Positions 1 through 64,000 of a DNA stretch of 64,000 nucleotides are shown in pieces. The DNA comes from Haplodiscus bocki (Eukaryota): the NCBI GenBank assembly GCA_965655095.1, contig OZ296649.1, positions 33,294,001 through 33,358,000 of the forward strand, written 5' to 3'. Position 1 is the first letter of the stretch; every line of letters begins with the position of its first letter. The translations under genes and the position numbers were made by a program. Under the pieces are notes generated by a model that was given only the letters and a program-made list of their open reading frames with translations, was not told the origin of the DNA and did no database searches.

Positions 1-2290
1 AATTCACAAGGTCTTTTGACAATTGTTGTGCAAGCTATAAGATCATTTCCTTAGGACATAAGGAGTTGGTAGAACAAATTTTTTCAAACTAAAGACTGCC
101 GTCCCTTTGGAAAAAATATTTTGGCTTTTTTTCTCATTTCACCGAAAATGGCAGACATCGAGTAACATCTTGTTAGGCTTGTGTTGGTATTTTGGCCATT
201 TTACTGCTAGTTATAAGATCTTTGTTAAAAAAACCAAAAGGTTGCTGAAAACATCAATTTTTGGGATAAAAGGGCTACTCTTGCAGTGAAAAAACAATTA
301 GGAAAATTTTTTCTCTTTTTTGGAGAATGACAAACCTTCACGAACAAACTTTAGAGCTGCAAAAGGTCTACTGACAATGTTTACGCAATTTAGAATATCA
401 TTTCCTTATGACCTAAAAATTCGGCAGAAAATTGGCTCAAAGAAAGGCTATTTTCCCCACGAAAGAGATTTCGGCCTACTTTTTTTGTACCACAGCGTAG
501 GGCAGACCTCGAGAGAAAATATATAACAAACCACAAAGAATTTCGAAACTTTTTGTGGAGGTCATAGTTTTATTTCTCTTGGACCTATGAGATCGATATA
601 ACCAATTTTTCAAAAAAACCGTCTGCCCTCCCGATGAAAACAAAATTTGGCCTAGTTTTGCTTGTATTACAGAGTATGGCAGACCTCAAGCAACTTTTTA
701 TTAGGCTCTACAAGGTATTGGAGCAATCGTTGTACAATTTATAAACTCATTTCTTTGACACCTAAGAGGTTGAGGAAGCACAACTTCTTGAAAATTTTTT
801 TTTGATTGAAGATAAATTGTTGGTCGATTAATTCTCGTATTATCGAGTATGACAGACGTCAGGGAACAATTTATAAGGGTCCGCAAGGTCTTTTGACTGT
901 TTTTGTGCAAGTTATAAGTTTGTTTCCTAGGAGTAAGAAGTCCTTAGAGCCAAATATTTCCACATAGAGTCTATCGTCCCGTTGGGAAAACGTTTGTCCT
1001 ATTTTTGTCTCATATTACCGATTGTAGCAGACATCAAGTAACATTTTATTTGAGTTCACATGGGGTTTTGGCAATAATGGTGCAACTTACAGGATCATTT
1101 TTTTAGCACCCAAGAGTTTGCTCAAAACAGAAAATTTTGGGAAAGAAGCTCCTCTTCCAGCGAAAAACTTTTTTCGGCCAAGCTATTTTTATAATACTGA
1201 GTGTGACAAACCTCAGGGAACAATTTTCAGGTATCACAAGGTATTCTGGTATTCATTGTGCAAGGTATTACTTCATTTCTCTAATACTTAAGAGGTTGTT
1301 GAAAACACAACTTTTTAAAAAGGCTATTTTGGCAGTGAAAAAAAATATTGGCCAATTTTTCTCGTATTATCGAGTATGAGAAACGTCAAGGAACAATTTA
1401 TAAGAGTTCAAAACGTTTTCCAACGATTAATGTGCAAGTATTAGGATCATATCTGTGGGACCCAAGATGCAACAGAACAAAAATTTTCCAACTGAAGACT
1501 GCCGTCCCGTTGGAAAGAAGATTTTGTCTTTTTTTCTCATTTTACCGAATATGGCAGACATCGACTAACATCTTGCTAGGCTCCTGTTGATACTTTGGCA
1601 AAAATAGAGCAAGTTATAAAATCTTTTTTTAACAACCAAGAAGTTGCTGAAAATTCAAATTTTTTGGGAAAAAAGGGCTTTTCTGTCGCTGAAAAAAAAC
1701 TTTTAGGCCAATTTTTCCTCGTCTCATCGAGTATCACAAACCTTAGAACACAAACTTAGAGGTTGCACAAGGTCTTTTAAAAATGATTGCGCAAGTTACA
1801 AGATCATTTTCCTAGGACCTAAGGGGTCGACAGGGAAGTTGCTCAAAAAAGTCTAACTTCTCCACGAGAAAGATTTCGGCCTACTTTTTTTATACTACAG
1901 AGTAGGGCAGACCTCAAAAAAATCTATAACGGTCCACAAAGAATTCTGAAAAATTTTTTCGAAGTTGTAGGTTTATTTTCTAAGACCAAAGCAGTCGATA
2001 TAACCAACTTTTCAAAAAGTCAGCTACCTTCCCGTTTAGAAAAAAATTGGCCTAGTTTTGCTCATATTACCGAGTATGGCAGACCTCAGGCAACACTTTT
2101 TTAGGCTCCAGAAGGTTTTTTGGCAACCATTGTGAAAAGTATAGGTTCCTTTCTGTAACACCCAAGAGGTTGATGAAAACAGAAAATTATAAAAAGCCTA
2201 TCATTCCAGTGGAAAATATAATTTGGCCATTTTTTTGCTTGATCGAGTATGACGGACTTTATAGCACAAACTTTTATAACATACATGGTC
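1..2290. repeat. Diverged ~175-bp tandem satellite with 8-monomer (~1403 bp) higher-order repeat
   Basis: Anchor motif (G/A)CA(G/A)AC within 'cgagtatggcagacctc'-like words recurs at about 151, 330, 502, 679, 852, 1027, 1206, 1379, 1554, 1736, 1907, 2079, 2252 (spacing 171-182 bp). Monomers 8 apart are most alike, e.g. 107-230 vs 1510-1630. Confidence 0.85.
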
Positions 2291-3599
2291 CTAATCTTTC
2301 ACTGAAAAGTCTCAGTCCTACCCGTGAGCTGTTAAAAGTTGTCCCTGAGATAATAGAGATGTAACGGTTAAGTGATTAATTAGGGTTAAACTAACCTGAT
2401 TCTTCCACAGGAGAGCTGCAACCACACACCTCAGAAAAAATAACAGACCAGAAAAAAAATACATTAACCATTGGCCCGGTGCTGAAATTACTTATCATGC
2501 AACTACTACTTCTATGAAGTTCATTTTTTTGAAAAAAGAGACAACCTCCTAAGTTATAGATGGCTGCTAGAAATTACCGAGCATTTACAATTAAGATCTA
2601 CAGAGGCTACCAAAAAAATTGATAAACTAGGAGCCGTTCTCCACGAACTGAGCCAAGGGAGAAGTTAAAGGCAATATTTGAACTTTTCGGAAATGTTTTC
2701 ATCAAAAAACTAATCAGGCCATCGACAGACTTAGTTGAATCAAGACTGTTTCGAAGAGAACGTATTGAAATTTCAGAGGGTGAAATTGGATTTTTTGAAC
2801 TTTCGATCTTTACCATGACGCCATGGATAATTCAAACTTTTGATCTGATTCCATCAGACCCCATAAGTTCAAAAACAATCCTACTTATTAATCGGCTTCA
2901 AGTTGCGCGGAACCGAAAAGAACCAGACCTATCCAGGCGCCCGGTCAACCTATTTTGGCAGAGTATGGAAATATTCCACAATATCTTTCAATAAAAGTGT
3001 TGTCCTAACTGGAGAAAAATGGGATTTCAATTTTTTATTCCAGAAATCGGCTGAAATCTGAGTTAACTCGTGAAAACGGTAAAAAGTACTTCTAACAACA
3101 GATCAACAGGTTACGTTTGACTACTAATTCGAAGAATCCATGGTTTTGCCTGAAAAACAAAGATGCTTTCGGTTGCGGCTGTGTGAGTGATGCCTTCTGT
3201 ACCAGGTTTTCATACATTGAGCACACCAGTGGGCGAGGCAAAACCCAATATCTCAGACGGAAAAACATCTCTTAATACTTTGGCCGAGAGTTTCAATGGA
3301 GAAAAACCAGAGGGAAAAAACCATCGACTGAACAAAAATTTTGCTCGAAATTTTTCATGAAATCACCCAATTTGTCAACGTCAAGACAAGAAGCAAGAAG
3401 TTTAGGTTTCAAGAAGTAAAATGAAACGCTTTGGAACTGACCACAACTTTTGAACGTTTTTTTACCAATTTAGACAACAGGAAACAAGGTGCAGATCCAA
3501 GCAGGGTCCAGATGCCTTCCGACTGTTTTTTTTGCAAAGTAAAAGATCGTTACTGTTACACCTAAGCCGTCTCCGAGACAACTATTTTGAAAAGAAGCT

Positions 3600-4450
3600 A
3601 CCGTTCAGCTGAAAGAAAATAAATGGCCAGTTATCACTCCTAGTGTCAACTATGGCAGGCCTAAATGCACTTTTTTTATTTTCAAAAAAAAATCTGATGA
3701 TCACTCTGATTCTGCAAGCAATACGATCACTTATGCCTTCAAACCTATGCAATAGGTCACAGAGCTTGAACTTGAAAATGTTTTTTCGTTACGACCTAGG
3801 AAAACATATTGCCAATCATTTAACCGATAATCGTGTATGAAAGATTTTAGGGCAGACTTTAAGGGGTCGAACACTTTTTTCTGAATTTTCTTGCACAAAA
3901 AATAGCATCACTTCCCTAAAACCTAGAACGTGAAAAAACAGACACTTCTTTTGGGAAGAAACGCTACCTTCGAGATGAAATCAAATTAATGCCCTTTTTC
4001 CCATGCTCGAGCGTCGCAGACCTCAAACCTATTTGTTAGGGCCACTGAGCTTCGCTAACATGTTTTTGACAAGTTACAATGTCATGGGCTGCACTTACGC
4101 TGTCAGTACAATTGTTTGTCATCAACAAAAAGAACTATCTTTACGACAAGAAAATTAATTGGCCGTTCGTCTCTTTTTTTGAGGCTCAGAGGCCTCATTA
4201 TTTCTTAAGCTAGAATCCGAAAAGTAAGTTTACCGTTGTTCTAAAACCTAAAAGTGATCTATCAGGCTGTCAAGTAAGACTTAGGCAGTCAAAGCAAACA
4301 CCTGTTTAAAAAAAAAGAGTTTGCTTTCGGACACAAGGAAAAATGTTTGAACAATTTTTCCCCCTCACTGTCAAGCTTGCCGATCACGTGGTTTTTTCAA
4401 AAGTGTTCATAAAAACTTTTAATTATATTTTGGCAAGTTTTGAAACAATT
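3600..4450. repeat. More degenerate continuation of the same ~175-bp satellite
   Basis: Variants of the anchor at ~3651 (ctatggcaggcct), ~3832 (cgtgtatgaaagat) and ~4010 (gcgtcgcagacctcaaa), at similar spacing. Confidence 0.5.
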
Positions 4451-5559
4451 TATGAAAAATTAGGCTGTCTTTCATTTAATTTTTCGAAGGAGGGTCATGT
4501 TTTCGACAACGAAATCTTTGTCCTATCAAGTCTGTATTAGTTAATACAACAAAGTCCATTGTTCAATTGTTATAATCCACAATCTATTTTGGAGTGTAGT
4601 CTTCAAGTAATATCATAATTTTAAGAAAGCGAAAGATGTTAGTCAAAAAACTTACTTTCGAGAAAAATACCACTCTTCCCGACCAAGAAACTTGGGAATT
4701 GGCTCTTTTTGGACAGATTGAAAGTTCCGTTGATTTACACTCGTATTGTTTAAAATAATTGCTATCATTCATTCAACCAGATGGACTGACTTCGTAACAG
4801 TGTTTTTTTGTGAGGAAAGCTTTTTTCAAGGAAAAAGAAAAGGTTTCAGCCCTTCCTGCTAAATCGACTAATGCAATCCGGAAAAATGAATGCCAGAAGA
4901 CGCTTGGGGAAGAACCAGGGATTGTCTGCAATACTATTTTGATTTTGATGTCACTAACACTGTTAGAGGTTATACGTGTAGGTGCGAAAAAATTTTCAAT
5001 ACCAATGGAAGATTATGAAAAGCAGGAATTTTTCTGAAAAAGAAAAAAACGAATGCGCACAGACTTACTCACAAAGCGTACCAATTTGGCAATGGGAAAA
5101 ACATTTATGGAAGAGTGGGGACCAGAAACCGTCAACAGAAACTGATTTCGTTACCAGGCTATACAAACTGGAAACGGCCGAAAAAAAATTGTAGGAAACA
5201 AGCCTCTAGCACCTTTGAAAAACTCAACCTAGTACGTCAAATCTCTGCAGTTGATGCTTTGAAACAGTTTTGTCTGGTTGTGACATGCCTAGTGATAGTC
5301 GCAGGGCTCTAATGTGCAGGCACAAGTTCAAATTATAATCATTACACTAAAAGAGCAAAAAAGAAAGATCTTCCGAAAACATAGAATTAACGGGGAAAGC
5401 GTTTGAAGCTTGAGACCAAAACAATAACAGAGAAATGAATATCAACCTTGCAGGAAAAATCCGCTGAACACAAGGACTCTGAAAGCAACAATATAACATG
5501 TTCTGTAAACGATAAGAATTAACCCAAGCAAAATTTGGAAAAAAAGCCTTCATATCAGA

Positions 5560-6350
5560 ACTGTTGGAGTTTTGCCGGACAAGAACTGAGAAGTCAAGTC
5601 CTAACATGTTCAAAACTCATGTAGTCTCGGGTGGTCATCACATTGTCAAAGACGCTGACAGGACTATTTCCTGCAGGCTCAATTTAAAAGACCCTATCAT
5701 TACCAACAAAAAGTTCAAAAATGGGGGACCTTCCGAAATCATGGGTTTTAAGGGGAAAAAAGTTTGAAGATTTCAGACAAGAAAACAACAGGAACATTAT
5801 TCTCGACCTTTCAAAAAACCCAGTGGAACACAAGTTCCCTAAAGTCATCAATTCAATATAGCCCTCGTTATCAGTAAGATTGAAACTAAACAAATCTTGA
5901 AAAAAGAGATTCAGATCAAAACCGTTGGAACTTTGCAAAAGTAGAATTAGGAAGTCAAATCTTGACATGCTCAATTTTTACGTGGTCTCAGCTGGTCGTG
6001 ATATGTTCAATCACATTGACAGGGCTACCACGTGCCGGAGCAAATTCAGAGCTCCACCATTACAAACAAAAATACAAAAATGATGGTCCTACCGAAAACA
6101 TGGGTTTCACCTAATAACTGTGTGAAGATTTCAGACCAAAAACTCAAAACTTTTGTTATTAGAGAACAAAACAAATGAACCACAGAACCCGAAGCGCGAG
6201 AGCTGAAGATTGACCTTGTAACCAGGAGGAAATGAACTACAATTATTTTGAGAGAGACCTTCAGGTTAGAACTGTCAAAACTTCTGCAAGACTGCTACTA
6301 GTCAAGTCGTAATATGAACAACTGTTTTGTAAACTTGCTTGGCCATGGCA
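5560..6350. repeat. Diverged ~355-bp tandem repeat (2-2.5 copies)
   Basis: aagtcaagtcctaacatg (~5592), aagtcaaatcttgacatg (~5952), tagtcaagtcgtaatatg (~6299); gaagatttcagac at ~5766 and ~6125. Confidence 0.55.
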
Positions 6351-6809
6351 AGTTCAAAGACACTACCAATGCCGCCATGTTCAGGCCCGAACTCCAATCC
6401 TCTGCAGTTCTCCCACACTTTCGAGGAAATATGCTCTAAAAGCCTCGTAATCCTTCGTCAAGAAAAACTGATTGACCATGAGTTTCTCATTCTTCATGGA
6501 ATGAGAAATGGAGATTTTTTGTAGACACGGGTTTTTTCTGGTTAAACAGCGTTAACGGCGTTCCCTGTCGGTATAAAGGCGTTAACGGCGTTTTGCTAGT
6601 AAGTTAGCGACGTTAGCTGAGTTTACGCCACTATACCGGAAAAATAGCGGCGTTTTTCCCAAAAAAGTTCGACCCGGGGGCCTACTTTAAGTGAATTTTG
6701 GACCATCGCAAGAATTTTTGTTTTGACTATCATGTCAATAATAGTCATCGTATAAAAGTTTTCTAAATTATCATCATGCTGCCTCAAGGGTCCATTTTCC
6801 ATGTTTCAG

Positions 6810-7034
6810 GAATGTGGGCCACTTTAATCGATTGGATGAACGACAATTACAGTTCATCAAAATGGCTTTGGTGTCTCCCACTTTGAGGAAAGATCATCCT
6901 CTGCCTCCTTTGTTGCTTTATGGTCCCTTTGGCATGGGCAAGACTTTCGCACTTGGTAATCTCATCATACAGTTGTTGGCAGCGAACACTAACAGAAAAA
7001 TCAACAGAGTTCTTGTTTGCACGTGGACAAACAG
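6810..7034 (+). CDS. Internal exon of a UPF1-like SF1 helicase, HELZ/HELZ2-like (Q-motif, Walker A, motif Ia)
   Basis: Acceptor tgtttcag| and donor ag|gtaagt; 225 nt, phase 2-2, no stop. Translation LDERQ...PPLLLYGPFGMGKTFAL...RVLVCTWTN(S) resembles HELZ2 'PLLIYGPFGTGKT...KVLICTHTNSAAD'. Confidence 0.8.
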
Positions 7035-7294
7035 GTAAGTTGCTATCTTAATGATGCATGTGGTGTTCCCAAACTTGCCATTGGGCATGAGAACTATCAC
7101 TATAGATAGCATGACGTCATGAAATACTCGATGCTAATTAGACAAGACAAAGAATGGCGGGGAAATTTGAACCAATAGAAATCAAGTGCTCTAATTCAGC
7201 TGGCAAAGCGCATAGGGTCGACCCGCATTTTTCTCGTATTGGTCACAACTGGCACAATATCATAATGGGATGAATCTCACTCGAGCTAGGCAAA

Positions 7295-7370
7295 ATATAG
7301 CTTATTGCTTAATGATGACAGACGAGTGCACTCGGTTTTACACCACCCGGGTTCGAATCCCACCTCAACC
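7295..7370 (+). repeat. tRNA-derived SINE-like head (B box)
   Basis: gggttcgaatccc at ~7349-7361 matches the Pol III B box / T-loop; no full cloverleaf is evident. Confidence 0.35.
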
Positions 7371-10300
7371 AAAGTTTTCTGCGTTTTTTTGCACCCGATT
7401 TCTCTCTCTTTCTCAATTAGGCAATTTTTGGGGAATAAAATGCTTACTTCTCAGACTCAGTTGGAAGGGATCTGTTTCTACTTTCAGAAACAATATTTGA
7501 AACTTAACAGAGTGTTCAAATTTTTTGAAATGATTGACTGTTTTTGGCCGAGATTCGAATTTCGTACTGGAAAATCAAATTTTGTATCTTTTCGAAACTG
7601 AGATAATTTTTTGGCAGTTAAAAATAAATTTTGCTACTCTCTCCCAATTCTGATACTTTCCCCACCGCGTGAACTTTTTCTTTTTCAGGCCGATATTGGC
7701 TAAATTGATAGCAACTAAAAATATTTGGAAATTTTGCCGGATTTCTTTGAATAGAAATCGGAAAAACATCCTTCAATGATTGTAAAAAAGGTCTTTTTTG
7801 CTGTTTTTGCAAAGCAGAATTCAATTTCCTGATTCACGAGTAATCTTTGCAATGAGTAAATCGCGAGTAAATCACGAGTAAATGAGACTGACGAGTAAAC
7901 CAGTACAAAACTTCGTGTTTCTATTAATTTTTCCAATTCTCGAAAGCGTTCAATAAATAAGTCTTTTCAATTATTTTAAAGGTGGACGAATTTTAGCGAG
8001 TTTCCCAAATCTTTATGAATTTTCGCAATTAAGACAGCCTTATCACTTTCTGGCAGCGAATCCAAACAAAAACAACGAGAAGCACAATTGTACTCGAAGA
8101 CAGTTCTATTTTGGCGTTTTCTAGCTCAAAGTGCGCTTTTGATGCTACAAGTAGGTTAAAGCAACATATTTACAAAATTGTTTGCACTAATGCGTTCCTT
8201 GTCATTCATGTTTACATTTGATCATGCGAGTGTTTTACCACAAATTTCTGTTTTCTTTTTCTCCCGATCCATTCACCGGTCAATCAAGCTCCTCCATTTT
8301 GGCCTAGAACAAGAGGGAGTGTACTAGGCTCGAATATGTAAAATTTCTACTGACTGGAACAACCACTGAGTGCCATTGACATTTTAAAACCAGTTTTTTC
8401 ATTGAAAATACCAAGCGACAGAAAAAATAGCGTTTTTAACTTGTTTTGAATCTTGCAAGATTTAATTGAGTTTCTGTTTACTTAATATCAATAGAGTTCG
8501 TAGGATCGCGGCCACTTCAAATATCAATTACAATGAGTCATTTTTTTGCCAGTCTTCGCTAGTTATTGGGCACAAAAGTTTCGGAGCACAATTTCGCCTC
8601 TGTATGAAACTAGCTGTAACTAGCATGATACGGAAACATAAATACGGCTAAAGGAAGCAAAAAAGTTTCAAAAATGTTCTAGAAGAAGTTGTTCGGTCGT
8701 TTGAAATAGACAAGACAGAACTTTTTTTCGAATTTTGCTTAATTTTTTTTTCGTTCACCCTCTATTTTAGCTTATCAGGTAGAAAAATCTTGAAGAGCAT
8801 TAAGAGCGGAATATCTTTAAATTAACAGTAGGTGTTGAAACTTTGCTTGAAAAGAGTAATTCTTAACGTTTTTAATCCTGGAAAATAGTGGATTTTCCAA
8901 TTTTGCTTAACTTTGTTCATTTGCTTTTCAAATCGTCTTTGTGACCAAGTTTTCTTCTCAGTTAGAAAGAATTGAATTCTGAAATTTTTCTCTGACCTCG
9001 CAAAATGTCGAGCAAATGCGTATCTTTTTTGCTCCAGAGACGACCTGAAACATCTATCGTTTGGGTTTTTCAATACAGTTGTTGTTTTTTTTGGAACCCA
9101 AACAATCACTTTGGCTACACTTGTATGGGAATGAGGTCAAATGCAATTGCTACCTGTACAAGTGCAAGTTTAAATACTGCAACGTAACCTACTCTCTGAA
9201 AAAGTCTACTTTAGCCCTTAGGCGTTTTTCTTTGGTGTTTTTCCCGAATCAAGAACCGCATATGTTACAAAAATTGCTTCCTCTTGGAAAATCTTAGCCA
9301 CAGCGTCTTTGTTTCTCACTTATAAAGCGATTAGTCACAACGTATTTGCTCCTTGCTTATAACGTGATTCTTGGTGACTTCCCTTTAAACATTGAATATA
9401 GTCATTAAACGATTCTCCGCCTCTCAAATACCCACCAACGTCGCTATTTGGGATTAATTACTGCCTTTCTCGGCGCTCAAATTCATTATTAATTTTTTGG
9501 CACTTGATGATTGAAAATAAGATGATTGAACTCGTGGAAGTTCTCGATTAACTACACCCTCGTTTGTCCACCGAAATTTTTGCTGCAAAAAAATAAGGCG
9601 AAAATTTGAAAGATTACTGTTGTTGCCTGTTGTATGAAAAAACATCCCTAGGAGTAGATTGAGTCATGCATTTCCGCGCCAATTCAAACCAATTGAAGCT
9701 TGTTTGTTTATTGTTATTAAACAGATGGCTGAAGTGATCAAAAAGTGAACCAAAAGGGCTCAAACTTCCGGCGGGTGGGTTTTGTTCGAGAGCGTAGTTA
9801 ACAAACCCAGCCTCCCTGGATGGTTATCTTTATGTAAATTTTATCATGCGGTTTATCTGGCTGCTCTAGTTTGAATCTAGTATTTCAATCGACGCTTTAC
9901 TTTACAGTAAAAAGATCGAGTTTCAGTGATTTTTTTTTCAAATTAGACCGAGAGGCTTTCCAAAGACGTTCCAAAATACTTCGTGATTCGTACCCTCCAA
10001 GTGCATAACCGGAAAAGTTTCGAAAAGGCAAGGTTCGTGGATATTCGAAGACCCATTTCTTTTGGGTGCCCGTCTAGGATGTGGTCTACAGAAATTTGTG
10101 ATCTACGAGCGAAAACATTGCTTTCGTTCCCGTGCGCCTAAAGCTCAATCTCAAATATTATTGGCTGAGAACTTTTTTTGTCAGACAAAATCCGTACGTT
10201 CCTAAAAGGTAGACCACATACTACACTGGCGTTTCCTTTTGTTTACACCAAAACTTTTTCGGAAAACCTCATACCAGTAAAAAAATCGAGATGCTCCCTT

Positions 10301-10928
10301 CACTGCCGTTGCCGGCCGGGCCCGACTCTGAACATTCTTGGCCTCTTTGCATCTCGTGACGTGATCTCAATTGTTGACTTTGCTGCGATGAACAAAAGCT
10401 GGATACCAGTAAATAATTGTCTAAAGTACGCCCATGTTGTATTTATTCAAAATGAAAATCTTCGGGTGGCTTATTCAACAGTTGAAAATCAGGAAACTGG
10501 ACTCGATATCAGTTTAATCATAGTTCTTTCAATTATAGTACGCTTTCTATTATTCTGTTGAAAAACACGACTCACTAAAATAGCACGCTCAGACTTCTCT
10601 TATACTGAATATGCATATACCAAAACGCAAATTTAAACCAAATTTATAAATATATTAGACTATCAAACGTACTACAGACGTTTCATCAACTGCGGCCTGG
10701 TTTATTTATGCAACTATCCGGTTTCTTTATTTTTTTGCCTAGATGGAAACTGAATAATGTTTAATTTTGCACTTCTGTCCCCGACCAGCTTCATCCGGTT
10801 AAATTTTACTATTGAAAAACATCGCTATTTTATTACATATTATTTCTTTTGTAGTTGTCTACTCCATTAAATTTGTAAAAAGTCTGTCAACTCATTCAGA
10901 CTTGGCATTTTATTATTTGAAAAAAGCG

Positions 10929-13900
10929 ATGGCTGTGTCATCGTCAACAGTTTCTGTGGAATTTCAAATTCGTGATCATATTGGCAAACGAATCATGGAC
11001 TTAGCTTTGGAGGCCACCGATTGTTCAGACGACACAGAAATTGCTGCAGTCCTGCTAGACTTGGAAGCTCTGTTCACTTCCCATCGCTCAGGTCCCCATT
11101 TGGACTTTGACATACGAAAAATTTGGGAATATGAACTTGCGGAACCTTGTATCATGTGCCTGGCCTGTGATTACTCACGAGTGGACGGTGGTTGGTCCGT
11201 AGGCGCCCAGTTGGCAAAATTTTTGCAGCAATATTTCCAGAAATTTGTACCAAAGGTTGATATTGTGAACGTTATTCGGAAAGAGTTGGAATCAAAGTTG
11301 CTGAATAATTGTGTGATGCTGTGTAGATGGATACAGACGAGATATAAGATGTTGGCTATTAGTGTGTCCCCTCAGAAACAGCCACTAATATCCAGTTTCA
11401 AAGCAGTCGCGGATGTCATCGACTAAGTGAGTGTTTAACTTTGTTCCGGTGTTTTCCCTGAAAATTGCGGAATTTCATAAAACGCTCAAAATGTATGCAA
11501 ATGAATTTTGGAAAGACCTTATTCCAGCGCAGTATGTTCGAGTTAGAGGTGAATTTTTTGAAGCAAATACCTTTTGAGTTAGACATTATAAGTTAAGCCT
11601 TGGAAATATGAAATTTTGCCCTCCCATCATCCGTTCCCTCCGAAAAAAAAACAAAATTATGCAAAAGTAAGCTCAAAATCATCGCGAGAAAACCTATTGC
11701 AGTTATTATAATAACTGAAATAGGTTTTACCGTGATGATTTTCAGCTGACTTTTGCAAAGTTTTTGTTATTTGACCAATAGGTATTCGAATTTCCGCTTC
11801 AGCTCAAAGTTAGCGTTTTTGATTAGTTTGTACTAATTCTGGAAGTGGGAAAATTTTGCAAGTAGGGGAAATGGAAAAGTAGTTTTGAAAAGTTATATGG
11901 CGAAAAACGTGAGTTTTTTCCAGGTTGTTGCACGTAACCAAGAATTAACCTGAAGTGTCCTTCCGAAGTATGAATACCTTCTAAAGATGCTTCTAACTGA
12001 CGAGCCAGACACACTAACATCTGTGGTGGAAACTATCCTGAGGTTGGGCCAGGTTTGTGCAAAGGAAGAGTTTTCCAAAGTGCCAGAAGACAAATTCTAT
12101 GCGCTGCTCGATGAAATGGTGTACAAATTATCTGAATTTGACTCGTCTACTGTTGTCGCTTCTGCTGTAACTAGAACGTTGTTGGCATTCTCTCAAATTT
12201 ATCCCAGAACTGGTGACGCCTTTTTCACAAGATAAAAAGGTTAATGCCCGGGAATCTGTTATGCACGGGGAATCTATTTGGTTTCTGGAAATTCATAAAA
12301 ATGAACACCCTTGTCAGTTCTGTAACTTTTATGGTGTTAAAAGGAAAACTTGAATGGCTGCTTTCCATGAAAGAAATGATTTTTGTTTGAACAGTCAATA
12401 CAGGATTTTATTTTTCAGAGTCATCTATCTTTTGGATAGACGTTCAATTTTTTCGTTTGCTTTTCGTTCTCTCTTGAAAATTTGCGGAACAGTTCTTGAA
12501 TTACATGTATCAACAAAATCCAAATTCTAAAATACAACACGGGGGATTACATTTTCTGTTCAGCAATGCGTTTTTTTTTGCCTTCAGGTATCCGATTCAT
12601 TATCACCAGATGGGCTGGTAAAGGTTTCGGTCAGGAGCAGCAGAAACTTCTTGAACTTCCTGGATTCTCAAACTAGACATATGAAAGAAATGGAACGTTT
12701 TCACAGAGCTGCGCGCGTCATCCAACGAGTCTATCGCATTTTCCTAGCAAAAAGACAACTGGCAAAACTCAAAGCCAAACAGCAGAATCAAGAGAGTGTC
12801 GAAAAAGAACAGAACGAAAAGGAAGACGCCGAGAGAAGACGAAAGTTGGAAGAAAATGATTTGAGACTACAGATGACGATAGCGCGTCATCGAGGAGCTA
12901 GGGAGGCCCAAGAAAAACACCTGTTTATGATTGAACAAGTACCTACTAAACAAGTTGACAGGTTCTTGCAAAGAAATGAAAATTCAGCAGCTCTTCATGT
13001 TCAGGCTTTATGGCATGGACTCAAATTAAGAAAAACTTTCTTGCAACAGCGAGAATGATGAAACAAGCCAAGTGTGTGATTATAATCCAGAAACGTTCCA
13101 AAGATGTCTTGCCACAGCTGACCATAGGAGGCGGAAAATAGGAGGTGTGGGGATTTTCTGGAGTGCTGATGGATTGAGCGAAGAATGCAGGGCTGAATTG
13201 CGAGAAGTTAGTAGAAAATTTAGTTTCTAATTCCAATTTTCAGGGACTGCCCAAACTTCAAATTTGATTATTTTTGCAATTTGAAGAAAATCTTCCTGAA
13301 ATGCGGCACTGAAAATAGACTGCAAGATTTTGAAAATTCTTATTTGCTGAAGAAACTGGCAATTATAAAAGACAAATTATGGGTTTTCGGTTTGCTCAAA
13401 ATTTGTCGTGCATTTTGTGAGAGTTGATATTGGCTTCGATTTGATAATTTTCAATGAAAATTGATTTAGATTGTTTTTAGACAACCCATGAAATCAGAAA
13501 GCGCCTCTCTTTGCGACCAATGACAAAAAAACGAACAAGAAACACATTTCCAACGGAACAGGATTCTCTCAAGCATCATATTTAGCTATCTGGGATCCGA
13601 GTTAATGCCGACATGAGAAGAGATACTCTATTGGCTAAAATGGATATTGTCTACCATCTGTTACGAGACGCATCCTGATTGGACGACAGCATTACTGATT
13701 ACGTAAATAATAGATACCTCAGCCCCATCGCACCGGTTGCTCTTAGTGGGAAAACAAGCACATTTAGGTACACTTCAGCAGGAAAAGTTAACGTGGTATG
13801 GGAAATTGGGAGTAAAGAACGAATTAAATATTGATGACACTTTCTCTACTCGAGCTGTGATCGAAAGACAAATTGATCAAGCTGTAAAATACAGTTGTTT
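10929..13900 (+). pseudogene. IQCB1: IQ calmodulin-binding motif protein 1 (IQCB1/NPHP5) homologue; unprocessed, intron-containing pseudogene
   Basis: Four exons (~10929-11426, 11924-12239, 12588-13206, ~13470-13900) with GT-AG introns. Motifs DYSRVDGGW, FYALLDEMVYKL, RWAGKGFG, IQ motifs (AARVIQRVYR, AALHVQALWHG) and KQAHLGTL..WYGKLG match IQCB1 in order. In-frame stops (TAA 11424, TGA ~11951, TAA 12233) and frameshifts (~12650, ~13056, ~13095, exon 4). Confidence 0.88.
11650..11768. mobile_element. Fold-back / MITE-like palindrome in IQCB1 intron 1
   Basis: Left arm tgcaaaagtaagctcaaaatcatcgcgagaaaacctattgcagttat; reverse complement of the right arm is tgcaaaagtcagctgaaaatcatcacggtaaaacctatttcagttat. 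Confidence 0.7.
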
Positions 13901-13995
13901 TCTTTTTTACGCTGTATCTGTTTTGAAAAGTCGTCACACAAGCAGCAAAAGCAATGTAATCCTCTAAATCTCGAAAGCAAGATTAGTAATATTAA

Positions 13996-14149
13996 AGTGT
14001 CCGGATTTACGACAACCCAAAAAATAAACATACTCGATCCCCCACTCAACAAAATTATTCTCCTATTTTCAATCAGGGAACAATGTTGTTGAGTAGGTCT
14101 TCGACTATGTTTTTTTTATTTTTGGGAGGTTGTCGTAAATCCGGACACT
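13996..14149. mobile_element. MITE-like fold-back element (~154 bp)
   Basis: Perfect 22-bp terminal inverted repeats agtgtccggatttacgacaacc / ggttgtcgtaaatccggacact, with imperfect internal pairing (ctcaacaa / tgttgag). Confidence 0.75.
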
Positions 14150-14185
14150 CTTCCGTTAAAAAATTTAACATATTTGTAAGCATAC

Positions 14186-14850
14186 CTGTGATTGCGGTTG
14201 TCTTTGGTACTTGTTAAAAAATGTTTACGTAAAGTTCATTGTATTTGGTAATGAATATCTAAGAAGGCATGTTACAATTATTTTAATAGATTGGAATAAT
14301 ACAAACCTGCTTCTTTTGATTTTAAGAGACATCAATCACTGCTTGCATTGAGCGTCATTGTTGAGAAGTACACCTCTCCGCATCTGGATCTCTGCATAAA
14401 AATACATCAACTTGCACTCAGTTTTCAAAAAAGCTCATCGAACACTTACTCGATTGACGTCAAACAAAAACCACTACAAAGTGTGTTGAATTTGGGTTTT
14501 AAGAACATATTTATCATGGAAATGTTGTCCATGAAAAATCTGTGAAAATTGGGGAAAGTATAGAATTTTTTCTAAAGTTTCTTTATACTTAGTGTGTTAC
14601 ATATCATTGGAAAGCTTTTTAGTTGCAGATAATGAAAATGTTGTTTGTTTGGAGATTGGCATTGATTGGGAAAAATTTTTCAATATGATATGGAAGCATA
14701 TGTCCAAATTCGTTAGGTGGTTCGTGTTTACGTTCTTTAATGTTTGATTTAATTTCTTTTGTAAGATTTTCTCCAGATGGGATGTACACACCGCATTCAA
14801 ATGTTGTCTTCCAACTAGCTTCAAAAGTCCCCGTTATTGGTTTTTGATAT
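14186..14850 (-). pseudogene. Decayed RasGAP-domain (IQGAP/GAP1-like) gene fragment with short introns
   Basis: Minus-strand exons ~14601-14850, 14450-14539, 14307-14391 and 14186-14258 joined by ~50-60 nt GT-AG introns in consistent phase. Translation (D)FLKLVGRQHL...NLDICFHII...KKLSNDIFFMDNISMINMFL...EDPDAE...KKQIFITKYNELY resembles RasGAP helices and the IQGAP-type post-GAP segment. It has stops and frameshifts, and the FLR core is missing. Confidence 0.5.
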
Positions 14851-16160
14851 CAAAATCTTTTTCTGTTTCCATCATATTATCTGCATCATGAAAACACTTA
14901 AGGGCCTTTAGACTAGCGAAACCGAGCCTATTCGCAAAAGGACACGTCAAAATGATTTAATTTTTTGCCCTCCGTGGCATCATTCTGCGATTCTTCTCTT
15001 TAACTCTACTTTTCTCGGCACCTTTTGGTCGGATTCATCTGATTTTTGTATAAACACTACGACGGGTTCAGGATCTATTATATTCCAAATTTTCGACCAC
15101 CCATTTCTTTTCGGTGAGTTATTAGCGATAAAAAATTTCAATATTCGGATTATTTACAGGACAAAGTGTATATTTTCGATTCCTGTCTTTACAGTAAGCT
15201 TGGAAAGGCTAATCTTTTTGCACTAATGGATAGAACACCTTTCAGTTGAGCGGCGTGTTGTGATGGTTTCTGCCACAATTTTTTTCCGTATTTTTCGTCA
15301 AAAGAAGAGCTGAAATTTTTGAACTTTTCCGGAAGAAATGTGACATTGCCCATTGCCCACACACACTCTCTCAACTTTTACTCTCTTCTTCTACAAAGGC
15401 GTTTAGAGGAACCCTTTGCTTAGTTGTTAGCTGCCTTGGCAACGTTGTAATTGACCGGAACTGAAACTTTCGGCAGCTGAAAATTTCCCGCCACCTAGTT
15501 TTTTGAGGAAAATAATTGAAAACCCAGATTTTTCTTAGGGCAATCGTTACTTTTTTACAATTCTGTGCCCAAATACCCCATTCATGGCATCCTGATAATG
15601 GTTAGGCAATGGAATATCAAGTGTTAGTTGCTTTAAGTCTTTATTTGATTATTTTTTGATTCTTCAGAGTTGTTTGACTGAAATTTTTTGAACAAAAATT
15701 GTTTTTTCAAAAAAACTTTGCATTATCTAAAGTTTAGCGAGTTTAGCATGCCTCAAAATGATGCATTTCACTTCAAGTGAGAAATAGTTTGAGTAATGTG
15801 TCTAGCAATGAGTTTTGATGCAAGTTTTGACTGTGAGCGATTCTTTTTCACGTATTTATCAACAAAAATTTAAAAAAAAATAGGTTTCCTCAACCTTTGT
15901 CAACTCTTCCAACAACTTTTCATCCGGTCACTCAAAAAAAATTATCTGGGCTTTGTGATGACCGATGGATTGCTTGGAATAGCATTTCAGAGTTGTTTCA
16001 CATTACGAGTGATCGTAAATAGGTGGTCCGGCCAAGATTTTTTTGGTTATAGAACAATTTTTTCAAATGTTTTTGAACCTTGCGAAAATTCACGACTCTC
16101 ATCACCTAGAAAAGTGCCTCAAGTGTGTGCCTGCTATTCTCTGTCAGCCTCTGGTGCCCC

Positions 16161-16530
16161 TGTGACAACGGTGTTGCGCCAAAAATCTTTTAATTGAGTT
16201 TGCTGACAATAATTCTCGAGAGAACACGGCTCCTTGGGTAAATATTTTTTCCGGATTCGTTGTTGTTTACTTAACACACAGTTGTCAACTTTTGAAACCT
16301 CGCTCTTCTGAGAGAGCTTTTGCTAAACAGCGGCTGCCTTCCGCTGACTTTTCACTTGACAAAATTCTCTTTCTCAGCTAAATTTTGTTTGAAGTGAGGA
16401 TAGTTACCTTGAACCTATGCTGTTAACTCACTATTGTTTTCTGCCTATTCTCCCTAGATTTCGCTACATGCTCTCTGGCATTGCATACAAATCTGGTCAG
16501 CGTTGTGGTCAGGAAGTCGAGTACCCTCGC
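16161..16530 (+). mobile_element. Probable short LTR followed by a PBS stub
   Basis: TGT... start at 16161 (uncertain), ...ATACA end at 16489, then aatc + TGGTCAGCG (PBS-like). It abuts the truncated 3' end of the PolB relic. Confidence 0.35.
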
Positions 16531-16559
16531 CAGCTTTGCGCTAAGCACCTTAGCGCCTT

Positions 16560-18950
16560 TGTTTTCTCTTCCAAAACACCATATTCATTTGTTGTTACAC
16601 AATTTTTTTACTTTAGGAGCTAAGAGCAATCCACCAATATCGGAATCGTTTTTGCTTTGTTCAAATTCTCCACCAACCATTCTTTTTCGATCGAAGGTTG
16701 CCCAATATTTCATTGTATATATAAAAAATCAGTATTTTGATAGTAAACATTAATACTATGAAAACCATTAATTTCCTCCGTCAAATCATTCAATATTCCT
16801 TTTCTGATACTTATTACAAACGCCCTCAACTGTGATGGCAATGTATTGCGTTCATTGAGTTCCAAAGAGGTAATAACTTCATCGGGTTGTTTTTTCTTTA
16901 CAAAAATTCCTTCAGCTATTTACCAACATCCTTTTACGTTTTCAGCAAAAAGTTTTACACTCTATTGAATCTTTTCTATCTTTCCCTATTAATTACCAAT
17001 TTTAACTCTTCATAAAATCTCTAACTAATTGTTCCATAGCACTGTTTTTTTTCATTTTGAATTTTTTTTTCTAAATCAAACGATTTCATCATAAAAATTA
17101 CCAAAGGACTCTTGTCAAAGTTACCGCATCGAAAAATTTCTTGCACACCAGAAACTTTTCCACCTACTCTAACATTTTCTTGTGAATCAACTGTTCCTAT
17201 AACTCGAATTAATTAAAAGTTTCCTCATCTTTTCACTTCATCTGTTTATACTGCGGATGGACTAGTGACCATTTCTTCTGTTCATATATGTTGTTTCATT
17301 AGATCAGCCGGTGAATATTGTTTTACTCTCAAGAAACTTTCCCAACTCTCTGAACGTTTCACCTTTGAGTTTTTCTATTAATTCTGCTTTCAATTGTTTT
17401 GTTATAAAATCTGCTGTTTATATCTCCGGCCAAACTGATTTAGGGTCTGTGATTGCTGCTCGATGTAAACTAGTTGCATCGAAAGCCATTCATAAATCTT
17501 CCTAAGCAAAGTACATATCCTATTTTGATTTATTTCTAGTTTACTTTTTTGACCTTAATGTGAATATTTACTTCTTTTTCATCAATTTTTCTGTAGCTAT
17601 TACCTCCACCAGTAGGTTTTTTGATTTCTGTTCATTTTTTAATCATCTTCTTCAATATACTGTAGAGGTCTATGGTTTCCTATATGTAAGCGTTTTTTTA
17701 AAACCCAATTCGTTTTTTATAACAGTGAAAATTTCATCAACAGTTTAAGATTTGAATTCTCAAATATATTCTCAAACTACTCCCCGTTTTATATTTTCTC
17801 TGAAAAATTCTCGCATATACTTATCTTCAAATTGTTAAGTTGTGGCTTCTGAACTTTTATTGAAACCTTAGAGAAAAGCTTCCAACCTAAGGAAGGTAAA
17901 TTCAAACATTTTTTCTTTCCAAATCTGGTAACAGATTCCATTAGTTTCGAATAATTTGCATATGAAGAAACTTTTGATAACGCATTTTAATTCAGATATG
18001 GTTCTCTGTCTGGCTTAAGTTCGGAATGGTTTTCTGCTTCACTTTTACTCAGATCATTTTTTTGCCAAAAAACAAGAAAGAACTGTAATATTTTGCTGAA
18101 TTTCATAAGATTGTTTTTTAGATGATTTTTACTAGAAACAAAGTTTATGAGATGGGGAACACTTCAACTGTTCCATTTTTTAATACAGAAAGTAAAATTC
18201 TTTTCCTGCTTTAATCATGCTATGTTTAAACATATATTTGGGAACAAAAATATCAATAATCCAAATATCAAATCCAGAAGCGTTATGAGTATTCCCTTTT
18301 CAACTATAATGAGTTATGACCCATTATCCTTTCTTATATTGTTTCACTTCTCCCGTCATATTTTTATAATTATACTTAAACATTTGTTCATCAAAATCAC
18401 CACACTTAATAGATAAAGAAACTTGAACAAAATTTTCGAGGTTGATAATTTTTTCTTCAGATCTCCCTTCATCCCCTACAGTGCTAATTTTAATAACAAA
18501 AACATTCCCGCCGCATAGGGAATAGCACTATCTTCTCTGTTATATGTTTTTAAATCAAAAACAATAGTATTATTTAGTTGACCTTTTACTTTCGTTGATT
18601 CCTACTGATGCGTCTCAACTTGTTGAGCAATTTCACAATTGAGAGTAACATCATCAAGTTTATATTTTATCCATTTTTCCCAACACTTCTTTGAGATTTT
18701 ACCCTTGGTTAGACCATATAACTCAGAATTGTCTTTTATGATTGTAAACAGCTCCAAGTTTGTCTTCAACATTCAAATGCGTTTTTTTCTTTCCGTTCAA
18801 ATCTTCCCCATTGGTTTTGAAGTTTCATTGACTTGAGAAAAAAATGAACTTTGCCTTTGTGTTAACAACGCGTCGTCTTTTATGACCCCGGATGAAACCT
18901 AATTAATTTTTTATTTCAACACACAACTCATCCAATGAAGCTATATCAAA
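16560..18950 (-). pseudogene. Protein-primed family B DNA polymerase (pPolB) relic
   Basis: Motifs in order on the minus strand: ExoI IVFDLKTYN..AIPY (~18560), ExoII THNASGFDIW (~18280), motif A AFDATSLHRAA (~17480, from DxxSLYPS), motif B region MEQLVRDFMKS (~17020), LPSQLRAFV and motif C VYYQNTDFLY (~16730, from YxDTDS), LAPKVKNC (~16610). Many stops and frameshifts. Confidence 0.85.
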
Positions 18951-21799
18951 TTAAAAGTTAAGAAAACAACTTCCATCTGTGGGAATTTGCCAGTTTTTTC
19001 ATTTACTTTCTCGTGATTTGCTCTTCAATTCAGAACATTTATCATTTTCACTTCTATTCTCAAGTTCGAAAACTTTTCCGCCATGTTCAAAAATGTCTTC
19101 ATCAAATTCAACTTCTTTTGCATCGTTCTTCACCTCTGTTCTATCCAATAAAAATTTTAGAAATTTGGACTAGCAAAATAGTTGAATGTGTCATTTTTTC
19201 TCCATTTTTTCCAGATTTTCGATAACCAGATAAACTGAATCTTTTTGCCGGCTTTTTTCATTTTTCAGTTATTTTAGGTTCATGTGTAGACTTTTTTTGG
19301 CTGTTAATAGATTTTGTAATGCAATAGTTTCGTGTTCTTTTAGTTTTCCCATTTGCTTACCTAGATATTTCATAGTTTTTGGTTCTTCGTCTTGCTTTTT
19401 GAGAAGAAATTTTCGTGTGTTTGAAATTTATTCAATAATTCGCTCCATCTATTTAGTACAAAAGCTATTGTAATAAATCAAGAGATCTCACTTTCCTTGA
19501 GCTGCTCATGCGCTCACCCGAAGTGCGTATCCACATCCTAGACAAAATGATAGAAAGTGTCTCACCCTCTTTAAAAGATAAATCACAAAATCATTAAATG
19601 CAATAGACTTTTCTTTTCACTCTGGTTTTGTCGCCATGAAGCGTACCAGTCTCAAAGGTTCATACATTATCATTAACAAACAGTTTCTTGCTTTCAATGC
19701 TTTTTTTACCATCACCGCTTATATGAAGAGTCTCTAAAGAACAATTTTCATACGTTTCAGTGAATTTTCTTTTATTTTTTAACTTTCTCTATCGTTTCTT
19801 TAAAAGTCAAATCATTATCGTTAAGATTCTATAGGGAGTAGTCTTTTTCGGTAATTTTTCCTTTTGAATAAGTTAATCTATCAGTAAAATCTTTTAAATG
19901 TCTTTGAGTTTAGCGGAAAGTTTTTATTTTGGCATATTCACTTGATAAAACCACTCTGAGCAGAGGTATCCAGAATCAAATTACTTTAGATCAGATTGTT
20001 TACAGTCAGTGCATCTTTTTGTTTCTTTTTTCATTATTAGGGTTTTCTGTTGTTTGGAAACATTCGGGGCTTCCTAAAATTCTTCCTTTTTCCTCTAACA
20101 ACGTCCGTTGAAAACATATAGGGCCATTATCCACTTTAATTTCTTTTAATTCGGGTTTATTTTTTGAGATCATTCCGTGAGCTAGGTTTCCTTTAGGAGG
20201 GCACGTATTAACTCTAAAACTTCCATTTTCACATTTAATAACTTTCTGATAGTTCTTGAGGGTTTTCTTTGTGATTACTTGATATTGCGTTCGATAATAT
20301 TTTGGCTCTTCACGAACTCTTATTATCCTACCATCGTGGAAAGAATACCGTTTATCTTTTACTTCAGCCTAGCACTGTCTGTTTTTGTTTTGGAATCTAG
20401 TGAGTACACCATTTACTTAGCCTTAATCGTTTTTTTTGTTGTTTTTCTCCGATAGCTAGATAACCATCAGTGTCTCCGACAGTCATTTCCTTCATTTTTA
20501 ATTTTCTATCAAAATTTATTGCGTCTTATCTTGTTTTCAAACACTTTGGCCCTTTCTCATTTCATCGTAAAATTTTATTACTTTTCTCAACTTTTTCATC
20601 AATATATCCCTGAGTTGTGAATTTTTCATAAGTAACTTTTGTGTAAAATTATCCAACTCCATCAGAGTCTAGATTATATCCTGTTTTATGACTACCCATT
20701 TTTTTAATTCGTTCATACAAAAAGCCTACTATCATCCTGAATGAGTCAAAAATTTAAAGGTGATTTTATCAACAGAGGATCATCATATCGCTCTCCATAT
20801 CCCAACGAACGTTTTGATGGTGAAGTATCAATATTGATTTCGCCTATTGCGTACATATCATAAAACCAATGTGTTGTAGGGCTTTATCTAAATTTGAATC
20901 AGCTGTTCTAACAAGATGAACTGTTTTTAACTTTTCCGATCTGGGTTCCCGTTTATCTTTTAAATTTTCTTGAACAATAACCTCATTCTTTTTAATCCTC
21001 AACTGGTGTCTTCTTGATTGAACTATGTTTTGTATTGTTTTTCTTACCACACTTGCTAGCATAACAATCCAGTTCGCATCAACTTTGTCAAACAATACTT
21101 TTTAAAAATCTCTGATAGTGTAACTAAATCTTTGAGCAAAGACAGTTCCTTTTGAGATAAACTTGTTAACTAGTTTTTCACTGGTCATTAAGAGAGGCTA
21201 AAGCCTCTCACGAATCGCATAGCGATTCACGAAATAAAAATTCCTAGTGTCTTTCTTCGTGTTTCAATAACTGCCAACAGTGTGTTTACATCCACTGGTT
21301 CAGCTATTTTTTCCAAATGAAGGTTGAATATTTATATTATGAGTAGCTTCCGTATACTGTTCTCTATCTCTCAAATAGAAAATTTTCAAAGGTTTGATTT
21401 GACCTAAATGAATATTTCTCCAAATCTTACACTCTTTGAAAAATCACTATAGGTTTTATATTCACTAGGGGAAAATCTTAATAAATCAAGAGTTTGTAAC
21501 TCTCGGTCTTTCGGCTTTCGTTTTCGTTCTTTTTCACTCAAACGTGATCCCAAAATACAAGCACATTTGAAACTTTCATCTTTTTTCTTCCTTCATCGTA
21601 GAATCTGTTATTTGCTTTTGATATGCTTCCATTCATCATAACGTAATCCGAAAGATAGTTCTTGCAAAAACATTGCAGACCATCTTTTGCGGCTTTTTTT
21701 ATAATAAATTTTTCCTCACTGGAAAAATTGAAACTTTCTTGAGTTTTTCTGCAATTCGTTTCGAAGAATAATTAATTAAGCGAAATTATAAAATTCTTC

Positions 21800-22060
21800 T
21801 TCGAGTACCTTTTCCAGATTAGTCATCTGTGAGACTGAAATTTTTTGCGCCTTTTAAGTCTTTCCCTGTTGCAAACAACTTACCCAACTGTGCTCCCGAA
21901 TATGAAACAATTTACCGCAACATGCTGTACCCGTCTACAGCTAGTTTTAAAGCTCCTCCTGGATTATCAGTAAAATTCTTCTTAACATTTGCGCCTAATG
22001 GCTTCAACTTTTCGTTCGAAACTCAATGAAATTTTTTAAACCCCCTCACTATCCATTTCA
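21800..22060 (-). pseudogene. Polinton-type small basic (core/pVII-like) ORF relic
   Basis: Minus strand reads ...GFKKF...LKPLGANVKKNFTDNPGGALKLAV...GKLFATGKDLKG; interrupted. Confidence 0.35.
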
Positions 22061-22309
22061 AACTGTTGTAGAGTGAATGGCAAACTGTTTACCTTCCCAC
22101 ATTAAGAGGAAGAACGTTCGACATATAATTCACCGTTATTAGCCATATGGGCATAGGATCTTAGAATTCTCATCGTTGTACACTGGGGACATTTTGAGGA
22201 GCGTAATAAAAGTGTTCGTCTTTTCAATTAGGGGGTGAAAGAAGCCTTCAGGTATCGTGCTTTCCATTGGAATCCGTAAAAGTTATATAACCGTAGTTGT
22301 TTTCATATG

Positions 22310-22460
22310 GATAGAGGATATATTTTGACCTTGAATCGAGCAGTGTTCTTTTGTTATAATTACAATCCTTTGTCCTTGAGAATTAACTTTGTTTTATTCT
22401 ATAGTGTTAATAGTATTTGAATAGTGACGGCCGCCAACGCAATATGTTTCACTACCTTTC
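22310..22460 (-). pseudogene. Small Cys-containing Polinton-associated ORF relic (YCxxxxxxT type)
   Basis: Minus strand ETYCVGGRHYSNTINTIE*NKVN...KEHCSI; resembles small Polinton/giant-virus proteins beginning YCxxC/G. Confidence 0.45.
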
Positions 22461-22679
22461 TAATTCGCTAGTTATAGAAGTGTGATCAGGTAGCGGAGAA
22501 GGTTTTGTGAAATCAGAAATTTTCGTTTGAGTCAATACCAATACTGAAATTGAATTTTTAATGTTTCATTTCCGGTTTTGTGTTTATGATGAAAAGTTTT
22601 AATTTTTTTGAGTGATTCAAAGGACTCATCCTCCTTCTGAATTATAGATCTTATATCATTGAAACTATCTTTGAAAGTT

Positions 22680-23150
22680 TCTTCGTCTTTGAATCATATG
22701 TGTGTCTTAATTCTATCTTCATGTTCTAGATAAGGTTGGTATACATCTTTTTACTCTTTTGCTTTCACAGTTTACTATAATGTAATGAAGCGACGTTACC
22801 ATAGGAACTGACATTGCTGTAACTTTTTCCAATTCACATCGCACATACTTTTGATGTGAATCCAAGAAATGCACTAGCCGCAGTTATCGGTAATCCAACT
22901 GTAGCTGCTATTACAGTAGCAGTTAAAGCCGCTCCTGCAACATTACCACATCTTGATAATACCGCAACAAGTGCAAAGATTTTTTGTGTTCTAGTCTTTT
23001 CTGCTTTTTTTACGTTTATATTTAGATATTTGATTCCGTATTCCTCTCAGAATAAAATTGATTAAACTGCTTTTCGTAAGCACAAATTTATTCTATTGTT
23101 TATTTGACCTATTTCCATATCTCTAGTTTTAATTTCTGATAACTCTGGAC
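22680..23150 (-). pseudogene. Polinton/adintovirus-type protein relic with a Gly/Ala-rich hydrophobic hairpin
   Basis: Minus strand KKAEKTRTQKIFALVAVLSRCGNVAGAALTATVIAATVGLPITAASAFLGFTSK, flanked by charged helical segments. Confidence 0.5.
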
Positions 23151-26048
23151 TCTGGGTCGTTTTGCAACTCTTTATTAAGTGTTGAATAGCTGGTTATATA
23201 GAGGGCGTGAAACCCAATACCAGGATTTTGTAGGAATCTCTAGAATTTGTGTGACAATTCCCCAGGTAATGTTTTTTTATCATTTTGTTGTTCCTCAAAG
23301 AAATTCTTAATTCGTTTCACTAGCTCGATAGTACGGGAACTTTATAGGGATTCTATATATTTTCGGGGGGCGGTGGGGATTTTTTTGTTAAGGTTTTGAT
23401 TCGACAGTACCGCCAGTAATAGGACGTTTTAAAAAAACCTTTTCATTTGCATTTTGTCTGTTAAGGTAAGTTTATAAATGGTTACTCAGAGGAAGTCATT
23501 TAGAGGGCGTAAAACGTCATTAAGATTCCTATGGTATCCCGTAAAAGCTACCAAGGATCGCTATGTGATGCTAAGAAAGTAGTTTTGTAGACTTAATTCC
23601 CGCAGGAAATTTATTTTAGCTATATTAACGAGAATGTCAAGATCATCTTTGGGAAAACCCATTTCAAATACTATGTTTCGTTCCGTTAACGCTAATACTA
23701 AAAGTAAAATTCTTTGATGCCAGAATTCTTCTAATTTTAGCTCTTATTATTGATTTGGGGATTGGTTAAGCATTTAGAGCTACTAAAAACCACTGCAAGG
23801 AACGCGTAGATATCGTCATCGAAAGAGGAAATCTTTTGTAATGTCAGAAAAAACCTTATCACTATATGCTTCACCAATTTAATTTCAAAAAAAAACTTTT
23901 TCCATTATTTGCGAGAGCTTCGCGTTCTAATCAAGATTCTAAAAATATTTTTTTGAAGTTAAATTACCCTTTTCTACCATGATAACACGATCAAACCAAT
24001 TTCCTCCATGAGAAGACAAAAATTGTTGTCAGAATCTACACAGTTGTGCCAACATCCGGTAGTGACAAAAAACACTTGGGAGAGAAATTTAACGTATACT
24101 CAGCAAAGCGAAATTATCGTCAACATTTTTTTCTAGTAGCGTGTTGGTCCTCGGTTGGGTCTTTGTTGAGAGAAATATTTCCCACACTTGTGATGGAGTA
24201 ATCTTTGAGGTAAATGTCTTGAGTTTTTATCATCGTGAATTCATAATGAATATATATGGTTTTTGTTAGAGAGGTATCGTCAACCTAATTCTTACAGGCA
24301 TTTTCACTTTTCAAAGCAGGAATAAAAAGGTAAAGATTCAAGATTGCAAATGAAGAAACCATTCGTTCATTTTCTTGAATATTTTTCACAATATGGTGAT
24401 CTTACTTCACTAGAGAGTCTGTCGGAGTATAAAAATCTAATCAAGCCTCTCTACGGTAGCGTTCATTTTCTTCATGAAAAGAGTCAACTTAAGCTTTTGT
24501 AGAAAGTTTGATATCCTGAGAAGTGCTGTGATTTGTGGTAATGCCGTCGACGTTTGTTACCTTCCATCCATTTAAGGGTTTGTTTTGATTATTTCAAACA
24601 AAATTTCATTTTTAGAAGGTATTTTTATCACCGTTTCAGGATTTCGTAGATCTGAATTTCGCGTAATGCATTGTGGATCCAAGTTTTTGTCTGGGTCCAA
24701 TCTTATTATTGTTTCCTCATCGAAGTCTTTGTATGTTTTTGAGTCTGTCCAACGGGCATCTTTTTCCAGAGGAAGGAAAGAGAAGAACCCAGACTCGTCT
24801 AAAGATTAGATGAGACTCTATCAGACAATAAACTATTTCATTTCCACGTGTATTTTTTTGTTGCATTCGTAAACTAACGCCTTTAAATGTAGTGGATACG
24901 TAGCGTATACGTATCACTCCCCTGTAAAGCTTCAACTAATTGCTAAGTTTTGTATACGTGGAACTCCCGTGTACTGATCCAAAATGGGACGGAACCGTTA
25001 CGGAACGAACACGTATCTGCCTAGTAGCTACTCTAAGAGCGAATATGTGTTCCGTACGCAGTCCTTAGGTACTAATCTGGTGACGTCACACTAAAAATCA
25101 TTCCAATATAGAGTAACATCATGTTGTGCTACGACGTCAAATTACGGAACAGTTCCGTGGCCACTCTTTTCCTTCTTCTCAGTAGCATTGCGACGAGCAG
25201 TGCTACGGGCGGCTAGGTAGTCATTCCGGAACGGCCTAGTAGAAATGAGGAACCAACTAATAGAAATGAGGTACAGACTGAGAACTCTCGCAGTTCCTAC
25301 CTAGTTCCACCTCAAAACCTGTTGAATGAAGTATTATACATTCTTCGCGTAATTAAAAAGATAATACGGACCTAACTAGTGCATTTATTTTTTTAACTTC
25401 AACTCTATTGATCTTATTATTTTTTTGAAATTTTCCAATTCTGGAAAACTTTTGATCTCTTGTTTTATTAATATTTATTTAATGTCGGCTCGGGAAATAA
25501 CGCTTCGATGTCCATTTCCGACGGATCAAGCCCCGTGCATTTGTTATCGAAAAACTGAGATGACGTGGCCTGTGAGGAAAAAAGGTAGGTAGAAATGTTT
25601 ATTTCCCGCCAGTGTTGGCACCCTCTCGCTGTTGACAATATAACTGAAGTAATTTTTCAAACTTTGTACTTTGATGTGGCGTGTAAAAAATTCTGCTTCC
25701 CTCTAAAGAAAAGGTATATATCGGAAAAATGAAAGTACAAAGACACAACTGTTGTTTATTGTTTTTGAGAGTAATAACGATAATGCTCAGTATGATTTCG
25801 TTTTCCGACAAAAATTCCTGGTACTGTAAAAAACAATTTATTTTTCTTCTTAAAATACAATTGAGTAATAATTGCTGTTCGTGGCTTCACCCGTAGGAAA
25901 TGGCTTTTTTGAGAAATAAGCGAAGACTTGCAGCCCTTAACGACGAGAACTGCGAGGAACACCCCGGGAGGAGCTTGGCACACAACTCAAATGTCCCCAG
26001 CTCGGATGAAGCCTATACTACCCAAGTTTCTGAGGAAATCAATGGTAG

Positions 26049-27353
26049 TGTCGCATTGGAAGTAACGCTCTAAGGACTAATTAAAACAAACATAATAAGT
26101 GCTGACCTTTTTTGGAGGGCTGAATAAAAAGGAAGAGTAAAAGAAGCTGATGGAATAAAAAAAACCGTTGGGATTGCACAATTCATTTTTATTTAAAAAA
26201 ACCTAAGCTGTAGCTTCTTTCCATTGGCTCGTGCTGCTAATATGCTTCGTACAAGCCAGTTTTCTTTTGGTTGTACGAAACGGCATCATGCTGTTTTCTT
26301 TGGAGTGGATCGGCGAAACCAACTCGATCAGATTTTTCCTTCCCGCTCAAAGGACGGCACTCCTCACTCCTCTACTGACTTGCTCTCCTCTTCTTTCCTC
26401 CTCCATTTTCCTGGACAAATTATTCTTAATCCAACTACCTTTCTCCCTTTTACTCTGTTGGAGAAAATTTTTCTTAGTCCAATTCCTCTTCCCCCTTCTT
26501 TTCGGACAAAATTATTCTAAGTCAAAATTGCCTCTTCTCTTTGCTCTTTTTTGACTATTAATTCTGAGCCCAACTACAAATTTACAAAAGTCACATTTTT
26601 TTCTGACCTTAGATAAATTCCCATTTTTTGCATACCAATTCCGTACTCTTTCCACTGGAGTCTAAACAGAGTCCACTAACGCCAGCTTGGGTATTGGCGT
26701 GTGCGGATTCCGTGAACTAACTTCGGTGCTGAAGCAAGAATGAATCTCAAGTTGAACAATCCTCACGATGTTCCTCTAGAGTTATTTTTTTGGCATTACA
26801 TAATAGACCAAGTCTCAGCTCGTCTGTTGCCGTGGTAACTTAAAATTCAATTTAGATTCCTAGATACGGATTAAATACGCAGAAGCCGTCCCTTTTTGCA
26901 AACAATCCATTTCTCGTTTTGACTTAAAATTCCTCATTCGGTTCCACTGCAACTCGGATTTTTAAAAAGAGAGTTCCAGAACAACACGCAGATCAACCAG
27001 CTCCATCAACAGTATCCGTTAGTCAAAAAATTTTCTATTCCAGAATGATTATATCTCTCTGGTCGAGCCTAATACTTTGTTTTTGAATACTTTCCGTGAA
27101 ATCCGCTCGACAGTAGTCTCCATTGGGGAAGAGGGCGTTAGGGGACATTCACCAGGTTACCGCTAGAAGCGAGTTTTCACCTGAGTCTTAGATAAAACTT
27201 AAACGATCTCAAACCCCACCAATAAACCCGGAGATTCATTCACGGTTTAGAAAGTCGGGGAAAACTGAGATTTTTCAACCAGTGGTTGGAGAATTGCGAG
27301 TCAATGAGTGTAGAGTAAAGAGACACAGTTGTAGACACCATTTACATACGACA
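26049..27353 (+). mobile_element. Solo-LTR-like element (~1.3 kb)
   Basis: Starts TGTCGCA and ends TACGACA (near-inverted termini). 26049-26620 is homologous to the reverse complement of ~47600-48241. No TSD, PBS or PPT seen. Confidence 0.5.
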
Positions 27354-27988
27354 TAAGTAGAAGAATAAAACCTAAAATCTCCTGTAAAAACCACAAAAAG
27401 GAAAAGCAGTGCTAGAAAAATGAATATCACACTTTCCGCTGAATTGAAAGGCTACGAAAATACTCATAGTTCGATTTTTTCTTGAACACTCTGCAGATTT
27501 ACTCTGAGAGTGCTTTGTTCATTCCGTTTTGTAGATTTGGGAATCCTGGAAAACATTTCAACGATTTTGTAGATCATCGATATCAGTATCTTGACATAAA
27601 TGTTTACTATAATAGACTTTTTAAAATATTTTAATTCATTTTTTCTCCCGAAAAGTTTGAGCTTCGTATGTTGATGTTATTATTAAACGCGATCGGTAAC
27701 TTCTTCCGAAACTTGAATAACGGAGCTGTTTTGGGGGATAATAATTACATAGGTTATAGTTTTCGTTTAGATCATCTAAATTTTTGCTGTGGAATCAAAC
27801 TTGTAAGGCAGCTGCAGAAAGGTTTCATGCTACACTGTGGAATGTTTCATCACACTACCAAAGGAAAAAGAACAGCCGTAATAAATTTTACCGGCTACTT
27901 CGTAGGCACGAACACGATGCGGCAGCCTATTTTTATAGAGTCGCTACACTACTCTATTAAAACGACGTCAAAAAAGGGTGGCCTACTA

Positions 27989-28070
27989 AAACCGGTATCA
28001 CCAAAAAGGGCGCCGGATTGAAACCGGTATCACCAAAAAGTGCGCCGGATTGAAACCGGTATCGCAAAAA
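27989..28070. repeat. 32-bp tandem repeat, ~2.5 copies
   Basis: aaaccggtatcaccaaaaag(g/t)gcgccggattg twice, plus a partial third copy. Confidence 0.9.
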
Positions 28071-28237
28071 AGCCAAGAATTAAATTTATCTTACTTCCAC
28101 CATAGTTAAAAGATGATTGTAGTTCCCAGTTGGTTCGCACGTCCAACTATCTGGCTTTTGTTTGTGTGTGGCTTCCAGTTGGCCCCTACATCCAACTATT
28201 CAGGTTTTCTTTAGGGTGAAGAAGATTAGTTGATTTG

Positions 28238-29270
28238 TCAAAACTTCGTAGGGGTTTTGAAAAACTCACCTACCTTCCTTGTCTTTTTTCTGAGTTCCAG
28301 GTTGTAGAGATTGCAAGTTTTGTGCAATAGGTTGATCAGTGACACCCCAATGTACGTCCCAAGGTTAGCTTTAATATACGCCAAGACATCTACCAATCTT
28401 TGATTTTCCGCCGTGTCCAAAGTCGGAGTGGCCAAGTTCCGACCGGCAATTTTGAGGGTCACAAAGAGGTTGGCGAATTCTGCTGTGCGGGCATGTATTG
28501 GGATAACAACTACAGTGGGTAGATTCTCAACCGGGTCTATTCGCACTTGTAAAGGGCTCCCGTCGGGCAGCCAAAAAATTTTAGTAATTTTGCACTCTGC
28601 CAGACTAATTGAAGTCCAATTGCAATTGAAATTAACTCTGTTGAGTGGTGTGTTTGTTTGTGACTGCGAGATTGATATTTACAATTGATGCATTCAAATG
28701 ATGAGTTCTGCATTCCCACACTCCAAATCTCCTGGAATAAAAATGTCTGCTACGAACAATCGTCTGGTGTATTTGTATTCGACTAATAATTCAATCAATT
28801 TCATTTAAAACTTTCCCCTCTGACTTTTAATGTGATTCGGGGGAGGGTTCTTGAGTATAGCTTCAATAAAGGGATATTGGGTTGATTCGGGTGAGCAAAT
28901 GAAGGTTTGTATTTGGTCGTTGTTAGTAGGTTGCGGTGTTACCATGGAATCTTCCGTTCCAATGATAACTGTTAAGCCCACAAAACAATTAAGTTGCTTG
29001 TCCTTTAGATATTGTGTTCCTTGTTGCCACAAATAATGTCACTGATTATGTAGATGTCTAAAGACAAAAGACAACGCATATGATAAAAGTTAGAGGAATC
29101 AGAACAACACTTGTATTCCTCTTCCAGGCCCTCTTCGGTTATAGTGTGAATGAAGATCGTTGTTGAGTCGGATTTCAACTCGATTCTTTTTATTGACTTC
29201 AATTCTCCGTCATTTTTGTCATACATCGTCCATAGCAAATCTGAGAATGTACTCTTCAGTTATTTCAATG
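28238..29270 (-). pseudogene. 3' accessory ORF of the Gypsy element, unknown function, frameshifted
   Basis: Overlapping minus-strand frames 29005-29238, 28805-29032, 28537-28719 and ~28238-28680 chain into one ~340-codon decayed ORF ending ...FFKTPTKF*. Confidence 0.5.
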
Positions 29271-29710
29271 CTAACGATGTACGAGTTAGGTGTTTACTAA
29301 AGAGATATAGTAACTATGTACTTTATAAAGTTTAGGAATTTTAAGAAATTAGGTTTTTGTAACATTAACTGAAAAATCAACTAAAACATGTAAAACGAAT
29401 AAAATTTTGGCAGCATTTTCTTCCTTTTCTTCGTTCTGCTTTTGCTTGTCACTGCAGGGCCTCCGGGGGTCAGAAGGGTAAAATAGGCGTAGTAAGTTTA
29501 GGACAAAATTCAAATCAACAGCTGGGATAATCCTTGAGCACTGATTTTGGTTTGGGACTAGTGTAGTGCTATCCCTTGTCGGTAGCGCTTTGATTTCTGA
29601 TGATTGAGCTGTCGGCAAGGGGAAGCATCGTTATTCTGAATAGGATAGAGGCGTCACTATAAGAGCAGGGGGGTCGTAGCTCCCAAAAGCTAACTAAGAA
29701 CTTTTGCAGG

Positions 29711-30142
29711 ATGGAAAGCGACAATGAATCCTATTACGAAGAAAGTTCCGATGCTGAGGAGGGCGCTGGACCTTTACACATTAACGTAAATGTAAAAATT
29801 GATGAATCCCCGGAGTCTCCTTCGCCACAACCGGAGTCTCCTTCTCCCGTTCTTCCGGCGCCAATTCCCGTCGGCGAATTGTCCCCCGTCTGGGAATTGC
29901 CAGACGACGGGACAAATTTCCTCAATTATTTTAATGAAGTTGATGTCCTTGAATTGAAAAACTGGGCCGTAGAGACGAGGGCCCGATTAAATGAAAAGGG
30001 TTATGTGGTGGAGGCGCCGATGGTCTCACAAAGTTTCTGGGCCTTCCTGCAGCACTTCCATGGGCAAGACTGGGAAGTGAAGTTTTTGCGGCCAGCAGCC
30101 GGGCCTTTGTTCGATCAAATGTTGGCGTATATTGTCAGTTAA
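29711..30142 (+). CDS. Intact 143-aa antisense ORF inside the Gypsy 3' region (acidic and Ser-Pro-rich N-terminus, helical C-terminus)
   Basis: True ATG to TAA with no interruption, although the surrounding pol is decayed. TATA-like ctataaga ~50 nt upstream (~29657). Confidence 0.6.
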   Translation: MESDNESYYEESSDAEEGAGPLHINVNVKIDESPESPSPQPESPSPVLPAPIPVGELSPVWELPDDGTNFLNYFNEVDVLELKNWAVETRARLNEKGYVVEAPMVSQSFWAFLQHFHGQDWEVKFLRPAAGPLFDQMLAYIVS

Positions 30143-30585
30143 TCCCGGCTGACAAGTCTGAACAAAAGTTTATTGAGACAGTATTTTGAAAGCTGGTCGG
30201 CCGTTGAGAAAGCGGAAGAATTAGGGTTGTTGGCGGAGTCGGGCGGCTTTCTCGAAATAGAGTAAGTCGCTCGGCTTTGTCGGTCGTCGAGGGCCTTATA
30301 GCCATCGGCGGCCTTTTATATGTCCTGTGCAGTAGTTTACTGTGCGGCTTTCTTCTTTGGAATTGCACTACAAAAAAAATTTTTTGGTTTTTTGCAATCT
30401 TTTCTTAAAAACTTGTATAAAATCAGGAGTTGAGTTGGCGAGAAGAGGTTAAGCTGAGTCATCCACGGTAATTATTAAGAGCAGTAATTCTGAGTAGAAA
30501 ATAAAAGTGCATGTAATAGAAAAGTTATAAAAACGCGGCAATAGGATAACGGCGATCAAAGTTTGTAGCCCTGTCGGGTGATTGT

Positions 30586-32420
30586 TCACAATACTGACTG
30601 AGAATTGGGATAATTTTGTGGAGAACGATTATTTTTAAGCCCTTTGGAGCGCAATTTAGCGTTATTTTTAGCCATGCGAGTGGCACTGTTACGAATAAAT
30701 TGTTGAATTGGACTGAGGTGTTCCCGGGGCGACAATTGAGTAGTTTGTGCATGCTGAGAAGAAGATGGATGGGGGGTTGATGTGTCCGCAGTAATTGCAG
30801 GTGATAGCACAGGGGTGCGAGAAGGAGCAAGTGGAAAAGTAATTCCTGAATCGTTGCTATGCATACTAGATCGTTTCGGCTTGTTTGTGGATGAAAGGTA
30901 TCGTAAGGGTTCTATCGGGAATGGCAGGGAATCATGCTCTTCTGTTGAGCTTGGGTTGTTCAAATCCCGGGTGCGTTGTTCCCGGAAACGCTCGTAGAAG
31001 TTGTCATTCTGAAGATCAGGAGGTGCATATTCTTCTATCATTGCGGGTATAGATCCTTCTTTAGGTTAGTATTCGACAAAGTGATTTCTATGAACGGTTT
31101 TGATAACTGTAGGGTCTTTATCATCTTGAATTTGATAGGTGGTATTCGTGATACGCGTGGTAACGGTAAAGGGCCCAAGTCTTCGCTGTTGAAGATTCTG
31201 GCTGCGTGTAGGGTCCTGTTTGTGATTTTCGTAGAGTACTTTCTGTCCTATCTCGAGGTGGTATCCCATTTTGAAGCGATTGCGATAAGCGTGTGGTCGT
31301 GCGGTTTGTTCTCGGCATCCTTCGAAGGTTGAGAAGGAAATTTGTTTGAAGGTCCGTTCTCGATCTAAGAGAGCTTGGGAAAATTGTGGTTGAAGTAGAG
31401 TGTCCAACAATTCGTTCTTCGAGCTGTTCTCGTTATGTGAATGAGAAGTGAGATCTTTACAAACATTTGAACAGCAAAGCTTGTGTTTATTCCGATAAAG
31501 TCCCAGTTTGAGGGACATAGAGATTTGTGGTTTGGTCCCAAAGACAATTTCATATGGATTTTTTCCAGTTGTGTAGTTGACACTTGTGTTGTGGGCAAAT
31601 GCAAACTTCGGTGCTAGTGAAGACCAGTTATTTCCGGCATCATTAAGAAAGTTTCTCCAGTAACGAGCAATATGTTGGTTCTGGGTTTCACTTTCACCAT
31701 TTGTCCAGGGTGAATAAGCTGTACGAGGTCGTAGAGTAATTACAAGTTCTTTGGTCTAGTTGATGAACTCTGTACTGATAAAAGCAGTACCTCGATCATG
31801 GATGATCGACTGCGGGATTCCAAAAGAAAGGATCCATTTTTCAACAGCTGTAATAGTTGCTAAGGTTGTTGTAATGCACACTGGATATACCATCAAGAAT
31901 CGAGAGAATGCATCAACGATTAAACGTCAGTGCACGTTACTAGCACTAGTCCCTTGTGATCGATGTGTACAGTGCGAAAAGGAACTGTTTCGTGGTGCCA
32001 TTCTTCCAGTGGAACTTCGTTCCGATGCTTTGACTTAGGTTTGTTGTTCTGGCAGGTCAAAGCACATATCCAAGCAGACATTCCGGGCCAATAGTAAAAT
32101 CTCTTGGCATTGGCATAGGTTTTGGTTGCTTCCATGAGTCCACCCAATTCGTTGTAGTGTCCCGGACGGAAGCATGCAAGTAATAGAGATAAAGGGAGGC
32201 AAATACTGAGATTCTCCTCATCTGGCTTGTCTAACGGTTCATTATAGCAAAGGAGCTATCCTTCTTCTTCAATAAGAAGTCTGTTGATTTCTTGGCAATA
32301 TCGGAGAAGACCTTTAGACTGTTGTATCTCTGGTGATGTAGAATCGAAAGGCCTGTTTTTACGAATCCAAGAACGTACAGTACCAAGTACTGGGTCTTTC
32401 ATTTATTCTACGAGAATGGT
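30586..32420 (-). pseudogene. Gypsy integrase (Zn-binding region, DDE core, GPF motif) and low-complexity C-terminal tail
   Basis: HYNELGG..KTYANAKRFYYWPGM..CALTCQ; VHIDHKG (D), IIHDRGTAF (D), NGESETQN (E); RRLGPFTV...NTTYQI; frameshifted. Confidence 0.9.
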
Positions 32421-33079
32421 CGATACATCGAGATCTACGGTTTTGTAACTTCGTCAAGTTTCTAGATAAATGCCTTGGTATCTATATGAGGAGCGTCAGA
32501 GGTGGTTAGGAATTTTTTGACTAGCGAAGCATCAGTTTTTCCAAGCACTTTGACCTGAGTTTGTTTGGCTAGACAGAGTGGGGCTTGGCCAGCTTGAATA
32601 CGAATATCAAATACAATGTTGTCATCATCTGAGTGTGTACTGTGTTTGAGTCATTGCCGTGGCTGGTCGAGTCTACCGTATCATCATCGGACGGGCTAGG
32701 GTAGTTGACTGAACAATACTCAGTAATAGACGTGTTGACGGATGCATTTCATTGGGTCTCTGGCCCACATAATCGTCTAAATTGGTTGATAAATCTTTCC
32801 ATTGGGAAACAGTCTGAAGCCTGTTGGATTGAGGTGATCGGAAATTCGTCAAGCATACTACTGACGGTAAAGTCTTTGCCCTCGTTTTGCAATCTCAGTA
32901 TTTTTTTTTCGTTGCGACGTTTGTACTTGATTGGGTAGAAGTCATTGCAGGCATCATTAGGGTTGTCTTCATGTTGGATTTGGTATGTGACCGGAGTGCC
33001 GTGTTCGTCGTAAAACTCAAAATCGCGCAAAATGCGTTTGTGTTGCAACTGGTGCTTTTGATTTTCTTCTATCGTGATG

Positions 33080-33490
33080 TTTCTGCTGAGAATATCTGGA
33101 AAGGCTAAGTTCGAGCCTGCCGTCCGAATTATCTTCAAGTTCTGGAATTTCATAATGGTGACTTGATATCGGAAATAGCGACGCGATAGTTGTCCCTTGC
33201 GTCACCATAATTAAAGAATTGGTTTTTCTTCACAATAGAGATAGATGGGAAATGGTGATCCAATAATGTAGTGTTCGTGAGTCTGGAGAGCTGATACAAT
33301 TCCACATGGTTCTCGATGAAGAGTGGACGTTTTTTGTTCTGCTTTGTCAAAAACACGAGAATTGAACGAGATAATTTACTTTCCCTCAAGAAATTGTTGG
33401 ATAGGAATACAACCTTTACCAACATTTGAAGAGTCCGCGTGAATATGAAACGGGTAATAGGTAGAAGGAAGTGCTAGAACTGTATCTTTG
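33080..33490 (-). pseudogene. Gypsy RNase H
   Basis: FHIHADSSNVG (DxS motif) through GSNLAFPDILSR. Confidence 0.8.
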
Positions 33491-33537
33491 TGAATTCTCT
33501 CCTTAATGGAGTTACACACTGTTTCGTGTTCTTCAGT

Positions 33538-34472
33538 TCAGTGGAATTGTCTAGAATCCTTAATTAAGTCATAAAAAGGCTGACTGTCAACGTGTAAGTT
33601 CTCAATATAGCAGCTGTAGAAACCAAGACAACTCAAGACTTCCATAACGTCTCGCTTACTCTGTGGTGACTTGAGGTTCCTCAGGGCGTCCACACGCTTT
33701 GCTATTGGTTGGATCCCATTTGGTGAGAAAACGTGTCCCAAAACTTTACTTTCTTTAGAAAGAAAAACGTCTTGTCAGGGGCAGCTTTTAACCCAGCCTT
33801 CCGCAGAAGGGTGTGATATTCATTGATGATGGGAAACATCTTGCCTCTGGTTTGCAATTGCATGATGGTGTCATCAATGTAGGTAATTGCCTGTTTTTTC
33901 CTGATCAGTGGGTCGAAATGAAACGTCGCTAAGCGATTGAAGAAATTTGGTAGGCCACACAGACCGTAGAATCCTCGGGTGAAAGCATATTGTCGTCCAC
34001 CGATGATGAAGCTTGTCAATTTTTGTGTTTCGTAGCTAAGGGTACCTGATGGTATGCACAGGACAAGTCACTGACTGAGAAGAATTTTTCGTTCATTCTT
34101 GTCATAATCATCTGAACTGGTTCTAACGGCCAGGAGTAAATTTGGAGGTCGGTTACTGAGTTTCAGGTAGCGAGCATCAATCACTAATTTGACGTAGTCA
34201 TTCTTTGGCATCAGGATAATTGGGTTAACAGGGAGGGATCCCATTTCGTCATCATCGCCCATCTCTCGAATGATATCGGCGTCCTTCAGTTGTGTTAACA
34301 GTTTCTCAAGTTTATCTTTTAAATGTAGCTGCACTTTACTCGCTCGTTGACGTTTCAACTCCATATTTGGTTTCAATGTAACGTGAAATTTCTGTCGGAT
34401 TTTCCCAACATCGAACTTGTGGAGGGAATACTCATCCTTCGAGTCGATCAGCATATCAATGAGAAGAATCAT
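33538..34472 (-). pseudogene. Gypsy reverse transcriptase
   Basis: NPIILMPK..KLVIDARYL, DLSCAYHQV, TRGFYGLCGLP, ITYIDD, VKF(L)GH, GFYSCYI; frameshifted. Confidence 0.92.
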
Positions 34473-34759
34473 TTCGTGATCAGTTATGTCTGAGTAACTT
34501 CAAATTGTTTAACGTAATCAATTAACTCTTTAGGCTGATACTGGACATAGTGCTCAATAAGAGCTTCGTTTTGTTTCTTCGGGCGTAAAATGGGAAATTG
34601 TTCGTCGCAGTCTGGTTGACAGGAGTTAGCGTCACTGGTGAAATCGGTTTCCAGTTCTCTTTCGTTTAGATGAATTTGCTCGCTATATCGATCTATCTCA
34701 TCTTCGGCATAGAATTGCGGATCTCCCTCAGTGGGCATAGCGTGAATTGCGTGTTCGTC

Positions 34760-35150
34760 TAATGAGCAGACCACAATTTGTATATCTGATTAAGCAAAAA
34801 TATTCTCAGGAGTTTTACTACATCTTGCCAGTTCATCTGATCATGTCCACATCCAATTTTTGGTATGGCAATCGTTGAATTTCCGTGCAATGTAGCGTGT
34901 GCTTGCATAATTTGCAATGTTGTGGCGAGAGTCTGTAGGTCAAGTTTATCCGAGTATTTGTCCTTCGTCACAAGGTTATAGATATACCGTCTTGATGAAG
35001 AGTCCCAGAAGGGGAATACTTGGTTTTTACAGGGTTGGCTCGTGTAGAGGTTCTCCTTAGTCGCGGAACTCTTTTTGATAAGAACTGTGCAAACCCCTTA
35101 CTCATCTGAACATCTGGGGAGATACAAAGTCCAATTGAATTGCATTGTTC
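34760..35150 (-). pseudogene. TARG1/OARD1 (Poa1p-like) macrodomain within Gypsy pol
   Basis: SIGLCISPDVQMSKGFA, IYNLVTKDKY, LHGNSTIAIPKIGCGHDQMNWQDV parallel OARD1 'SLAHCISEDCRMGAGIA...IYYLITK...LSMPRIGCGLDRLQW'. One frameshift near 35000. Confidence 0.88.
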
Positions 35151-35605
35151 GAGAATTGAATTTTCGTTACCGTAAACTATTTGCAAGAATTCGTCGGGTA
35201 ACTGGGAAGGAATTGGCGAATGGAGTAAAAAACAGTCGTTGTACTGTTCATTTGTTGGAAGAATTGCATTTGTCAGCTCATAAGGCTCTCGTATTTGGTA
35301 TTTTGGTTCATCGTTGTCGGAAACATCTATTGATGAAAAGCCAATTCGGCCTTTAGGCAAAGTAATTTGGTGATTCTTTCATTTTTCATTAGTATAGGTA
35401 CTTTTGATTCTGATTGAGTACATAACACATTGACAAATGATAGTCCCGTAGCAACAGCGTTGCAATTTGGGTGGAAAGTTGATCCAGGAGGAAAATGAGC
35501 GTGAGGATCTTCGGGAGAATACTTCCAGCATCTTGCGCGCTTGGCTTCATTATGCATCGCATGTGGGGTTCGTATTGTTAGGATTTGCGAAATGAAGGGA
35601 TACGA

Positions 35606-35970
35606 TTAAGTCTGATGAAGGCTTCCATAACACACAGTATTTGGTGGTTCTTTAATTTTAATTCCCGGTAAATCAAAGTGAATGCCAGATTCCTGCTTTT
35701 GACAGAAGTCCATACCTGGGAGATTCTGAGTTTTCATTTCGGTAATCCAAACGGTTAAAGGGAAAGTAAATTGTGCATCTGGGTCGTAACTGAATGTTAA
35801 TGTTGCAAAGCCAATCATAGGTACAACTTGACCAGAATAAGTCCTTTTTTGTGTAATGCTTCTTTTCACCGTGATTGGGTGTTGGGTTTGGCAGACTTCT
35901 CAAAAGGTTCGATTCTTAATGATTGAGCTAGAAGCTACAGCATCTAACATGAATTCAATTTCTAAGCCAC
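35606..35970 (-). pseudogene. Gypsy aspartic protease relic
   Basis: IEFMLDAVASSSII (decayed D-T/S-G-A) at ~35945 and NLPGMDFC (from ILGxDF) downstream. Confidence 0.7.
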
Positions 35971-36125
35971 TATCTTTTTGAGTGTCTCCGGTGGCGAAGT
36001 AGAAAAGGTTGAAGCTGAGTCTTGAATTCTTGGACTGGTCAATACTTGAACTCGGAGACCTCAGTAGTTTAAAGGGCATAGTCCCGACAATCCGTTGACT
36101 TCATCGTCTGCTGTGGTGAATCGAA

Positions 36126-37460
36126 CTACGTTTGACTGGTTACCGTCTTTGGAGGTTGGGAACTTCTTGTCATAAGGTATATTGTTGCTCGGGTCTCGAC
36201 TCCCAAACCGGTGAAACACTGAAGGGTTAGGCGAAACTGATTGGGTTGTCTACGGAAATTTGTGAAGGAGGAATCTTGTCGTGACGCTGGAGGCGATAGG
36301 GAATAGTTATAGTTACTTCCCCAACTCCTAGATTGATCTTGGTCCGACTGGTTTGGTGAATTTGCTGTGTATTTTTTATACCGGCTGCTGTTGTTATATT
36401 CTGGTAGTCTCTCGTTAGGTCTGTTTTGTCTGAAGTTGTTAGAGTTCTGACGTTTTGGCTGGAAATTTCCTCTAGTAAAGGAGTGGAGGGTTGACATCAT
36501 AATCCTATTATCATCGTTCCGTCTAGTCCAACTCCCAGATCCGTGGGAGGGTCCATGTCTTTTGTTGTTATCATAGGTGAACGTAACTTTTTTCTCGGCT
36601 GTGGCTTCATTTTGCAACTTCTTGACTTCTTCATCCCGTAACTTCTTTCTGCAAACATTAGGAGTGTGACCATTGGTTCTACAATATCCACAAAACCTTG
36701 TAGCATTTTGTCTTCCCTTCTGGTTAGGGTCAATAGGTTTTTGTTTTCCTTCTAAAGCGTTTATTCTGTGTTCCTTCAGCTCAGTTTGTAGGTTTTTTAT
36801 TTCTTGTCCCAAAGAGGCCATTTGAGCCTTGTTCTGTTCTTCGTCATTTAGAAAGCTAGTAGAGACTTGATAAGATACGTCTTTGTTAATTAGGTGGGTT
36901 GAAAGTTCGTTCCAAGTCGCATTTGGATGTTCCATCAAATATTCTTGAGCATTTCGTTGTAGATATCCGGATCTGAGTCCTTTTAGTGTATAATCAAAAT
37001 ATCTTTGTCTTCTTTTGCGAGCTTGTGCGGTGCGTTCAGCGGCCTGTTCAGTTGCTAAAACTCCAGCCATATCGTCGGGCCAGACTTTGTCCACTGTTTT
37101 TTTTCGGTGAAGGATATTTTGAATCTCTTCTCCACCTGCTCGTATACAATGTTCAACTTCCATTCTGTGTCTGAATTTGTTTCTTCCATCTGAAAATCTG
37201 GTTATGAACAGAGTTCGGACATCATTCCAGGTTGTTGCATCTTGGATAGTGCTCCCATACCATTTAGCTGCTGGTCCTCTTAGCAATGACGAAAAAAAGA
37301 GCTTTCTTTCTGAATAGGTTGATAACATGTTCGTCGTCAGCCTCGTCTGGTTCGGTTCCGAGAGTAAAATTAATCTTGCACTCTATTAAGCGAATGAACG
37401 CTTCTGCATCTTGGTCTGGGTCTGTGCCAGAAAATTTTTCCAGTGACAAGTCTGGATGAG
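36126..37460 (-). pseudogene. Gypsy gag
   Basis: LEKFSGTDPDQDAEAFI; LRGPAAKWY..TWNDVRTLFITRF (retrotransposon gag); coiled coil; CCHC knuckle CGYCRTNGHTPNVC; frameshift near 37295. Confidence 0.88.
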
Positions 37461-37679
37461 CTAGATGAGCTTTGGCCAATTCGGAGGGTATATCTTTTCG
37501 AAAGAAAAAATCTAGAAGTTCTCCAAAAATATGAAGGTGGTGGGAGTTCAAGTGGGGCTCAAGAAATTTCACGAAATCGTTTAGCGCCTCTGATAGAGAT
37601 TCAAGTAAAGGATGATGTCTAATATTGTTTATCTGTTTCGAAATATTTGGGTCTTCTTCAGAATGGACATTCTCTCCTA

Positions 37680-39144
37680 TCCAGAAATTATAGTTGAAAG
37701 TCCATTCCAAGCTTGTAATGATGAATGCTAGGGTTCCGTCTTCACAAATGATGGTCCACGAACAATTCAGTGGAACATGTTGGCATTCTTCTTCGATATC
37801 ATCCCAATTTGGTGGAAGGTTCTCAAAATTTTGTGGCATCTAATTTTTTAAAAATTGAAACGCAGATGTTCCATTAGCTCTTCCAAAATTTCGAGTTGAT
37901 GGGGATTCAAATGAGGTTCAAGGAAAGTTTCCCATGAATTGAGTGCACCAGTTCAGGATCTAAGCAGAGGATGATGATCGTTTAGGTCTATTTGTTTCGA
38001 GGCGTTCGGTGCTCCCAGCGGATAGGCTGTCACTGGTACACAGAAGTCATAATTGAAGGTCCATTTAAGGCAGGTTATGATGACTGTTAGATTCGTGTCT
38101 TCAGAGGTTATTGTCCAGAGGCAATTTATTGGGATATGTTTGCACTCTTCTTCGGGTAGCTCGTTATCGAGTTTTCAAATTTTTGGGGCATCAGGCGTTA
38201 ACACGAATTTATTATGAAAGGACAATTGAAGTTGTCTATGTATAGTGGTTCACCACTGTGTCAGTTAGGAGTGAATTGATAACTGTCAAGTCCAATTCGG
38301 GAAATCCGAGTTCTGGAAATTCGTGATAATGTCGGATAGCGGCAATCGCTGTGGCAAAATGTTCGTGGAATCTCGTCAATGTAATGAATTTACTGAATAA
38401 AGGTTCTCCTTCAGAATATATTTGTTATCGGAGTCGGAAGTGTCTTTTGAGAGTGAAATCAATCCTCGTTAATATCACTTTCAATTGTTCAGTTGGGGTT
38501 TGCTAACGTCCACGGACAGAATAGAAAATTAGGTTTGAATTCGTTGTATTCGAAGAAATACCAGTGCTGGTTAGGGTCGTTTCCCAAGCTCCAGAGGCAT
38601 CAGTCAGTTATTCGTCAGACTGCTTGTTCAGAATTTGCCCAAGTTTAATTACTGCAAGGATATAATTGGGTCCCAAGAGTAGAGATAATAATAGAATCAG
38701 CAGGAGATATAGGAAAAGCGCAAGGTCTCCTCTCATTTCTAAACAGTAGAATTTCTGTCATTCAGGGTTCCGTCAATCTCGAACAGTGCAACCAAAAAGG
38801 GAGGAACTAGCAATAAAATCAATACTATTAAAAGCAGCGCATAAAAAAAATCAATAAATCTTGATTCATCTCCTCAAGGATCGAATATTTCTATCAACCA
38901 CTGTCGTTGAGCCCAGTTGAAGAATTCAAACCCGATGAAATAATTCTTGGAGATAGATTTTCTGTCGGTTGGAGTAGAGGACACTCTGGCTAAAATCTGA
39001 GACCCAGTTAACTATTATACCAAAAGAAGCGCCGGTAATTAAAGAAATCAAAGCACCCAATATAAGAATTAGGCTGAAAATTAAAAATGACCAAGTTGGG
39101 AAAGTGGAGAAAAGATTACCTGATACTTCACAAATATAACTCAT
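37680..39144 (-). CDS. Cassette of ~6 small ORFs between PBS and gag, partly decayed
   Basis: ATGs at 39144, 38869, 38736, 38600, 38191 and 37839. The first three encode hydrophobic TM-like peptides; the last two are paralogues. Confidence 0.6.
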
Positions 39145-39156
39145 TGAAGGGCCTCA

Positions 39157-39168
39157 CTGGTCGCACCA
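39157..39168 (-). promoter_or_regulatory. Primer-binding site
   Basis: Minus strand ...GCGACA-aac-TGGTGCGACCAG: LTR end CA, 3-nt spacer, TGG complementary to tRNA CCA. Cognate tRNA not identified. Confidence 0.7.
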
Positions 39169-39171
39169 GTT

Positions 39172-42100
39172 TGTCGCAGGTGGTATGGGTATTGCAAATC
39201 TAATATTTACTTAGTTGTGCTGGCGGTTGACTCAGTCAGCACTGCTGCGTTGTAGCGACGGCTAAAGTTTGTAAGTCTCAATAGTGTGCCTAGCTTAACC
39301 GTGCGAACAAAGGGATTGCGTGAATTCAAGCAAGGACTTGTGAGCTATAGTGGAGAATAATACAAAGGGACGTTAAATTATCAGTGAATGTATTCCATTA
39401 TGTTGAATTGTGAAAAAAAGACTGCACGTACATAAGGGGGAATTACTCAGCTCTGTCTGAGGCTGTAAGCTCGGAATAGCACAGGGAAAGATGCCACATG
39501 GTCTTAAATTTTACGCAATACAGTTACACTATTTAAATTCAAAATTCTTTCCTTTATTTTCAATCAACATCAGCTTAGCAATTTTAGATAAGCGTTTAAA
39601 AACTCAATCTTATCGACTTCTATTTAAATTTGACCCGTGAATTTAGTGGAAATACAGAATTTTATTCAACCAGAAGTCAGAAGATTAAAGGAAGGGTTGA
39701 AAGGGGGATGCCACAAATTGTTAGAATTTAAAAAAAAATTAAAAATTGAATACCGTTAAATTAGTTTTATTTTAGGATTGAAAGTATAAGCGACATCACA
39801 TTAATTCAGACCATTTTAAATTAGTCTGGATTGAAATTATAAAATCAAATATTAAAGTTGAATTAAAAAAATTGAATTAAATTAGGAATTTACAAATCAT
39901 GGATGGAAATTGGACTCTTTCAATTCAGTCCAATTAAGTTGAAAAGTGAACTATCAAAATTAGGAAATTGGACTCTTTCAATTTATTCCAAAAATTTTTG
40001 GTTATCAAATTTACAAAATTGGACTATGCAAATTTAGTCCTAATAAACCATGAATTATATAATGTTAAAATTAACGATGATCCACATCCCCGATTGCTGC
40101 TGCCGATTCCGGAGCTGCAGCTGGAATATCTGTGAATATCTGTAATTAGGGTGAAACATACACCATTGTACTTTTTGACTAGTGCGGGTGATGTACACTT
40201 TCCATCTTGCTTTTTTAGCCAGTCATTTTACAGTTTGTTTTACGTTTAGCTAAACCACGCTATGCTCTAGGTTTCTAGGCCAACGGGTTAAAATCCTAGT
40301 CCCTGTTTTAGTCCCAAGCTGGATAGGCCAGTCTGTTGGGAAAGGGAGTTCAATTTGCATGCATTTTACATTACATGCATTTTACACTACTCTTAACTTG
40401 AAAAATCACCACCGTGTGGTATAAAACCACTCGTTGGGTCTAATCCTAAAGCTGGTTTTTAGTCACCTGCCGATTTCAGTCCGGACTCACAGGACACCAG
40501 CAATTAATTTTTCTTCTCTTTTATCTGCGACCAGGATATAAGTCATTAGGACTGTGAACTGGTCGTGATTATTATATTTGTTTTACTTTTACCAATCAGT
40601 TCTAAGTCTTAGTAAGAAAAGGGAATAAATCACAAAAAAAGGAATTTTAGAAAAGTGGAAAAAGTAACAAAAATGGGCCTCGGTGCGGTGATTACACTCT
40701 ACTACCGGGCAACTAATCCTAGGTCAACTGCTAGCGGGATATCCTCTGCTAGGAACCGTAGTGATAACTAACGGAGGCTGGCGTTGATCATGTACGTGCT
40801 GCTGGTAGGATGAATGCTGGTTGCTGTTGCTTGTTGCTGCTGTTGATAGCTACTGCTGTTTGCTGCTGCTGTTTGCTGCTGCCGGTTTCTGCTGCCGGTT
40901 GCTGCTGTCAATTTCTGCTGATGGTTGCTGCTGCCGGTTGCTGCTGTTGATTTCTGCTGATGGTTGCTGCTGTTATTGCTGCTGCTGGTTGCTGCTGTTG
41001 ATTGCTGCTGCTGGTTGCTGCTGTTGATTGCTGCTGCTGGTTGCTGCTGTCGATTTCTGCTGATGGTTGCTGCTGCTGGTTGCTGGCCGGGAAGTCTCGG
41101 AATATTTCCGGGATGTTGATGATTTGCGGCTAAGACAATTCTGCAGGCGAAAAAGTCTTTGAATATTTTCAGGTGGGGCAGATTTGAGCAGGAAGAATTT
41201 AGCTTGCTGATGGAAAAAAAAGAGAATAGGTTTTTCAAACATTTAGGTGAGAGTTGTGGGTAAGAGAGCTTCGATTCGGCGAAGTAGGCTAGTTGGGCGT
41301 AGCAAGCGAATGAATAAAATGAGGGAGTACGGGGTATTTATACCCTGTTATGACGTGACCTAGTAATTGACCAAGAAGAGCGCTACGAAAAGCGAAGTTA
41401 GTGAAGATCATTAAGTCAGTAGGAACAGTTTGAATTTTGAAAAAGGGACGGGTTCAGCATATTTGATCCGTATCTCGGAAATCAGAATGAATTCTAATTG
41501 CCACGGACGCAGACGAGGTGAGATTTGATCTATGAGTAACGTCATTTCTCTTTCCTAGCAACCTCGTGGGGGTCGTGCAATTTAAGATTCACTCGTGCTT
41601 CAGAACCGGAGCTCGTCAGCGGAATTCGCACACGCTAATACCGAAGCTAGCGTTAGTGGACACCGTTTATACTTCGATGGCAGGAGTATAGAGTTTGTAG
41701 GCAAGAAGAGGAATTTTTTGGAAGTCAGAAAGAAAATGGGACTTGGAATATTTTTGTCCGACGAGAAGAGAGGAGAGAATTTTGTATTGATTTTATCCCA
41801 GTAAAAGGGAAGAGGAGAGTAAAGCAGGAAGAGGGTAAGATAAGAGAGTAAGGTAAAGTATGAGAAGTAAGCCGTCCGGTAAGCGAGTAAGTAAGTAATG
41901 ATCAGGTCGCTTTCCCGTACCAGCCACAAAATGCAGCTATACTACATCACCGGTCACGTGACGGTATAAGCCAATCGCGTTGAACCACAATCCAACGCTT
42001 TTAGAATTTTTGCTTTTCTCCTTTCCTTTTCTCCTTTCCTTGTGCAATTCCATTCCTTCAGTCTTTTTTATATCGTATTACTCTTCCTTTCACCAGCTCA

Positions 42101-42218
42101 GCTCCCAGGTTAGTCAAAAACACACGCAGTTAAAAATTAGTCATTTCCTGTTTAATAGCTTCTGGCACGAATCTGAGGAATATACTATTTTTGTTTAAGC
42201 GTTAGGTATAACGCGACA
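39172..42218 (-). repeat. Probable ~3-kb 5' LTR of the Gypsy element
   Basis: Bounded by TGTCGC...GCGACA inverted termini. Minus-strand TATAAATA at ~41335-41342 and AATAAA motifs near 39550-39770. An alternative GCGACA at 39790-39795 would give a 624-bp LTR. Confidence 0.55.
40820..41085. repeat. Degenerate CAG/CAA-rich microsatellite inside the LTR
   Basis: Repeated ttgctgctgctgg / atttctgctgatgg units. Confidence 0.9.
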
Positions 42219-42939
42219 TCTCCAAGTAAAAAAACTGCAAAATGTTTTCAGTGGCAAAAACTGACTGCAGACAAATGAGAGCAAAATTTCTGGCTCTATA
42301 GATGTGCAATTTTTGACGTGAATATAATTTTTGTTATTTTCGCTAAATCAGATGTTTTCCGTCTTTCTAGATTTTTAAAGTTTAAGACCGACCTACCGTC
42401 CTTGAAGCCTATCTATCTAGCAAATTAGAGCTTCTGCTGGTACCTAGCCAATAAACACTGTGGTAGAGCAGCTTAATAATCATTTTTCAACAAGTTTTTC
42501 TGCAAAGCTATGAAGAAACGTAAAAGTTTCTTTTTCAAAAACAAACTTACGCAAACTAACCGGTTCTTCGTAGCTAAGAAAGTTTCCGCATTTTGGAGTT
42601 TTTTTAATCCTGAACTGATTTTTAGAATTGCATTCTAACAACTGATTGCTGAGTTTCAAATTAGATTGGAATCTCTCAGCTTAATGTTTACAGAAACTGG
42701 CTCCTTTTGTGTGGAGAGGGACTTTTTGACAATCTTTAGTACTCGAAAACAACTTCACTTTCTTGCACACGAGGACAGATAAACGCGCTAAATGAACATA
42801 ATTACTCTAGTGTAATTCGCACGGCAGTTTTACTTTACCCTGGCATTTTGCCAATTCCTTAGTAGGCATTGCTGTCTCCACGAAAATCAAAGCACCGGAA
42901 GGAAGTATACTGTCACTCGATTTTCAGCCGTAGGGTCGT

Positions 42940-43480
42940 AAAGGTAGTGGATAGTAAACGGTTGGATAATCGAGGGATACATGATGGTATCAGGAAGGTT
43001 CTGGTGTTTTCAGAAGAACTAATCGAAACATATAAAAGAGCACCAAAATGAACCTACAAAAAACGCAAGACAATAGAGTGATGAATAAGAGATGTATAAT
43101 TTCTGTGACGGATAATTAATGGATAAATGGTGGTATCACGATTTTTTTGTCATTTTCGGGAAAATACAATTTGAAAATGCAAAGGGAAGCCAATAAGCAT
43201 GCGTCGAAAGTTGGCTGGCGAAGACGTGGGATAATAGAGTGGTGGATAGTTGAGGGATTAACATAGCGGCGGATGAAAGAGGGATTAATTGCGTGGCGGA
43301 TAATCGAGGAAAAATGGGAGATATCGAGAAATTATCTCATATTTTTGTGTAAAAATTTGAAAAAGCAAAGATACCGAAAATTTGCATGTTAAGTTGGTAA
43401 AATTGGTGAATATTGAGGTGGCATATAACCGAGAGACATATAGAATGACATATAATCGGGAAATAAACTGGAGCTACCAC
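42940..43480. repeat. Dispersed array of GGATAATCGAG-like motifs
   Basis: ggataatcgagggata (~42964), ggataattaatggata (~43110), ggataatagag (~43229), ggataatcgagg (~43298), tataatcggg (~43451). Confidence 0.5.
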
Positions 43481-43599
43481 GACATTTAAGACACATGTTT
43501 TTGGGTATGACGAAAACTTTCAATGTTAGGTTCTCAAAACAATTTAGCCATATGCAACCCATCTATAGTTTGCCACAATGTAAAACTGGCGAATGTAAA

Positions 43600-43740
43600 A
43601 ATACCTGCGATGGCGGCAAGTAAACTATACCGCAGGTAAAATTATTTGCGAATTCAGGCAAAAATCTCCGCAGGTAGCGGTTGCATGCGGTTTCCGCAAA
43701 TAACCTTCAATGAAATACCTGCACTCGCAGGTAATTTAGC
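43600..43740. repeat. Cluster of CGCAGGTA / TACCTGC motifs in both orientations (MITE-like)
   Basis: tacctgcg ~43602, cgcaggta ~43631, ~43669 and ~43726, tacctgca ~43717. Confidence 0.5.
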
Positions 43741-46700
43741 TCAAGCTTTTAATCTGAGTGTCAAGATGAGTTTTCAAAACTAGGAACGTTTCCCTCAAAC
43801 AAGTACAACACAAATTGAGCAAAGTAACCATTTCCTGCCTTTGAATTCAATGGTAAACCTTTCAAAACTGAACTTTTTTCGAAAAAGATGAACTGTTCAT
43901 TGTTGGCTGTTCAATCCGTTATGCAAAAAAATACGGCTGACGTAAACATTTTTCACTTTGGCGGTTTTGATCAAGAGCAGGCTGCTGTCAATATTTCAAT
44001 TTTTTAAACTTCACCGAGTGAACGGAAAATGTCAAACAAATTTAGGATATGGGTGTGAATACCGCTTGAAAGTACCGTCCTCTATTGATGATATGGAACA
44101 CTACTGAAGTTGGAAAAATCATTGGAATTTAGAAAAAAGAAAAACACCTAGCTTTTTTTCAGGGAAAATTTCAAAAAATGGTCAATCCAATTTTCAGACA
44201 AATGATTATTAAAAAAGACTGAAAGCTAGCGAACAATGTTTCGACGAGAAATTTGTTATGTCTTTTCGAACTGAAGCTGCAAAAAACAGTTGTGGTTCCG
44301 TTTCATATTAGATTTCAAACCATAGAAATGGGGAAACAAATTCTGAAAAGAAACGACACAAAAGAGCATTTTATTGGACTACATTAGAGTAGAAAACAAT
44401 CACATTAAGTCCAACTTTGAAGAAGGAAAGGCAAAACGACAATTGGGGATTTTAACTGATTGCTTCAAAAAAAGCACATCAAAATAGTGAAGCTTTCATA
44501 ATCTGTTTCTTACAGAAATGGTTGAGCATCAAATCAATTAACATATAACATTGTGCCTATACTGCAGTTGAGCATCTTAAAAGATCGCAAAATTCTTGAA
44601 CAATTAGTGAATTGACTTCAGGCACTTTCTTCTGGCTTTCAAGTTACCACCAGCATTCACTTATACGAAAAAATATGTCTTTTCGACAGGTTTTCGAAAT
44701 TCAAGTTTTTGTTTACATCTTAAACGGTTGCCTGGAGCAAAGTTTTCTTGAGTCAAACCAAAAAAATCGAAGGAAGCGCAGTAAAATTTGAAAATGCCTG
44801 CGCGGGCAGAAATCAAGAATTAGATTTTTCCGCCAGATATCCTATAGTTCTCTTTATATTGGCTACATATGTCTCAGCTGAAGTGTTTCCTATTATTGCT
44901 ACTGCCTTCGATGCTGATATTGCCATGTATTTTCCGCTAATAGTCGATAAATCAAAAAAGCAACACGATGATCTAGTTTCCAGAACTCCTTCATTTTTTG
45001 TTTATAAGTGAATTTTTTTCTATTCATGTGACCGTTAATGACTGTGCATGGAGACTCTGCATCTTGCAGCGTAGTGACGCTTGCTTTGCAGATTGCCTTT
45101 TTTCGATTGTTGAAGTTGAAGTTGAAAGTGTTGCTCTTGTGAGAATCGATAATCTAACGAGGTATGTTTTCACTCCGCACTTGACTAGTTCAAGTCATGT
45201 TTCGCGATAAAGAGGTTAAAACCACTGCTTAATAACAGCCACCCAGAAACAGCGTTCGCCAAAATGCTTGTTTGTAGATTTTGCAGATGATTTCAACTCA
45301 CGCGTTCGTGAATTGTCTTACAATAACCCTTCCTCACAGAAACTCGAGTTTAACATGTAGGAATGCACTGGCAGTTGATGAAAAACACAATACATGAGAA
45401 CAGTGTCCTTAAAATTGAATTGTTCTCCAATAAAAAGACAATGTAATTGACGAAGATTAACTGTAGTCGAAGCGAAAGTCGTCCAAAGAAAATTCAACTT
45501 AGCAGCTCTTTTCGGAACCGAGTGTCGCTTCTCAATCAGATATTCAGTCAAGCCAAAAAATAGTGAGATACAATGGTCGAGCGTGTTGCTCACAGAACTC
45601 AAGATTGAAAACTCAGTGGTTACATGAAACAGGTGTCTTTATTAGACGAAAAGTGCCTCTATGGATAATTACAGCCAGCAGAAGGCTGTCGAGGACAACG
45701 ACTACCATTTTTATAACAAAAGTCAATTTAATTGCGTACCCATCTATGATGAGAGTTTCAGGCACAGGGCCAATTAGATTGTTCATAAATGTATTTTGCG
45801 TTCTGAAACGATTTACTCTAAGTATCAAGGAGGATAGCACTAGAAAATTTCATCCGATAACTCTTCTCAATGAAAAAGATCCGCAACTAAAATTGTATTC
45901 CTTTAAAATCTCAAAAAGACTGATTTATCATCCGTAATGACATGATAACCCAGTAGGCAATCATTGAGAAAACTAGAAAAAGGCAACAGTTACAGAAAAA
46001 AAACGCCATAAAATCGATACTTGAGGTGTACCTGAGTGACCAGTCTTCTATCAAGAAAAAAGCAATAGTTCAGTACTTTCTGAGTCCGGGCTTTCAAATA
46101 AGAAGGTCATAACGTAAGATTTTTGTCATCTATCCCAATTTTGGGTAAAATCTTTAGCAGTTAAAATTTACGATCAACTGTGTAGAAAGCAGCAGAAAAG
46201 TCAATGTTTCTTTGAAGCCGCGGAAAAGTTTGGAAATTGTTTCCAAAAATGATGCTTCACTGGTGTGGAAGACTCTATAGGCAGTTGATATTGGTCGAGT
46301 ATGGAGTTTCTGACACAAAAGATTAAAGTTGTAGATCAATGGGTTTTCACAAGTTTTGGGAACAATTGAAAGTTAGCTAGTAATCGATCGATATCATCAT
46401 TTCTGAAGATTGTTAAAACTAAAACTACCCAACCTATGAATTCCTTAGGAAAATTGCCTTTTTTAAAATTCATTTTTATTACCAGAAGTGTTCAGAGGAA
46501 CAACAAAAGCTTCTTCAAAACAGACGAGGGTGAAACTTGGCCTGGCTGGGACGTAGCATAAACAATGGACGTGATGCGAGACAAAACTTCCCTGTTAATC
46601 ATTTCAAGCGTATCTAATGAAGCGTTTTTGTGAAAGTCCAATTTCAGCGCCAGCCGTAGGGTTGCTTGACAGAAATTTATCAACTCTGAAAAAAGCAATT

Positions 46701-47246
46701 GTTTGAAAAATCTAGCTAGTTCTGTTCCAGTGAAAACAAAAGGTAAAGTTTTTTTTTATCAGAACCAACGAGAGATTAAATTGCAGAAATTTTTGTTGTC
46801 ATCGTTTCTGTAATAGCAAAGATACCATGACAAGGTACAAATTTTCACCTTTGTACTATGTTGACAACTAGCGTAGTCAATGTGGGAATCAGTCTTTTTA
46901 CAGAGTCTTTCACCTTGTCGTATTTTCCTCCTTCGGATCCTCAGTTTAAAATTATAAAAAGACAGTTACGTTCAATTAAAGGCGTTTTCGACAGGAGCCT
47001 TTCGATCAGCAATAACCTTTCCGGTTCCGATGAAATTCGCATTAGGTTCTCCCAAATCAAAAACTTCAAACAATGTAGTACAATTTTCATTAAAAAGGCT
47101 GATTTCAGGTCTTTTAGCATTCTGTAGGATAGGATTTATACATAAGACGAATACACGTGAGTACAACAAACCAACTGAAGTTTAATCATTCACGATCAAA
47201 AACAGCGATGTCCAAAGCGGACTTTTCCATCATTCAGATGCTGATA

Positions 47247-47446
47247 NNNNNNNNNNNNNNNNNNNNNNNNNNNNNNNNNNNNNNNNNNNNNNNNNNNNNN
47301 NNNNNNNNNNNNNNNNNNNNNNNNNNNNNNNNNNNNNNNNNNNNNNNNNNNNNNNNNNNNNNNNNNNNNNNNNNNNNNNNNNNNNNNNNNNNNNNNNNNN
47401 NNNNNNNNNNNNNNNNNNNNNNNNNNNNNNNNNNNNNNNNNNNNNN
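47247..47446. other. Assembly gap (200 N)
   Basis: Run of exactly 200 N, probably a scaffolding placeholder. Confidence 1.
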
Positions 47447-48241
47447 TCGGAATCTGATTGGTGATAGAACCGTAAAGAGTATTTCTGACTAACTGAAAAA
47501 ATGATATTTTCTTGGAATAATTTGGTAGGTTGTGAGTGGATTTGAGGCTACCACAGAAAATAGCATTGTCATAGAATTTTTTATGAGAATTACATTGATA
47601 TTTCAACTAAAAAGGTCGATGGTTTTGTCTGAGAATAAAGATTTAGGTTTTGTTGATATTGCGGCTAAGATAGACAATAGGGTTTTCGTGGTGTTTTTTT
47701 GCTAAACTAGAGTTGGACCTAGAAATTAGTCCAAGAAGAGTAGAGAAACGAATGATGTTTCACATAGAATAATTTTTTCCTAAGAAAAAAAGAAAGAAGA
47801 AGAATAGGACTCATAATACTTTGTCCGAGCGATTAAAAAGGGAAAATAAGAGAGGCGGAAACGGCAAATTTTGTCCAAAGGTTAAAAGTGTAAAAAAGGA
47901 GTTTGACTTAGAACTGTTTTGTCCAGGAGAGCAAGTCAGACGATGAGTGAGGAATACCGTTCGTTAAACGGGAAGGAAATTTATGGTCCAATTGGTTGCA
48001 CTGTTCGACTCCAAAATAACAGCCTGCAGGTATAACATGCAACCAATAAGGCATCAGCTCGTACTGAGCATGTTAGCAGCTGGAGCCAAGAGTAAAGTAG
48101 CAATAACTGTTCCAACTATTCTTCTATTCCGTCAGCTGTTAGTTCATTTTTTGATCGTGCCCAGACTTCAGGAGGACCGCCAACTTAAAACGTTTGCTTC
48201 AATTAAAAATCTAATGTTAAGGCTATTCTTGTATTGCGACA
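47447..48241 (-). mobile_element. LTR-like segment, same family as 26049-27353, inverted and cut by the gap
   Basis: Minus strand starts TGTCGCAATAC. ggagagcaagtcag...gggaaggaaa...ctccaaa..aacagc...ttagcagc..gagccaa aligns with the reverse complement of 26221-26400. Confidence 0.6.
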
Positions 48242-51212
48242 GGAGTGAGGGTTTATACGGTCATCTGTATCTTTTGAAAGACTGTGATTAAAGCATGGGC
48301 ACAGTTTTGAATTTTAAACATTTTAAGTTTTTGGTTTTTCGCTTGAAAGTGCCTTTTCATTAGAAATTCAACAGAATAATGAATGGAAATGGACAGCCCA
48401 TTTAGAGCAAGGGTGGAAAGCAGAATTGATCAATGTTTTTCTTGGCCCGTTGTTAGTCCAGTATTGGAATGTGGTGAGTTTTAGTGAAAACAGCAAAGAG
48501 TAATGATAATGGTAAACAAAGACCCGATGTTTGTGTGAAATCACTTGATGTTGAATACACAGGAACCACAGAATCTTTAACAGTGGGGTTACTTATCATG
48601 ATACATAAACAGTAAAATCACCAATATTCAGATTGTCGTAAAATCGCAAAATTTCTCTCCTATATACTTGATTCGTAATTTCTCAAAACTTGGTTAGTTG
48701 CCTTTGAGCACCGTTGACAAAGTGATAAAATTTGTTTTCCTTGAAAACAACTGAAAAGAGGTTTTGGATCCCTCACTGCAATATAGGAGTCATCCGAGCC
48801 AATCAAGACCTTTTTGCATGTGTTTGGTGCATATACTCTGCTAGGGTTCTCCCCATATGTAGGAACTGCTTCGGTTCGTTGGTGATAAAGATGCCGGATT
48901 TGAATGAAACGACATCGAGTTTACCGTTTTTGTTCTCCTGGAACAGGACCTAATCATTACCAATTAATGGAAAAATTACTGTAGAAGAGAGTTTCTATTT
49001 GGTTGGGTTAGTGTTTTGTTTTTTCTGACAGAATTTCAAGGATATCATTCCAATACCTTATAATCATCATGAAGTGGCTAATAGGAAGATTTCAGATGCA
49101 CTAGAACTTTTTCTGTTTCTTTCTTATAGAGGTAGAAATAACCAATAAGTTTCAGTGTCCCAATTACAGCGGTTGGAGTTAGATTTTCCCAGTTGTAGCA
49201 ATTTCAGAAAGAATAGGTTTGATGATTTTTATCCAATATGTGTCCCGGTTTTTCAACAGTCAGGCAAATCAAAACTATCTTTGCGAGAACGAATTTCAGA
49301 GTTTTGACGTGAGATGTCATGGACGTGCATTATCCGATTCTTAGAGTTGGATATCTGTAAGGTCTCATTGATATAGAGTGAAGGAGTACCGTGGCTCACT
49401 TTTTCCTTCGAGAAGCTCGCTATTCTTTTGGTAGAGAAAATGGGAGGAAGTTAGGAACTACAAAAGTTTTTTATTAAAAGCAGTTTTCCATCACCAAAAA
49501 ACAGCTTAACAGTTTCCTCATCAAGTGTGCCAGGAGCATGAGCGTACATTAAATGAACAGCCGACATTTCTTTTATTCGCCCGGGTCAGGTGGGTTGCAG
49601 GCGGTTCCAGCAACTAAGACTAAGATAGTTGATCACTAATTGAATTTCGATGGAGTGGAAGTAAATCAATCCTAGAGGAGTTTTGTATTTTTTGGTATAA
49701 TCAAAGAAATCTAAGTACTTTTGAATGTAAAAAATTCAAGTTGTAGTAATTTATGTGGTCTTTTATGCCGGTGTTCAGTATAGCCAACTTGTATATTGTT
49801 CGTAGTTTTTAGTGGGTCATCTGGAAGAGCACTTTTTTCAGTCCATATTGGATATTTACTTTAGCAGGTCGGCCGGTTTGTACACTTACATTTGGTTTTT
49901 ATCGAGTTGAGAAAGGAGCAGAAATGTTTCCAACATCTTTACGATGTGTGGCGCAACACAGTCTTTGTTTGCTATTGATGGTTCGGAATGTTGTATGTTA
50001 TCAAAAACGGTAAATTTGGTGTCTGGGAAGCAAGTTATTTTGTATATTTCAGATTTTGTTGAGTGTAAGGTCAAAAGAGAGCTTTCGAGAATTGGATGAT
50101 GTTGCTTGGTGGGCATTTTCAATCATTAGAGTTTTCATTCCTGGTTCCTGTCCTGGAGCACTACAGCTATGTTGAAAATCTGTGTTCTGCCGCTATCTTC
50201 ATATTCAGGCGAAACGTTCAGTAGTTTCAGGATCATATGATTGAACAACTGAATGAAAAAATTTCAGAAAATCCTTCACATGGTGAAGGGTTGATTTTGC
50301 TGTAGTAATAGCAGTTTCAATGTATCCTATTAAACGATTTCGAAAAGTAGCAGTTTGTACGAGAAGCCTTGTTTTCGATCAAAAAAGCCGGTAGATAATG
50401 GTAGACATTGATTAGTTTCAATGAGGGACATGTATTTTTTTAAATTTTTGTTGGAAGTGATTTTGTGGTATGTCAAAAAAAATACTTCAAAAATAATCAG
50501 TGGTGAAAAACGGACCTTTGGTACTTTCCATTGAAAAGGTTGAGTAATCTCAGAATGTGGTTCTTAAAACGTGGGTCTTTTTAAGTTTTTGTAAACTGGG
50601 AGGGAAAATTGATCATTTTTTTATCGGCTGTGTGAAAAATTCGGCTGGTGATTGACCTTCATAAAAAAGATCGAATTGCGTAGAAAACTATATTAAAAGA
50701 CTTTCTGGATTTTCTCTTCAAAGAACAGCGTTCTCAAATCACTTTATATTTTCTCAATGGCAGCTAATGGGATAACAAACTATCTTCACTTTGCAGAAAA
50801 AAGACTTTGGGATGCTATTATAAAATAGTGTTCTTTGGCAGCTTCAGATTGGTATGCAATCATCAATGTTTTTGAAGTATTAGATTGACTAGTAAAAGAA
50901 AAGTTGAACAGTTTTGGGTTCATCGTAAACGTTGGAAGATTCAAAAGTGAGATTGAATCACCACTATCTAAAGGAAAGCTAAGGTCAAATGTAATAAGCT
51001 GATTTTGCCAGGTAAATTCGTAGAATGTACAGAAAAAGTACTAAACTAACTATTAGTTGAGATAGATTTGGTCATAATAGTGGTAAACATATCAACTTCA
51101 AAGTTTACGGCTTCTTAACAATTTAACTAACTATTTTCACTGTGGTGTTTAGTTTCATCAGTATAAATATGTTTGACAAATTTTTTGTTGAATGTGGAAG
51201 GTCTGGAATGGT

Positions 51213-51575
51213 TCAACCAAGTTTTTCCGGGAGATCGATATGAAAAACAATTGTTTGTGGAGAATGGGTTTCGAAAATAAGATTTTCAACGTGGTGACGA
51301 TCTATTCCGACGTGGTGAAGGTTACGAGAGTATAATTGGGGACTGGGAATTTCTTCGACAATAGTAGGGACTAAAACATGATCTGGTGTCGTTTCAATTC
51401 CTAATTCGCGTATCATAGGGCTGGGATCGATGATAAATCTTTGATTTAAAATTTTTTCTTGTTCTGCATCCACTAAAGTACCTGTTTCTAAGGACTTGTG
51501 AACTGTATGATCAGTTCCCCATATCATGAAGGGAGTGAGGAAAGTAAGTAACAAGATAAGAAATTGATTGTTCAA
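51213..51575 (-). pseudogene. N-terminal relic of a signal-peptide-bearing protein in a decayed element
   Basis: NNQFLILLLTFLTPFMIWG-TD signal-peptide-like start (TTG, not ATG). Further interrupted coding-like sequence continues on the minus strand toward ~48700. Confidence 0.35.
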
Positions 51576-54500
51576 TTGGGTGTAATCGGCTTTGATTTGC
51601 CCAAACGCAGTCCTTGAACTTTTTTCTTGGAATTTTAGAGGAAAATAGGACGTTATTCTCCCTTTTTCATATATATGCTCTTTGCCGAAACAATTGAAAA
51701 AAGAATGGTCGGATAGATGCCAGTAATAGGAGTCTGTTTTAATTTCTTGTACTTTCTGTTAATTGTATCGTTTTTGTTCGAAACAAAACATAAAGAGGAA
51801 AATGGGAAGATGCAATCCTTGTAAGCTTAGATGACACTGTCAGCAATAACTGATTGAATTCCAGATGTAAATCCAATGTACATATTTGTTCATTAGTGAT
51901 GTCCACTTCATTAGCAAGCTTAACAAGTGGATGAAACGGAGTAGATGTTTCTACAACAATGGAGCCCTGGTTGACTGGTCCTTTAGAGGCAAAAAGTTGA
52001 GGTCCTCAAGGAGACTTCGTTAAAAGATTCTTTACACTTCAGGTTTACTGTTGCAGCAGATTGTTTGAACGAGGCTTTTTCAAATAACTGTTAAATTTTC
52101 GCAGCACAATGTTTCATCGTTTCAGTATCCTTTCTTGGTAAAAGTTAGGGCTTAACGTCTGTTCAACAAGCAGTCTTTCCTGGAAGGCGGTGACAAGGGA
52201 AGGTCAATCTTTTTTTCAATTATCTGGGATGCGTGAAAGCATGCTTAGTGCTCTTCCAACTAAAAGACATTGAACGTCGACCATTTTTTGTACTATTGAT
52301 TATATGGATTAGGGTCAATAGGCTGTGGTCTCATATTAAAAGTCAAAGAAGCGTTGAATTGGTGTATTTTCTCTTCATGAATATAAGGATGGTATACGCC
52401 ATCAAAGGTTTTCGAACATTATTTCCTAACACTAAAACACTAAAAGGTACTCTGTTATTTGAAAAGTCTCTCGGTATCAGTTCTTTGGTATTGAGGCAGA
52501 AGTTTTTGGTGACTGAGAATCTGGTAGTTTTGTTATCATAGTTGACTGTTGATTTTGATAAAAATTACGGTCAGTGACTTTACTTTTGAAGTTGGTCTTT
52601 GTTTGAATTGGAGGTGGACTTCTGCTTATGAAAGAATAAGTGTCAGCAAAATTATTATCTTCAAGTGGTGTTGTGGGAGGTTTTAGAGTTGCGAAGCTTT
52701 CAGTTTTTTAGTTTCCAGAAGAATCTTTCGTGAGTATCCTTTCTGGAAGTTGATGATGAGCAGTAAGTGTCTATCAAGAACCTGGACAACGTCAGAAAAA
52801 CAGGCCCTTCGAGAATGCTTGTACTCCGTACGTGTATTCGCTGTTATTAGTGTCCAAAAGTTAGCAGAATGTTCTGGTTCTAACGAATAGCTAGTAAAAG
52901 ATGGTTCCGTGAAGGAATCAGGCCTTTGCAATAGTTTTTAATCCGAACTTCCAGATGAATTCTCTCGTTAGTTTTTACATTTGCTGAAAAACGGATCCTA
53001 TAAGATGACCGTGTGTTCGTTATGAGGTGATACAGTTTAATCTCTCTCTGCATTTGACATTTCAGTGATTCTTTGCTCAAATATTCCATAGGTTTTTAGC
53101 TGTGCACTTCGTAAAATGAACTGAGAAGAGGTATTTTTTTACAGTCAATAGTTTTGATTGAGCTAGGTGGTTTTTTTCTTGTTTTTGAACAACGTAAATA
53201 AGTCCAATATTTTCTACAGGAAATTCAGCTACAGTAAAGCCTTGACAAGAGTTTTCTAGTTGAGTAGTGATATCAAGGTGAATTTGACGAAGTCATACAA
53301 AATGAGGCTTCTTTTCTCATTATCAACTAGAAAATTAGGAAATCATGATGTTCAAAATGGTTAGGAAATGCAAGTCATTCCGTGGGTCCCAAAGCAAAAT
53401 GTAACTAAATCTGAACATATGACGTTCAGGCAGAGAAAAATTTAACTTGACAATTGAAGGTTTGGTCGAGAATATTTCGAGAGAAGGTTATATATCGAAA
53501 AATATTAGCTGGAGTTTAGTCACGTAGAAGCCAGAGATTTTATTTTTGTTAGTGTTTGAGTTTGTTTGTTGCACAAGTTTCACAAAGGGACGTTTAACTA
53601 ACAAACGTTTCAAAAGAACACGGTGGGAATCAGAAGGTTTTGAGAAATCAATCGCTTATTGCTGTTTTTGTAGAAAATGAGGAAAATCATCGACTTTAGG
53701 TAAGATAAGATCAATTGGGTTGAACTTTTGAGTGAATGTTCTGGAAACAAATTAGGAATATGATGAAAATTGAAACTTGAAAGACTGATCAGCGAGAGTT
53801 CCTTCAAAAGCTCTCGAAATAATCTGACGCAGATTAGGATCATAAAGTTCTCCAATGAGAGAATGAATCACTTGTATTTATCTTTTCGTTCAAAAGGCAT
53901 TGCATTTTTTGATATTTGAATGCTACTAACTACAAAAGGAAACGGCTTTAGTAAAAACAACACAATGTGGTCTGTGAGAAAGAAATGTCTGACAGATTAT
54001 CACGACTCTGAATCGGCTGGTCGTAAAAAGATGTGAGAATTAATTGGTGCAATATCATGAATTGTGCCCGAACCCCAGTTTTTTGGAAAATCATCATTAA
54101 AATGGATGCAGGGAGCCGATCTACGAGGTGAATTAGAGATTTTTTTTGTCCTTTTAGACTTTTCAGACTGTCTATGCAAAGAACTCTGCATAAACCTTCC
54201 AAAAGTTCCCGAAACTGTGTTTTATTCGTTTTCGAGTAACTGTTTTCACGTTCCCGTACTTGTGACTTTTATGAACTTTTTGTACTCTTGCTTGATGTTC
54301 TATGAAAATCAGTTGTACTTGGTCAGCTATAGTTTTGCGCTTCTACAGGATTGATATTGCAAAGGATGAGAGAATAATTTTTTTAGAATGGTCTTGATTT
54401 TCTTCTTCATCTTAAGATTTAGGAGCAAAATCATTAGTTACAGGTTTAGCCAATTGTGAAATTTAGCTATTCAACAGGGAAAAATTTTCTGTAGGGTACA

Positions 54501-57500
54501 GAAAGCCTTTTAAAAACAGAGTAAACATACAGAGGTAAGATTTCTGTGGGCATTGGACTAACTGCGGGAGTTTGATTTCCAATTCAATGACGAGCAAAAA
54601 AAACAGAGTTCAATGAAAAGGTTATCAGTTAGATTGTACTTACGTTGAAAGTTCAAAGAAATGGAAGAGTTTAAATGCAAGAAGAACTAGAAAATGGATT
54701 TAAAATTTTGAATCTTGAAAATTTGATGGTTGTTGGTGTTTACTTCAAAGAACTTTGGGAGATTTTTGCTTTCAACTCTGAAGTTGTTAGCAATTCTCAA
54801 ATCACGTTCAACTGAAATAGAGGGCATTTCTCAAAGTTTCCGTTTTTTTACAATGTAGATATGGCGCGAAAATAGATCATCAAGACTGGGGTCACGAAAC
54901 TCTGAGCAGGCAACTTTTGTTTCCACCGAACTCCTGATCAATACGAAGTAAAATTTCACTTCAATGTTTTACAGGACTAGAGTATTCTGCAAGGCACAAC
55001 GAAGGTCAGTTTTGTGTTGAAACTTTCTAATGACAACAGCGTCGTCTTTAGGGATTCAGAAGTTTCTCGATTGCCGGTACCCAAAAAATCAGTGACGCTA
55101 TGTACCAAGTTGGTTCGACTCCGACTTTAAGTCCTACTGAAAGAAGAGGAAAAAGAGTGTCACATGCGGTGATTTCTACCACGAATTCCATTTGTATTGT
55201 TTATGCAATTCCGATATCATTTTTGCGTAAACTTTTAGGATCTGTTGTAGCTGATGAAATTCAAAGAAAAAACCAGTTCTAGGTTTCGAAACGCCAGATA
55301 AAATTAAGTTCTGAGGAGTTGTGGTTTATGAAGTTCTGCTAGAGAAATATTTTACAAAAAGCATTGAGAGAGGCTACCAAAATAGAAACTAGACAGCCAC
55401 CTTAAATATGAGATGGAACAAACTATATTCCAGTTTAATTGAAGGCTCGAATGTGTTTACCTCAGGGTACAGTTGAGACTCAGTTACTAACCTTGATATT
55501 AAAGACTGAAATATAATATCTCCAGGACAAGTTTTTCTTGAAAAAACCTGAATGTTTACTATACAAAGAGCAAGTTTACAAATAAAACGAATTCAAAATC
55601 AAAGCGTGCAGTGAAACTTTTTCAAAAGTTATTTATTGAAAGATAGTATGTCTCTTAAGGGTTTTTTTGTCTACGGGAAAGAAGAGAAAACAAAAGTCAA
55701 AAATTAGGAAGAAGAGAAGAAAAAAAAGAAGTGGAGTGCAAAGAGAAGGAGAAGGTAGAAGGCACAGAAGCAGTTTCGCGGGATAACACCTAACGGGAAT
55801 CCAAGCCAAATTGTAACAGATTGTACGTTTTTGTGGTTTTATTCCTTTAGTATATTTTTTGTTAAAAGTCTACGTACAACAGAATTACACTATGTAGTTT
55901 AAATGGTTTATTACTTAATTCGTTCTCAGCTCCAATTTTTACGGTCTAGCTTGTATGACTTGAGGATGAGGAACACAACAGTCACAACTATTGCTTTTTT
56001 TCTCTGGAGGAATATATCCTTTCCATGAAACTGGGTTTGGTATGAAACTTGACCTTTATTTTTCAGCGAATAGCGTTAATCTACAAAAGCAACATCGACG
56101 TTTCTAAAAACAATACATCCAACGGGGCCTATTGAGAAAATTTTCTTTTCATTTAACAATTGCCATGAAGTATGTCGGGCTTTTCAGTGTAGAGCGTTTA
56201 GTAGTGTTTGGTTAGGTTTTAGCTTAACAGTTCTCATGTCTTAAGGGAATTGTTTGACAGTTTGATTTGGTGTCAAGTTTCCTATTTACAAACAAAGTGA
56301 GCTTTCAACATTACAAAAGCTAAGATGTCGTTGCTGAAGTTGACAACGTGGTCAACATGCCTAAGAATTGAACAAGGGAAGGCTTCCGAAAAGCAGTCTC
56401 GGCATATGTAATGAGTCTTCCAAAACATTTTCAGTCTTGATTTGTATTAAAACCCAGTTGACGTGACTCAATCGCGAAGTGGTTTTTCCGACCGTGTTTT
56501 TGAGAATTCGGACTCAAACTTTGAAGAATCAAACAAATAAGGTGATTTACAATTATTGTGGCAAAAAAATGAAGAACAGTTTTAACTCGAAAAAACACTA
56601 ACTTGCAAGGTCTCGAAAGTTTATATTTGTAATTGACAGTTGGAGAAATGGAGCTTAAAAAGAAAGGAAGTGGCTTTGATACGAAGACGTCAACAGTTTT
56701 CCTGGCCGCAACATCTGACCGCAGATTAAAGTAACCTAATTGAAACTAGTATCAGATTGAAACTCTGGTTTTGAATTTTTTGGAGAAGTAGTTGTATGGG
56801 TTCGATTTTACTCACCAAAAAAATGATTAAATTCCTGGTGAAGTAATGCATAATAAATAGTGCGAATAACCCCTCCTCCGATCATTCTTCAGTTTTCCAT
56901 TGCTCTGGAAGGTGTTTGAGCTGAACTGTCAAGTCAAAGTGTGTTTCCATTTTCCGCCAGGCCTCAACTCCAAAAATTTCTCTCAAACACTACTGATTAA
57001 AATGCAGTCATCCACTGACACATCAGAATCCCTGGAGGTGGTAAATTTGCTTGACAGCGGATTTAATCGTTTCTTCAAGAACATGCCTATTTCTTGGCAA
57101 TCATCTGAAAAAGGAACAACATTATCGTAAAAGGGAATACTTCACATAACACGGTTTTGTTTGGGACACTCCGTATATGAAAATGACCTTTTTCTCGCTA
57201 GTTACTTCACAAAACCTTTCATCACTTGGCTGTAAAACTAACTAAACCGATCCCTAACCTAAAATACTCAGTCAAGTATTTCTCTCAACTGGACTTTATT
57301 AACCAATTGTATGGTTGTTTGATATCTTGTGTAGCAATGCAACTTCAAAAGAGTCAATCCTCCTCCGCAATATGGTTAAAGTTTATAATGGTTTTCAAGT
57401 CTTTATTACAAACTGTCAAATCAAAATGTGTTCCGAAGTCGCCTGTCTTCCGAAGTTGACTTCTCAAAAAATTCTGGTTAGCTTGTGGCCAAGCAGTGCT

Positions 57501-58829
57501 CATAAATTAAACTGCTATCTGGTAAACGTAAAGGACTTAAGGACTTGAGGTTTCACGGAAGGTGCATTTGCATACCTTTCTCGCAAAAGCTGTCGTTTCA
57601 TAGATTGAAAATTGAAAATTTTTTATTTGAGTCTGTTTCCAATTGTTTTTCTCAAAACAATACCACCAGATCGCGATCATCCAGTCCTCAATTAAAAGCT
57701 ACAGTTCCAAAGTTGTTGAAACGAAACAATCGTGTCCTGGTTCAATCCTCTTTTACTTTCCACATGAAAAGTTTCGACTGGTTACTTTTATGTCGAAGTT
57801 TCCCTCATCTGCCGTGACTTCGCACATTCTGACATGAAGACGCAATCTTCATTCTAGTCAAATTCTTTCCCGTGTTCTGGTCTTTTCGAACACTTGGCTG
57901 TTTTGACGTCACCGGAGAGTCTTAGCATCAAATGTCAAGGGCTACAAACGGCCTCTTTTTCAGTTTTGAGCAATCAATTCATCGTTTTTACGGTCAAGAG
58001 GCGCTGCTTTTTCAAATTTTAAATTTTAAACTGCAAAAGGACAAACAGCGTTGTTTTGAATATAAAACACTTCGTTCGGAGAGTTGGAGAGTTGCCTTTT
58101 CTGGTTTCGGTTGTTTCACAAATCCCATGGACATTCACCTGTGATACAGCGTTGCTTCGAAGGAATTTATTAAAAAACTAAGTTTTACGAATTACTTTGA
58201 CATGTTTTCTTCCACTTTCTAGCTTCCTTCACCAAAATGTGACTATCAATCGGTCGAAAATTCTAATTACAAGAAAATCAATCGCATTTCCGATTATGGA
58301 TACTGTTTGTGAATTCCACAGTATCTTTGATCAGAACTCTCAGGTCAACTTGCGTCACGATGTTCCGCTCGGCATTTGTTTCCAATTTGTTTTTTCTTAC
58401 TATACTGGTTGACTTGCGGCCATCAAGGGACATTTTAAGAACCCAAGATTTGGATAATGCACCTGAAAGCGGCATTCACCTAAATTGTGCTAATTTCTGA
58501 GCCTTCAGGCAAAAGTTCAACAACATAATCATTAAAGATTATGTTTTAAATATAATCTTTTGCGAATGAGACATTGGGGGTGGGAACTTGTTCAGAATAC
58601 CCTTGTTTACTCCCTTCAACTTTCATTTGCAAAACGGCCTGTCGTAAAAGGAAGTTACTGATAAATCTAGTTTTCAAGTGCATAACACTCAGACAGGTAC
58701 ATGGCTCAATACGCTTCTTTATTTTTCGCCGCATATGTAATATGCAAGAAAAATTATTCATTCAGGAGGGTCGTTTTTCTTCTTTTTCAGACCAAAATTG
58801 CTAACTCTTTTTAATCAAAAATAAATGAC

Positions 58830-59290
58830 AGCGGTAGGCTTAGGACAACAAGGTTCTCAAGCAGTAGGTTCGGGGTTCGAGTCACTGCCCTGCCAAAAAT
58901 TTTTACGATTTATCCCTAACATTTTTCGATACCCGAAATTAATGAAACACTAAAGGGTTCCCCTACGAAATTTTTCGGCACTAAGAGACAAAAGACTTTT
59001 GACAGGAAATCGTTATACTCCCTCCCTCCCCCCCCCCCTCTTTTCCATTAATTTTTTCGATACCAGAAACTTTGTGAAACACAGAAAGGTTCCTCTACGA
59101 AAATTTTCGGCACTGTGAGCCAAAAAGTTTTCGACGGAAAATCTTGGTACCCCCCTCTCCTATCCCTAACATTTTTTGACAACAAAATTTTTTTGAAACA
59201 CGGAAGGGTTCCTCGACGAATTTTTTGGCCATGTGGGACGAAACTTTTTCAAGGGAAAATCGTGATACCCTTTTGCATAAAGTACAGAAA
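58830..59290 (+). repeat. tRNA-like head followed by three ~120-130-bp tandem units
   Basis: ggggttcgagtc B-box-like word at ~58872; gaaacac..a.gggttcc.ctacgaa..ttttcggcact-like words at ~58944, ~59076 and ~59195. Confidence 0.65.
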
Positions 59291-62200
59291 TCAGTGGTGA
59301 ATTGATTTGTAAAAACTCTTTGAAAACTAATATCGAAACAGTTTTGTTTTTAACCGTTTGCAAAAATTGATCAAAATATTTGTAGTTGGGCGAAAAATAT
59401 GCCGGTGGTAGCCGGCCGTCTTGTCTAAACAATTTTATTTTCACAGGTGGTGTGAAAAGGTAGCTATAGAGGTGTCCTTCACATCTCCGATCACGGTTCT
59501 TGTTGGTTTTCACGCCTTTTGACATGAACTGCCATTTCAAAATCTGTCATTTTGTTTTTCTAAGGACCAGTGCTGAAACTGCAGCTACCAAGATTTGCTT
59601 CAAAATTCTGCTGTATGGTGAAGTGTGAAAGGTCGGTCTTTTTGTTTCCTACTATGCCCGCAAGATTCCTAAAAATGTTGTTGGAATTTGGAGAAGTGGA
59701 CTCTTGAATCTTTTCACAGCTCTAACTCAAGAAACACTGGTTGAAATGCTGCTATCCTGTGCTCACCTAAAAAACGGATCTTTGTTACAAGTATAGAAAT
59801 TCAGAATAATAATGTTCCTCTTTCTCACTCGAGTTTTCTTGACTTGCTCTTAAGAAACTCAAAAAATCTTAACTGCGCTTCTTTTAAAAGTTGCTTTTCT
59901 CAAATCCTAGAGTTTGGGTTGAAGCCATCCACAACCCCGGCAAAAACTGGCCAGCACAATTTTTGAAGAAGGGGGAAATTTCCCGTATGAGAAGTTTTGT
60001 ACTATACCTTAGGAAAAATTTGACGTGATTAATTTACTTCAAAGGTTTTTTCTTCTTTCCGTATGTTGACCCAGAGCAAATTGTAAACGCACCAAGTTTT
60101 GGTGACCTGAGAATCTTGCTTGTATCTACATCACCGGAGTGTCTAGTCTTTTTTTAAAAAAACAGTTGCAAACGGCCCCCTTTGAGACAATTGGCAGGCC
60201 TTTTTTCGTTTTCGCAGTCCAAAAAAGTTTGTTTTTCAACCATTCGTCTAAAAATTGACAAACATTGTCGTCTAGAAGTCATTTCCCTAGTATACATAAA
60301 GTAATGATCATGAGAGTGTAGCCGTGGAAAGTTTTTTTTCACGCGCTAGTTACTTCTCGAATCCTTTCGACTTTTGGCTGCAAAACAGCTCAACGCAAAA
60401 AGAAGTTACTGATTGGTCAAGTTTCGAGTGCAAAACACTTGGGCCTCTACTTGGCTCGATAAATTTTTGTCTTTCAAGCGTTCATTTTCAGGTTGGTATT
60501 TTATTTTAATCATAAACGTGTCCATTGATTGTTCGATCACGATTTTTCTGTTTTTGAGGATCTTTGATCTGAACAATCAACTTAGAAGTGGTCGGAAGTT
60601 GCGCTTCGCCTGTGTGTTCAAAATCTATTTTCTCGCAGGCCACTCGTTTTTTTTCCTGCTGGACAAAAATACTTCAAAAACCACCGAATTGGTAAGGTTT
60701 TAGGAAACCGGGATTTGCTGTTTCCTAACGTTTACGCAAAAAATATTGACTGTTAATCTGAACTTGGAGAAGTATTCTTTTGACATTTTTTTGAAACTCT
60801 CTCTCTCTCAAGGAACAATGGCTGAGTTGCCGCCATCGGGAAGTACTTCAGAAGCCAGAAAACTTTGAAAGTACAGAAAAACGAGTTATTCACAAATTTT
60901 GCGTGAAAAAATTTTACTTGCGGTTTGAAACTACAGAAAGGATAATTGCATCTAATTTCAAAACTTTCTCTCAGACGATACGGTCCGGATTGCAGTCATC
61001 CAGTGCTCCTTCAGAGTCTGGAAAAGTGAATATCCTCTAAAAAGGAGGGTTTTTCCAATTGGGATTTTTCATGGTAGCACATGAACCATTATTTTTAATT
61101 CGATTTTTTTTTCCAAATTTACATTTTGCCTCATCAATTATTGTATCCAAAACAGCAGTTAAACGATTTTCGATGAACTTACATTTTTGCTAGCTTCAAC
61201 ATCACAAAAGGCTGAATTTAAATACTGTAACGAGTTGGAAACGACTCCCCGGGTGACTTTTGTCAGGTACTTTTCGTTTTTTCAATCGAAAGAAAAGTTG
61301 ACTTTTAAAAAACATCACCTGGAAATTCAACAAAAGCAATGATAGAAGGCCATGTTTCACAAATCAAATTTTTGATTGTGAGACAGTGACCTTAAGAATC
61401 CCATCCATATTGCGTTAGATAAACATTTCTTCTTTTCATTAAGTTTCCTGGTTTTTTTGCTGCAAACCAATAGGAAAAGTGGGAAGTTCAAGTTCTTAAG
61501 TACGAAACAATTGGACAAGTTGTTGTGTGAGTGTGAATCCGTCGAAGAAAACTTTGATTGGCAACTGGTGTAGCAATGAAATTACAAAAGTGTGAATCTT
61601 TTCACCGATCATGGTTTTGTTTTCAGTTTTTTTGGGATGGTTAACTGAACTGTCATGTTAAATTGTGTTACGATTTCTTGTTTCGCATGAGTTTGCAGAA
61701 TGATAAAACAAATACTTATGGTTTAGATACAGCCATCCAGTGACACGTGAAATGCCCATGATTTGCTAAAAAAAATGTGAAGTGGATAGGGGCGTTTTTT
61801 TTCAAAAAAAATTAAAAATTGTTGAGTTTCGCATATTCCTTTTTCTGTTAACTTCCTGAACAACTAACTGTGTCGTGAAGGCAACAGCATCGGGAAAAGT
61901 CGTGTTTCACAAGTCACTTTTCTAATTATGACATTGTGTTGGTGGAAATTTGTTCTGTTTAAATTGGTGAATTGGCGAATCACTGGTACTTTCAGCTAAA
62001 AAGTTAGTGTGTTTTTTGTGATGTTGTTTGTTTTTCGACGATTGAGATTTGCAACTTAGGATGCAAACACTGAACTGCTCAAGCTGACAATTGTCAGACG
62101 AGATATATCCTTCCTCTTTCGAAGTTATAATCCAGCTGGCTTCTTGTGACGACAACCAAACTCTACGTGGCTAACACTTCGACTCAAAATAACTATAACT

Positions 62201-64000
62201 ACATGGATGGTTTATATGCATCTCTACTTTTCCTCCAAAGGTAAGTCTCTGAACAAACATTCCATAAAATTGAATGAATATCTTCCCCAGCTGAATGTCA
62301 ATGTATTGGATTCAACAGGCACTTTGAAGAAGGAATTTTTTTTTCAGAGTGATCGTGTCATTTTCATTACTTAATTTGTGATTCAATACGTTTTGTCTTC
62401 AAACTTTCCTCCTCCAGTTAAGTTTTCCCTGATTTTAGTTCACAGATTCTTTGAATCTCAGGGAGATGTGGAAGCTTTCAAAGGTTTACTTTTTTCAAAG
62501 CTATTGAATCTGCTTGAAGTCTTCAGTGGGTTCGTCTTGGAAGCTTTGACTTTCTCAGAAGTAAAATTCAGGGTCTCGAACTTGAGTTCATGCAGTTTTT
62601 TTAACACGAATGAGTTCAGTTTAGTTTGTTCACTCTGGTCTCTTGTTCGATGATTTGCATGGCTATTACTTCGTTGGAGAAAGACTTTGAAATGCAACTT
62701 TCAGTAAACGTGAAGATTAAGCCGGTAGTTTGACTTGTTCGACAAGAACGATGTCAGAAAGTGGAATGGATCTTGATTTGGTGGCAGAAAATGCAGAGAT
62801 GGCTTTCAAGAACTTGGTTCATCGGAACAATGTTTTTTGTCGAAACTGAGCGTTAGATGTTTTAGTTTTTCAGTACACGTTGAGAGGAAGCAAAAAAACC
62901 GGCACTGGGATTAGTTTTATAAAAACTGAGTTTCATTGTGAAAGAGGCTGATACCAGGGGGTTGATTAACAACTTGGTAATTTTATATTTAGGAAAACTC
63001 ACAAACAAATTATATTTTTTGAAGTTTCAGGGGTATGCACTTGTAAGGCTTCTAAGGGGATTACAGTAAGATTTTGGTATATATTTGACTCAAAAGTTTA
63101 GAATAATTCCTAAATTGATTGAAGTCTTCTCCCTCAAAAAAATTTTGAGCTAGTGGACTAATATTCGTCTGCCCATGTATCTACTCAGCCTTGCTGTGAG
63201 CGTTTTATAAAGGATATTTAGCAGTCTTTGGCAAAGTAATCTCATGCGGCAAAATTGCAACAGAATGCATTCAGTGCATTGTTAATCAGAGCTGTGGCAC
63301 AATTGAACAAACTCCTAGTGGTTAGTGCAGCAGAGTCTCGGAGTGCAAAAGCACAAGAACAAGAGAAACCCAAAAGAACATAGCGTGCAGTTATTACAGT
63401 AAAACCAAAGATTCACAGCTTAAAAAAGGGATTATAACCCAGTTCGCAGTGGTGCAATATAGTGGCATTTCTCAGTTGGGTGGTGAATAAAGACCATAAA
63501 GGTGTGAAGTGGATTACCAACGCCAGAAAGGAGACCAGCCAAACTTTCCGTCATCAAAATTCAGTAAAGACGAAACCGCAGAGGAAGTAACGATTGAAGT
63601 CATCTTGAAAAGGGACACGGACGGAACTGAAAAGTTCATCCAAAGACAAAAGTTGGGTGTTGAGAGCTAGATTGAGCAGAGATGAACCAGAGACAGATGG
63701 CCAAAAACAGCTGCAGGCATTTAAGCAGAGCGGCTTAGACTGCGTGACGGACCACAGCCAGAGGTCTCATCGTAAAATGCCATTGTTGTCAGTGTGGTAG
63801 TGGAAGCCACAAATAAGGATGTGAAACGAAAGATTTGATTACACTTTCCATGTAGCATGAAGATAAAACCATTATTTCAGTACCGTATAGTTTTCAATCA
63901 CTTATTTCTTCTGCAGACAATAATGATGAGGAAATGTCATGAAAGGATTTTTTGGAATTCTTTTTGCAGCGTGCTTGCGAAGTAGATTAACTATTTTTTT

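Follow-up and report, generated by a model that had tools for sequence, protein, structure and literature searches.

The window, i.e. the whole stretch of 64,000 nucleotides from Haplodiscus bocki that was analysed, contains a decayed Ty3/Gypsy copy. Its parts lie on the minus strand, in the order gag, protease, a domain of ~115 aa, macrodomain, acidic linker, reverse transcriptase (RT), RNase H and integrase (to ~30,560), and the Ty3/Gypsy arrangement of gag, then PR-RT-RNase H-integrase, is present. All coordinates of the element given below refer to this strand.

The N-terminal part of a gag-like ORF1 (37,264-37,839, a 191-aa ORF assigned to gag by position and by eye) is decayed, with its start duplicated just upstream. 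The tandem duplication of this start covers ~120 codons (37,480-38,200), and a self-match pairs 37,682-37,795 with 38,041-38,154 (72% over a 114-nt core). Gag with a Cys/His knuckle-like motif, read from the translation, lies at 36,126-37,382 (Retrotrans_gag E 5.6e-4, below the curated cut-off). The aspartic protease (35,698-35,968, motif at 35,947-35,927), decayed as well, was located by tblastn of the relatives P0015 and P0129, whose residues 38-127 match gag-asp_proteas. It is followed at 35,330-35,680 by the conserved ~115-aa domain (P0015 residues 135-250), 78% identical between subfamilies A and B, for which no Pfam or PDB match was found. Its Atlas neighbours are eukaryotic look-alikes without names (0.93-0.94), and AlphaFold with a shallow alignment reached a pLDDT of 30. 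A degenerate dUTPase-like fold was considered for this domain because of a resemblance, and was dropped as neither Pfam, PDB nor any other tool supported it.

Beyond the macrodomain, an acidic linker (34,500-34,768; 80-84% by tblastn of P0124 and P0129) leads to the RT with its pre-RT segment (33,720-34,496, YIDD at 33,881-33,870), which is broken and matches RVT_1 on one piece (E 4e-6). For the RT of the relative P0129, the nearest solved structure is Ty3 (E 1.8e-38), foamy virus giving 4e-23. The RNase H (33,140-33,540) is broken by stops and was located by tblastn of P0129, residues 850-981 of which match RT_RNaseH. The integrase, with zinc finger, core, C-terminal domain and a tail, is likewise broken (30,559-32,255; Integrase_H2C2, Integrase_p58_C and tblastn of P0124). 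Over the pol region as a whole, P0124 aligns in nine tblastn pieces of 61-84% identity with 17 stops in total, some of them falling in overhanging out-of-frame ends of the pieces. No LTR pair was detected in 20,000-50,000, nor by self-BLAST of the window; an old copy may have lost its ends, or these may have diverged.

Around the element, a broken frame with several hydrophobic stretches lies upstream of gag (38,200-39,150, minus strand), and a tandem repeat with a 13-base period at 40,792-41,124. An inverted pair of ~315 bases and 74% identity (26,588-26,902 and 41,436-41,744) flanks the element and is probably another dispersed repeat. Exon-like host-gene frames are found at 10,803-13,058 on the plus strand, one of them with an IQ-like motif and a coiled coil, as judged by eye.

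The macrodomain of the window copy

The original prediction rested on two motifs, LVTK and IGCGHD, and these are indeed found at the places claimed, on the minus strand and in one frame (34,974-34,963 and 34,857-34,840). The macrodomain spans ~35,190-34,770 over three frames. A profile built from relatives, run against the six-frame translation of the window, found three pieces of it (E 4e-48, 2e-23 and 7e-11) and none elsewhere. The N-terminal piece (35,030-35,186) was delimited by this profile (E 2e-23) and by aligning a natural copy to TARG1; it carries the equivalents of Ser35 (35,120-35,118) and of Gly43, the latter within MSKGFA (35,105-35,088), and alone it had no PDB match. The C-terminal half (34,804-35,025), recognised by phmmer and Pfam Macro, carries the equivalents of Lys84 (34,965-34,963) and Asp125 (34,842-34,840). 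The end of the last helix and the last strand are in the third frame (34,769-34,803; profile E 7e-11 and translation). The predicted region 34,760-35,150 thus stands, except that the domain starts slightly upstream of 35,150, with the motifs GNENSIL at 35,171 and CISPD at 35,126. Its placement between protease and RT also holds in the sense that the protease motif (35,947) is found on one side of it and YIDD (33,881) on the other, but it does not directly follow the protease, since the ~115-aa domain and a linker intervene.

The reading frame shifts near 35,025 and again near 34,800, and there is a stop near 34,790, so the window copy cannot encode an intact macrodomain; the locus is a dead element copy. 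The catalytic positions said to be retained are therefore kept as codons, and family-wide as described below, but not in any product of this locus.

The 74-aa piece at 35,025-34,804 matches human TARG1/C6orf130 (PDB 4J5R) at E 3.6e-10, all 5 of its PDB matches up to E 1 are TARG1 chains, and Pfam Macro matches it at E 2e-4 (21.7 bits, just below the cut-off of 22). With the whole domain of a natural copy, the TARG1 entries (4J5Q, 4J5R, 4J5S and 2L8R; ALC1-like class) were found at E 1e-21 and the next family at 0.0085; a profile search ranked them similarly (3.5e-22 against 0.0098), and TARG1 took Foldseek ranks 1-8 with a low-confidence AlphaFold model (shallow alignment, pLDDT 46). These comparisons support a domain of TARG1/OARD1 type, as originally proposed, rather than of DarG, MacroD or viral type. 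DarG (PDB 5M31 and 5M3I) belongs to the same macrodomain class and shares the catalytic Lys (PMC7050489), but its match is much weaker than that of TARG1 (E 0.0085-0.044), and it lacks the acidic partner residue that the family keeps. Identity as a DarG antitoxin was rejected: the DarG model NF048014 scored 37-44 bits over the macro part only, against a cut-off of 250, and the family domain sits in a retroelement Pol with neither a DarT toxin partner nor the C-terminal domain of DarG.

By alignment, the Lys of the LITK-type motif and the Asp of the GCGLD-type motif correspond to Lys84 and Asp125 of TARG1 (residue numbers derived from chain 2LGR, which ends at Leu152). The second catalytic residue is named Glu125 in PMC7050489 and Asp125 in PMC11488344; the PDB sequence of TARG1 has Asp at this position. 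The equivalents of Ser35, Gly43, Lys84, Pro118, Gly123, Asp125, Tyr150 and Leu152 are all present in subfamilies A and B, and those of Ser35, Lys84 and Asp125 across subfamilies A-D. Unlike TARG1, to which it is ~30% identical, the family domain is embedded in a retroelement Pol, carries SIL/TIF at the loop that is usually DLF, and has a 3-residue insertion ahead of the Lys strand. The residues lining the adenosine pocket (Leu21, Phe22, Ile44, Leu47, Tyr150 and Leu152) become Ile, Leu, Phe, Phe, Tyr and Leu in A and B, all hydrophobic, and the position before the adenine pocket, Asp in most relatives, is Ser/Thr. At the Ile44 position, 142 of 154 family copies have Phe against 2 of 106 outside domains, and since Ile44 is required for ADP-ribose binding by TARG1 (PMC5928194), the pocket may be altered.

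Conservation and selection across the family

Unbroken relatives (P0124, 1767 aa; P0129; P0405, 1827 aa) run from protease through macrodomain, RT and RNase H to integrase without a change of frame. With the 74-aa piece as query, 257 of 263 candidate proteins matched, with 77-89% identity among the 120 matches listed. Among 177 proteins, the Lys was kept in 145 of the 151 that cover the site and the Asp in 141 of 150, and the equivalents of Ser35, Lys84 and Asp125 were jointly kept in 104 of 122 copies; Gly43 (131/154), Gly123 (146/150) and Pro118 (137/150), residues of the pocket, were similarly preserved. The residue before the Asp is Leu, as in TARG1, in 141 of 150 copies and His in a single one, so the His of GCGHD is private to the window copy. 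As the copy sets behind these counts were found with the macrodomain itself as query, we also took 56 cluster members by membership: 20 of them span both flanks, and all 20 contain the macrodomain with the three residues. The domain is not, then, absent from other family members.

In four public sequencing runs, one of them a coral reef metagenome with 398 aligned contigs, all 30 bins of 33,200-36,200 were covered by aligned contigs, and the two deepest runs gave 7,834 and 7,578 contigs aligned to the window region. At 34,844, which belongs to the His codon, run X1 has a base other than that of the window in 18,246 of its 18,386 depth units. We conclude that the element in the window is a dead member of a Ty3/Gypsy family with many copies, in which the macrodomain is a family-wide, in-frame part of Pol.

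Relatives with the same flanks span a range of macrodomain identities (subfamily B 73-77%, C 63-68%, D 43-45%, P0189 49%, P0218 35%). Columns were classed from 106 outside macrodomains as conserved (43) or variable (55); 52 of 150 representatives judged by eye to belong to the same clade, and matches covering fewer than 105 profile positions, had been left out of this outside set. Between A and B, 41 of 43 conserved columns were identical against 33 of 55 variable ones (p 3.5e-5). For A and C the figures were 39/43 and 29/55 (p 5e-5), and for A and D 33/43 and 17/54 (p 1.3e-5); five subfamily pairs without A showed the same sparing (p 2.7e-3 to 1.9e-6). Private differences among copies, on the contrary, fell on conserved and variable columns alike (393/6316, 6.2%, and 528/8046, 6.6%; p 0.43). 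Because the subfamily differences spare the conserved columns and the private decay does not, the constraint acted during transposition, and these comparisons show, as judged from sequences, purifying selection on the macrodomain while the element was active and its subfamilies were diverging. Column conservation reflects the core of the fold as well as catalysis. In its rate, the domain diverges about as fast as the flanking linkers and much faster than RT: between A and B, identity is 75% for the macrodomain, 81% for the protease, 73% and 71% for the two linkers and 95% for RT. The spacer between RNase H and integrase is far less well kept in subfamily comparisons (55% against 75% for the macrodomain, 39% against 68%).

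A possible exception is P0218, a single sequence of a related Pol fragment, which keeps the macrodomain at its usual site although Ser35 and both pocket glycines are missing from it, and in which the selection signal is gone (p 0.84, 0.68 and 0.053). It possibly represents a subfamily with a dead or repurposed macrodomain, in which case activity may be dispensable. P0244 has a second macrodomain, which is degenerate.

Related domains in other polyproteins

A search with the family's own macrodomain gave 35 matches among 143 candidates, i.e. 16 family members, 17 ligase-III-like or unlabelled proteins and 2 other Gypsy polyproteins, and a search with the macrodomain of another polyprotein gave 10 matches among 107 long candidates, 9 of them RT-bearing. 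In these other Gypsy elements the domain, of the same type and in frame with the Gypsy enzymes, occupies various positions: before the protease in P0354; between RNase H and integrase in aphid proteins (VVC26736.1 of Cinara cedri, QTP88 proteins of Uroleucon formosanum) and two further proteins, and in tandem there in the sawfly Athalia rosae (XP_048515211.1); after the integrase in P0276, P0377, P0429 and P0430; and after integrase and chromodomain in P0285. Lys and Asp stand at both columns in all 14 of their macrodomains, one of which is otherwise degenerate. The RT/RNase H of these polyproteins is only 24-32% identical to that of the window family, and none has the protease-macro-RT order, which was seen only in the window family's clade; the 14 domains of this clade group on a single branch (SH-aLRT 99).

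A single origin of the retroelement-borne macrodomains was rejected by the AU test in one of three draws (p-AU 0.0095, 0.10 and 0.31; 15 test rows against 30 in the first draw and 13 against 25 in the others; some 'outside' rows may be retroelement pieces). These domains may stem from separate captures or from one module passed between elements, and the kinship of the P0377 and family macrodomains was neither supported nor rejected. The Atlas clusters nearest to the macrodomain are mostly viral (0.96); a phage or bacterial donor was nevertheless set aside, as the Atlas taxa do not show transfer and the deep branching of the tree lacks resolution. A scan of JGI metagenomes returned 80 loci of 28-48% identity, and at no locus was there similarity to RT or integrase.

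The same type of macrodomain is also found outside retroelements. DNA ligase III-like fusions make up 16 of the 35 matches to the family domain and at least 4 of the 80 JGI loci (P0242, P0413-P0428, L001-L003 and L007, often with the macrodomain ahead of BRCT), and 2 more JGI loci match a macro-BRCT protein; the ligase III-like fusions occur in many eukaryotic sequences. P0302 joins it to a NADAR-like domain scoring above the NADAR-DarT1 cut-off, P0355 to NADAR and a helicase-like domain. Other combinations observed are an Ulp1 protease-macro-TatD fusion (P0262) and a PHD finger-macro fusion (P0272). In the single ORF of P0285, integrase, chromodomain and macrodomain are followed by a weakly rhabdovirus-glycoprotein-like region (E 0.0019, below cut-off).

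Macrodomains in LTR retroelements already have precedents, and the original caution on novelty was well placed, since other Gypsy lineages carry such fusions too and a public record already labels one: the automatic name of VVC26736.1 lists 'Macro domain' with integrase and retropepsin. Macro-domain ORFs have been described in fish epsilon-like endogenous retroviruses (Basta et al. 2009, as cited in PMC4977317). There too an LTR retroelement captured a macrodomain, but as additional ORFs of retroviruses rather than an insert in a Gypsy Pol, and of a class that the relevant passage of PMC4977317 does not state. Another parallel is KnitGypsy-Dnmt3, where a retrotransposon captured Dnmt3: again, the Pol ORF of a Gypsy element contains a host enzyme domain that retains its key residues and is under purifying selection (PMC5890265). 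It differs in enzyme and chemistry, and in that its activity is tied to methylation data, the activity of the present macrodomain being predicted. For the TARG1 type in a Gypsy Pol we found no paper. The full-text literature searched, with few subscription journals and not extending to Repbase, Dfam or GyDB entries or to supplements, returned no such domain or function in Gypsy, and curators may have noted it. Term look-ups in PMC8672886 and PMC4120745 gave no mention of macrodomains, and those in bioRxiv 2021.11.30.470311 and 2026.07.25.740670 returned nothing relevant.

Possible functions of the domain

Taken together, the sequences show a capture that is real and was under selection, and that is plausibly catalytic. 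The family domain is probably an active ADP-ribose-binding hydrolase and, granted this activity, a role against host restriction would be somewhat the likelier use of it. The best reading overall, which we hold tentatively, is that of a TARG1-type eraser protecting the proteins or nucleic acids of the element from host ADP-ribosylation. An ancestor of the family would have taken a TARG1/OARD1-type macrodomain into its Pol, between protease and RT. In Ty3-type elements Pol enters the particle and is processed by the protease that they encode, so that a macrodomain ahead of RT would be delivered, free or tethered to RT, to the site of cDNA synthesis. ADP-ribose that host transferases attach to element proteins, or to the bases or phosphate ends of its RNA or cDNA, would be removed there by the TARG1 route, with a Lys adduct resolved by the Asp, and this removal would relieve a block to reverse transcription or integration. 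In TARG1, Lys84 forms the adduct with ADP-ribose and Asp125 resolves it, and the substrates are acidic-residue MAR, O-acyl-ADP-ribose and DarT-modified DNA (PMC11488344), in agreement with the specificities first ascribed to it.

Published evidence for ADP-ribosylation acting against retroelements is indirect. L1 is silenced via KAP1 MARylated by SIRT6 (PMC4695847), while the restricting factor PARP13/ZAP is catalytically inactive (PMC5322727). In a virus, the hydrolase activity of a macrodomain is needed for replication (PMC5322727). The well-known catalytic link between a PARP and retrotransposition helps rather than restricts, PARP2 being activated at LINE-1 integration sites and assisting integration (PMC11140550). 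For this reason, the proposal that the domain implies an anti-transposon defence in the host went too far.

The same PARP2 observation is one reason to take as a serious rival, although we consider it unlikely, an active hydrolase that helps with repair: during strand transfer and gap repair at integration, it would uncap DNA or RNA phosphate ends that ordinary repair PARPs or TRPT1-type enzymes had ADP-ribosylated, or it would clear O-acyl-ADP-ribose. TARG1 strips ADP-ribose from the terminal 5' and 3' phosphates of DNA and RNA (PMC8053099) and moves to DNA damage (PMC11488344), and the frequent fusion of this macrodomain type to DNA ligase III-like proteins points the same way. Its patchy presence at varied positions, however, would look more like conflict. 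To our knowledge most Gypsy elements manage without a macrodomain, and hosts generally own erasers, which also speaks against a repair task. A different idea is that the domain reads ADP-ribose and so docks the pre-integration complex on PARylated chromatin or at damage sites, in the way that chromodomains act for chromoviruses. It finds some backing in the recruitment of TARG1 by PAR (PMC5928194) and in the five polyproteins with a macrodomain after integrase or chromodomain, and fits these integrase-terminal forms better than the window family. There, the macrodomain lies ~850 residues before the integrase zinc finger, beyond RT. It would probably be cut away from the integrase, and the catalytic Lys and Asp, superfluous for a pure reader, are kept; we regard such a role as improbable here.

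About as improbable, or a shade more so, is a non-catalytic use in RNA binding or spacing in the particle, under which the fold would persist while the pocket drifts. RNA binding by TARG1 is independent of the ADP-ribose pocket (PMC5928194), and Phe at the Ile44 site, the degenerate P0218 and the second domain of P0244 would fit; yet even subfamilies no more than 43-45% identical share the equivalents of Ser35, Lys84, Asp125, Gly123 and Pro118. If the domain were a neutral passenger that a successful element acquired a single time and has carried since, this might explain why between-subfamily identity of the macrodomain is close to that of the linkers. This reading is largely refuted by the column-conservation tests and seems very improbable to us: the frame is kept in unbroken copies, conserved columns are strongly spared while the control is flat, and the RNase H-integrase spacer has diverged far more than the domain.

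Returning to the eraser reading, a broader version of it is possible though doubtful: TARG1-type erasers would be a recurrent accessory module of invertebrate Gypsy elements, in at least four polyprotein positions, and would exist because animal hosts ADP-ribosylate the cDNA or proteins of LTR retrotransposons, a eukaryotic counterpart of what DarT does to phage and PARPs do to RNA viruses. Macrodomains of RNA viruses are known counters to ADP-ribosylation, and the reviews consulted give no retrotransposon-encoded eraser. The value of the finding lies in the family, the window locus itself being a dead copy. The question becomes testable, as the domain is small and soluble, assays exist, and the aphid and sawfly elements come from named hosts. 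If the repair reading were true, ADP-ribose marks would matter for cDNA synthesis or integration. More generally, a TARG1-type domain selected in one Gypsy clade and present elsewhere in distant lineages points to a link between ADP-ribosylation and LTR retrotransposition that has gone unrecognised.
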